From assembly GCF_000315625.1 (NCBI RefSeq), contig NW_005434541.1, positions 1 through 48,172 of the forward strand: a stretch of 48,172 nucleotides of DNA, read 5' to 3'. Both the position numbers and the translations under genes were made by a program. The stretch is from Guillardia theta CCMP2712 (taxonomy: Eukaryota; Protista; Cryptophyta). The notes under the pieces were generated by a model that did no database searches, was not told where the DNA came from, and saw only the letters and a program-made list of their open reading frames with translations. This document shows, piece by piece, positions 1 through 48,172 of this stretch (within the stretch, counting starts at the first letter, position 1; each line of letters opens with the position of its first letter).

Positions 1-3000
1 GAACGGAGGGATGGAACGAAGTGGGGGTGGAGAGATGAGGATGGAGGAGGGGGAGGGGAAGAGAGAGAATCCAGAATGAAATACAACCTGCGAAGGAGTG
101 GTCGTTCCTCCTCGAGCATGTACCACTTGTCCAGGATCTTGATCATCGGTGTCAGGGGAAGCAGAGAGTAGGGAGGAAGAAGGGGACAAGAAATGAGGAA
201 GGGGAGGAAGGGGAGGGAGAGGAGGAGGAGGAAGAGGAGTGGGGAGGGAGAGGGAGAGGAGAGGGAGAGGATGGTGAGTACGGGATGATGATGATGAGGA
301 GGAGGAGCAGGGAGAATGCATGAGAGTGTCTCACTTGCGTGTCGTCCTCCTCCTGGGCTGCCGGCTTGATCTCGTTTCCCCGTCTGAGTTGCTCTCCAGA
401 CTGTCTGGTGGCGGGACAAGAGATAAGGAGGAGGAGAGCAGCAGCCAAAAAGATATGATTTCAGGTTACAACCTACCCCTACAGAGAGAGAGAACGAGGA
501 GAGCGAGAGCTGAGGAGAGGAAGGGAGGAGGGAAGGAACGTCGAGCTGAAGGAGGAGGTAGGGAGGAGGGAAGGAACGTCGAGCTGAAGGAGGAGGTAGG
601 GAGGACGGAAGGAACGTCGAGCTGAAGGAGGAGGAAGGGAGGAGGGAAGGAACGTCGAGCTGAAGGAGGAGGTAGGTGGGATGTTGGAAAGGAGGAGAGA
701 GGGAGGGACAAGGGACCGACCGTTTGCCTTCTTGTCTTCTTTGGCTTTCATCTGGAGATGCTGCTTCAAAGCAATGGCCGTGATGACTGGAGGAAAGGAA
801 CGAGCGTGAGGAACAGGAGGGCATCGCGAGGAGGAGGAAGGTGAGGAGGAGGAGGGAGAGGAGGAGAAAGGCAGAGGTGCTGCAAAGAAATCCAAAGTAG
901 GCGAGGACGAGGTGAACTGAGGACGAGGGTGAGGTGAGGAGGAGGGTTGGATGGGAGGAATAGAAGGTACGCAGGAGGCGGAGTGAAAGGAGCACGAAAC
1001 AAGTCACTTCACCGTCACTAAGGTGGACGACAACTCTGCCCATAAACGCGTCTGCCTGATCTTCGTTGTTCTCGCCCCACCCGTAATCCTTGTCCTTGAT
1101 AGTGACCTGGAGGAACCAAGACTCCTGTGAGTAGGAGGAGAGGCTGACGGGGAGAGGAGGAGGGAGAGAGAGATGGTCTAAGGACGACTAAGTTGCGGTA
1201 TCGAAACTGCTGTCGGAGACGAGCGGGAAGCAACGAAGCAATCAAGGACGTGAGCAGAGAACGATATGACAGGCGGAGAGGAGAGTGCTAGGAGAAGAGT
1301 ATGGCGAGTATAAGGTGAAAGAGGAGCAACATTAGCAGGAAGTGCCTGGAGGAGGAGGAAGGGAGGCGGGGAGGAGGAGAGGAGGAGGAGAGGAGGAGCC
1401 ACCTGAAGAGACTGGTTCATGCTTGTCACTCCGTAAGAGAAAGTCTCGTTGAAGTTGGGGTCGAGCGTGTAGGGTTTGATCTGTGCAGGTGATGAGGAAG
1501 AGTAACTCGCTGGTAGAGGGCAGACTTCGGTCTTGAGGGGTGGGACAGGACAGCCCAGGAGAGAGACTTCGGCAAAAGGCCTGGCAGAGAAAGCGTGAGT
1601 GAGTTTCACAGGGTAGCAACGGAGGAAAACGAGGGGAGGAGAGCAGGATGGTAGGGAAAGGAAGAGGAGAGAAAGAGGTGGGGGTGATGCGGTGGAGATA
1701 GCTAGCAGCGGTAGCAGACGCCAGAGCATTGGTAGTGGAAGTGTTGGTTGGAGGAGGAAGGAATGTGACCGGGACGAGAATAAGGAGTAAAAGGAGAGGA
1801 GGCGGGGAGGGGGGGAGGAGGAGGAGCAAACGTCAGGGCTGTACACCTGTCGCGAGCATCCCAAGCCCAGAATGGTACCTCCGACCCTGTCAAAGAGGTT
1901 TTACTTCAACGTTTCCTCCTCCTCTCCTCTCTTCACGTGTTCTTCCCGCTCGGTCTGTTCGTCAGGTTTTGGCTTCCACCACAGTGACGTCCAACTCGCC
2001 GCTGGTGGATAAGAGTGAGAAATCAAACATGGGGAGGCAGCAAGAAGAGACGAGGGAGAAGAAAAATGAAGAATCTGGGAGAAGAGGGAGGGAGGAAGGG
2101 AGGGAGGGAGGGGAAAAGAGGAGGGTGAATGGAAGAAGTGGGAGTAGGGAGGGAAGGAGGAAGAAGAGGGAGAGAGGAGGAGGAGGGAGAGAAGAGGAGG
2201 GAGTAGGGACGAGGGAGTAGGGAGGAGGACGAGGAAGTAGGGAGGAGGACGAGGGAGTAGGAAGGAGGAGGAGGCAAGAGAGAAGAGGACCAAGAAATGG
2301 AGAAAGACAGAGGGGAAGGGAGGGTGGCAATAGAAGGGCATGAGACTCATTCATCGCCCACCAGAGTGGCCCGTAAGTCTCCCACAGGTAAGGGATGATG
2401 TCGCTGGTGTGCACAATGGAGTCTGAGCCATGACCTCAGGAGACTCGACACGACAGGACGAGCACGTGGAGAAACCTGTGTTCGGGTCGACAAGCAGCGG
2501 CAGGTCGCACTTCCCCCCCTTCTGCTGAGCCTCACACCTCCAACGACCCTGCCGTGCGAGGTCAGCGGGCCTACGGCACGTAGCAGCGCGGAGGACGTGC
2601 CTCCCGGAAGACGGTGTCGCCAAAGTCTGTGACCTGCTCCCTGGGGCAGGGGTAGCAGATGTAATCAAGGTCTAGCACGCTCATCACTTCACGGATCTGC
2701 CTGCACACGTCCGAGTTCTGCGGCAGGGTGAGGTTTCCATCCCCAGAAGCCGCCCTCCTCCACCTCGAACTCATAGAGCCGCAGCAGAAACCTCGGTCTG
2801 TATGCTGCTAGGACGTCTTTGTGGATTCGGTCCCCAAAGTTGAACCGCAGCTTGCTGGCTAGACTGGATGAGATCCTTGATGGGGAGCAGAGATCATCAG
2901 CAAAGAAGGACAGGTGGAGCAGGTTCACCGGTCCATGGTCTCTCGGAGGAACGGGACAGCATAGTAGAACCCGTACCTTTGGAAATCGTGAGCATGTTCT

Positions 3001-3352
3001 CAAGGGCCCACTCGATGAAAACCATCTTGCAAAGATGACCCGCACGATCGGCAGCATGCGCGGAAACAGCTCCTGCAGAAAGAAGCCACAAGTCAATCAG
3101 GTGTGAAGTTTGAGCTTGGAGAAGCACTCCTTGAGTATCATCTAGCGCAATCAATCCTTGTACAAGTAGCACCATCTTCAAAGTTCCATGTTGAAATTAC
3201 TCTTCAATCATGTTGTTCGCCTCTTGTCGCCATTGAGCAACGGCTTCTGACTCACTACTGCCGATGTTCATACTTACCCTCCTCCTCCTCCTCCTCCTCT
3301 CCCTCCTCTTGCCTTCCCCCACCACTTTTGACTCCCTCTCCTCCTCTGCCAT
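1..3352 (-). CDS. Multi-exon gene: GST N-terminal/glutaredoxin-like domain fused to a C2 domain; runs off the left edge
   Basis: Spliced exons read LLRLYEFE|NSDVCRQIREVMSVLDLDYICYPCPRE..KGGKCDLPLLVDPNT..TSDIIPYLWETYG, matching the GST_N-like pattern LYEFE.CPFCRKVRE..LDL...YPCP..GGK..P.LVDPNTG..ESDDII.YL..YG. These are followed by C2 exons GELDVTVVEAK / PFAEV / TLDPNFNETFSY / VTIKDKD / DAFMGRVVVHL / ILDKWYML. Example intron 2718-2763. The ATG at 3352 is tentative. There is a frame disruption at about 1962-1970. Confidence 0.75.
507..678. repeat. Minisatellite, 38-bp unit GAGCTGAAGGAGGAGGTAGGGAGGAGGGAAGGAACGTC, about 4.5 copies, probably intronic
   Basis: Directly visible head-to-tail copies with a few substitutions and no spacers. 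Confidence 0.9.
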
Positions 3353-3419
3353 GGCGGCACATTTTGACGGGTTTCCGATTCGACGCTTTGACTAAAACCT
3401 TTACTCAATTTTGAAGTAA

Positions 3420-3920
3420 CTCTTAGTCACTCAGTGACGGCGCCGCAGGGGGGCAACTTGGGGCCGCCGGGGCCCGGGCCGGGCGCCGCGGCCGCCGCGA
3501 TCAGGAATCCCTCGATTCAATCGGTGATAGAATCGGAGGAGGCTACAGCGGCCATCCTGGCATCATTGTTTAAAACTCGGAACCGTTCAGTACGAGTGGA
3601 GAGTACTTCAGTGGCTGAAAATAGAGGCTGCCTTGACCCTGACCTGAGTCAGTCCTTTGACACTGTCCGGCGCCGCCCGCCGCCGCCGCTGTGACTGCGG
3701 CACTGCACTGAGCCAGGCCATACGGCGAGACTCGTGCCTCAGGCCGCAGCCTCCGAACTCGGAACTCGGCCGAAAAGACAGAGAGAGCCAACCCGGCTTA
3801 TCTGCCGACTGCTGTCCCCCAAACTTAACTAATAATACCTTCACTGGCTGTGACTTCCGGACCGTACCGTACTCATTCAGCTATTCTGGTACGGTGGCAT
3901 TGAGGGTAGTAGAGTAGTCA
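3420..3920. promoter_or_regulatory. CpG/palindrome-rich intergenic island between divergent genes
   Basis: GGGCCC, CCCGGG, GGCGCC and GCGGCCGC clusters with TGACT/AGTCA and CCGTAC motifs, just upstream of the ATG at 3352. Confidence 0.5.
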
Positions 3921-3924
3921 CTGA

Positions 3925-4700
3925 CACCGGGGTACTCCAGCCTACCCTGTAGGGGTCGTGATTAGGCACTGCGGGCAGATGGTTGGGTACTATCCGGGGG
4001 TGACCGTAGTGGGGAGGGTGGGTGGCCCCCGGTGATCAGCAACCGAACTGATGCGTCGGGACTCACCATGCAATATTTTTACTTACTTGCACTGGGGTAA
4101 TTTGAGTAAAAAGATATCATTGTGGGGGTCATGACGACCCTCGGAGATAGTCCGACGTGGGGTGGTCAAGTGGTTGTAAAGTGAGGTACGGTACAGTGTT
4201 GGTCGGTAGGGGCCTGGGGTGGGGTGCCCCGGGGTGCCGGGGACGGGTGGTGCTGTCAAAGAGAGCAGCCAATCAGTTGACTTTGCAAGTAGGGTGGGGG
4301 TGACCAGGATGCATCTTGGTGGTAGGGGTGGTCTGATTTTTAACTTTGGAGTGACTCCGGGCAGTGATGTAGACAGGGTGGGTAGCATAAAAGATAGGCT
4401 TGAAATTGAGGGTCCGGGTATGACAGTACCCCTGCATCATAGACTAAGTTTGATGGTGTATGGGGGGTCATGGCTGCTCTCGAGCTGCATCGTGGGGGGT
4501 AGGGTTGGGACATTTTTTAAGTTTGATTGTGCAAGGACAGCTGGGAGGTAGGGGTAGTCAATAGTAGGGGTCACTGCGTTAATTTCAGGCAGTGGGTAGG
4601 GGTCATTGACTACATTTCTTGACTCTATGAAGTGGGGGGGGGAGCTGGTACATGTTATAGAGGGGGGGTAGGGGGTAGAGGGTGGGGGGTAGGGAATGTG
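3925..4700. promoter_or_regulatory. GGGTA/GGGGT-rich tract upstream of the channel gene
   Basis: Dense GGGTA, GGGTAG and GGGGT words, strongly G-skewed on the + strand, with no credible coding frame. Confidence 0.4.
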
Positions 4701-5390
4701 GTTTGCCGATGACTGTCACTGTCAATGGCGGTTGAAACCGACCGGAGGATGTGTTCCTCCGGGGAGAGGGAGGGAGGAAGTGAGAGAGATGGGGAGAAGA
4801 AGAGGACAAGAGATGAGGGATGCTTCAAAAGAGAGATGGATGGAAGGAGAACGTCCAGAGGGCCATGATGGGCAACTTAGTCAAGGGCAAGAGTTGAGAC
4901 GAGACTTGGTCAAGCGGAAGAGTAGTGTTGATGGAGCGAGTGCCTGGTTTGGTCCCGAGTGAAGAGGATATCGTTTGAAAGGACACTTGGCAATGGTGGA
5001 AAGAGCTTCTAGTCTCAGATTGCATGCAAGGACGATTTGGCGAACGGCCCATCAATCTTTTGTCACGGCTGGCAGGAAGGAAGGGACTAGTATATAGGGA
5101 AGTAAGCAGCAAGGAATTGAGTTTAGCGAACTTGTAAAGTATAGAATGCATATTACCAGGACGATGATGTAGTGAATCAAAACTTTTTGATGGGAATCTT
5201 GGGTGAAGGTGGTTGAATCTTTCACTCTCTCCCTGACTGTTACATCGCAGAAGCTGATCAAAGTGTTGCTTGGCTTCGCAGGCCAAAGTTCGACGCATTC
5301 TCTATCATGTTGTTGAAACATATCTGACCCAAGGGGAAACTGTGAGCTTGCCATGAATTTCAATGGCTGCTTGGTTGAAACCCATATCAT

Positions 5391-8300
5391 TTGGATGTTT
5401 TGAAAGGTGGCCTGAATCCGAATCCATCAATCATGGACGAAGCTTCGTCCATCTCTAACGCCAACACCATTGCGGGCAATGGAGTAGTTGACGAGGAGGC
5501 AAAGAAACCTGATTCTAAGAGGAGGAATTCAAAGCTCAAGCCTCTCCCTCCACCACTCCGTGAAAGGAAACGAGCTGTGATGATCAGACTTCAACCTCGG
5601 AACCTTGTGAAGCATGGCTTGATTCCGGAAATTTCCTGGCTCAAGTATTACCATAATGAGAATCAGCTCGAGGTCCAGTTGATAGACAAAGGGAATCGCT
5701 ATGTTTGTCAAGACGGCGAGGTTCGCGATTTCAAGAGCTTCAGGGACGTCTCGAAGGCACAGTTCGCTGATGAGCTGGGCCTAGAGGAGATGAAGGACGT
5801 GTGGTTTATCAGTGAATTGCAAGGTGCTCCAGGACGAAGCTTGAGAGAGCTAGAAGCTCAGCTTGACAGCATGAGCTCTTCACGTTTGGAGGACGAATGT
5901 TCCGGTGATGAGGCTTATGGAACTCCTTCACAGAATGAGACGCGGCGGTCGTCTTCTGTGACAGAGACGACGAGGACATGCAAACCCGACATCTCAGCCA
6001 AGTCTCATGCCGCACCCCAGAATTGGGGGAAGAGCAAATTTCAAAACATACAAGGCAAGAAGTACCGACGAAGGAGTCAGAATTTCACAACTGTGATACA
6101 TCCGGAAAGAACCTACGCCAAGCGATCCTTGTTTATCTTTGATTTGAATAATCCACTGAGAAGGGCGATCATCTCAGGCATTGAATCTCCTTGGTGGGAT
6201 AGATGCGTCCTTTCGGTCATCTTTCTCAACACCTTTTTCCTCGCCATGTACGATCCCTTCGATACTCCAGACTGGCGAGAGTGCGAGCTCGGAATCACCG
6301 ACCCTTATGGATATTGTAGTTGGCACAATGAGACATGGAGGCTGGCTCCAGCTGCGGGGTCTATGCTACTGTCGGGAAAGTCATGGCCACCTTTCCATCG
6401 AGACTTCTTGGATTTCTCATCCAAGATCTTCTCGGCTTTCTTCATCCTGGAATTCGTTGCCAAGATCATTGCCCTTGGGTTTATGGTGGGACCCAACACT
6501 TATCTACGAGATGCCTGGAACTGGTTGGACCTTTTGGTTGTCATCATCGGATGCCTGGACTTCATGCCTTCCTCCAACGGAAATTCGACGTCCAACTTGA
6601 GCGCCCTTCGTTCACTGAGACTTCTTCGGCCTCTGAGGGCGATCAACAGGCTTGAAGAGCTCAAATTCTTCGTGGTCCTCGTGTTTAAGGCGGTTCCCAT
6701 GCTGATGAACGTCTTGCTGATCTGTGCTGTGCTGTTTCTACTCTTTGGAATTCTCGGCCTGGACTTGTATCAAGGTCTGAAACCATACTTCCTCGTGCTT
6801 TGCTTGTTGATAACTCGTTCGGACCGCAGGCGTCTTGAGGGGGAGGTGCTACGACATCGAAACAGGGATTCCAGGACAAGATGTATGCTCCAAGGGTCGA
6901 ATGGTGAACGAGGAGACATACTTCTGGATCACCAAGGGGATGGACGTGACATCTTCGAGTCACGTTGGGGGGATGTTCCTGTGCCATGCAGGTGAGGAAT
7001 GTCTCCTCCTTGGACAAAACCTCGGCCGGGGTTTGATCCACTTCGACGACATCGGTGAGCTGGAGCTGCTGTGTGCCGTTTGCAGCCTCGTCCTGACTCC
7101 CTCCTCTCCTGCAGGGCACTCGCTGCTTGCGATCTTTCAAATCGTCACTCTAGAGGGCTGGGCTGACATCTGCTATGCTTTGCAGGATGCTGCCGGTTTC
7201 TGGAACTTTATATACTTCCTTGCATTGATCTGCCTTGGATCTTTCTTTGCTGTCCAGCTGTTCTTGGTCGTTATCTCAAACCAGTATGCCTTCTTGATGG
7301 AACATCAACAGAAGAAACTCCCTGCGGATTCTGGAAAATCCAGCATTCTCGAGGTAAAGCGTCCTTCACTGCAAAGATCAGGGTCACTCAGCAATGTGTT
7401 GGCATCTGATCCAAAGAGGCTTGACGGTTTTGCGAGATGGAAGTTTGTCATGAAGACTTTCGTCAAGTCGGAGCTATTCGTCAACTTCATCCTCCTCGTC
7501 ATCTTCTGCAACACCATCAGCATGGCGCTCGACGGCATCTGTGAGTTCGAAACTCACTCCTGGTGTGCTCCAATGAAGGCCAGCATGGAGATCGCAAACA
7601 TTGTCTTCACCTTTATCTTTGCTCTCGAGATGTTTCTCAAGGTCACCTTGCTCGGGCCCCAGAGATACTTCGGAGTCGCCACTAACGTCTTCGACTTCAT
7701 CATCGTCGTCCTTAGCTTCCTCGAGGTCTTCAGCGGAGGTTTTGCAAACGTCTACAAGTGTTACACCACGTCCCCGACCGAGGCAGACTTGAATGTAACC
7801 CTGTACTTGCCCACCAGCGTGAGCCAGGCCTTCCTCTCCGACGATGACATGGCTGCCCTTAGTTTTGACAAGGTGATCAGGTCAGATGAGGGAGACCTCA
7901 AAGTCAACCCATGGTTCTACTACACGTGCGGGAGTGGGAGTTTCGTCTCTCTGCTAAGGGCGCTAAGGCTCTTCCGCCTGGTGAAGCTGCTCAGCGCCTT
8001 CCCGGAGCTGCAGAAACAAGTCATGATCCTGGGCGAGGTGGTGAAGTCAGTGTTCGCTCTTATCCTCCTCATGGCCTTCTTCCTCATTATCTTCATGATC
8101 CTTGGCATGAATCTCTTCGGCGGCCTCATCACCACAGAGTGGGACGCGTCCTCCTTGCAGAAGGGCCAGGAGGTCTTCGTGACTTTCGCCAACGACTCCA
8201 ACGGCGGCATCGCCCGCCATGGCATCATCTACCAGTTCAAGGGAACCGACCCGGTAGCTCCGTGGAAGGTGAAGATCGAGTTTGCAGATGTGGAGCCGGC

Positions 8301-11300
8301 GATAAACAGGTCGGTTGGAGGGCTGCTGGACAAGGACGGGATGGCCTGGTGCTCGACCCTGGACGATGCATCGGGAGCCGTGCCGTACATCTCCAGCATC
8401 GTCCCGAGATTTCACTACAACAACCTCGGCCAGGCGTTTATCACCTCCTTCCAGGTGCTGACGATCGCCAACTGGAACGATGACCTGTACGACACCACAG
8501 CGAGCGCGGGAGGCAACAGCGCAGTGTTCTTCTGCATGATCGTCATCGTCGGCAACTGGGTCATCTTCAACCTCTTCGTCGCTATCCTCATCTCCAAGTT
8601 CATGGACTCCAAGGCGGAGAACCTCAAGAAGAACATGAGGGACATGGAGAAGGCCTTCCAGGACGTGTTTGCAGACCTCAATGAGGAGGACCTCGTGAGG
8701 TTCGTGGAGAAAGTCTTCACATCTCTCGACGTTGACTCCTCCGGCGTGATCGACATCTACGAGCTGAGACACGCTCTGGGGAAGCTGGGGATGCAGCTGG
8801 ACATCTCCTCGGTACGCGATCTCCTCCGTGAGTTTGACCACGATGGCAGTGGAGGAATCTCGTTCCAGGAGTTCCTGGTGCTCATCAAGTCGCAACTTGA
8901 CAAGATAGCGAGCAAGGACACGAGGGAGAAGCTGAGAGACTCGGGGAAGAGCTTCCGGTCGGAGGAGCTTGAGTTCATCGGGAGGGTGGAGGTGCATTCC
9001 AACGAGGAGGAGGAAGAGCGAGGGACGGTGAAGGGCCTGAAGCAGGCGATCGAGCATCCCTTCTTCGACAGGTTCATCCTCGTTTGTATCGTGCTCAGCA
9101 CTGTCACGCTATCGCTCGACAACAAGTACATCCCGGAGGGCAGCAGCATGGGAAGGTTTCTCTCGGGGACCGAGATCTTCCTCAACCTCGTCTTTACCAT
9201 GGAGATGATCGTCAAGATCCTCGCCTGCTCGTTCAGGTCCTACTTCGCATCTTCTTGGAACCGTCTCGACATGTTCATCGTCATCACCAGCGACCTTGAT
9301 ATGATCCTGACGCTCGTGCATGTCGAGCAGTCGCTCAGCCTCTTCAAGTCTCTGCGAGCCTTCCGTCCTCTCGCAAGGATTCACGGTCTTCGTATTCTCC
9401 TCGAAGCCATGTTCCTCGCTGTCGCTCCTGTCATCAACACCGGCGCCATCGCCGTTGCCTCCTGCCTCCTCCTCGGCATCCTCGGCCTCCAGCTGCTCGG
9501 CTCCCAGCTGGGCTACTGCAGCGACGCGGCAGTATGGAGCAAGCTACAGTGCGACGGGATAGATGATGGGGGGAGCCCGAGGAAGTGGGAGAGCTACGTG
9601 ATGAACTTTGACAACCTCGGGCAGGCCGTCCTGACGCAGCTGATGATCGCAAGCCAGGACGACTGGCCGAGCCACATGCTCGCCGGGGTTGACTCGACGG
9701 GCAAGGTGACGGGACCCCAGCAGAACACCAGCATGTCTCTTGTTGTCTTCTACCTCATCTCCTTCCTCGTCACGAGCTCGGTGATCGTCAACATGTTCGT
9801 TGCCGTGTGTGTGGACTGCTACAACACGACGCTGGTGGCTGACGGGACCAGCCAAGTGGAGGAAGAGAGAGAGAAGCTGTGCGAAGGCCGGATCAGCGAC
9901 ACTCCGGCCCAGTCCATGGCCCTCTCGATCATCACGAGCGTCCCGTTCGAGATCCTCATGAACGTGCTAACTGTCGTCCAGATCTGCTGCATGATGCTCG
10001 GGAGCTGGAAGCAGTCTGAGGCCCAGCACCAGGTCGACGTGTACAGCAACTTCTTCTTCACCTTCTTCTTCGGCGCCGAGTGCATCCTCAAGTTCGTAGC
10101 CCTCTCTCCTCGCCGCTACTTCAAGGGATGGGAGAATCGCCTCGACTATTTCATTGTGGTCTCCAGCTTCGTCTCCACCTCCGTGGAGGCCGTTGGGAAC
10201 CTGCTGAACCCTGCTCTCCTGCGATCCGTCCGCCTCATCCGCCTCGTCCGCATCCTCCGCATCCTCCGCATCCTCCGAAGCGTCAACGGCCCGCAGGAGA
10301 TCCTCTCTGCCATCGCCGGATCGACTGCCTCCATCCTGAACCTGCTCGTCCTCATAGGCGTGCTGTTCTTCATCTATGCTGTCATAGGTGTCGACGTCTT
10401 CGGCGGCCTCTGCGTCGATGGTGATCAGAACTCTGCCGGACTGCGAGCGGTGCGGTGCCTCATGACCAGCGAGGACCGCCTGCTCGATCGCCATGCGCAC
10501 TTCCAGGGTATGGGAATGGCCTTGCTCACGCTCCTCCGCACAGCGACGGGGGACGCGTGGGGGGAGGTGATGGGGAGTCTTTCCCTCACGGCATCTCGCC
10601 GTGAGCCCATGGCTGCTGACGTCTGGCTGGAGGTGACCCGAGCTCTCTCGCCGCAAACATCCAACATCACCGCTCTCACCTCCTCGTCCTCCTCGTCCTC
10701 CTCGTCCTCCTCCTCGTTATCTCGCCGGAGTCACGGGCGACTGGTTCGGGATACTGTCATGGGGCCTCGGCGGGGAGAGGAGGAGCAAGAAGCGGCTCGG
10801 ATCCTCGCCCTGGGCCCGGAGTTCCCTGGAGTCTCCATGGCTGTGGCCAAGTTCGCACTCCAGCAGTGGCTTGCGAGCGTCGAGGGGCAGCAGGAGACGC
10901 ATGACTGGCCGCTGCCGACGCCGGAGGCCGAGCAGTGGGTCCAGCTGGCAAGGATGGCGTTGCCCAACTGTCTGACAGGAGCGGAGATGAAGAACCTGAG
11001 CGAGGCCGGGCTGGCCGACTGCTCCATCCCGGGCCACTTCCACTCGTCCGGCTCGCTCGATTGCCCGTCGACGTGCGGGCTGCCACTGCTGTGGTGCTCT
11101 GTCTTCCTGTACTCCTTCTTCGGACTGTCGGCCTACGTGATGCTGCAGCTGGTGATCGGCGTGTTGATGGACCAGCTCTCTGCTCGGCAAACGGAGGAGA
11201 AGTTGATGGGGGCCCGGCACGTGCCGGGCCGGGAGGAGCTGACCATCGCTGTCCTGCAGAGGATGTATCGCAGGTGGCTGTGGAGATTGAAGGAGGAGGA

Positions 11301-11352
11301 GAAGAGGCAGAGTCAGCAGCAGAGGAGGATGAGCATGATGTCATGGAGCTGA
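5391..11352 (+). CDS. Four-domain (4x6TM) voltage-gated Ca2+/Na+-type cation channel alpha subunit with an internal EF-hand pair
   Basis: Four repeats with WNxLD/FD-type S3 motifs and Arg-rich S4 segments (LRSLRLLRPLR; LRALRLFRLVK; FKSLRAFRPLAR; RSVRLIRLVRILRILRILR). P-loops are TLEGW, TIANW, SQDDW and TGDAW; S6 segments include NLFVAIL and NMFVAV. Introns at 6775-6829 (joins the two long ORFs) and 7055-7114. The 5' end is uncertain (track start is TTG; first in-frame ATG at 5433; possible upstream exons from about 4.8 kb). Confidence 0.95.
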
Positions 11353-11519
11353 TGAGCGAGCATGATGGAGAAGGAGAACGAGCGATGAGTTTTGAGGGAC
11401 CAGGGTCCAAGGTGTACAGATGGCACGACAAGCATGTAAATCTAAGAATCTATCAAGTTTAAAATGAAGTTACAACAAGTTTCATACAGACTCCCAATCT
11501 AAGTGTTCCCCACAACCTG

Positions 11520-12293
11520 TCAACCCTCCATCCCCACCTCACCTTCCATTCTCTCTTCGCTCCCTTCCCATTCCCCCTCGCCTTTCCCTTCCCTTCCCTC
11601 TTCCTTCTCTTGTCCGTCTCCGTTGAAGAACTCCTCCAGCGGCGACAAGTCAAATTTCCTCCGCGTCCCATAGATCGGCAGCCCCACACCATATCGTGCC
11701 ATAATCTCTTGATCAGTCATGAACTTCACCCTGACCTGATTCTCGCCCTTCCTCCACGCGTATGGGTCTTCCTCCTCCTCTTCCTCCCAGGTTTCCTCCA
11801 CCTCTCCCTCTTGGCTAGTTTTCTCTTCTCTGAATGCATCATCCGACAGCAGCGTAGTGCTCCCCTTTCCCACCTCGACGCTTCCATCGGAGCTTCGCGC
11901 CGTACAAGAGACTTCCTCTACCTCCCCGGACTGCTCGAACTGTTCCTTCCTCCTCCTCTGCGCATCGAAGGCGCGGATCGCACCCTTGAAGCTCAACGAG
12001 ATGCCTTCGGGGGACAGCTCCTGCTTCGAGCAAACGCCCTCGTCCTCCTGCTGAGTCTCCCGCAGCACCATCCTCGCCTGCGAGTTCTTCCTCGAGCTCA
12101 GTTTCAGAGCTGCCGCATGGGGCTCCTGCTTCAGCTCCCCCGGGTCGCTCTTCGCCCTCTTCCTCACAAGCGGCATGCTGGGCTGGACGAAGGCTTCAGG
12201 GCAGCTCTCCCACCTTCTTGCCCTCCCTCCTCCCACCGGGGCGCTGCAGCAGCATGCGGCGGCCACGAGCATGAGGAAGTTTAGCCTCCACAT
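11520..12293 (-). CDS. Hypothetical protein with a hydrophobic signal-peptide-like N-terminus and an acidic C-terminal half
   Basis: 257-aa ORF beginning MWRLNFLMLVAAACCCSA, convergent with the channel gene. No recognised domain; the ends may be altered by splicing. Confidence 0.5.
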   Translation of the reverse strand: MWRLNFLMLVAAACCCSAPVGGGRARRWESCPEAFVQPSMPLVRKRAKSDPGELKQEPHAAALKLSSRKNSQARMVLRETQQEDEGVCSKQELSPEGISLSFKGAIRAFDAQRRRKEQFEQSGEVEEVSCTARSSDGSVEVGKGSTTLLSDDAFREEKTSQEGEVEETWEEEEEEDPYAWRKGENQVRVKFMTDQEIMARYGVGLPIYGTRRKFDLSPLEEFFNGDGQEKEEGREGKGEGEWEGSEERMEGEVGMEG

Positions 12294-13080
12294 ATCTGTG
12301 TAGCTCTACTCCACCTCAGGGATCAGCGAGCACGTCCTTGCGCTGAGCTCCATGGTATCCAAGTGCACGAGAGCATGGGCGACGAGCCTTTCCTGCATAC
12401 CAACGAGTGAGAGGCTACAACAAACAGCTGTTCTCTTGAGAAAACCAATCTAGCGCTCCAGAGGGGATCTTTGCTCCTCCTCCTCCTCCTTCATCTGACG
12501 CCCACAATCAAAACTCATCTTCATCTGCATGCCTTGCTCACTCATCGACGTCATTGTCTCTCTATCCACTTCGTCCACCCTCCCGCTCTGACTTCGCTCT
12601 TGGACCCTGCCAGCCTCCTTCACTTCCCAAACTCTGACCTGGTTCTGCTCTTCCCCTCTTGTCCTGTAACGATCTCATGTGACCTCTACTTCGAACTCGA
12701 ATGATTCTGCATCATCCATCCTCTCCTGCCTGTTCTCCTCCTTCCATCCTCCTCCCTCCAACCTGTCCTGTTTGTTCTGTTCCTTCGTCCCCTGGCCCAC
12801 ATCGACCTCCCCTCCCCTCTCCTCGCCGCCTCTCTCCATCTCACTTCTTCCTGCCATGTCTCTACTCTCTCCTTTCTCCCGTCTTCACTACCATTTCTCT
12901 TCCACCCTCCTCCTCTCTCCCTCCTCTTCCATCCCCGTTCCCCTCTCCGCTCCCTGCATTTTCAGTGGGGTTTACATCCCTGCCTGGACCCCTCACCCCC
13001 TCCTTTTACCATTGGACCACCCACCATACCCCATCGACCGGATCACAACCTATCGCCACCGGGCCTTCAAGCTAGTAACA

Positions 13081-16000
13081 ATGGAGGGCAAGCGGTCCAA
13101 GTGGGCAGACAGCGAGGAGGAGGGGGAGGAGGAGGAGGAGGTGAAGGACAAGGACGAGGTAAGTTCCTCCTGCTTCTCGCTCATCTCCCTTCCTCCTCCT
13201 CCTCCTCTCCGTGTATCCGCAGCCGCAGCCGCAGCCGCAGCCTCTTTGGATCCCGCCCTTTCTCCCTCCTCGATGCGACAATATCGCTCATCTTGTTTTC
13301 TTCATTCTCACCACTCATCATCCTCTCAATCATCCTCCTCTCTTCTATCCCTCTATCCTCCTCATCGCTTCCTCGCGCCCTCCTCCTCCCTCTCTACTCT
13401 CCATGCCAGGATCAATTTTCAAACCAAGCCGCACATAACGTCCTAGCAGGTGAAGGCGGCAGGTCCTCCGCCAGCCAAGAAGTCGAAATGGGAGACCACT
13501 CCATCTCCGAGGGCCGAGAAAGGAGAGGAAGAAGGGCCCAAGGGCGAAGCGGCTGGGAAGGAGGGGCAGGCGGATTTGGTAGGGGAGCATGCGTTTCGGA
13601 ACTGCAGGGTGAAATCCATTCAGGCAGCTCGAGCGACTGAGACAGGAGATGCGACGTCGGCGCTGGACATGCTGGAGGACAAGTTCGATCCTTTCTCTTC
13701 TCCCTTCGTTCTCTTACAGCAAGGAGCAGGCTGGCGGCTGGCGGCGCAGAGGGGCTAGCAGAGCAGCAGGTTGAAAGCTGGAGGGTGTGTAGGAGGAGCA
13801 TGAGACATTGTCGACTTGTGCAGGAGGTGCAGAATGCAGGAGAAGAGGGGGAGAAGGGAGAGACAGCGGCTGAAGCCAAGGAAAGCGAAGCGCAGCCCAT
13901 CATCGTCCAGTACAAGAAGGAGCTGAATCGGTGCAGGGAGGTAGACAGGTCCTACAAGAAGCTCAACAAGATTGACGAGGGGACGTATGGAGTTGTGTAC
14001 AGAGCGGAGTATGCCTGTGCTCTCGATGATGGAGCTGTCCTCACGCGCTCTCCCTGTGCTTCAGGTGCAAGATATCGAAGAGGATCGTGGCTTTGAAGCA
14101 GGTTCGATCGCTGTCGCATGCTTGCATTGGTCCCTTGACGGCCAGCCGCTGTCTCAGGTGAAGCTCGAGAGAGCAATCGAGGGCTTCCCCTTGACGGCTC
14201 TACGTGAACTGACGGTAAGCATGTGAAGGAGCTGGCGCTGCAGATGAAATCTTACTTTTACACCCTGCCTTCCTCCTTCCTCCTCCCACTCTCCCGCACT
14301 CCCTCTTCCTCCCTCCTACCTCCTCCCTCCTCCCTCTCCAGGTCCTCCTGGGCCTCCGACACCCCAACATAGTGGACGTTATCGAGATCGTGATCAGCCC
14401 GAAGAAGCAGGTGCGAGAGCGGGAGGGGGAGCAGCAGCGCCGGGGCAGCAGGAGAGCGTGACGAGGCATGCAGGTCTTCATGGTCATGGAGTATATGGAG
14501 CATGATTTCCGGGCCCTCATGGAGACGATGAAGGCCCCGTTCCGCACTGGACAGGCAGCAGCAGCTGGGGGAGAGCTGGAGAGAGCGGTGACGATTCTGT
14601 GCTCCGCAGGTGAAGTGCCTGATGAAGCAGCTGCTGAGCGGGGTGGAGTTCATGCACAGGTCCAAGAAGGAGGAGGGCAAAGAGGAGAGGAGAGGGGAGG
14701 AGGAGGAGGAGGAGGAGGAGGAGGAGGAGGAGGAGGAGGAGGAGGAGGAGGAGGAGGAGGAGGAGGAGGAGGAGGCAGAGGAGATGGTTGTGGTGGAAAG
14801 GAGGGGGTGGGAGACAGTGAAGGAAGGAGGAGAGGCAACGAGGAGGGTGGAGGTGGGAAATATGAGGAGGAGTGAAAGAGGAGGGGAGGAGGGAAGGAGG
14901 AGGAGTGAAAGAGGAGGGGAGGTGGAAGGAGGAAGAGGCTGGGATGGGGGGGGTTCGAACCGCTTCCTGCAGGCACTGGGTGATCCACCGGGACCTCAAG
15001 ACCTCGAACCTGGTGCGTTGACTTCCGAGGGTTCCACGGGCTTGACTAGGTCGGGACTTTCAGTTGCTGGACAACAAGGGATGCCTCAAAGTATGCGACT
15101 TCGGGCTCGCAAGAAAGGTCCTCCACCCTCCCCTTCCTTTCTCCCTCCACCTTCCCACCTCCTGTCCCCTCGAGCCCCAGCACGCATCCCTGCTCAGTCT
15201 GCCCCTCTCCTTTGCCTTCTCACCTGCTCCTTCTCGTCTCCTCCCTTGTTGACTTCGATATCCAGTACCACGACCCTGTCAAGGCGATGACGCCTGAGGT
15301 TGTCACTCTGTGGTACCGGGCTCCAGAGCTCCTCTACGGGGAAAAGGTATGCAAAATTACCCATTCTCTCCTTTCTCCGCTTCCAGCTCTACTCCAGCTC
15401 TACTGCAGATCATGATCTGCCAGTGCTACCCCTCTTGCTCCGCCGCTCTCTGCCTCCTCCTCAACCTCCTCCTTCGTCCATCCCCCTCCTCCCCTCCATA
15501 CTTCCCTCCTCACGGAACTGGTCAGCACTACTCGATCGCCATCGATATGTGGTCGGTCGGTTGCATCTTTGCCGAGTTGGTGCTCAAGGTGAAGAAACGC
15601 AGGAGAAGAGGAAGGAGAGGAAGGAGGAGGGGGGGTTGGTGGATGAAGGGGAGTTGATCTATGGAGGAGGAGGGGTTGGAGGAGGAAGAGGGGGTCGATG
15701 GAGGAGTGGGAGTGGGGGTGAGGGGTGGTCGGCTGTGGAGGAGGAGATTTGCTGACCTCTCCTCCTCCTCTAGGAGCCGCTGCTGCGAGGAAAGACGGAG
15801 CAAGATCAGAGGGACAAGATCGTCGAGCTCATCGGTTGTCATGATGGGAGGACGAGGAGGATGGAGAGGAAGGACGAAGGGAGATGCAGGGTCTATAGGA
15901 TGATGATGGCGACTACGATGATGAAGATGATAATGATGATGATGAGAGGGAGGGTATGAGGGGGTTGGAAGAGAAGGGGAAGAGCATGTTATGAGGGCTG

Positions 16001-17055
16001 TCAGGCCGGAAGGAGCCTGATGCTTGCTCGGCAGGAACACCAGACGAGGAGACGTGGCCCAAGTTCAAGGAGCTGCCGCTCTCAAAGGTCAGCTGAGCTC
16101 CTGCTGGGCACGGACAGTCCGACTGACCCCCTGCCGATCAGCATGTGAGGTACAAGAGGAGAAAAAACACTCTCCGAGACAAGATACCCAAGGCACCAGC
16201 ACATGCTTGCTCCCTCTCCCCCTCCTCTCACTCTCCCTTCCCCCAGGTCTCCTACACTGGTGGACCTTCCTTGAGCGACCTTGGGTTCGAGATGCTATCT
16301 CGCCTCCTCTACTATGACCCGGGTAAGCCTCCAGTGACCGGAGAGGTTGACTGAGTAAGGAATTAAGAGGGTGAGGGTAGCAGGAGGATATGAGGAGAGG
16401 AAGGGAGTTGGAGGGCAGGAGGTAATGGGACAGAGCGGAGGGAAGGAGGGCTTCGTGGAGAGGAAGAAAGAAAGAGTTACGAGACGTGGGTAGGTCAGTA
16501 TGGGAAGGAAGAAGGCAGGAGAGGAAGAGGGAGGGAGGGAGGGAGGGAGGGAGGGAGGGAGGGAGGGAGGGAGGAAAGGGGTAGGAGAGCAGAGCAGGGG
16601 AGTGGAGGGATGAACAAGGGAGGGTTACATGCCCCTGCAGAGCGTCGATGGACCGCCAAACGTGCTCTTGAGTCAGAGTTCTTCAAAGAGGTCTGCTACT
16701 CCCCTCTCCCCCCCCCCTCCTCTTCCCTCCCCCCGTCCTCCATTCCCTCTTCTCCTCCCTCTTCCCTTCCTCCTGTAAGGATCGTTCCTCATCGTGCTCG
16801 ACCAGGCGCCTCTCGCATGCAAGCCGGAGGACATGCCGACATGGCCCAGCACGGTGCTGCTTGCCCTCGCTGCCCACGGGAGCTGACAGTTTGGCAGCAC
16901 GACGAGCCAAAGGGGAGCAGGAAGAAGAAAATGACGCCTGAGGTCGACGACAGGTGGGAGTCAGCTGGAGGAGGGAGCGGAGCTCTTCTTAGTTGCGATG
17001 CAGGGCGGCGGCCTACTTCGACGAGGATGGACGTTTCAACAGGGCGAGCGATTGA
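13081..17055 (+). CDS. CDK11: Cyclin-dependent kinase, CDK11/PITSLRE/CDKG subfamily
   Basis: Exons give KLNKIDEGTYGVVYRA, IVALKQ|VKLE, EGFPLTALRE, HPNIV, VFMVMEYMEHD, VKCLMKQLLSG, VIHRDLKTSNL, LKVCDFGLAR, TPEVVTLWYRAPELL, IDMWSVGCIFAE, TPDEETWP and LSDLGFEMLSRLLYYDP. Start MEGKRSKWAD at 13081, stop TGA at 17053-17055. Confidence 0.93.
14697..14776. repeat. (GAG)n microsatellite in a CDK11 intron
   Basis: Long near-perfect GAG run between kinase exons. Confidence 0.95.
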
Positions 17056-17240
17056 AGGAGGGGAGGGGTAGCTTCAAGGGTCCATGGTGGTGAATATGGG
17101 TGATGAAGATGAACAAGTGAACATGAAGGTTGACATCGTGGTGTGTTGATATCAAGAAAGAAATGAAGATTCAAGTAGGAGTTTCGGAGGAGTTCCCTAT
17201 CGACATCTCCTCTTCGCGAAGTTCCTCATTAAGAGTTGAC

Positions 17241-17279
<39 letters not shown>

Positions 17280-17425
17280 TTGTCAATCTGTTCTTCGTTT
17301 CCGTTGAAAGTTACCCCCCTACCCCAAAAGTTTCATCCACCTACCCCCCACTTTCACTACAATCACCATCTGTGATAGACCCGTGCTTAATCACCCCACC
17401 CTGCAAGTTGTCATAGCTGCTAGCA

Positions 17426-18592
17426 ATGGTGGACGGGGATGGTGGGTTGGTAGCATGGCTGGTGGCGGCGGAGGATGGAGCAGGCGAGGGTCTGCAAGAC
17501 GATCAGCTGAACTCTCTGCTGGAGAGCCTCCTCTCACACCAGGTCGACCCTCGTGAGCTCGCAGCATTCCCTGCCCAGCAGGGGGAGCAAGACGAGAAGG
17601 CGGCATTGAAGTCAGGAGCGCAGACAGTGTTGGTGAGGGAAGGAGGGAGGGAGGGAGGGAGGGAAGGGGGGGAGGGAGGGAGCTGACGACTATGACAGGA
17701 TCTCATCACTCAGACGTTCTTGTACGGCTCTGAGAACGGCAGGCAGCTCGTCATCCGCATCCTTCACGCCATGGCCCTGCAGCGGAAGATGTTATGGGAG
17801 AGCCTGAGCAAGAGGAAGTTTGAAAGCGGCATCGCCTTCATCAAGCTCTTCGGTAAGCTTCCCAGCGGTGAGGTCGAGAGCATGTGGCTCCTCCTCATCG
17901 CCGACCTCTGCGTCATGCCGGAGGCTGCCAAGAAGGTCAGTCAGATTCTCTCCTCCTCCAAGGACACGCTGGACAAGGTCTTGACGCTCGTGGGGACCTC
18001 CAGCGCGCACGAGGACAGGGTGCATGCTTCGAGGATAGTGCGCTTCGTGTGCGCTCATGAGCCGCTGAAGGGCAAGATCTTGACGCTGCAAGGAGTAGTC
18101 ATGAAGTTCTCCAGGCTGCTGGTGCTGCCAGGGGACGAGCAGGCGGAGCTGCTGGCGCTGCCCTCCAAGATCCAGTCGCGTCCTACGTCGAGGCAGAACC
18201 AGGCGGAAGGTCAATCGACCTTCCGAGGGAGCAGGGGAGGGGCGCAGAAGCAGACGGCGGTGAAGCGAACGCCGAGCAAGGGGAAGCTAAACGCTATCAC
18301 TGAGGACGACGAGCCCCTGTCGGTGGTCGAGGAGAGGAGCATGGAGGTGGACAGCGAGTCGGGCCCGATCTCCCGCGCTGCCTCCGGGGCCCGGAGGCAG
18401 TCGGTGTCGAGCATACCGTCGGAGGGGAAGGGGAGGAGGAAGAGCGACGCCGTCAAAACTGAGCTTTTCGTCTTGACCCTGGACAACGCTTCCTCCTCCC
18501 ATAGAGTGCAGGGCAACATAGCAGCGGTTCTCTAGCCCCCCCTCCCCCTCTTACCCGCTACCTGCCCTTCCAGTGCGCTCCTGCTCCCTCTT

Positions 18593-18646
<54 letters not shown>

Positions 18647-19933
18647 ACCATATCTGCCGTGACTGAAGAGGCTGTGTAGACGGTGGCCACCATCCTGCAG
18701 GATGAGAAGAACTTGTCGGTGAGCTCTCAAGCCATTTCGGATTCTGCTGAACTAGTTTCTAGTCGCTCGCAGAGCATCACTTGAGCTCCTTGGTCACTCC
18801 CCTCCTCCGCCTCTTCCGCAAGTCGCATGGGTACACGAATCACCCTCTTCCCTGTCCTGTCTTGCTCCTCCCTCTGCTCTGCTCTGCTCTGCTCTGCTCT
18901 GCTCTGCTCTCACAGGCTCTCTAACTCTACCTCAGGTCGGCGCAAGAGCATGCTCTGAGAGCTCTCGGCAACCTCTTCGCCAAGCGGGGCTGCACTAGCC
19001 TCCTCCACAGCCTCGACACCCTCACAGACGTGGTGGAGGACCCGCCCAAGAAAGTCTCCTCCTCCCGCTCTGCAGACTTCTGTACCTCCTCCTCCTCCTG
19101 GTCCAGCATGACGATGACAAGACGCGCAGGTGTGCAGGTCCTCCTGCATCCTCTGCTCCAGGTCCTCCTGCAAGGAAGCGCGCGGGCTCAACAGTACGCC
19201 GCCCTGCTCGTAGCGAATTTGGTGAACGAACATGCACTAGATGTCCTCCCCCCCCCCCTCATCCTTGTCCTTGTCCTCCTCGCGCTTCTTCTTGTGCCCT
19301 CGTCCTCCCTCGCCCTCGCCCTCGTCGCCTTCTCGTCACCTCCTCCTTCTACTTTCTCATGCACTTGTTTGTGCTTGTCGTAGTCTGACTGTGGATCGCA
19401 AGGCGTGCGATGAGGCAGTATCACGCATTATCCTGGATGTGAGGGAGGGAGGGAGGGAGGGAGGGAGGGAGGGAGGGAGGGAGGGAGGGAGGGAGGGAGG
19501 GATGGATGGATGGATGGAGGGAGGGAGGGATAGGAAGGGAACGTGACTCAAGAGGCAGGTGCCAGAGCTGATCGAAGTCGTTCAATCTCGCTATCACGAT
19601 CACCTCCAAGGGTGAGTGGGTGCCAACTCAGCACACCTGACTGCCCAGCAGGAACCGAGCTCGAGCTCCGACTCCCGACCTCTCGTCCAGCAGCCTGCTA
19701 GATCTCAGCTCGACAAAGAGCACGTGGGTCACCGACATATCTGGTAAGGTTCCCCTGCTCCGTGAGGGCAGACGACTGACGGCCGAGCCCAAGGGGGAGG
19801 AGGAGGAGGAGGGGGGATCGTTGGACCAACCTGCGGCGAGCTGTGCGGAGTCGCGCTGAGCAATCTGGCGAGGAGCAGAGTGGTGCCGTTCGGGGCGAAG
19901 ACGAAAGGGAACTTGAAGTTTGCAACCTTGTAG
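17426..19933 (+). CDS. Multi-exon protein with ARM/HEAT-like helical repeats
   Basis: Exons are separated by GT-AG introns. Segments such as LHPLLQVLLQGSARAQQYAALLVANL, EDRVHASRIVRFVC and CGELCGVALSNLAR resemble armadillo repeats. Family not identified. Confidence 0.6.
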
Positions 19934-20084
19934 ATGAGAAGGGGGAGGAGAGAAGTTGTCGTGAGATGTTGTACATTGATGCTAACAAGAGCCCATCGCA
20001 TCTCTGCCTCCCCTCGCTCCTCTCACCAGCTGCGGCTCCATTCCTTCGTTCCCGACGCGCGAGGAAGCGAGCAGGACGAGCACG

Positions 20085-21162
20085 TCACTTTACACTCCCG
20101 CCTTCATCTCCCGGGATGGAGTAGACGACCTTAGAGCCTTGGTAGAGGATGCGAGGAGAGTTCATTGTAGTCCCCTGCTGCCATGCTCCAGACTTCAGTA
20201 CTGAGTTCATCTGAGGAGGGGGGGGGAAAGAGTTGTGAGGAGACGAGCCTGCGGGTTGTACTACATGACCGTTCCCAGCATGTGGCGGGAAGTGCACTTG
20301 CTGCATGTTCATCTGCATGGGAGGCGTGTAGACTGACGGCTGTCCGGGCCTCGCCTGCTGTAGGCCGTGATGGGGGAGCAACTGCTGGTAGCGCATGTCG
20401 GGGTACTGAGGGGAGAACTCCACCTGCGCCTGGGTAGTGTCCAGAACCGTCTCCTCGCCGCTCCTCGGCGTGCTCATGTTCGGGCTGAAGGGCCCTGGAG
20501 GCTCCCTCGTAACCATTCGCTCCATCCTCGTGCCAGTAGCCATCCTGTCTCTCGGAGACGCCATGGGAGCATGAGCATTCTTCTCCCTCTGCCCTGACGG
20601 GGCCCTCCCATCGCGCGGCGTGCTCATCGGCGTGCTCATCGGCGTGCCTCGAGGAGTCGCACTCGGAGAGCTCACAGACAGTCCCTGCAGGAGGAGGAGA
20701 GTGAGATACGTCACACCGTCAACATAAGGAGCAAGAAAAAGGCAGGACGAGCAAGAAGCAAGCAAGACAGACGTCTGCAGCAGCAGCAGCAGCAGCAGCA
20801 GCACTCACCCCTTTCATGGTTGTCACGATGAACTCGAGGGGAGCTATCACGATGTTGCCATTTTCCAGGGCCGACTGCTTCCTCGGAGACTCCAGCGCAG
20901 CCCCTCCTGTGGAGTCGGGCCGGTGCTTCAGCTTCGGAACGTAGATCTCCTCCGACCCGACCCGCTGCTCGGGGACCATCATGCGAGGAGTCTTGCACGA
21001 CATGTCTCGATCTATCCTCTCGACGCCCGCCTGGCTGTGCATTCCATGCAAACCTCTGAGGGGCTGTTGCTCGGCGATCGCCCTCAGTCGAGAGTTGTTT
21101 TTGTGCTCAATGTCATATTTGTCCACCTTCCTTGGCTCGCACGCGCTACAAGCTTGTCCCAT
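20085..21162 (-). CDS. Low-complexity Pro/Ser/Gln-rich protein with an N-terminal MGQACSAC acylation motif
   Basis: Two long ORFs are joined in frame by GT-AG intron 20685-20808 (TTMKG|GLSVSS). It contains many S/T-P-R motifs. Confidence 0.65.
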
Positions 21163-21858
21163 GCTTCTGATCGCCCAGTTGAAAGCTCAAGGGCACGGTG
21201 TTTTTTGTATCAAGTTCGCCGATAATCACAGGACATTGAACTACAACAAGCAAAACGTCAGTATGTACTTGAGGGTATCCATAGGAGGGAATGCTAGAAA
21301 GAGATCGAATTGTCCAACAACCAAGAGTATGATGAAGATCATGACAGCTCAGGGTGAGCATATCGGAGTTCATAACAAGTGGGCATTGCTTGGAATTGCC
21401 AATGTCAAATTGCGCATTAGGAGTACAGAAAAAGACAAGGAAAGGGGTGGAGCAAGGACTGCAGTAAGAGAACAAGTTCAAGAGTTGATCATCATATCAG
21501 AGTGAGAGGACAACAGGTCAGAGTTGATGATTATCGTGCATTGATATCGCAAGTGACATTGAAAATGCCGAAAGACCCGAAAGACCCTATCGGCCTCTGT
21601 GCATGAAAAAGGGTTGCAGGGTAACGACCCTCTCAACCGGCCTTCCACCCCTGCCAACCTATGCGATGTACCCCTGGTACCCTCGACAGAAATAAGGTAC
21701 AACACATACATTTGAATATATCACAGATACATTCAAAAAACTCTATATAAGCTATACCAGTACATCTATTAGCGATACATTATCTTCAGGTGCTGTATGA
21801 GCCCTCGGGATTCCTGTCGGGCAGATCGAGCGATCCATGGCTACCCCTCGCCCGCGCG

Positions 21859-21943
21859 CCTCCTCCTCCTCCTCCTCCTCCTCCTCCTCCTCCTCCTCCT
21901 CCTCCTCCTCCTCCTCCTCCTCCTCCTCCTCCTCCTCCTCCTC
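21859..21943. repeat. (CCT)n microsatellite
   Basis: Long perfect CCT run near the uncertain 5' end of AHI1. Confidence 0.95.
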
Positions 21944-22071
21944 TTCCCCATCTTCGTCTTCCTCCTCCTCCTTGTCACCCGTCTCCTTGTTCCCACCTGG
22001 AACACTCCCATACATCTCATCACTTCCCTTCATGCCAGGTTGCTAATGCGCAGATGTGACAATCGAGCCAG

Positions 22072-24890
22072 GAGACATTCATCCCTCTGAAGGATGGCCG
22101 AGGAAGGGGGGAGGATGACAATGATGATTACCAGGATGACGATGGTGAGTGGGAGCTGCATGATTCGGCTCCAACACCGCGATCAGAGACGGAAGAAGAC
22201 TTCACCACCATCCAACGAAGCGCAAGCGACAGCCTCTCGGCATACGACAGCTTGATCCGCACCCCTCGGCGGCTCTCACGATTCCGCTCAGCAGGCCATC
22301 ACCCGGCAAGATCAGGCCGATGGAATGCTCCCAAGATCGATCTCAACTCGTCTCCCAGGAATTCGAGCCCGAACGAGGCATCGTTCGGTAGGGCACAAAC
22401 GTCGCCATCGCTGATAACAAGGCTCTCCAGCAGTCCTTTCCGAGCCACATTCCTAAGGAAACGGATCCCGGCAAAACCTCTCCATCCTCCTCCCTTGGAT
22501 TCTTTCGAGGACAAGGAGGAGGACAACGTGCCAGACAGCATCGTTGCAGAGGCTGAAATAGTGATCAATGCAGCTGAAAATTTCCTTCGCTCCATTCCAG
22601 CGAGCATCCAGACGTTTGAAAGGGTGCTGTCGGAGCTGGGCAGCGCCCTGGAGGGGGGAGGCAGCCAAGGGGCCGACAGAGACCTGCTGATGCAGAAAGA
22701 GCAGACGATCAGAGACAGGATACAGCATTGCGGGACAGCCGAGGTTGAAATCAACAATGTGAAGACATGGCTGCGCGATCAGATCTCGAACCGCACCATC
22801 GTGCCGAACCTCTTTCGAGCGAACATTCAGCGCCTGTCGAACATGATCGAGATCGCGCAGAAGAATTTGACTTCCCCCGCTGATGAGGTGCTTGTTGTCA
22901 CTGTAGAGGGGACCGGGCCGCTCGACGCTGTCGAGGAGATCGACAAGGTTTGTGTGCTAGTTTCTGTGGTGAACAGAGCTACGGGGGTGTTCCTGAAGAA
23001 GAGCAGGACGCTAAGGTATCCTGCATGGACTGCAGATGTCCTGTGTCTGATGTGGGTTTGCAGTACTGTGATTCAGAGGTATGAGAAACGAGCCGTCCTC
23101 GATGTGAAGTACTCTAGGGATTCCAAGAGCCGGCAGATCCAGTATCGGCCGACGGCAGAAGGATATTCGTATATACTCCCATGCCTGACGCAGCCGTCCG
23201 ACGTCGGCAACGAGAGCTACGTCCTGCCTTCTGGGTCCTCCATGCCTTCAAAGTACCGTCCGGCCTGGAATGAAGAATTCCTGTACGACGAAGAGGTCTG
23301 TTGAGAAGAAGAGACCTGTTGTGCTGCTACACGTTAAGAGGTTTCCTCGCCCTCCATCGCTCTTGTCGGGCACTCGACGACTCTGATCTCACGCTCTTCC
23401 TCTCCTTCGTCTTCTCATCCTCTCAGCCTGCAACCACCCATCCCTCTTGCCGTCACCGGCAGGCTGACTTTGACACCTTAGGTGGAGCATCTGCTGGGAG
23501 AAGACGTCGTCTTCTTCTTCGAGATCATCGACCTCGTCGACACCTCCCGCTCGTCTCTGCCGCAAGGGCAACGTCCTTGGAACCGAATCGCGTGGGCGTT
23601 CTATCGGCCGAGCAACCTGGCATCCGAGCAGGACCAGGGCGTGAGGAGGAAGTCTGCTGGGAAGGAGAGGCCCAGCTCTCTTGCGAGGTCCCTTGGGAAG
23701 TCTCTAGATCTCCAGCTCTACAGATACTCTTGGCCCTGGCTGTCAAGAACTTGGAGGGGTCTGACAGGATCGCCGTCCCCAGCAGCCGCTGACTTCAACA
23801 GCCAGTGCGTTGCCTACAGGTCCTGGAGTCGGGGAAAGCCTTCCGGGCCCCGGCCCTCCTGGAAGCCGTACCCGAGTACCCTCTCAGTAACCTTCGAGAG
23901 GATCGCTCGGCCCGTCCTCGAGATCGTCCCCAGGAGCATCCCAGCCGACGTCTCAGTCCGTGAAGTCACCCTGACAAACTTCTTTGCGGTCTCCGGCGTC
24001 AGCCTGCACGTGCGGGCGACCGAGGCCCTGTGGAAGGGCGACGAAGTTCAGATCGCTTTTCCCGACAGTCGCTGGGTGGGGAGGCTCACTGGAGCTTCGA
24101 CGAGCCCACAGGGGACGCTACGAGGCCTCGGGAGCGGAAAGGAGGGAGTACTTAGGGTGAGGGATCCTTCGAGCCTGCGCGCTGCTCTGCGTGACTTTCC
24201 TGTCCCGTCCTCCTAGTTCCAGGTCCAGCGCTCGCTGGGGAGGGAGCCAGCGTTTGAGATCCGGTTGACCATTGAAGTTGTCCTGCACTACGGTGAGCTC
24301 GGGCAACGTCCTTGCGATATCCCGCTGAACCATGTCCTTGCCTTGTCCGCTCCCGCCCTGCAGTGATGAAGCATCCGAGCAAGCTCCGAGTCCACGTGGA
24401 GGTGACGAGGACGAGGTCGTCCATGCCCTGGCAGCTGGAGCAGGAGAGCACTATGGCGGGGGAGCATGACTCTGTGACGAGGATGCGGAGGAGCGCGCAG
24501 CTCAAGACTGAAGGTAGAAGTTCTCCGCTATTCCCTCCTCCCTCCCCTCCCCATCTTCTTCCACCGCGAGACCCAAACAAGCCCTGACTCCCCTCCTCCA
24601 GCAGATGACAAGCAGCCAGCTGACCCCAAGATACACGACCTTCTTAGAGCAAGGCTGGACAAGGCTTCCCGTCAGGTAGAGCCTTGTTTCCTATGTCTGC
24701 ACTCGAATGATCGCGGCCCTTAGGGCAACTGGTGTAGAGTCCCTGAGAGGGTCAGGTCTTCGCTCGCGACAGGGGCCGGCGGCTGTTCTTGTGTCGAGTT
24801 CTGCTCGTCGGCGAACCTCGTGGCAGTGGCGATGTGCAATGATCACGTGGTCCTGCTGCTCCTGCTCCTGCTCCTGCCCCTGCCCCTGCC

Positions 24891-24949
<59 letters not shown>

Positions 24950-25440
24950 CCCTGCCCCTGCTCCTGCTTCTGCTCCTGCTCCTCCTCGTCCTCGACCTTG
25001 TCCTCGTCCTTCTTCTCTTTGTCTTGCGTACTGCTTCTCTTCTTCCTCTCCTGCTGTGTGAACTTTCGCTGATTCATTCCAGCAGTCTTCTCCTCTCAAC
25101 ATCTACGACACGTCCAATGGAGATCTCCTCAGACGGCTGGACGCTCATCGAGGGATTGTCTACTGCCTTGAATGGTCTACCGTGAAGCTTGCAGGTGGCA
25201 GAGAAGACAGGAGGAGGAGGAGGAGGAGGAGGAGAATGGGAGCGGGAGCAGGAGCGGGAGCAGGAGCAGGAGTGAGAGAGTGGTGAAGGACAGAGAGGCA
25301 GCGAGGGAAACGATGGTAATTGAGAGGACGATGATACTGGAGAAGATTGCGATGGAGAAGAAACGATGATGATGGAGATAATACAGATGATAGAGAAGAA
25401 CAGGGAACGATGGTGGTGGTGGTGGTGGTGGTGGTGGTGG

Positions 25441-25508
<68 letters not shown>

Positions 25509-26461
25509 GTACTTCCCCTGGATTCACCAGCCATGGTTCGGTCCTGACGCTGGGCTGACGTCCCTTAGGAGCTACAACCCATGTGCTTCTCTCTTCCAGT
25601 GCGGACAGGACGGTGAAGGTCTGGAACGTCAGGAGCGGCGAGGTGCTAGCGACTCTCTACCACCCGGACTTCGTCTACTCATCATCCTTCCTCCGCTTCC
25701 CTCCTCGAGCTCCCGCCTCCTCTCCTGCCGCTACTGCTGACGATGCTGCTGCATCGGTGGACTCGACGGAGCTCCCGGCTGCTGTTGGAAGTGACGGAGG
25801 GGAGGACGGGCTGCATGTAGTGACGGCCGGGTACGAGGGGAGGGTGAAGGTATGGAACGTGTGCTACGAGAGCAGGGGGGAGGCTCTGCCGGTAGTAGGA
25901 GAGTTCAGCACGGTGGTCAAGGCAGACCTGCTGTATGCTGAGAAGAGGAACGTCGACAACTGCCTGCTGGTGGTCTTGTTCGACGCCCGGCAAGAGTTTG
26001 AGGAGGATGACTGCTTCGTTGTCTACCTGCCAGGGTTCGAGCTCGCGCCCGACGCTGCTTCCCAGGAGCAGGCGGCTCCTGCGGAGTTCAAGAGCGTGGT
26101 GAACAGAGATGGGTGGGCTATGGACTACGAGAACGAGGAGTGGTGCTGCGAGCAGGGCAGCTTCCCCTTCCCTCTAGCCAAGAGCGACGCGCCCCTGCTC
26201 ATCAGGGCGGAGGCTGCGACCTCGGGCGTGTTCCTGCATGTGAGGATAGCGAGCAAGGTTCCTGCAACCCAGCCCTTCGCCATTCTCGTCCCTGAGGTGA
26301 CTGACGTCTCGTCGTCTCGTTGCGCTGCTGACGTGGTGGGCAGGGCTCGGGCGTGTGTCCTCCCTGGGACGATCAGGAGGACGAGGGGCTGGCCCAGTCT
26401 GTGGACACGTCGCTGCGAGGAAGAGGACAGAACAAGGTAGAGGACGAGGACGAGTACGAGT

Positions 26462-26499
<38 letters not shown>

Positions 26500-28631
26500 T
26501 TCTGGCAGGCAGTATGGAAGGAGATGCAAACTCCCCGTGCTCTGCACGAGCTCCGTCGTCGCTGGACAGCCTTGAAGGCAAGGCGTCCTCGCGGCGCGGT
26601 GAAGCCTCAGCAGTGCCTGCTCGTCTTGCCCAGAGTCGCGCCGAGGCCTTGGAGGGCTGACGTCACGGCCAGCGAGACCGCCCACGTGTGGGAAGAGGAG
26701 AGGGTCCCGGACGACGTGACCATCTCGTTCGTACCCATGGTGGACCTGCACCCCTCCGACCATCTCACTGTCTTCCTCCCTGGGTTCCGCAGCCTCGACA
26801 CTCACTTGGGGACGAGGACGAAGCATGGCGAGCGAGTGGCCGTCACGACTTACCACGGCGTCTCCTCCAGGTCCTCCTTCCACCTCATCCCTTGCGCTCT
26901 GTTCTTCTGCCCCGACCTCTCCCTCTCCCTCCTCCGCATTGCAGTCAGGTCGCACATCAAGGCAGGGGAGGACGTTAGCTTCACCCTCTACGACCTTTTC
27001 CAAGGCTCCCACCGCGACTGTGGCATCGTCGTCCCCACTGGGTCGATCCCCGGCAGGGCCCTTCACTCCAGCCACGAGGTCGGCTTCAGCGTTAGGCTCG
27101 AACTCTCCCCCTCCCTCTCCCTCTCCTTCCGCCTTAACTCCATCCTGAGGAGGCAGGACGAGCTGGCCGTCTGGCTGCCGGAGGACGTCGGGTACGGAGC
27201 AGCGTCCGACCTGCTCGTCCTCAACATGTGCGACGCAGCTGTCATCTCCGAGGACCTCGACGACTATCGCCAGCTCGTCGCTAGCAGCCATGACGTGTGG
27301 GGGAGGGCGACGCTGGACGGGGAGGCGAGGGTGTTACGGATCACAGCTGGGAAGGCCGCTGAGGAGGGATCGCTAATGCTGCTGTCTCTCCCAAGCATCC
27401 AGCCGCTGCCCGGCTCCGACTACCTGCGGTACATCCCCCTGTTCCTCCTAGACCGAGAGCCTGCGAGCATGAACGTCAAGTTGAAGAGCAACCCCTGGGT
27501 GGAGGATGGAGAGCTCGTAGCTACCATCAGCCTCCACAGCTCCCCCGTCAACTCCCTCTGCGTTCCAGCCAGAAGCTTCTCCGACCGCCGTCGGCTCATT
27601 ACGGTGAGAGCATGTATTGCTAGTAGGGTGCTGATGAGTCTCCTCCTCCCCTCTCTCCCTCCCTCTCTCCCTCCCTCCTTCTTTCCTTCCCTCCCTCCCT
27701 CCTCCTTACCATCCTGCTTCACCAGGGAGATTCGGATGGGGTCATTTGCATGTGGGACATTGGAAGGGTGTTGGGCGAGGAGGAGAAGTTCGTCCTGGAC
27801 CTGCGGCCAGTGGACGTCTCAAGGCTCTTCGACCGGCAAGGGTTGAAGACGAAAGAGGAGGAGGAAGAGATCGACGAAGCCAAGGCTTCGTCTCATGGCT
27901 ACTCTATCGCCAGCATCCGATCGGGTAAACCTCCTCCTCCTCCTCCTCCTCCTCCTCCTCCTCCTCTTCTGCCCCATCCGCTATCCTCACTATGACTCAC
28001 AACATCATATTTTCCTCCTCCTTGACCACTACCACCTTGATCTACTGTGAAACCTCCTGTCCTGTCCTGTCCTGTCCTGTCCTGTCCTGTCCTGTCCTGT
28101 CCTGTCCTGTCCTCTTCATGACACGTTGGCTATACAATCAGATCAGCGCGGCAGAAAGCTCGCCGTGCTCACAGCAGACAGCATGGTCAGGGTCTTTGAT
28201 CTCTCGAACTTGCAACTCCTCTGGAGCTTCGGTGGATTTCTCTGCCAGCGACCCAGCGCTTGCATCAAGTGAAGCAGGACAAGCATTGTTCTCCCATCCT
28301 CTGACTCTCCCCTTCCTCCAGGATGGACTTCAGCTCGGACGGCAACTTTCTCAGCTGCGGCAGTGAGGACGGCAGGCTGTTGCTGTGGTGCATGAAGACA
28401 GGAGCAACCCAAGACAGTCCGTTCAAGAAGCTTCTCAGGTTTCTTCTCCTCTTCTCCGCTCTTTACTCCCTCCTCCTTTTCACCATCACCTTGTACAGAT
28501 CCTCCTCCTCCGTATGCTGGAGCCCCTCCTCTCCTCTCCTCGCTCTCTACGCGCCGTGTCGCCCCAGCCCCGTCTTCCTTCTTGAGTTCGACGAGAACCG
28601 TGCGGAGCCAAGCATCAGCTCTCCGCCATGA
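22072..28631 (+). CDS. AHI1: Jouberin/AHI1-like ciliary transition-zone protein (C2-like domain + WD40 repeats) with large insertions
   Basis: Motifs in AHI1 order: VSVVNRATGVFLKK, YILPCLTQP, PAWNEEFLYDE, VVFFFEIIDL, RIAWAF, LDLQLY, YPSTLSVT. WD40 segments follow: LLSSSADRTVKVWN..HPDFVYS, VVTAGYEGRVKVWN, HSSPVNSL and FSSDGNFLSCGSEDGRLLLW. Both ends are approximate (a first exon may start at 21837). No SH3 domain seen. Confidence 0.85.
25411..25508. repeat. Compound (GGT)n(GAT)n microsatellite in an AHI1 intron
   Basis: A GGT run changes directly into a longer GAT run. Confidence 0.95.
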
Positions 28632-28783
28632 GCGATGAGCGGCAAGGAAGCATGCTGCTCGCACTCGAGCCGTCCTGCTTGTCTGAAGACACAACGTCGA
28701 CGTCCCTGCGCGCTTGCTCCTTCCCTGAGGGGAAGGAGTTTGTACAACAAGGCAGATCCACCCAGGAGGTTGGACTCTAGGGT

Positions 28784-29696
28784 TCAGAGGTACTTCCGTG
28801 CGATGTTCCGCACGCGCTGGTCGAAGGCCTGAAGGAGGAGAGGGTAAGAAGGAGGAGGAGGGAGAGTAGGTTTACAGCAGATCTGATGGAGTCGTTGGGG
28901 TGGTGGAAGGGGTTAAGGAGGATCTGTTGAGAACGTCAGGTGAGATCAACGTGGGATGTAGAGATAGATCATTATGGTATGTGAGAGGGTTGGGATGTAG
29001 ATCATGGAAAATATGTTCGACAAGATGTAAATGTGTACAACAGACCACAACGTCACGAGAAGAAACATCACCATCATGAACACATGCACACAGTCGACCG
29101 AGCACGAATGGTGCAGCAGTCCCAATCTCCTTCATGACAGGCTACTAGACCTCTCCACCTCTCCACCTCTCCACCTCTCCTCCTCACCTTGAGGTACAGC
29201 TCGTGGACCTCGGTGAAGAAGCTTTTCACCTGCTCCTCGCCCTTCCCGTCGTGCAGCAGGAGAAACCGCATGTCTGCCAGCATCGACCGTCACCGCCAGT
29301 TCTCCCACATCTCCTCCGCTCACGGCCAGCAGTCACATATGCCGAGATGCTCCTGTCATTGAACTTGTCCACCACCTTGAGGAACCTACACGCCTGACAT
29401 CATCCCCTCTCTTCCTCCTCCCTCCTCTCACATGCTCGGCGTCTTCCACATTTCCTCGTCCACAATGTCCAGAGCCTGTTCCACCAGCGGTCAACAGCCA
29501 CCATGGGAGGGCGCGGCAGCGCACAGCATGGATGAAGAACTGGTTCTGCTGGTTGACAGACGAATCATCCCTCTGCTACAGGTCACAGGGAAACACCTCG
29601 AACAAGGCAGCAGGCAACCTTGCTCGATACCGAGAGCTCGTATACAGGGTTGTCGTTCTTGCCGACGATGACGAAGGTGTATGACGATGTCGCCAT
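28784..29696 (-). CDS. TRAPPC2: TRAPP complex subunit 2 (sedlin/Trs20)
   Basis: Exons: MATSSYTFVIVGKNDNPVYE, NQFFIHA|ALDIVDEEMWKT, FLKVVDKFND.SISAYVTAG, MRFLLLHD..VKSFFTEVHELYLK|ILLNPFHHPNDSIRSA|AFDQRVRNIARKYL*. Confidence 0.95.
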
Positions 29697-29716
29697 GCTC
29701 GTCCTCGTCCCTTGGA

Positions 29717-29761
<45 letters not shown>

Positions 29762-30027
29762 GGCTCCGGCTCCTGCTCCTGCTCCTTCTCCTGTGCTCCC
29801 CCTCGGACGCTTGCCCACTGTAAAACAAAAAAAAAGTGGCTTGCCCGACAGCTTCAGTCCAAATCGAGGGAGAAGAGGAGAGGAGGAGATTCGTTGAAGA
29901 AACAAGCAAGCTCCTCCTCTTGCTCCTCCTCTTGCTCCTCCTCTTTGCTCCTCTTCTTGCTCCTCCTCCTCTTTGCTCCTCTTCTTGCTCCTCCATACAC
30001 ATCCTCTCCTCGTCCTCTCCTCGTCCT

Positions 30028-30062
<35 letters not shown>

Positions 30063-30099
30063 TGCCTGCTCCCTTCCTATATCCCCTCCATCAGTGCAG

Positions 30100-30707
30100 C
30101 ATGTTTTACAGCGTCTGAGGCAGCGAGGCGTCCTGGGAGTGAGCGGCAAGAGCTCTCAGCCTCAAGACACCCACACGCTCGTCGCCTGCTGCGACATGCC
30201 GGGAGACCTTACGGATGATCGGCTCGAGGGAAGCATCTTCCAATGGTGAAATGAACCCTCCCTGCTCCCTGCTCCCTCCTCCCTCCTCCCTCCTCCCTCC
30301 TCCCTCCTCCCTCCTCCCTCCTCCCTCCTCCCTCCTCCCTCCTCCCTCCTCCCTCCTCCTCACTTTCCTTCTCTGTCCCTCTCCTCTGCCCTCCTTCGTC
30401 CCCGTGCTTCTCCTCCTTAACACACAACCACCACCATTGATACCTCCTCCTCCTCACCACCACCACCATCATCCTCATTACCACATTCCTTGGCACCCTC
30501 GTCCTCCTGGTCTGCCTGTACCGCCATTTCCTCCTGCTCCTCCTCATCCTCCATGCCACAGATCAGAGGAGGAGGTCGTGCCAGCGGCGATGACTACAAA
30601 ACTTCCTCGAGCAAAGTACAGCAGGTACTCTCCGACTCATGGAGTTCAAATGAGGGAGAGGGAGGAGGAGGAGGGAGATGCGAGAGTTTGAGGAGGTGAG
30701 GGAGAAG

Positions 30708-30749
<42 letters not shown>

Positions 30750-30875
30750 GAGGAGGATGTGAGAGTGAATCGCTGTGTTAAGCTGAGCGTTTATGGAAGT
30801 GACGGATGAAGAGGAAGAGGGGATGTGAAAGGACGGTAGAGCACAAGGAGGTAGAGCAAGGGAGAAATGTAGAAG

Positions 30876-30943
<68 letters not shown>

Positions 30944-31084
30944 GAAGGAAACGAAGCAGGACAGTGACTGTTCTGCAGACTCTTTCGCTGTTACGTCTCG
31001 CGCTTCGATCATGACTGCCCTTGGGTCTCTAACGTCGTCGGTGCCAAAAATCACCGGTGAGTCGTTGCTCCTCCCTCCCCGCCT

Positions 31085-31145
<61 letters not shown>

Positions 31146-31354
31146 CCTGCTCCTCCTGCCCCTACCCCCCCCTTGCTCTTCTCCTCCCCTTCCTCCTGCT
31201 CCTCCTCCTCTTGCTCATCCCCTCTGACGTCCTCCAGGTGTTTCCTGCTCTTCCTCCTCTTCGTCAACCTCTGCCTTGGCTCTTGGGTGTATGCCTGCTA
31301 CCAGTTCATGATCGTGGAGCTGCAGCTGGCCAGCACTTGCTCCACACCAGGGAC

Positions 31355-31387
<33 letters not shown>

Positions 31388-32495
31388 GACTGGCAACCGA
31401 ACAGATCTTACCGCAAGCTCGATCTCGACATCGGCGCTGCTATCTAACGCCTGCCCCGGCACCTGGGATGAAGTTGTGAGGCGAGGAGCAGGAGTGGCGG
31501 TTCCAGTCGTCATGCTGGCGATCTACAGCGTCTTCTTCGTCTTCACCCTCCTCATGGTCGCCCTTGCCTGCTACCTGTCCTCTCCTCCTCATGCCTCCTA
31601 TATGACCATTCCTCTCTCCCTCCTTCTCTCTTTCTTTCTCAGCATCTTCCCCTTCTTGCCTACCTGCCCTACATGTTCGTTTTCCTCCGTCATCACATGC
31701 TGCTACATCAGATTCTCGTCCAGTCAGAGCAAATTGCACGGAACGTGACTACGAATGAGATTATCAACTCGCACAGGTGTTGTAGTGAGATGTCAATCAT
31801 GGCCATGATGATGGAGATGATTTTGTTGGAGACGATGATGATGGTGATGTTGTTAGATGATGACGATGATGGAGATGATGATGATTCTTACGCCCTGTCC
31901 GTCTGAACTTATGGATCCTCCATTCCAGATACAGGGAGTGGAAGAGAGAGGATGGGAGTTCTTTCAACCCTTACTCCAAGGGCTGCTGCAGCAATTGTGC
32001 AGAGTTTTGTCTGGGATATTACAACTACCTCGATGAGCAAGACTCCTCCAAGCACTCCAAGCGGTCAGCCCAGAACCTTCTACCCTCCTCCTCCTCCCCT
32101 CCTTCCTCTGCTCCCCTTCTCCTCGCTCTCCTCCTGCTCCCCTGCTCCTTCTCCATCTACTCCTCTTCCTTCCCCTCCTCTTTCGTTCCTTCTACCAAAC
32201 TTCGTCTGCTCCCGAGCTCGTTGACTCGAAACTCCAGCAAGTCCGGCATCGAGATGCTTGCCCTTCTCCGCCCTACTGCAGATGACCGACGGCGGTTCGT
32301 CGCGTGGCCGAGGAGGAAGGAGGAGGAGCGCTGCTTCAAGTTTGACCTTATCGTAAGCCTGCCTGTCCGACGAGATCAGCGTGAGTGACTCAAGTCTGTC
32401 GGCAGGAGCAGAACGAGGGCAGCGATCACGAGTCGAATCAACAGGAGGAGGAGGAGGAGGAGGAGGAGGCTGAGAGAGGAGGAAAGCATGCCTGA
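30100..32495 (+). CDS. DHHC-family protein S-acyltransferase, DHDC variant; 5' end uncertain
   Basis: Spliced cysteine-rich-domain region PRAKYSR|[26 protein letters not shown]|CFLLFL, then two TM segments, a TTxE motif (NVTTNE) and [14 protein letters not shown]. Last exon ends GGKHA* at 32495. Confidence 0.88.
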
Positions 32496-32659
32496 GTCTG
32501 CGGCGGCAAGTGTATGATGCCCGTAACTTATCACTTAGTAAGTGAAGACCCTCGGAGTCAGACCAGGCTAAGCCTAATGATAGTCTACCGTCAGGCATTC
32601 GTTAAGTTACCCTGCTATTGCCAGATGAGGTTGCCCAGCTTTGAAGCATGCAGTTACCA

Positions 32660-33005
32660 AGTCAAAGTTGCGTCTGAGCCCGCGGCCGCCGCACAGCCTG
32701 GGCCCGGGCCGGGGCGGGGGCCGACGTCGGGCCGTGACCGTACGGTACGGTCGTACTCCGTACACCGCCGGTCAGTCCGGCGTGACTCTGTGACTCACCG
32801 TACACGCCGGTGACTGGCTGGCACGGTGGCGGCGGCCGCCGCCGCCGCAGTGCCATCAGCCGCCGGGCACGGTGCCGGGCAGTGTGGCCAGCCCGGGCCG
32901 CGGGTAGGCTACCGGGTCCGACTCGGACCCCGGCACACCGTACGGTGAGCGCCGTGTCACGCCCGGCCCGGCCCGGGCGCGGCCCGCCCGTCCGAGTGAG
33001 TCACT
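32660..33005. promoter_or_regulatory. CpG/palindrome-rich intergenic island followed by a short GGGTA-rich tract (to about 33180)
   Basis: CCGTACGG, TGACTC, GGGCCC and CCGG clusters with very high GC. Confidence 0.5.
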
Positions 33006-33199
33006 GGCAGTTTGAAACCGAGAAGTAACGGTTTAACCGTAATGTAACGGAACGTTCGATGAATTCTTTAGGTTGATAGGGGTAGGGGTGATTTTCAAGG
33101 ACTGACTTACTATGAAAAAGGGGGGTACTTTGAGGTATGAAAGGGGGTGGGGTACTAAATGTGGGGGAAGCAGTTGGCTGACTCTTCACAGGCACCGCT

Positions 33200-34472
33200 T
33201 CAATGCTCGCGTCTTTGTTCACCAAGCTCGAAGGTGAGGGATACACATGCGCTGCTGTATGGGAGGAAGACGAGGAGAAAGTGAAGATATAGATGGCAAT
33301 ATCGTGAAGAAAGAGATGAGAATATCATGGACATGAGAAGTAAGAGGAACATTGAGAGAGAAGAGAGAAAGAACCGGAAGATGAGATGAGCAGAACGTGG
33401 ATAGATATATGGACCATGAAAGTAAGAAGACAACAGGAACATCATAAGGACGATGATTCTATGGAAGAAGAGGACAGCAAGAAAGAACAGCGGAATGGAG
33501 GACGTAGATAGGGAGCCACCATAAATGATTGATTCTGTCGCAATGCAGACCTAGGTAACTATGTAGGTTAGAGATAGATTGCTTTCGGAAATTAGATGGA
33601 GAACGATGCTCTTGCTCCCGAGGCCAAGGCAGGAAGAGGAAGTTGGTTGCATGTTGTTCATATTTCTCAGCAGAGTATAAATGAGATGTCAGTCTTGCAA
33701 TAACACAAGATATGATTACTGGGAACGATCGCATAGGATAAGCTTTAAGAAATAATTTTTTCTTAGTCTGATCGGTGCACCGATCTTGATTTACAACAGA
33801 ATGAGGACAAAGTGTACAATAATTTGAGCTGTGCAATGTCAAGTAGAGTCCGGGTTGTTGTTACTTTTTTCTCATCGCTTGCTTCTACTTGTTGGTTGTC
33901 CTTGTGAGAGTGGTGGCAGAAGTGAAGAAGCTCGATCGCAACGCCTGCGTTGCCGAACTCTCCAAGCTCCACGTCCATCTTCCTGTGAAGCTTCCCAACG
34001 ACAACTCGGAAGTCTCCTGCACCGTCACCCTCAACTGAAGATGATCTCGACCTAGGTTGAAACTTGCAATCACTTGCATTTTCCGGTTAACTTGGGTTGC
34101 AGCAAGCTCGTCAAGGGTCGATTCTTCACGTGGAGTTTCTTTGCGCCGACCACACTGATGGCGCATTTGTTTTTGACATGAAGAGACAGACATTCCGATG
34201 TTCTTGTCATAAAACATTTCCCAGCTCTAACTCTTGAAAGTTTGTTGATGTCTACTCCCTTCTTGGCTCCCTGGGCTGAGGTGGAAACTCTGACTATCAA
34301 GGGAGGCTCTGAAAGTCGATGTTGGCATCCCTTCGTCGATTCACCTTACTGCTGCCAAGGTCTGCGACAGAGAGATCAAGGATTCGTTGCTTGACTCTCC
34401 CGGATGTTGAACTTGGCACATGATACCTGATTCTTCAGTATCTCATGCCATACTTACTAGCCGGGCCATCAT
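33200..34472 (-). CDS. Possible multi-exon hypothetical gene
   Basis: Several non-repetitive minus-strand ORF pieces lie between two GC islands, with a candidate ATG near 34472. No domain recognised and exons are not resolved. Confidence 0.25.
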
Positions 34473-34504
34473 GGCATGTCTGAGGCTCTAACTTAGGAGC
34501 TCAG

Positions 34505-34695
34505 TAAGCAACAGATCCGAAGTTGGCGGGACGACGGCCGGGCCGCCCGGCCCCCCGCGGGCCAGTTCGGACTCCGGGCGCATGGCGGGCCATGGCTGAT
34601 GTCACTGCCACCGTGGCCCAGCGTGGCTGCCCGTCGGCCGCCCGGGCGGCGCCGCACACCGTGACTACTGAGGCTGAACGTAAACCCTAACTAAA
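34505..34695. promoter_or_regulatory. Short CpG-rich island ending in an AAACCCTAA (telo-box-like) word
   Basis: GC-rich CGGCCG/GCCCGGGC cluster, with AAACCCTAA at 34682-34690. Confidence 0.4.
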
Positions 34696-35510
34696 CCAGC
34701 GAAAGCCGTTAAAAAAAAAACGGTACGGCTTGTGCCATGTTTATTAGTTTTGGTTTAGACATCAGAAGCGGGACCTCGAAAAATGAGTCGCAACACAGGG
34801 GCGATGTCCAGGTAAGCGAGATCAGAAGGAGTATGATGGTTGAGAATGCAGAGTGTGGAAGGAAGAGATTGAGGACCATGTGCACGAGAACAAACAACAG
34901 ATTATTTCACGACGCATGCGATTCATCTCTGCAAGTAAAGACTAAAGGGTTCATGGTCTTGAATTGTAGGCCGTGAAGTCTCAACAATTCTTCGGATTTC
35001 CTGTGTCAAGCACTTGTGATGGTCGTCACCGTGAGATTTCTTGGATTGTTGGTTGTGGATCATCATTCAGACGCTTTTCTGCTCGAGTCTATGCCCTTCC
35101 GAACAGATCGTTGTCGCCTAGTTCTGCACCCCATTTCTCAAGGTTTCGTACCTCCTTGACACATACCTCTTCGTTGCAACCAGCCTTGAGAGAATTGATT
35201 GATTCGAATCAAGCGCAGTGTGCCTGCTTGAATGCAAGTTCATCGGATATCCTATGGTGATGGAAAATACTCTTAAGAAACTCACAAATAGCATGAAACT
35301 ACAATCCTGTTCCAAGGTCCGTAATAAGGATGACAAGCGAAACTTGAGTGCAAAATTTCTCAAAATATGAAGAGAGATTGCAGAATTTTTTCACTTGAAA
35401 CATTTTGATCTCTCTTCATCATGACCCTACATTTAGGGTTTAAGCACATCCCATGCTTGCGTTTCTGATGATTTCCTTTGTTCGAAAAAATGACCTCATT
35501 GTTTGTGCAG

Positions 35511-37554
35511 AAGCTGGGAGGGTTTTCTGATTTTGGCGTTTCTTCACTGCACCAATGTGAGCTTGCAGATCCCAATGAGATGTGCATGCTGGTTCAACTC
35601 ATTACCTGAAGCTGCTTGTGTTGTGATTGCTGGTTCAGCTCATTACCTGAAGCTGCTTGTGATGTGCATGCTGGTTCAACTCATTACCTGAAGCTGCTTG
35701 TGATGTGCATGCTGGTTCAGCTCATTACCTGAAGCTGCTTGTGATGTGCATGCTGGTTCAACTCATTACCTGAAGCTGCTTGTGATGTGCAGGCCTGGTT
35801 TGCGAGCATTTCCCATGTACCAACAGCATCCCAGCAGGCCAAGGGCCAAAGGCCTCCGCTGATGGGCCTCAGACGGTCTCCCTCCTCCCGCATGGAATCT
35901 GCGCTGAACATGTTCTGCGCAGGGCTCAAATGAGAGTACTCCCTCCTTCTAGCATCGTGGTCGATGTCGAAGCTATTTCGTCTTCAGCTATGAACTCTGG
36001 AAACTGCAAGCGGGGTCATTGCGACCAGCCGTTGGGATTTGTAAGGAACGAAAGATACGTGGCAGTATTGCTCAGCACTTTCTAGGTGAAGTGCGATATT
36101 GAGTCATTGAATTCTGGATCGGAATGTCGAAATATGGTGGCAAGGACAACCTATGTATTCATTTTCTGTCGTCCACTATTCTAACTTGAATCTCTAATGC
36201 AGTATTTGTGTAGGTGTCTGGGATGGTGAAAGATGTAGGTTCTAATGTGAAGGTGATCAAGAAGGGCGACGTAATATTTGCTCCAGCTGCTTTTGGTAAA
36301 CACATAGACCCAAGTGATTTGGCTTGGAGGCGATGTTTTGACTTGTGCGCTGGTTGAACAGGGGTGAAGGTCAAGCAGGAGCTTGAGATTGATTTTCAAG
36401 TTGCTGTGACCAAACCTAAAACATTCACTGCATCTCAGGCTGCTGTCTTCCCATCCCTTGCATGCCTCATCCTCCAGGCTTTGTGGAGATGTGGAATATC
36501 GAATACAAGCATCCTTATGGGCAAGCGAGTGATTGTCACAGGAGGTACAAGTCCCGTTGGCTCGCTTGCAATTCAGTACTTCAAAGCCCTGGGATGCTAC
36601 GTGATCGCTACCAGCGACAAATCCGGGAAGGAGGAGCAGAGGATCGGGGCTGATGAGATCGTCGATTACAAGTCAGTATCTTTCTACGACGAGCTCAGCG
36701 ACCTTTTCCTCGTCGTCGATGCTCTTGGTTCCTCCGCTGAGGAAGAGTTTGCCCTGAGGAGGGGAGGAGTTCTTTATGCATCCATCATGAATCCGTTGGT
36801 GGCCCTGGTTACAAGGGAGGGAGTCCTCAAAGGTGGAATTGAGGTCTACAAGTTCAGCAGAGGGGAGGAGACGCCATGTCAGTGGGTCCTGTCAGAGGAA
36901 GGTGCCAACTCTCTACGTGAATTTGCATATTTGTTGCAAGAGGCAAATGTGAAGCCGAGGTTTGACAAGGAAAGTTACACCGCTGCAGAGTGGCTAGAGG
37001 CAATGAGTTGGCCCAAGGATGTGGACACAGGGCTGCGCTACGGCTTCCCTGGACCATCATTGTGGAAGGAAGAGGACGGGACAAGTACCTTGTCTCAGGA
37101 GATGTCTGAATCCGATCGGGACGAGGATCAGGAAGTTTTGCAAGACGAAGAAAGCATGAGAGAGATGTATGACAGACTTAACAAAGATGATTCGAATGAG
37201 ATCAGCTTTGAAGAGTTCAAACGAGCACAAATGGGGGCTGTAAGACAGATTGAATCGGAAGAGCAGATCAAGGGTATCCTCATGAACTCGCCGCCCGATA
37301 TGCCAGTGCTGGTTGAATTCCATGCCCCATTCTGCATGACATGCCGTAAAATGATGGCAAGATTCAGCAAAATGTCGAAGAAGAAAAGAGATGCTATCTT
37401 TCTAAGTGTCAATGTGAAAGAGCACAAGAGTGTGGCAAGTATGTACAATGTGAAGGACGTTCCTTCTTTTGTGCTTTTTCGCAGTGGGTCATTGATCGCT
37501 CAGTACAAGGGGGCAATAAGTGAGCGAGAGTTGTTGAAGCTCATCGAAAGCTAA
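35511..37554 (+). CDS. MDR-family (quinone oxidoreductase/RTN4IP1-like) protein fused to an EF-hand and a C-terminal thioredoxin domain; 5' end uncertain
   Basis: GroES-like exon VSGMVKDVGSNVKVIKKGDVIF; KPKTFTASQAAVFP; Rossmann VIVTGGTSPVGSLAIQYFKALGCYVIAT; IGADEIVDY; EF loop NKDDSNEISFEEF; Trx PVLVEFHAPFCMTC..YNVKDVPSFVLFRSG. Confidence 0.85.
35579..35793. repeat. 41-bp minisatellite, five copies plus a partial sixth, intronic
   Basis: Unit GATGTGCATGCTGGTTCA(A/G)CTCATTACCTGAAGCTGCTTGT, contiguous with no spacers. Confidence 0.95.
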
Positions 37555-37659
37555 AACCGTAAAACCTTTACAAATTTAATAGGAAGAGATGAATAATGAA
37601 TACCTTGACAGCTTCACTACGAGCCGTTTATGATGTGTTTGCTCGTGAATGAACAAATC

Positions 37660-38438
37660 TCACATTTTCTTTCCTTCCTCTGATTCTGACTTGTTGATGA
37701 AGTCATTGATTTTTCCGCATAAGTTGCAGTTGACTTGCTGGTAAACTATCTTGACTTTGCCCTTCTCTTCTCGCAGCATTTGCGCTAACATGGAAATCTC
37801 CTTGTCAGAGTTCTCCAGTCTCCTATTCAGTGCATCGCATCGCTTTACGGCCGCAAGGTACTCCTCCTCCTTCTTTCGCATCCGGGTCGAATGTTTCTCG
37901 TTCGCCTCTTCAATGGCGGCTTGTAATGCCTGATCTGCCTGATTCTTCACCTGTTCTAACTCCTTATTTCGTGAATCTCTCTCCACTTTCAGCTCATTCC
38001 TCGCAGTTTCGGCCACAAGCTTCAAGTAATTCATCTCTCGATCGACAGCCTGTAACTTCTCGAGCAGCTTCGTTTCGAAGTCAAGGCTATCGTGCGTCAA
38101 AAGGCCGTCGTTCCTTGCATCATCCAACATGCGCGAGTGCAGGTTGTTGTAGTATGCTTCTTGTCTTTTCAGCTGTGCGGACATTTCCCTCTGATGCCTC
38201 TCATCGATCTGCTGCAATTCTGCTTTCAACGAATCTATCTCATCTCTAAGCTCCCCGATCTGTCAAGATTATCAGTCCACGAACAATCATCAGAATTGAG
38301 TGCATCTCAACTCACAAGTTGCCTGTCTTTCATCCTTTCTTCTTCCATAGTCTCTATCATCGCCTGGAATCGTGTCCTCTCTTCTTCTACCGCCTCTTCC
38401 ATGAGCGTTTGAACCCCCGCAAGGTCAAATCTCGCCAT
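37660..38438 (-). CDS. Coiled-coil hypothetical protein (two exons)
   Basis: MARFDLAGVQTLMEEAVEEER..KDRQL|IGELRDEIDSLKAELQQ... E/K/R/Q/L-rich heptad-like sequence with a C-terminal CNLC. Confidence 0.7.
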
Positions 38439-38479
38439 TGAACTTGGGCCACTGCTTTGATGTCTTTTTGGTGCACTCC

Positions 38480-38625
38480 CGGTCGCCGCGGCGGTTACTG
38501 CTCAGTCAGGACCGGCCCGCCGCGCGGCGGCGCCCGGCCCGGGACTGTCCGAAACCCGGTGACCTGGGCGGCCCGGCAGTCCCGGCGTCACTGACTCGCG
38601 GCCAGGCCGCCGCACTGCGGCAACT
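38480..38625. promoter_or_regulatory. CpG-rich island immediately upstream of the coiled-coil gene
   Basis: CGCGCGGCGGCGCCCGGCCCGGG and GTCACTGACTC, starting about 40 bp from the ATG at 38438. Confidence 0.5.
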
Positions 38626-38933
38626 TGATGTTCTGGAAGAACTTCGCATGGCAACAAAGGAGCAGTTGTGGAATAAGCACCAACTCGAAATTGTCGCCAA
38701 GAATATGCAGTACGGTCATCGCCTTCCGAACCTCACTGTCAGCGGCCGCAGGCTCCCGATCCCCTAGAAGCGCAGGAGAGTCTCGAGTCCGACCGGAATG
38801 GTTGGCGGAACAGAAAAAGAACGGAAGTGGGCGTAGCAAGCAGACATCAGTCATACCTTGATAACTTTTCACTGAAACTTAGCTATTTTATTGCAGCGTC
38901 GCACCCGGAACTCTCGAGCCGTTATTTCACTTG

Positions 38934-40343
38934 TCAGTATTCCACTGCGCCGATAGCGAGGGCTTCTTTATAGTGAAGAATCAAGGCGCTTTGCAGTTCC
39001 ATCCAGCCACTTTGTATACTCGTCAAATCTTCGTCATTCTCAAGAGGAAGTCGATGTTGTAAGGATGATGATACAATAGGATTTCCAGCAAACGACTCAC
39101 TGCTGTTGTCCATTCCATCATATTCCTCATCCTGACTGTTTTCAACTTCAACCTGAACATCGGCGGCGTCTGCACCATCGGATGTTTGTGCATCATGCGC
39201 AAGTATGATGTTCTGAAGAATACAACATGTTACGAACATGTTGTCCACTTCTTCCTTGTACCAAAAGTTGCACGGATTCTTCACACACCTGAAACGCATC
39301 TTCAATCTTCCAAAAAAGCATTCCACATCCTTGCGACATGATTCCAGCGCTCGAGACCACTGTCGACTATCAATGTCCACTGTGTGAGGTAAAGGACATT
39401 GTAACACCCTCCAACAGTGATAGCCTTGATCGACCATGATCCACAATCCTTTGTGAGTTTGTACACGACCTCCACCAACATACAAGTCAAACTCTTCCTG
39501 CGCATAACGAGTTCCCTGATGCACGGATTGCAAGAAGGAATCGTAGCGTGCGATCATCTTGTCATTGAACGATCCGGGAAATCCACGGGTGATGGACAGA
39601 GCTTTTCCACTATGGTCCACACACACTTGATATGCAATTGTTGGAAATTTCTCTTTGCCTTTGTACGACGGAAGATCTTGGGCTGGACACTTGTCCCAGG
39701 GGATATGTACGCATTCACATGACGCAATACATCCAGGAAAGCCTTTCTTGCGGTACATCTCCGTGGTTTTGAAGATTTCTTCCGGCGAGGTCGGGGGATA
39801 TACATACTTGTGATACTGCTTTGCCATGTTTCGACAGAACATGTGGAAAAAGTTGCGATTGGATGCCTCACATGCCCCATTCCCTTCACGGATATTGTTG
39901 AAACGGTGCCCTCCTCCTAACACACGCAGAACACCAAGAATCATGAGTTCAAGGGGCGGCATGGGCTGCCCACACACGTTGGTGATCTGATCATGATACC
40001 ATTTCTCTTCACGAGCCAGTTTCACAATGTCAAGAAAAACAGGATATGGCAAACGAAAACTACGCCTGAATTCTTTGGCAGCACGTGAGGATGGATCAGC
40101 AAGTGAAGGATCTTGCAGGAGCACAGCCCACCTCGATGCTGCATAATTCCTTGGGAGCCGAGGCTGCTCCTCCACCCTTCGCTTCTTTCGAGCTCGTGGA
40201 AGAGGGACAGAGTCATGCAGTGATTGAGCTTGTTGAGCGGAAATGTAAAGTCTCATCAATTCAAGAAGACAAGCAAACAGAAACAAGAACTCGGGGTCAT
40301 CAACATGAAAATTGTCGCCGTCCATGTACGATGCCGACGGCAT
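38934..40343 (-). mobile_element. Intronless PIF/Harbinger-type DDE transposase-like ORF (HARBI1/ALP1-like nuclease family)
   Basis: FRRSFRLPYPVFLDIV, LRVLGGG, KKGFPGCIASCECVHIPWDKCP, YKGKEKFPTI, GFPGSFND, VDQGY, RKDVECFFGRLKMRF and CCILQNII all appear in family order. No TIRs or TSD found by eye. First in-frame ATG at 40343. Confidence 0.9.
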
Positions 40344-40439
40344 GGCTTTGGCGGGAATTATCTTTTTCAAGAAATCCAGAGGGCCCGGGGAAAAAAAGAA
40401 AGCGAAATCCGGGTCTGGAAAAAGAAAACCGTTTCTTCG

Positions 40440-41120
40440 AGTCAGTCAGTTGAGTCCCCCGGCCCCCAGCAGAGTCGACCGTACTCGGCCGAATCCGGCG
40501 GCCCCGGCCGCCGGCGGCGATCGGACTCCGCCGGCACATACTGCGGCGGCGCGGCAGCTGCTCACTGCGGCTGCTCAGACTGCAGCCTGGCCCACCTGTG
40601 ACCCCGGCGGCGCCCCGGCGACTCTGAGCCGCGACGGACCGTACGAGTCGTGGCGGCGCCGCGGCGCCGGGGCCCGTGATCGGATCGGGGATCGGACCGC
40701 CCGGGCCGGCCGCACTGCCGGCCCGGCCGCACCGTGAGCGGCCGCGGCACCGCCGGCCCTCCGACCGTCAGCGGAGTCAGTACGGCACCGTACTACGGTA
40801 CCGGGCCGGGCCGTGTCACGTCGGATTACTCAGTCACGAGAGGCACCACTGGGCCACACGGTCGTCGGAGGCGGCGGGCCGCGCATCCGGCGCGCCCGGC
40901 CGCCGGCGACCGGCGGACTCCGGGACAGTGAACTTCCGAAGTCGGGCCCGGGGGCGAAGGCTGAAGGTGAACTTCGCCTTAGCAAGATTGAGTAAATCAA
41001 GAGTGGCCAACTTCGAAACTTGACGAGGCTATGGATGATGCCAGGAGGGGCCTGATCGGACGGGTGGCCGCCCCGCTGACTCGCTGATCATGCCAGTTAC
41101 TGCGGCCGAGCTCGCGTGAC
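40440..41120. promoter_or_regulatory. Largest CpG/palindrome-rich island, directly upstream of the transposase-like gene
   Basis: GAGTCAGTCAG, several CCGTAC copies, CGGCGCGCCCGGCCG and GGGCCC clusters. Confidence 0.5.
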
Positions 41121-41134
41121 TCGTTGCAAATTGA

Positions 41135-41910
41135 TCAAATGTAAAACGTTTCAAGTTTATTCATTGAATCATCACTAGGGCCCGGGGCAACTTTCATCCA
41201 ACATGAAAACAGCCTTGACCGTACATCTGGATCTCGATCACAATCATCAAGATAGTAATGAAGCAGACAGTTCTCATGAAATAGAAGACATAGTTCTCTG
41301 TGCCCGTCCTGAATCAGCCCTTTCGTTCGTTTTTCTCCCAAACTCGACTGCAAATCCTTGCATAGCATTAAACATTTTCCTTGCAACCGAAGGCACATTC
41401 ATAAACTTTCGAAATTTCTTTTCTTTTCGCTTGAATGTCTGAGGTGGTGGGATTTCACCGACAGTCTCATTCAATTCGTTTAGAGTAATCTTTTGGCTTT
41501 GGAAGGCGTTGGGAGCACCTGGTTGGCTCGACTTGTTTTCAGGAAGAGAAAACTTTCGGGCTTGCATCACTGATCGCAAAAATTTCTCCTTGATCAAATC
41601 CTTCGATCCATCTTGTTCTAATTCTCCTTCTCCTTCTCCTTCTCCTCCTCCCTCTCCTTCTGTTTTCAAGTGTTCAAGCACTGGCTCAAATGAACTATTT
41701 TTGCTCTTCACCATGTCCAGGCACAAACTATTTCCTGTCATTTGAGCACAACTGTTGTTGTTCTTCTTGTTCGCCTTGGTTCTTCTCTGGAATACTGTTA
41801 TGTGTATCTTCGCTCCTTCGCTGCTCTCAATCGAAAGTCAAAGCTTTCATACAGAGCTGTCGTGGCTTGTTGGTCCTTGCCCTTAGCTTCCTCTCTTGTC
41901 CAAGGTGGTA
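41135..41910 (-). pseudogene. Possible degenerate or unresolved gene (charged ORF pieces in shifting frames)
   Basis: Overlapping 155-aa and 87-aa minus-strand ORFs plus upstream fragments, with no clean splice model. Confidence 0.25.
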
Positions 41911-42469
41911 AAAAAATCGAGCAGTCTTTAGCTAGCCAGTCCCATCGCAAACTGTACTCGTACCCCCACCTCCCTTAACTCAACACCACCCCTTGTTCAG
42001 ACCGTAAATACTACCGGATCAGGATAAAGCTTCAGGACCCTTGAGTGGTACCTTGAGGTGGCCTCTCAAAAGTTCCTTGTATCATATTGACCTTTCTTAT
42101 CAACCACCCCCCTTTCTACATACCCGTAGTACCCATTATGGACATGGGTCCTGTAGCGTCTGAAGGTACTAAAATTACTACCACGTTTACTCAAAGTTAA
42201 GTTAAAAATTAGTAGTACGTTGTTCATTGGCCGCGCAGAAGAAGGCAACTTTGAGTTCTTTTTTTGGAAGGGGGGGTTGGGGTGGGGTTGGGGGTTAATT
42301 TTTCAAAGTTTGTGTTTAAATTTGAATATTCTCAGATGTCCTCAAAACATTGATGTTGAAATCAGAAAGTTCCCTAAAAAAAACTTTGGCTTTCCAAAGA
42401 CTTTTTCCCGCACAATATACTTTCATTAAACTCTGAAAGTTTTCTGTGATTTTTATTGTTTAGCACCAT

Positions 42470-42960
42470 AAACGGCCACACTGACCGTACATCATGACTC
42501 AGTCGGAGTCTGAGCCTGAGTCGAGCACCGGCGACACAGGCTCTGCACTCGACAAAATCATGCGCGCCGGGCCGCGATGCTTTGGGTTTCACTGATCCTA
42601 GCCTACAGTCTATCCGAGTCTCATCACTCATCATCCGATGGCACCGTCCGATCCGGTCAACGGGCCCGGGGCCGGGCCGGGGTGCTCCTCAACTTGCCAT
42701 CGGATCATCGGATTCTGGCCCAAGTTTCGGCCGGCCCGGGGAAGTTCGTGTGCCGGGCCATTCTGGTAAACTCGGTCCGTCTTGGGGTGAGCACTGCTCG
42801 TACTGATTTTTCACTTAACTTTGAGTAAAGTGGCCAGGCTGTCAGGCTTTTTGCCTGTCACGCCGCCGGCGGTTACGCTGGGATTGCGCCGGTTAAAGTT
42901 AAGGATTTGAATTGCCAAGGCGTCACTGCGACCGCTCCGGTGGGGTTTGGGGCGCAGGCG
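42470..42960. promoter_or_regulatory. CpG/palindrome-rich island
   Basis: CCGTAC, TGACTCAGTCGGAGTC, GCGCGCCGGGCCGCG and GGGCCCGGGG words. Confidence 0.45.
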
Positions 42961-43761
42961 AAGATCCTGCAACGGAAATAGGCACGATCTCGTAACGGCT
43001 GATCGCAAAGTCCCACGTGATGGATTCATCTGGATCCTTCTCGTGCCTACTGGGCCTTAGGAGCCTGCTCTTGAAAACACATCGTTTCGCATCCACACTC
43101 CGGATGCTGACATACTGCCCTCATCACACCACCCCCACCCCCCTTTCAACTGGTTTTCAACCGCCGACGATGCGGCCCAACGATTCAATCTCAAGACTAC
43201 CCCTTCGTTCTAGAACAAATCCCACCCTTGCTTCATAGAGCAACATGCTGGTTCTTTACCCCTACCCTTTCCTGTAAAACCACCCCTAGCGAATATCCAT
43301 GACTTGGTACCCCTCCTTGTCCCTGTCGAAGTACCCCACCCTTTCGAAGATCTCGAGTCTTATGGCACGGGCATCTGTCTCCGTGGAATAACTCACATGT
43401 GCCACCCTTACCCTCAGAATCATTCGAATGTACCCTACCCACTATTTGACTATACAATTTTGTATGATTACACCGGTACGAAGGGAACCACCCACCCCGT
43501 TCAACCCCCTTGCCCCTGTAAGGACATCATCGGTTGTGCTGACTGTCACTGCCATCTATACCATGACTGCAGTCACAACCTCCACCCCACCCACCTTTCC
43601 AGAATTTGTCGAATAGTACCCTGAAGATAGGATCAAAAAATGGGGTATTTGAGGGGTACAAACCAGAGAGGTAGGGTAGGGGGTGCCCCTTGAGGTAGCA
43701 GGAAGGAAAGGTTTAATATTCACGACGAGAACAGCAGAACACATCAGTTACCGCGACCGAC

Positions 43762-44415
43762 ATGTCCGCCATGGTGGGCATGAAGCGAAATCGCGCGATG
43801 TATGAGGAACTAGGTGGAAGCCAGATCGAAGGGAGCACTGCATGCCATGCAACAAAGATGCAGAAACTGCGCAAAACTGCACGTGTCTCTTTCAACCCTT
43901 ACGTCGTCTGCCGCAATGTCGTAATCGCTGATGATACAGAATCCGACATCGTTTCCGACAATGGAGAACAGGTTGCTGCGCAACGTGACATTAGCATGTT
44001 CGAGGATCTTGTCTGTGCCGTGAAGGATCACGACGGAACTGTACTGGAGACTACCGTGGCGGGTCAGATTGTGCAGGCATACATCAAGGACGCAAGCCTC
44101 AAGACGTGTCAGAAGATGATCGACTTTCTCGAGAGCAAGGGGTTGCTCGATCTCATTCTCAAGGTCAAGGCTTTGATTCTTCACCTTATCATTCGGATAG
44201 CTGAAAGGGGATCCGCGGGGATGTACAAGCCTTGTTATTCTTTTCATAGATCCTCCATCCCGATGTTCTTTACTATCTCCAAAGCTCTTCATGCAGCAGC
44301 CTCGAGACTGCAGGAGCAAGCACAGAACCCGAACACAACAAGTTTTGTGAAAAGTTTTGAGTTGACACCAATTGTAAATAGTGTAAATACCGAATTTTCA
44401 GTAAAGGCATGTTGA
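43762..44415 (+). CDS. Intronless orphan protein with an RVSF (RVxF) motif; paralogue A
   Basis: 217-aa ATG-started ORF that aligns along most of its length with 46686-47279. Confidence 0.8.
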   Translation: MSAMVGMKRNRAMYEELGGSQIEGSTACHATKMQKLRKTARVSFNPYVVCRNVVIADDTESDIVSDNGEQVAAQRDISMFEDLVCAVKDHDGTVLETTVAGQIVQAYIKDASLKTCQKMIDFLESKGLLDLILKVKALILHLIIRIAERGSAGMYKPCYSFHRSSIPMFFTISKALHAAASRLQEQAQNPNTTSFVKSFELTPIVNSVNTEFSVKAC

Positions 44416-46685
44416 TCTGTTTAAAGAGTTGTCTTTGGTCGATAACTGACTGTAAGGTTCACAAGTGTTTAATAACTGGTTGGTCTGTTGCATAAATGGC
44501 AAAATGCCAGGATGTTCCAAGGCATTTCAGACGCTTACAAAACTGAATATCGGTTGAGAATTTCTTTCCAAGATGCACATTCATTGCTTGGATTGACACC
44601 CTTGCAACTTGAGACGAGTGCGTATTAATGAAATTGCACGACAGCATTTGATGGCAAACACTGAAAGCATCACTCTCGCTCGCTCGCTCGCTCGCTTCCT
44701 CTCTCCCTCGTTCGCTGGCTTCCTTGCTCCCTAGCTATCCCCACCCCCCAATCCTATCTCTTCGACCATGTGCATCGTGTGTTTGCATGACATTAGAGCC
44801 TACTTTGGTATATTCATTGCAGCAATCTTGGAAATCATTGACCAAGTAGAGTGAATCAAGCTAAAGCGCTAGAAAATTGATGTTATGGTCAAGCAAGGTA
44901 TGGACCGCCTGTTTTGTATGTCAAATCATATAAAGTTGATGATGATAAAGACGTGGAAGTGTTCTTACCTGTCATTGCACCAATGCACTTGATGCGATTT
45001 GAGATATAAGAAAAGGTCGTGATGCAATAGTCAACGCGCTCCTTGTTTTTCTCGATGTTGTTCAGAGTGTTTCTGCTCATTAGTTGTTCGGGCATCTGGT
45101 GGTAAAGCAGGTTGAGAGAGTGCGAAGAGAGATTTAGATCGTGCTATCAGATAAAGTGACATCGATAAACATCAGTCAACAGCAATGTTCAATCAGGGCA
45201 ACAGAAAGGGAATACAGCCCATGGTCGGCATTGTTCTTTTTTGTCTTGGTTCACATTTTATCAGTTTTTGCATGCATGATGTTCCAGATTGCTAATGATA
45301 GAAACATAAACAATCATAATGGAAGATCTCTTCGTGAGGTCGAGTACTCTGTTCTATATGTGACTTCAATCGTTCCAAAATCTTTTTTCCTCATTGATCA
45401 CCAACAGCATCGCTTTGCCATCAGCCGGATTCATGAATCGTTTGATCATCGACAAGTAAATTCATCCTTGTTCTGAGGATACATACAACATCCATACAAT
45501 TAACATGCAAATCATGTCAACAAGCATTTACACCACAAAGCGCTTCTCAATACAACTGAGTGCTGCCTTCGGGGAATCTTGAACATTTGCTGATCTATCT
45601 ATGATAATTTCTTGAAAACAGCACATCTCATTGTGAACATTAATGCATTGATGTTGTCAGAATCATCTTACCCCCTCGATCGCAGTCAGCATCGTCGTCC
45701 TCTGCGCGCCCTCAATATCCCAAGTTCCATGCATTACGAAGAGACAGTGCAGCCGTTATATTTGCGGGAAAACGTTACGTTTGATCGTAAGATCCGTTAG
45801 AGATTTCGTGGTTCATCTTGAAACGGTTGTTTCTGAAGGAGGTATGTAACGGCTGTAACGACTGATTCAGTTATTCACGCCCACGTGATGGGCGCCCATA
45901 CAGTCTCACAACTCATTACGTATGGGGGTACTAGATGGTTCCACTCCGTTCGAGATACACTTCAAGACACGAAATCGTTCAAGTAGAGCACTAATAGAAA
46001 CCCCTGATGCTACCTTGTGCCATGGAGCTGATGACAATGATGTCCTACCCTCTCCTCCAGGGGGTAGGGGGTACCCTCAAAAGTAGTTGAGCACGGACTG
46101 AGAAATACGTGACAGGTTGCTCGTGATCTTTACCACATAACAAATCACTGCAGGAGAAACGACGTGTTTTTCCTACTCAGAAGTCTCCCACGTGACAGTG
46201 GTTGCGTAGCTCAATAGGATCCCACGTGACGGATTATTTGATAAGTTGCTTTTTCACACTATCCTCTGAATCCATGGCCAGTCAGTGAAACTGAAGAGTT
46301 GTATGATTGCATTTTCGAGAACTCTGGCTTCTTCCCCCTTTCCCAGACTATTCCCCGGATTCTTTTGACCCCCAATTTTCTGAAAGTACCCCGTCATAAG
46401 AGCAATATTTGTATGTGAATACCACCCGTAAACTGTTGACCCCACCTCCCACATACATTCCCCCGCTACCCTACTTACAGCCTCATCAACAACTCTTTTA
46501 AGATTAAAAACCATGCAAACCTCCACCCCCTGATTCAAAGTACCCCTTATTAGACCTAATGTTTGCACTACTTGAGGTAGGTACCACAATGATGACAGGG
46601 GGTAGGGGTGAGGTGACTACTTTTAAGACTTAGAGGGGTTTGCTATAAATCCTGGTAAACAGGCAGGAACGAACATCGAACTAAG

Positions 46686-47279
46686 ATGCTCGGAAAGCGC
46701 CATGGATATTCAGACGAGAGAGAAGAGGGAAGCATAATGGAGATCAGCGAGAGGAGGGAGACAGAAGCTGTCCCTCGCAAGCGAGCTCGTGTCTCCTTCA
46801 ACTCCAACATCATGTACAGGACAGTCATCGTTCATTCCGAGGAGGAGGAGCTTCATTTGACTGAGCTAGCACCAGCCACCAGGGATGAGGGTCTGTTCCA
46901 GGATGCGTTTATGCCCATGAAGACTCACGACGGCTCTTCTGCTGAGTGCGAGATCGCATGGAAGCTCTTCAACGCCGTCCGCACGGATAGGAGCATGACA
47001 ACGTTTCACCAGATGGTGGAACTGATTGCGATGCAAGGCATGGCGGACTTGCTCCTGAAAGTGAAGGGTGTCATCATGGAGTTGATCATCCGCATTGCCC
47101 GCAAGGGATCCGCTGGGTTCGCCAAGTCGGCGTCTGTCTTCAAGAAGTCCTCCCTCCCCGTGCTGCTGGAGATTACCAAGGCTCTCCATGCATCGGCCAT
47201 GAGGATTCGATGCAGATCGGGGCATACCGTCTGCCATGCTGGCGCTTCTGCTCCTGTTGCACTCACGACTTGCACATGA
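46686..47279 (+). CDS. Intronless orphan protein with an RVSF (RVxF) motif; paralogue B
   Basis: 197-aa ATG-started ORF with TATAAA at 46644-46649. Shares RVSFN, K.HDG, G..DL.LKVK..I..LIIRIA..GSAG and SS.P....I.KALHA.A.R with paralogue A. Confidence 0.8.
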   Translation: MLGKRHGYSDEREEGSIMEISERRETEAVPRKRARVSFNSNIMYRTVIVHSEEEELHLTELAPATRDEGLFQDAFMPMKTHDGSSAECEIAWKLFNAVRTDRSMTTFHQMVELIAMQGMADLLLKVKGVIMELIIRIARKGSAGFAKSASVFKKSSLPVLLEITKALHASAMRIRCRSGHTVCHAGASAPVALTTCT

Positions 47280-47314
47280 GGTTGTAGAGGAGGTGTAGAA
47301 TTCTTTCAAGCTTG

Positions 47315-47426
47315 TCATTTTTCCTGTAAATAAAATTCTTTCTGCCACATACCTCCTTGCCGTCTCTCGTGAAGCTTATCCGATGTTTTGCTCTGAGGGA
47401 AAGCGTTCGCCTCATGCAGGATTAAG

Positions 47427-47492
<66 letters not shown>

Positions 47493-48172
47493 GGGAGCAG
47501 GAGCAGGAGCGGGAGCAGGAGCAAGAGGTTGATGGAAGTCTGGGAGGAGGTACGAGAGGATTAGAGGAAGGCAAGACATCCTTTATCATCTAGTGGGCCA
47601 AAGAAGGAAGAGAAAGAGGGATGGCCATATCAGCAGCCAGAAAGGAGAGAAGCGCGTGAGATCGATATCAGCAGCCAGAAAGGAGAGAAGCGCGTGAGAT
47701 CGAGGCTGTAGTCACCGTCATTTCCATCAGGGAGGGAGGCGGGGAGGGGGGAGGGGGGAGGGGAGTGGGGAGGGAGAGGGGGATGAGCGAGAAAAGGAGG
47801 AGGAGAGGGAGGAGGAGGAGGGAGGCAAGGGTCCACTAACCTTTGCACGATGAGATATCTCCTCCTGCCGCCCACGTACGACAGCATCAGCATGCAGAGC
47901 CTGCGAGCGGCGTGTGAGCGAGGAGGGCGGAGGAGGAGGAGCGGATGCCTGATGGGAAAGAAGTATGCGAAGGCTGCGGCGATGGGAGGGCGGAGGGTGG
48001 GAGGGAGCAAGCTAGAAGATACACAGAGGACCTGCATCCTGCACGGTAGTGTCAGTGAAGTGAAGTGGGAGAGGGAGGCAGCATAAGGGAGGGAGACAGG
48101 ATGGTTGTAGCAACGAAGATGATTGAGGTGGCCCGCAAGAAGGGAAGAGGAGAGCTGAAGGAGGGGCGGGGG
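47315..48172 (-). CDS. Probable 3' exons of an unidentified gene entering from the right edge
   Basis: Short non-repetitive exon-like blocks (for example RLCMLMLSYVGGRRRYLIVQR) bounded by AG/GT and separated by microsatellite tracts. Confidence 0.3.
47427..47523. repeat. (CAGGAG)n hexamer microsatellite; the same unit occurs at about 17240, 18600, 24860, 29720, 31090 and 31360
   Basis: Directly visible runs on both strands. Confidence 0.95.
47627..47702. repeat. Exact tandem duplication of 38 bp
   Basis: ATATCAGCAGCCAGAAAGGAGAGAAGCGCGTGAGATCG, two copies. Confidence 0.9.

What the first reader, a model, noticed from the sequence alone, without database searches (positions are those of the whole stretch)
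7147..10560. Non-canonical E-A-D-D selectivity filter in a four-domain channel
Seen: aligned on the conserved Trp, the filter residues are E (TLEGW, 7153), A (TIANW, 8467), D (SQDDW, 9658) and D (TGDAW, 10552). Repeat II also has N where Cav channels have the extra D. Known: Cav1/2 use EEEE, Cav3 EEDD, Nav1 DEKA, Nav2 DEEA and NALCN EEKE/EKEE/EEEE. Inference: a Cav3-like ring that has lost both repeat-II carboxylates, so it may have altered or weak Ca2+ selectivity and represent an independent selectivity solution.
Basis: partly seen in the sequence, partly recalled or inferred. Interest (0 to 1): 0.72.

Follow-up and report, generated by a model that had tools for sequence, protein, structure and literature searches.

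The report
Algal four-domain channel, Glu/Ala/Asp/Asp pore
An intact voltage-gated channel gene of the alga Guillardia theta, related to animal T-type calcium channels, has alanine where those channels have a pore glutamate; the change is conserved across a group of marine relatives, but what ions the channel passes has never been measured.

Summary
The four pore residues are Glu (GAG, 7153), Ala (GCC, 8467), Asp (9658) and Asp (10552). An ungapped phmmer alignment to human Cav3.2 puts TIANW on TQEDW. The window is Guillardia theta. The gene (5433-11352, two short GT-AG introns, about 1934 codons) is "Guillt9", XP_005822036.1, in the four-domain channel survey of Pozdnyakov et al. 2018. That paper maps its filter in a figure but never discusses it.

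The alanine is not an error or a one-off. About 25 relatives from Guillardia, Hanusia and environmental metagenomes carry Ala at this site. A few carry Ser or Cys instead. Only one paralogue, on contig C10 of the same genome, has Glu (EEDD). All share an EF-hand pair in the II-III linker and large extracellular loops.

The clade scores and trees nearest to Cav3. The direction of change (loss of Glu, or Ala reverting to Glu) is unresolved.

Acidic residues sit elsewhere in the pore mouth: Asp at III+1 and a D-D-S-E ring at +4. Weak Ca2+ selectivity is therefore plausible but unproven, and the strictly Ca2+-selective DEEA channel CaV4 argues for caution.

Read evidence was unavailable. The scan had noted the EEDD paralogue elsewhere, but in my look-ups it had not noted E-A-D-D on other DNA.

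The parts
5433..11352 (+). Whole gene of the four-domain voltage-gated cation channel (ATG to TGA), about 1934 codons after splicing
   Evidence: ORFs. Start ATG and stop TGA. The N-terminus matches the Hanusia phi transcript P0001. Pfam Ion_trans hits in both ORFs.
6775..6829 (+). Intron 1 (55 nt, GT-AG, phase 1); it joins ...LDLYQG to VLRGRCYD and restores the frame between the two ORFs
   Evidence: Sequence. The frame shifts between ORF 5391-6995 and ORF 6835-11352. The intron is inferred from the splice signals and the frame; no reads were available.
7055..7114 (+). Intron 2 (60 nt, GTGAG...CAG, in frame)
   Evidence: Sequence. The Hanusia transcript P0001 and all relatives read FDDIG-HSLLAIFQ without these 20 residues.
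7147..7161 (+). Repeat I pore loop TLEGW; filter Glu at 7153-7155 (GAG); +4 Asp at 7165-7167
8461..8475 (+). Repeat II pore loop TIANW; filter Ala at 8467-8469 (GCC); +1 Asn at 8470-8472; followed by N-D-D (+4 and +5 Asp at 8479-8484)
9652..9666 (+). Repeat III pore loop SQDDW; filter Asp at 9658-9660; extra Asp at +1 (9661-9663)
10546..10566 (+). Repeat IV pore loop TGDAWGE; filter Asp at 10552-10554; +4 Glu at 10564-10566
6597..6650 (+). S4 voltage-sensor helix of repeat I (Arg at every third position)
   Evidence: the string matches Guillt9 in Pozdnyakov 2018 Table S2
7948..7995 (+). S4 of repeat II
9334..9393 (+). S4 of repeat III
10216..10284 (+). S4 of repeat IV (seven Arg)
8131..8418 (+). 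Insert of about 95 residues in the repeat II S5-P turret, directly upstream of the Ala-bearing pore loop; predicted small beta-barrel
   Evidence: The turret is 105-130 residues in the clade against 23-34 in Cav1, Nav and Picozoa. AF2 gives pLDDT 83 and pTM 0.76. VIA-align finds Tudor/SH3-like rows at Z 5-7. Foldseek finds nothing at E <= 0.001.
8728..8871 (+). Pair of canonical EF-hand loops (DVDSSGVIDIYE and DHDGSGGISFQE) in the II-III linker
   Evidence: Pfam EF-hand_7 at 1.4e-11 plus EF-hand_1, 5, 6 and 8; calmodulin hits in the PDB; coordinates
10567..11085 (+). Very long repeat IV loop between pore loop and S6 (about 175 residues, with a poly-Ser run at 10681-10716)
   Evidence: TGDAW to the end of S6 spans 205 residues here and 157-200 in clade members, against about 51 in oyster Cav3. 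It is collinear with the Hanusia transcript, so it is not an intron.
11254..11292 (+). IQ-like motif LQRMYRRWLWRLK in the C-terminal tail
   Evidence: listed for Guillt9 in Pozdnyakov 2018 Table S3

Best explanation
This is an intact nuclear gene of Guillardia theta for a voltage-gated four-domain (4x6TM) cation channel. It belongs to a marine-protist clade whose nearest characterised relatives are T-type (Cav3, EEDD) channels. The narrowest pore ring is Glu/Ala/Asp/Asp, and the repeat II position is deliberately small and uncharged: Ala in most members, Ser or Cys in a few. Shown: the gene's identity and integrity, the alignment of the four filter residues, conservation of the small residue across the clade, arginine-rich S4 helices in all four repeats, and an EF-hand pair in the II-III linker. 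Inferred: three inner-ring carboxylates, no Asp at II+1, and acidic residues moved to III+1 and to the +4 ring (D-D-S-E) should bind Ca2+ less tightly than EEDD or EEEE pores. The channel would then open on depolarisation and carry a mixed Na+/Ca2+ current (Ca2+-permeable, with weaker Ca2+ block of monovalent flux). Ca2+ that enters would feed back through the built-in EF-hands. The confidence given is for the whole statement: above 0.9 for identity and conservation, about 0.5 for the permeation step.
For: Four Ion_trans repeats and EF-hands. Best PDB matches are Cav3.2, Cav3.3 and Cav3.1 at E 1e-112 to 1e-102, against 1e-79 or weaker for Cav2, Nav and Cav1. The ungapped alignment puts Ala on Glu and Asn on Asp, and the MSAs agree. 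The gene is collinear with the Hanusia transcript at 78-79% identity, with no stops over about 1934 codons. Repeat II filter states: Ala in the window, in G. theta C25 (also in its MMETSP transcript P0200), in P0006, P0121, P0123, P0125 and P0166, and in 14 of 15 further metagenome loci; Ser in the Hanusia paralogue and in L022; Cys in the Hanusia orthologue; Glu only in G. theta C10. Ala is coded by GCC and by GCA. The EF-hand clade has SH-aLRT 100, and Cav3 lies on its side of a 100-supported branch away from Cav1 and Nav. Spafford 2023 reports that Cav3 without the II+1 Asp becomes Na+-permeable, and that a neutral non-Gly residue at that site goes with Na+ permeability.
Against: There is no electrophysiology for any member. 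Honeybee CaV4 (DEEA at position 0, DEED at +4) also has three carboxylates plus Ala, yet excludes Na+. The window's +4 ring D-D-S-E and its Asp at III+1 could likewise keep high Ca2+ affinity. The Cav3 affinity rests on a 23-row quick tree without NALCN, Cch1 or most protist clades. The published large tree leaves deep nodes unresolved.
Confidence: 0.55

Rival explanations
1. The channel is still a highly Ca2+-selective voltage-gated calcium channel. The missing repeat II carboxylates are functionally replaced by Asp at III+1 and by the acidic +4 ring (D-D-S-E), so E/A/D/D is a neutral re-arrangement of charge and not a change of selectivity.
For: CaV4, with DEEA plus DEED at +4, is strictly Ca2+-selective. 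The window has seven acidic residues at positions 0, +1 and +4, against six in human Cav3.1 (EEDD, II+1 Asp, DVNG). Within the clade, a repeat II carboxylate (at 0 or +1) and Asp at III+1 are mutually exclusive in 10 of 12 rows, and all 2-3 independent contrasts go the compensating way.
Against: The contrast test has no power (p 0.5). Two lineages (G. theta C25 with its Hanusia copy, and locus L030) have neither a repeat II carboxylate nor Asp at III+1. Loss of the II+1 Asp alone makes Cav3 channels Na+-permeable according to Spafford 2023. That author also rates the +3/+4 ring as much less consequential for selectivity than the +1 site.
Confidence: 0.3
2. The gene is a decaying or non-conducting copy (a pseudogene, or a voltage sensor without permeation), and the Ala marks a dead pore.
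For: No expression evidence for this gene could be gathered here.
Against: The frame is open over about 1934 codons with two canonical introns. The gene is 78% identical and collinear with an expressed Hanusia transcript. The pore-loop motif T-x-A-N-W-N-D is nearly invariant across relatives more than one substitution per site apart. The G. theta paralogue with the same filter is present in the MMETSP transcriptome.
Confidence: 0.04
3. The Ala is an artefact: an assembly error, or a misalignment of the repeat II pore loop in which the true filter residue is a nearby acidic one.
For: Two Asp residues lie close by, at +4 and +5.
Against: The alignment to Cav3.2 is ungapped from the P-helix through S6 and is anchored on the conserved Trp in all four repeats. 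The same residue occurs in independent assemblies from many samples. The +4 Asp is also present in the EEDD paralogue, so it is not a shifted filter residue.
Confidence: 0.01

Closest known systems
Animal and choanoflagellate Cav3 (T-type, low-voltage-activated) calcium channels, e.g. human Cav3.2 (PDB 9ayg)
   Same: Four 6TM repeats. They are the best sequence matches (E 1e-112). Repeat I has the identical TLEGW. Repeats III and IV have Asp rather than Glu (S-x-D-x-W, TGD-x-W). The I-II linker is short and has no evident Cav-beta binding site. In the tree, Cav3 lies on the clade's side of the branch that separates it from Cav1 and Nav.
   Different: Cav3 is described as always EEDD with Asp at II+1. 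Here repeat II has Ala and Asn. Asp sits at III+1, and the +4 ring is D-D-S-E rather than DVNG. There is an EF-hand pair in the II-III linker, and the repeat II turret and the repeat IV loop are very large. The clade sits beside the Cav3 clade, not inside it.
G. theta paralogue on contig C10 (P0004/P0199): EF-hand-bearing channel with E-E-D-D
   Same: It belongs to the same clade and the same genome. It has the same EF-hand linker, the same repeat II turret domain, and the same N-D at II+3 and +4.
   Different: It keeps, or regained, Glu (GAG) in repeat II (TAEGW), and has Asn rather than Asp at III+1.
Nav2 / CaV4 (DSC1, BSC1, honeybee CaV4) with DEEA filter
   Same: The inner ring has three carboxylates plus one alanine, and there is an acidic ring at +4.
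   Different: The Ala is in repeat IV, not II. These are members of the Nav lineage with a one-residue-shorter repeat II loop. They have no EF-hand linker. They are not close in the tree (Nav rows).
Na+-permeable Cav3 variants (cnidarian Cav3b; the Lymnaea Cav3 variant in which the II+1 Asp is neutralised)
   Same: They have a Cav3-type pore without the repeat II +1 Asp. The repeat II turret influences selectivity (and the abstract).
   Different: Those channels keep Glu at the repeat II filter position. Here both repeat II carboxylates are absent, and this is fixed in a whole clade, not in a splice or isoform variant.
Catalogue of protist four-domain channels (Pozdnyakov et al. 2018, Sci Rep 8:3539)
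   Same: This very gene is entry Guillt9 (XP_005822036.1). Its S4 strings, its 'GTSQ' III-IV motif and its IQ motif match the window. The paper reports a great variety of filter motifs in protists.
   Different: The text discusses Lys-, Arg- and His-containing filters and several odd ciliate and green-algal motifs, but not E/A/D/D, its clade-wide conservation or the EF-hand linker. The figure that maps the filters could not be read here.

Membership tests
[quoted passage not shown] | Four tandem 6TM Ion_trans repeats in one chain | tested here: met
   PF00520 matches once in the exon 1 ORF (2.1e-35) and in four stretches of the main ORF (9.4e-135). Full-length alignment to Cav and Nav structures.
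[quoted passage not shown] | Arg/Lys-rich S4 helix in each repeat | tested here: met
   Read directly from the translation. All four S4 strings are also listed for Guillt9.
[quoted passage not shown] | Re-entrant pore loop with conserved Trp two residues after the filter residue in each repeat | tested here: met
   TLEGW, TIANW, SQDDW and TGDAW align on the Trp with Cav3, Cav1 and Nav.
Cav3 (T-type) calcium channels | EEDD filter ring | tested here: not met
   The ring is E-A-D-D. Cav3 is stated to be always EEDD.
Cav3 (T-type) calcium channels | Asp at repeat II filter +1 | tested here: not met
   Asn (AAC) at 8470-8472.
Cav3 (T-type) calcium channels | Placement inside the Cav3 clade | tested here: not met
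   In the quick IQ-TREE tree the oyster and coral Cav3 rows form their own 100-supported pair. The window's clade is a separate 100-supported group next to it. Sampling was limited.
Cav3 (T-type) calcium channels | Helix-loop-helix gating brake at the start of the I-II linker; low-voltage activation | not tested
   The I-II linker is only about 55 residues. No model or recording was made.
Nav2 / CaV4 (DEEA) | DEEA ring with Ala in repeat IV and a one-residue-shorter repeat II loop | tested here: not met
   The Ala is in repeat II. The repeat II loop has the full Cav length (compare the Nav1.5 row).
NALCN / Cch1 | EEKE/EKEE-type ring and charge-poor S4 helices | tested here: not met
   There is no Lys in the ring and the S4 helices are Arg-rich. 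NALCN scores only E 1.6e-15 in the PDB search.
EF-hand-bearing four-domain channel clade of Guillardia, Hanusia and environmental-metagenome relatives (unnamed) | EF-hand pair in the II-III linker plus a turret domain of about 100 residues in repeat II and a long repeat IV loop | tested here: met
   Pfam; precomputed Pfam domains of P0001-P0006 and P0121-P0125; turret alignment; clade support of 100.

The most novel reading that the evidence does not exclude
The E-(A/S/C)-D-D channels are a distinct, undescribed family of marine-protist excitability channels. They would have reached Na+-permeable, fast depolarising conduction without any pore lysine, by emptying repeat II of charge and moving acidic residues outward. 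They would couple this pore to a built-in EF-hand Ca2+ sensor and to an extracellular Tudor/SH3-like cap on the repeat II turret. That would be an origin of sodium-carrying four-domain channels independent of animal Nav1 and NALCN.
Probability: 0.22. Interest if true: 0.72.

Novelty: new variant of a known kind. Interest (0 to 1): 0.46.

Why it matters
Selectivity in four-domain channels is usually explained from a handful of animal rings: EEEE, EEDD, DEKA, DEEA and EEKE. This clade has a conserved ring with a small neutral residue in repeat II. It also offers natural variants at that one site: Ala, Ser and Cys, and Glu in a paralogue of the same genome. These are ready-made material for testing two things. 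One is how ring asymmetry and the +1 and +4 acidic positions set Na+/Ca2+ preference. The other is whether the competing rules (the II+1 'beacon' rule, and the CaV4 precedent of a three-carboxylate ring) hold outside animals. It also bears on how cryptophytes, which are abundant marine flagellates, generate electrical and Ca2+ signals. The practical value stays modest until someone records currents.

Tried and rejected
No stretch was reported as human-like.

2. Joined model. Searches used the exon ORFs by reference: 5391-6995, and 6835-11349, which reads through the in-frame intron 2. In scripts, exon 3 was translated on its own.

3. Short-fragment search. A word search with a 255-residue piece (repeat II pore loop to EF-hands), meant to catch short transcriptome fragments of other cryptophytes, found nothing. 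Because of the tool's word and length limits, this says little about their absence.

4. Literature. Full-text searches for EADD, E-A-D-D and 'E A D D' together with 'selectivity filter' found no paper. Figure contents are not indexed.

5. Published filter call. The supplement of Pozdnyakov 2018 has no filter table. I could therefore not read the published filter assignment for Guillt9.

6. Turret domain. Foldseek against the PDB gave nothing at E <= 0.001. VIA-align gave only Tudor/chromo/PsaE/SH3-like barrels at Z 5-7, below the level that shows kinship.

7. Charge compensation. The test of a repeat II carboxylate against Asp at III+1 had only 2-3 independent contrasts (p 0.5). It is suggestive only.

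8. Single loss of Glu. This was not established. The AU test borderline rejects keeping all non-Glu rows together (p 0.023, a post hoc grouping).

9. NCBIfam. One scan failed because of a frame slip in my coordinates. I dropped it, because that library covers prokaryotes.

10. Exhaustive protein search. The claim does not rest on absence of relatives.


Full report
**What is there.** The window is contig C133 of an 87.1-Mb assembly in 669 contigs. The best protein matches are from Hanusia phi and Guillardia theta. Specific strings of the gene match entry Guillt9 (Guillardia theta, XP_005822036.1) in the supplement of Pozdnyakov et al. 2018: all four S4 helices, the III-IV motif GTSQ and the IQ motif LQRMYRRWLWR. 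The organism is therefore G. theta, and the gene is already in a published comparative dataset.

**Gene model.**
- Two long ORFs on the + strand, 5391-6995 and 6835-11352, are joined by a 55-nt GT-AG intron at 6775-6829.
- A second intron of 60 nt at 7055-7114 is in frame. It is absent from the Hanusia transcript and from all relatives, which read FDDIG-HSLLAIFQ.
- The rest of the ORF is collinear with the Hanusia transcript: 79% identity with 14 gap positions in 1391 columns. I see no further introns.
- With ATG at 5433 and TGA at 11350-11352, the model has about 1934 codons.
- I did not build or search a joined protein. The exons were searched by reference.

**The observation.**
- Pfam finds Ion_trans once in the first ORF and in four stretches of the second, plus an EF-hand pair.
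- phmmer against PDB sequences ranks human Cav3.2, Cav3.3 and Cav3.1 first, at E 5.7e-112 to about 1e-102. Cav2.2 follows at 3.8e-79, then Nav1.5 and Cav1.2.
- The printed alignment to Cav3.2 is ungapped around the pore loops. It places TLEGW on TLEGW, TIANW on TQEDW and SQDDW on SKDGW.
- MAFFT alignments with oyster and coral Cav3, several Cav1 and bird Nav1.5 give the same columns for all four repeats, including TGDAW on TGDNW.
- The codons are GAG (7153), GCC (8467), AAC (8470), GAC (9658), GAC (9661) and GAC (10552).
Repeat II lacks both the filter Glu and the +1 Asp.

**Is it real and conserved?**
- The Hanusia orthologue (78% identical) reads TICNW, with Cys.
- The G. theta paralogue on contig C25 reads TIANW. 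It appears as P0002 and P0005, and as the MMETSP transcript P0200. Its Hanusia copy reads TISNW.
- Environmental proteins P0006, P0121, P0123 and P0125 read T[IM]ANW.
- P0166 reads FQADW. It has Ala with Asp at +1, and it also lacks the repeat I Glu.
- A scan of JGI metagenome contigs with the repeat II profile gave 15 more loci with the full turret. Fourteen read T-x-A-N-W and one reads TQSNW. None has Glu.
- Ala is coded by GCC in some loci and by GCA in others.
- Repeats I, III and IV are Glu, Asp and Asp throughout, apart from P0166.
- Some of these contigs come from marine metagenomes, including a Tara Oceans project. They carry eukaryotic neighbours such as an MCM gene. The sampling sites of the JGI loci were not looked up.
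- The single exception is the G. theta paralogue on contig C10 (P0004). It reads TAEGW with codon GAG, and is therefore E-E-D-D.
- A small uncharged residue in repeat II is thus the conserved state of a whole clade, not a lesion or an error.

**Relationships.**
- A quick IQ-TREE tree (23 rows, 1357 columns, LG+C20) gives the EF-hand clade SH-aLRT 100.
- An environmental family, P0007, is its sister. That family has a C2 domain and pore loops LQEDW, TTSDI, SQDNW and TSDNW.
- The two Cav3 rows lie on the same side of a 100-supported branch that separates them from Cav1, Nav and other protist rows. This agrees with the score gap.
- Sampling is thin, and the large published trees leave deep nodes unresolved. 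I therefore call the clade Cav3-like, not Cav3.
- Inside the clade the EEDD paralogue pairs with the EADD protein P0121 (support 91).
- Forcing all non-Glu rows into one clade costs 10.2 log-likelihood units (AU p 0.023, a group named after seeing the tree). At least two changes are needed either way.
- Whether Glu was lost more than once, or regained once (GCA/GCG to GAA/GAG is one step), stays open.

**How it probably works.**
- The S4 helices are arginine-rich in all four repeats, so voltage gating is expected.
- At position 0 the ring has three carboxylates.
- At +1 the residues are G, N, D and A. The only Asp sits in repeat III, not in repeat II as in Cav1, Cav2 and Cav3, nor in repeat IV as in NALCN.
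- At +4 the ring is D-D-S-E. Human Cav3.1 has DVNG there, Cav1.2 has DSED and CaV4 has DEED (table quoted; window residues).
- The pore mouth therefore has not lost net charge. The charge has been moved away from repeat II positions 0 and +1.
- Two published rules give opposite forecasts. Spafford 2023 reports that Cav3 channels without the II+1 Asp become Na+-permeable, and that a neutral non-Gly residue there goes with Na+ permeability. Bertaud et al. 2024 show that honeybee CaV4, with three carboxylates plus Ala (DEEA) and an acidic +4 ring, excludes Na+.
- I favour reduced Ca2+ affinity and a mixed Na+/Ca2+ current, with confidence about 0.5 for this step. Both repeat II carboxylates are missing, and two lineages of the clade (C25 and L030) have no compensating Asp at III+1.
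- In the clade, a repeat II carboxylate and Asp at III+1 are mutually exclusive in 10 of 12 rows, and all 2-3 independent contrasts go the compensating way. This cannot reach significance.

**Surroundings.**
- The clade shares three further features. The first is a canonical EF-hand pair in the II-III linker.
- The second is an insert of about 95 residues in the repeat II turret, just before the Ala-bearing loop. AlphaFold2 folds it confidently (pLDDT 83, pTM 0.76) into a small beta-barrel. The barrel resembles Tudor/chromo/SH3-like barrels only weakly, at Z 5-7.
- The third is a loop of 160-200 residues between the pore loop and S6 in repeat IV.
- The turret domain is also present in the EEDD paralogue, so it is not tied one-to-one to the Ala.
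- A Picozoa channel with EF-hands has EEEE and a short turret.

**Comparison and novelty.**
- The gene is a member of the four-domain voltage-gated cation channel superfamily.
- It fails three defining Cav3 tests: the EEDD ring, the II+1 Asp, and placement inside the Cav3 clade.
- It is not Nav2/CaV4 or NALCN.
- The gene itself is catalogued (Guillt9), and protist filter diversity is a published theme.
- The text of that paper does not mention this motif. No indexed paper text contains EADD or E-A-D-D together with 'selectivity filter'.
- New here: the small neutral repeat II residue defines a conserved clade. Natural Ala, Ser, Cys and Glu variants exist. The acidic residues are redistributed.
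- Earlier notes of this scan list several other odd filters in this genome (K-D-D-D, S-S-R-D, D-D-K-D and others), and the EEDD/EF-hand paralogue. Unusual rings are therefore common in G. theta, which tempers the surprise.

**Limits.**
- There is no functional data for any member.
- The taxonomic identity of the environmental members is unknown.

Noticed in passing
window 8131-8418: The repeat II S5-P turret carries an insert of about 95 residues that is conserved through the clade. AF2 folds it (pLDDT 83) as a small beta-barrel with only weak Tudor/chromo/SH3/PsaE-like matches (Z 5-7). An extracellular barrel of this kind on a channel turret seems unusual.
   Followed up: partly
window 10567-11085: The repeat IV loop between pore loop and S6 is about 175 residues, against about 20-30 in Cav3. 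It has a 12-Ser run at 10681-10716. It is collinear with the Hanusia transcript and similarly long in all clade members.
   Followed up: partly
window 8728-8871: Two canonical EF-hand loops sit in the II-III linker, at the midpoint of the four-repeat chain. This recalls the EF-hands between the two 6TM halves of plant TPC1 (from my own knowledge, not tested). They are shared by the whole clade and by a Picozoa EEEE channel.
   Followed up: partly
P0001 (Hanusia phi transcript), residues about 440-460, against window 6775-6829: The Hanusia protein model carries 20 extra residues exactly where the window has its 55-nt intron 1. This is probably a retained in-frame intron in that transcript model.
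   Followed up: no
P0166 (ENA, 1934 aa; its cluster includes a fragment labelled Collodictyon in EukProt): This clade member has a one-residue deletion that removes the repeat I Glu (FTM-GW). Repeat II reads FQADW (Ala, with Asp at +1) and repeat III reads TGDNW. It is an even more reduced ring, and the acidic +1 residue has swapped from repeat III to repeat II relative to its sister P0006.
   Followed up: partly
L038, L042, L043 and P0007 (environmental): The sister family to the clade has a C2 domain. Its pore loops are LQEDW, TTSDI (Ser, no Trp), SQDNW and TSDNW.
   Followed up: no
L037, L039, L044-L046 (JGI metagenome contigs): Environmental four-domain channels with a full Cav3-like set (TLEAW, TQEDW, SIDGW, TGDNW). 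Their organisms are unknown. If they are protists, EEDD channels reach beyond choanoflagellates and animals.
   Followed up: no
window 195-2290: Purine-rich (GA/GGA) tandem repeats and strong GC skew lie at the start of the window, which is also the contig end. One is a 38-nt unit repeated 4.5 times at 507-676.
   Followed up: no
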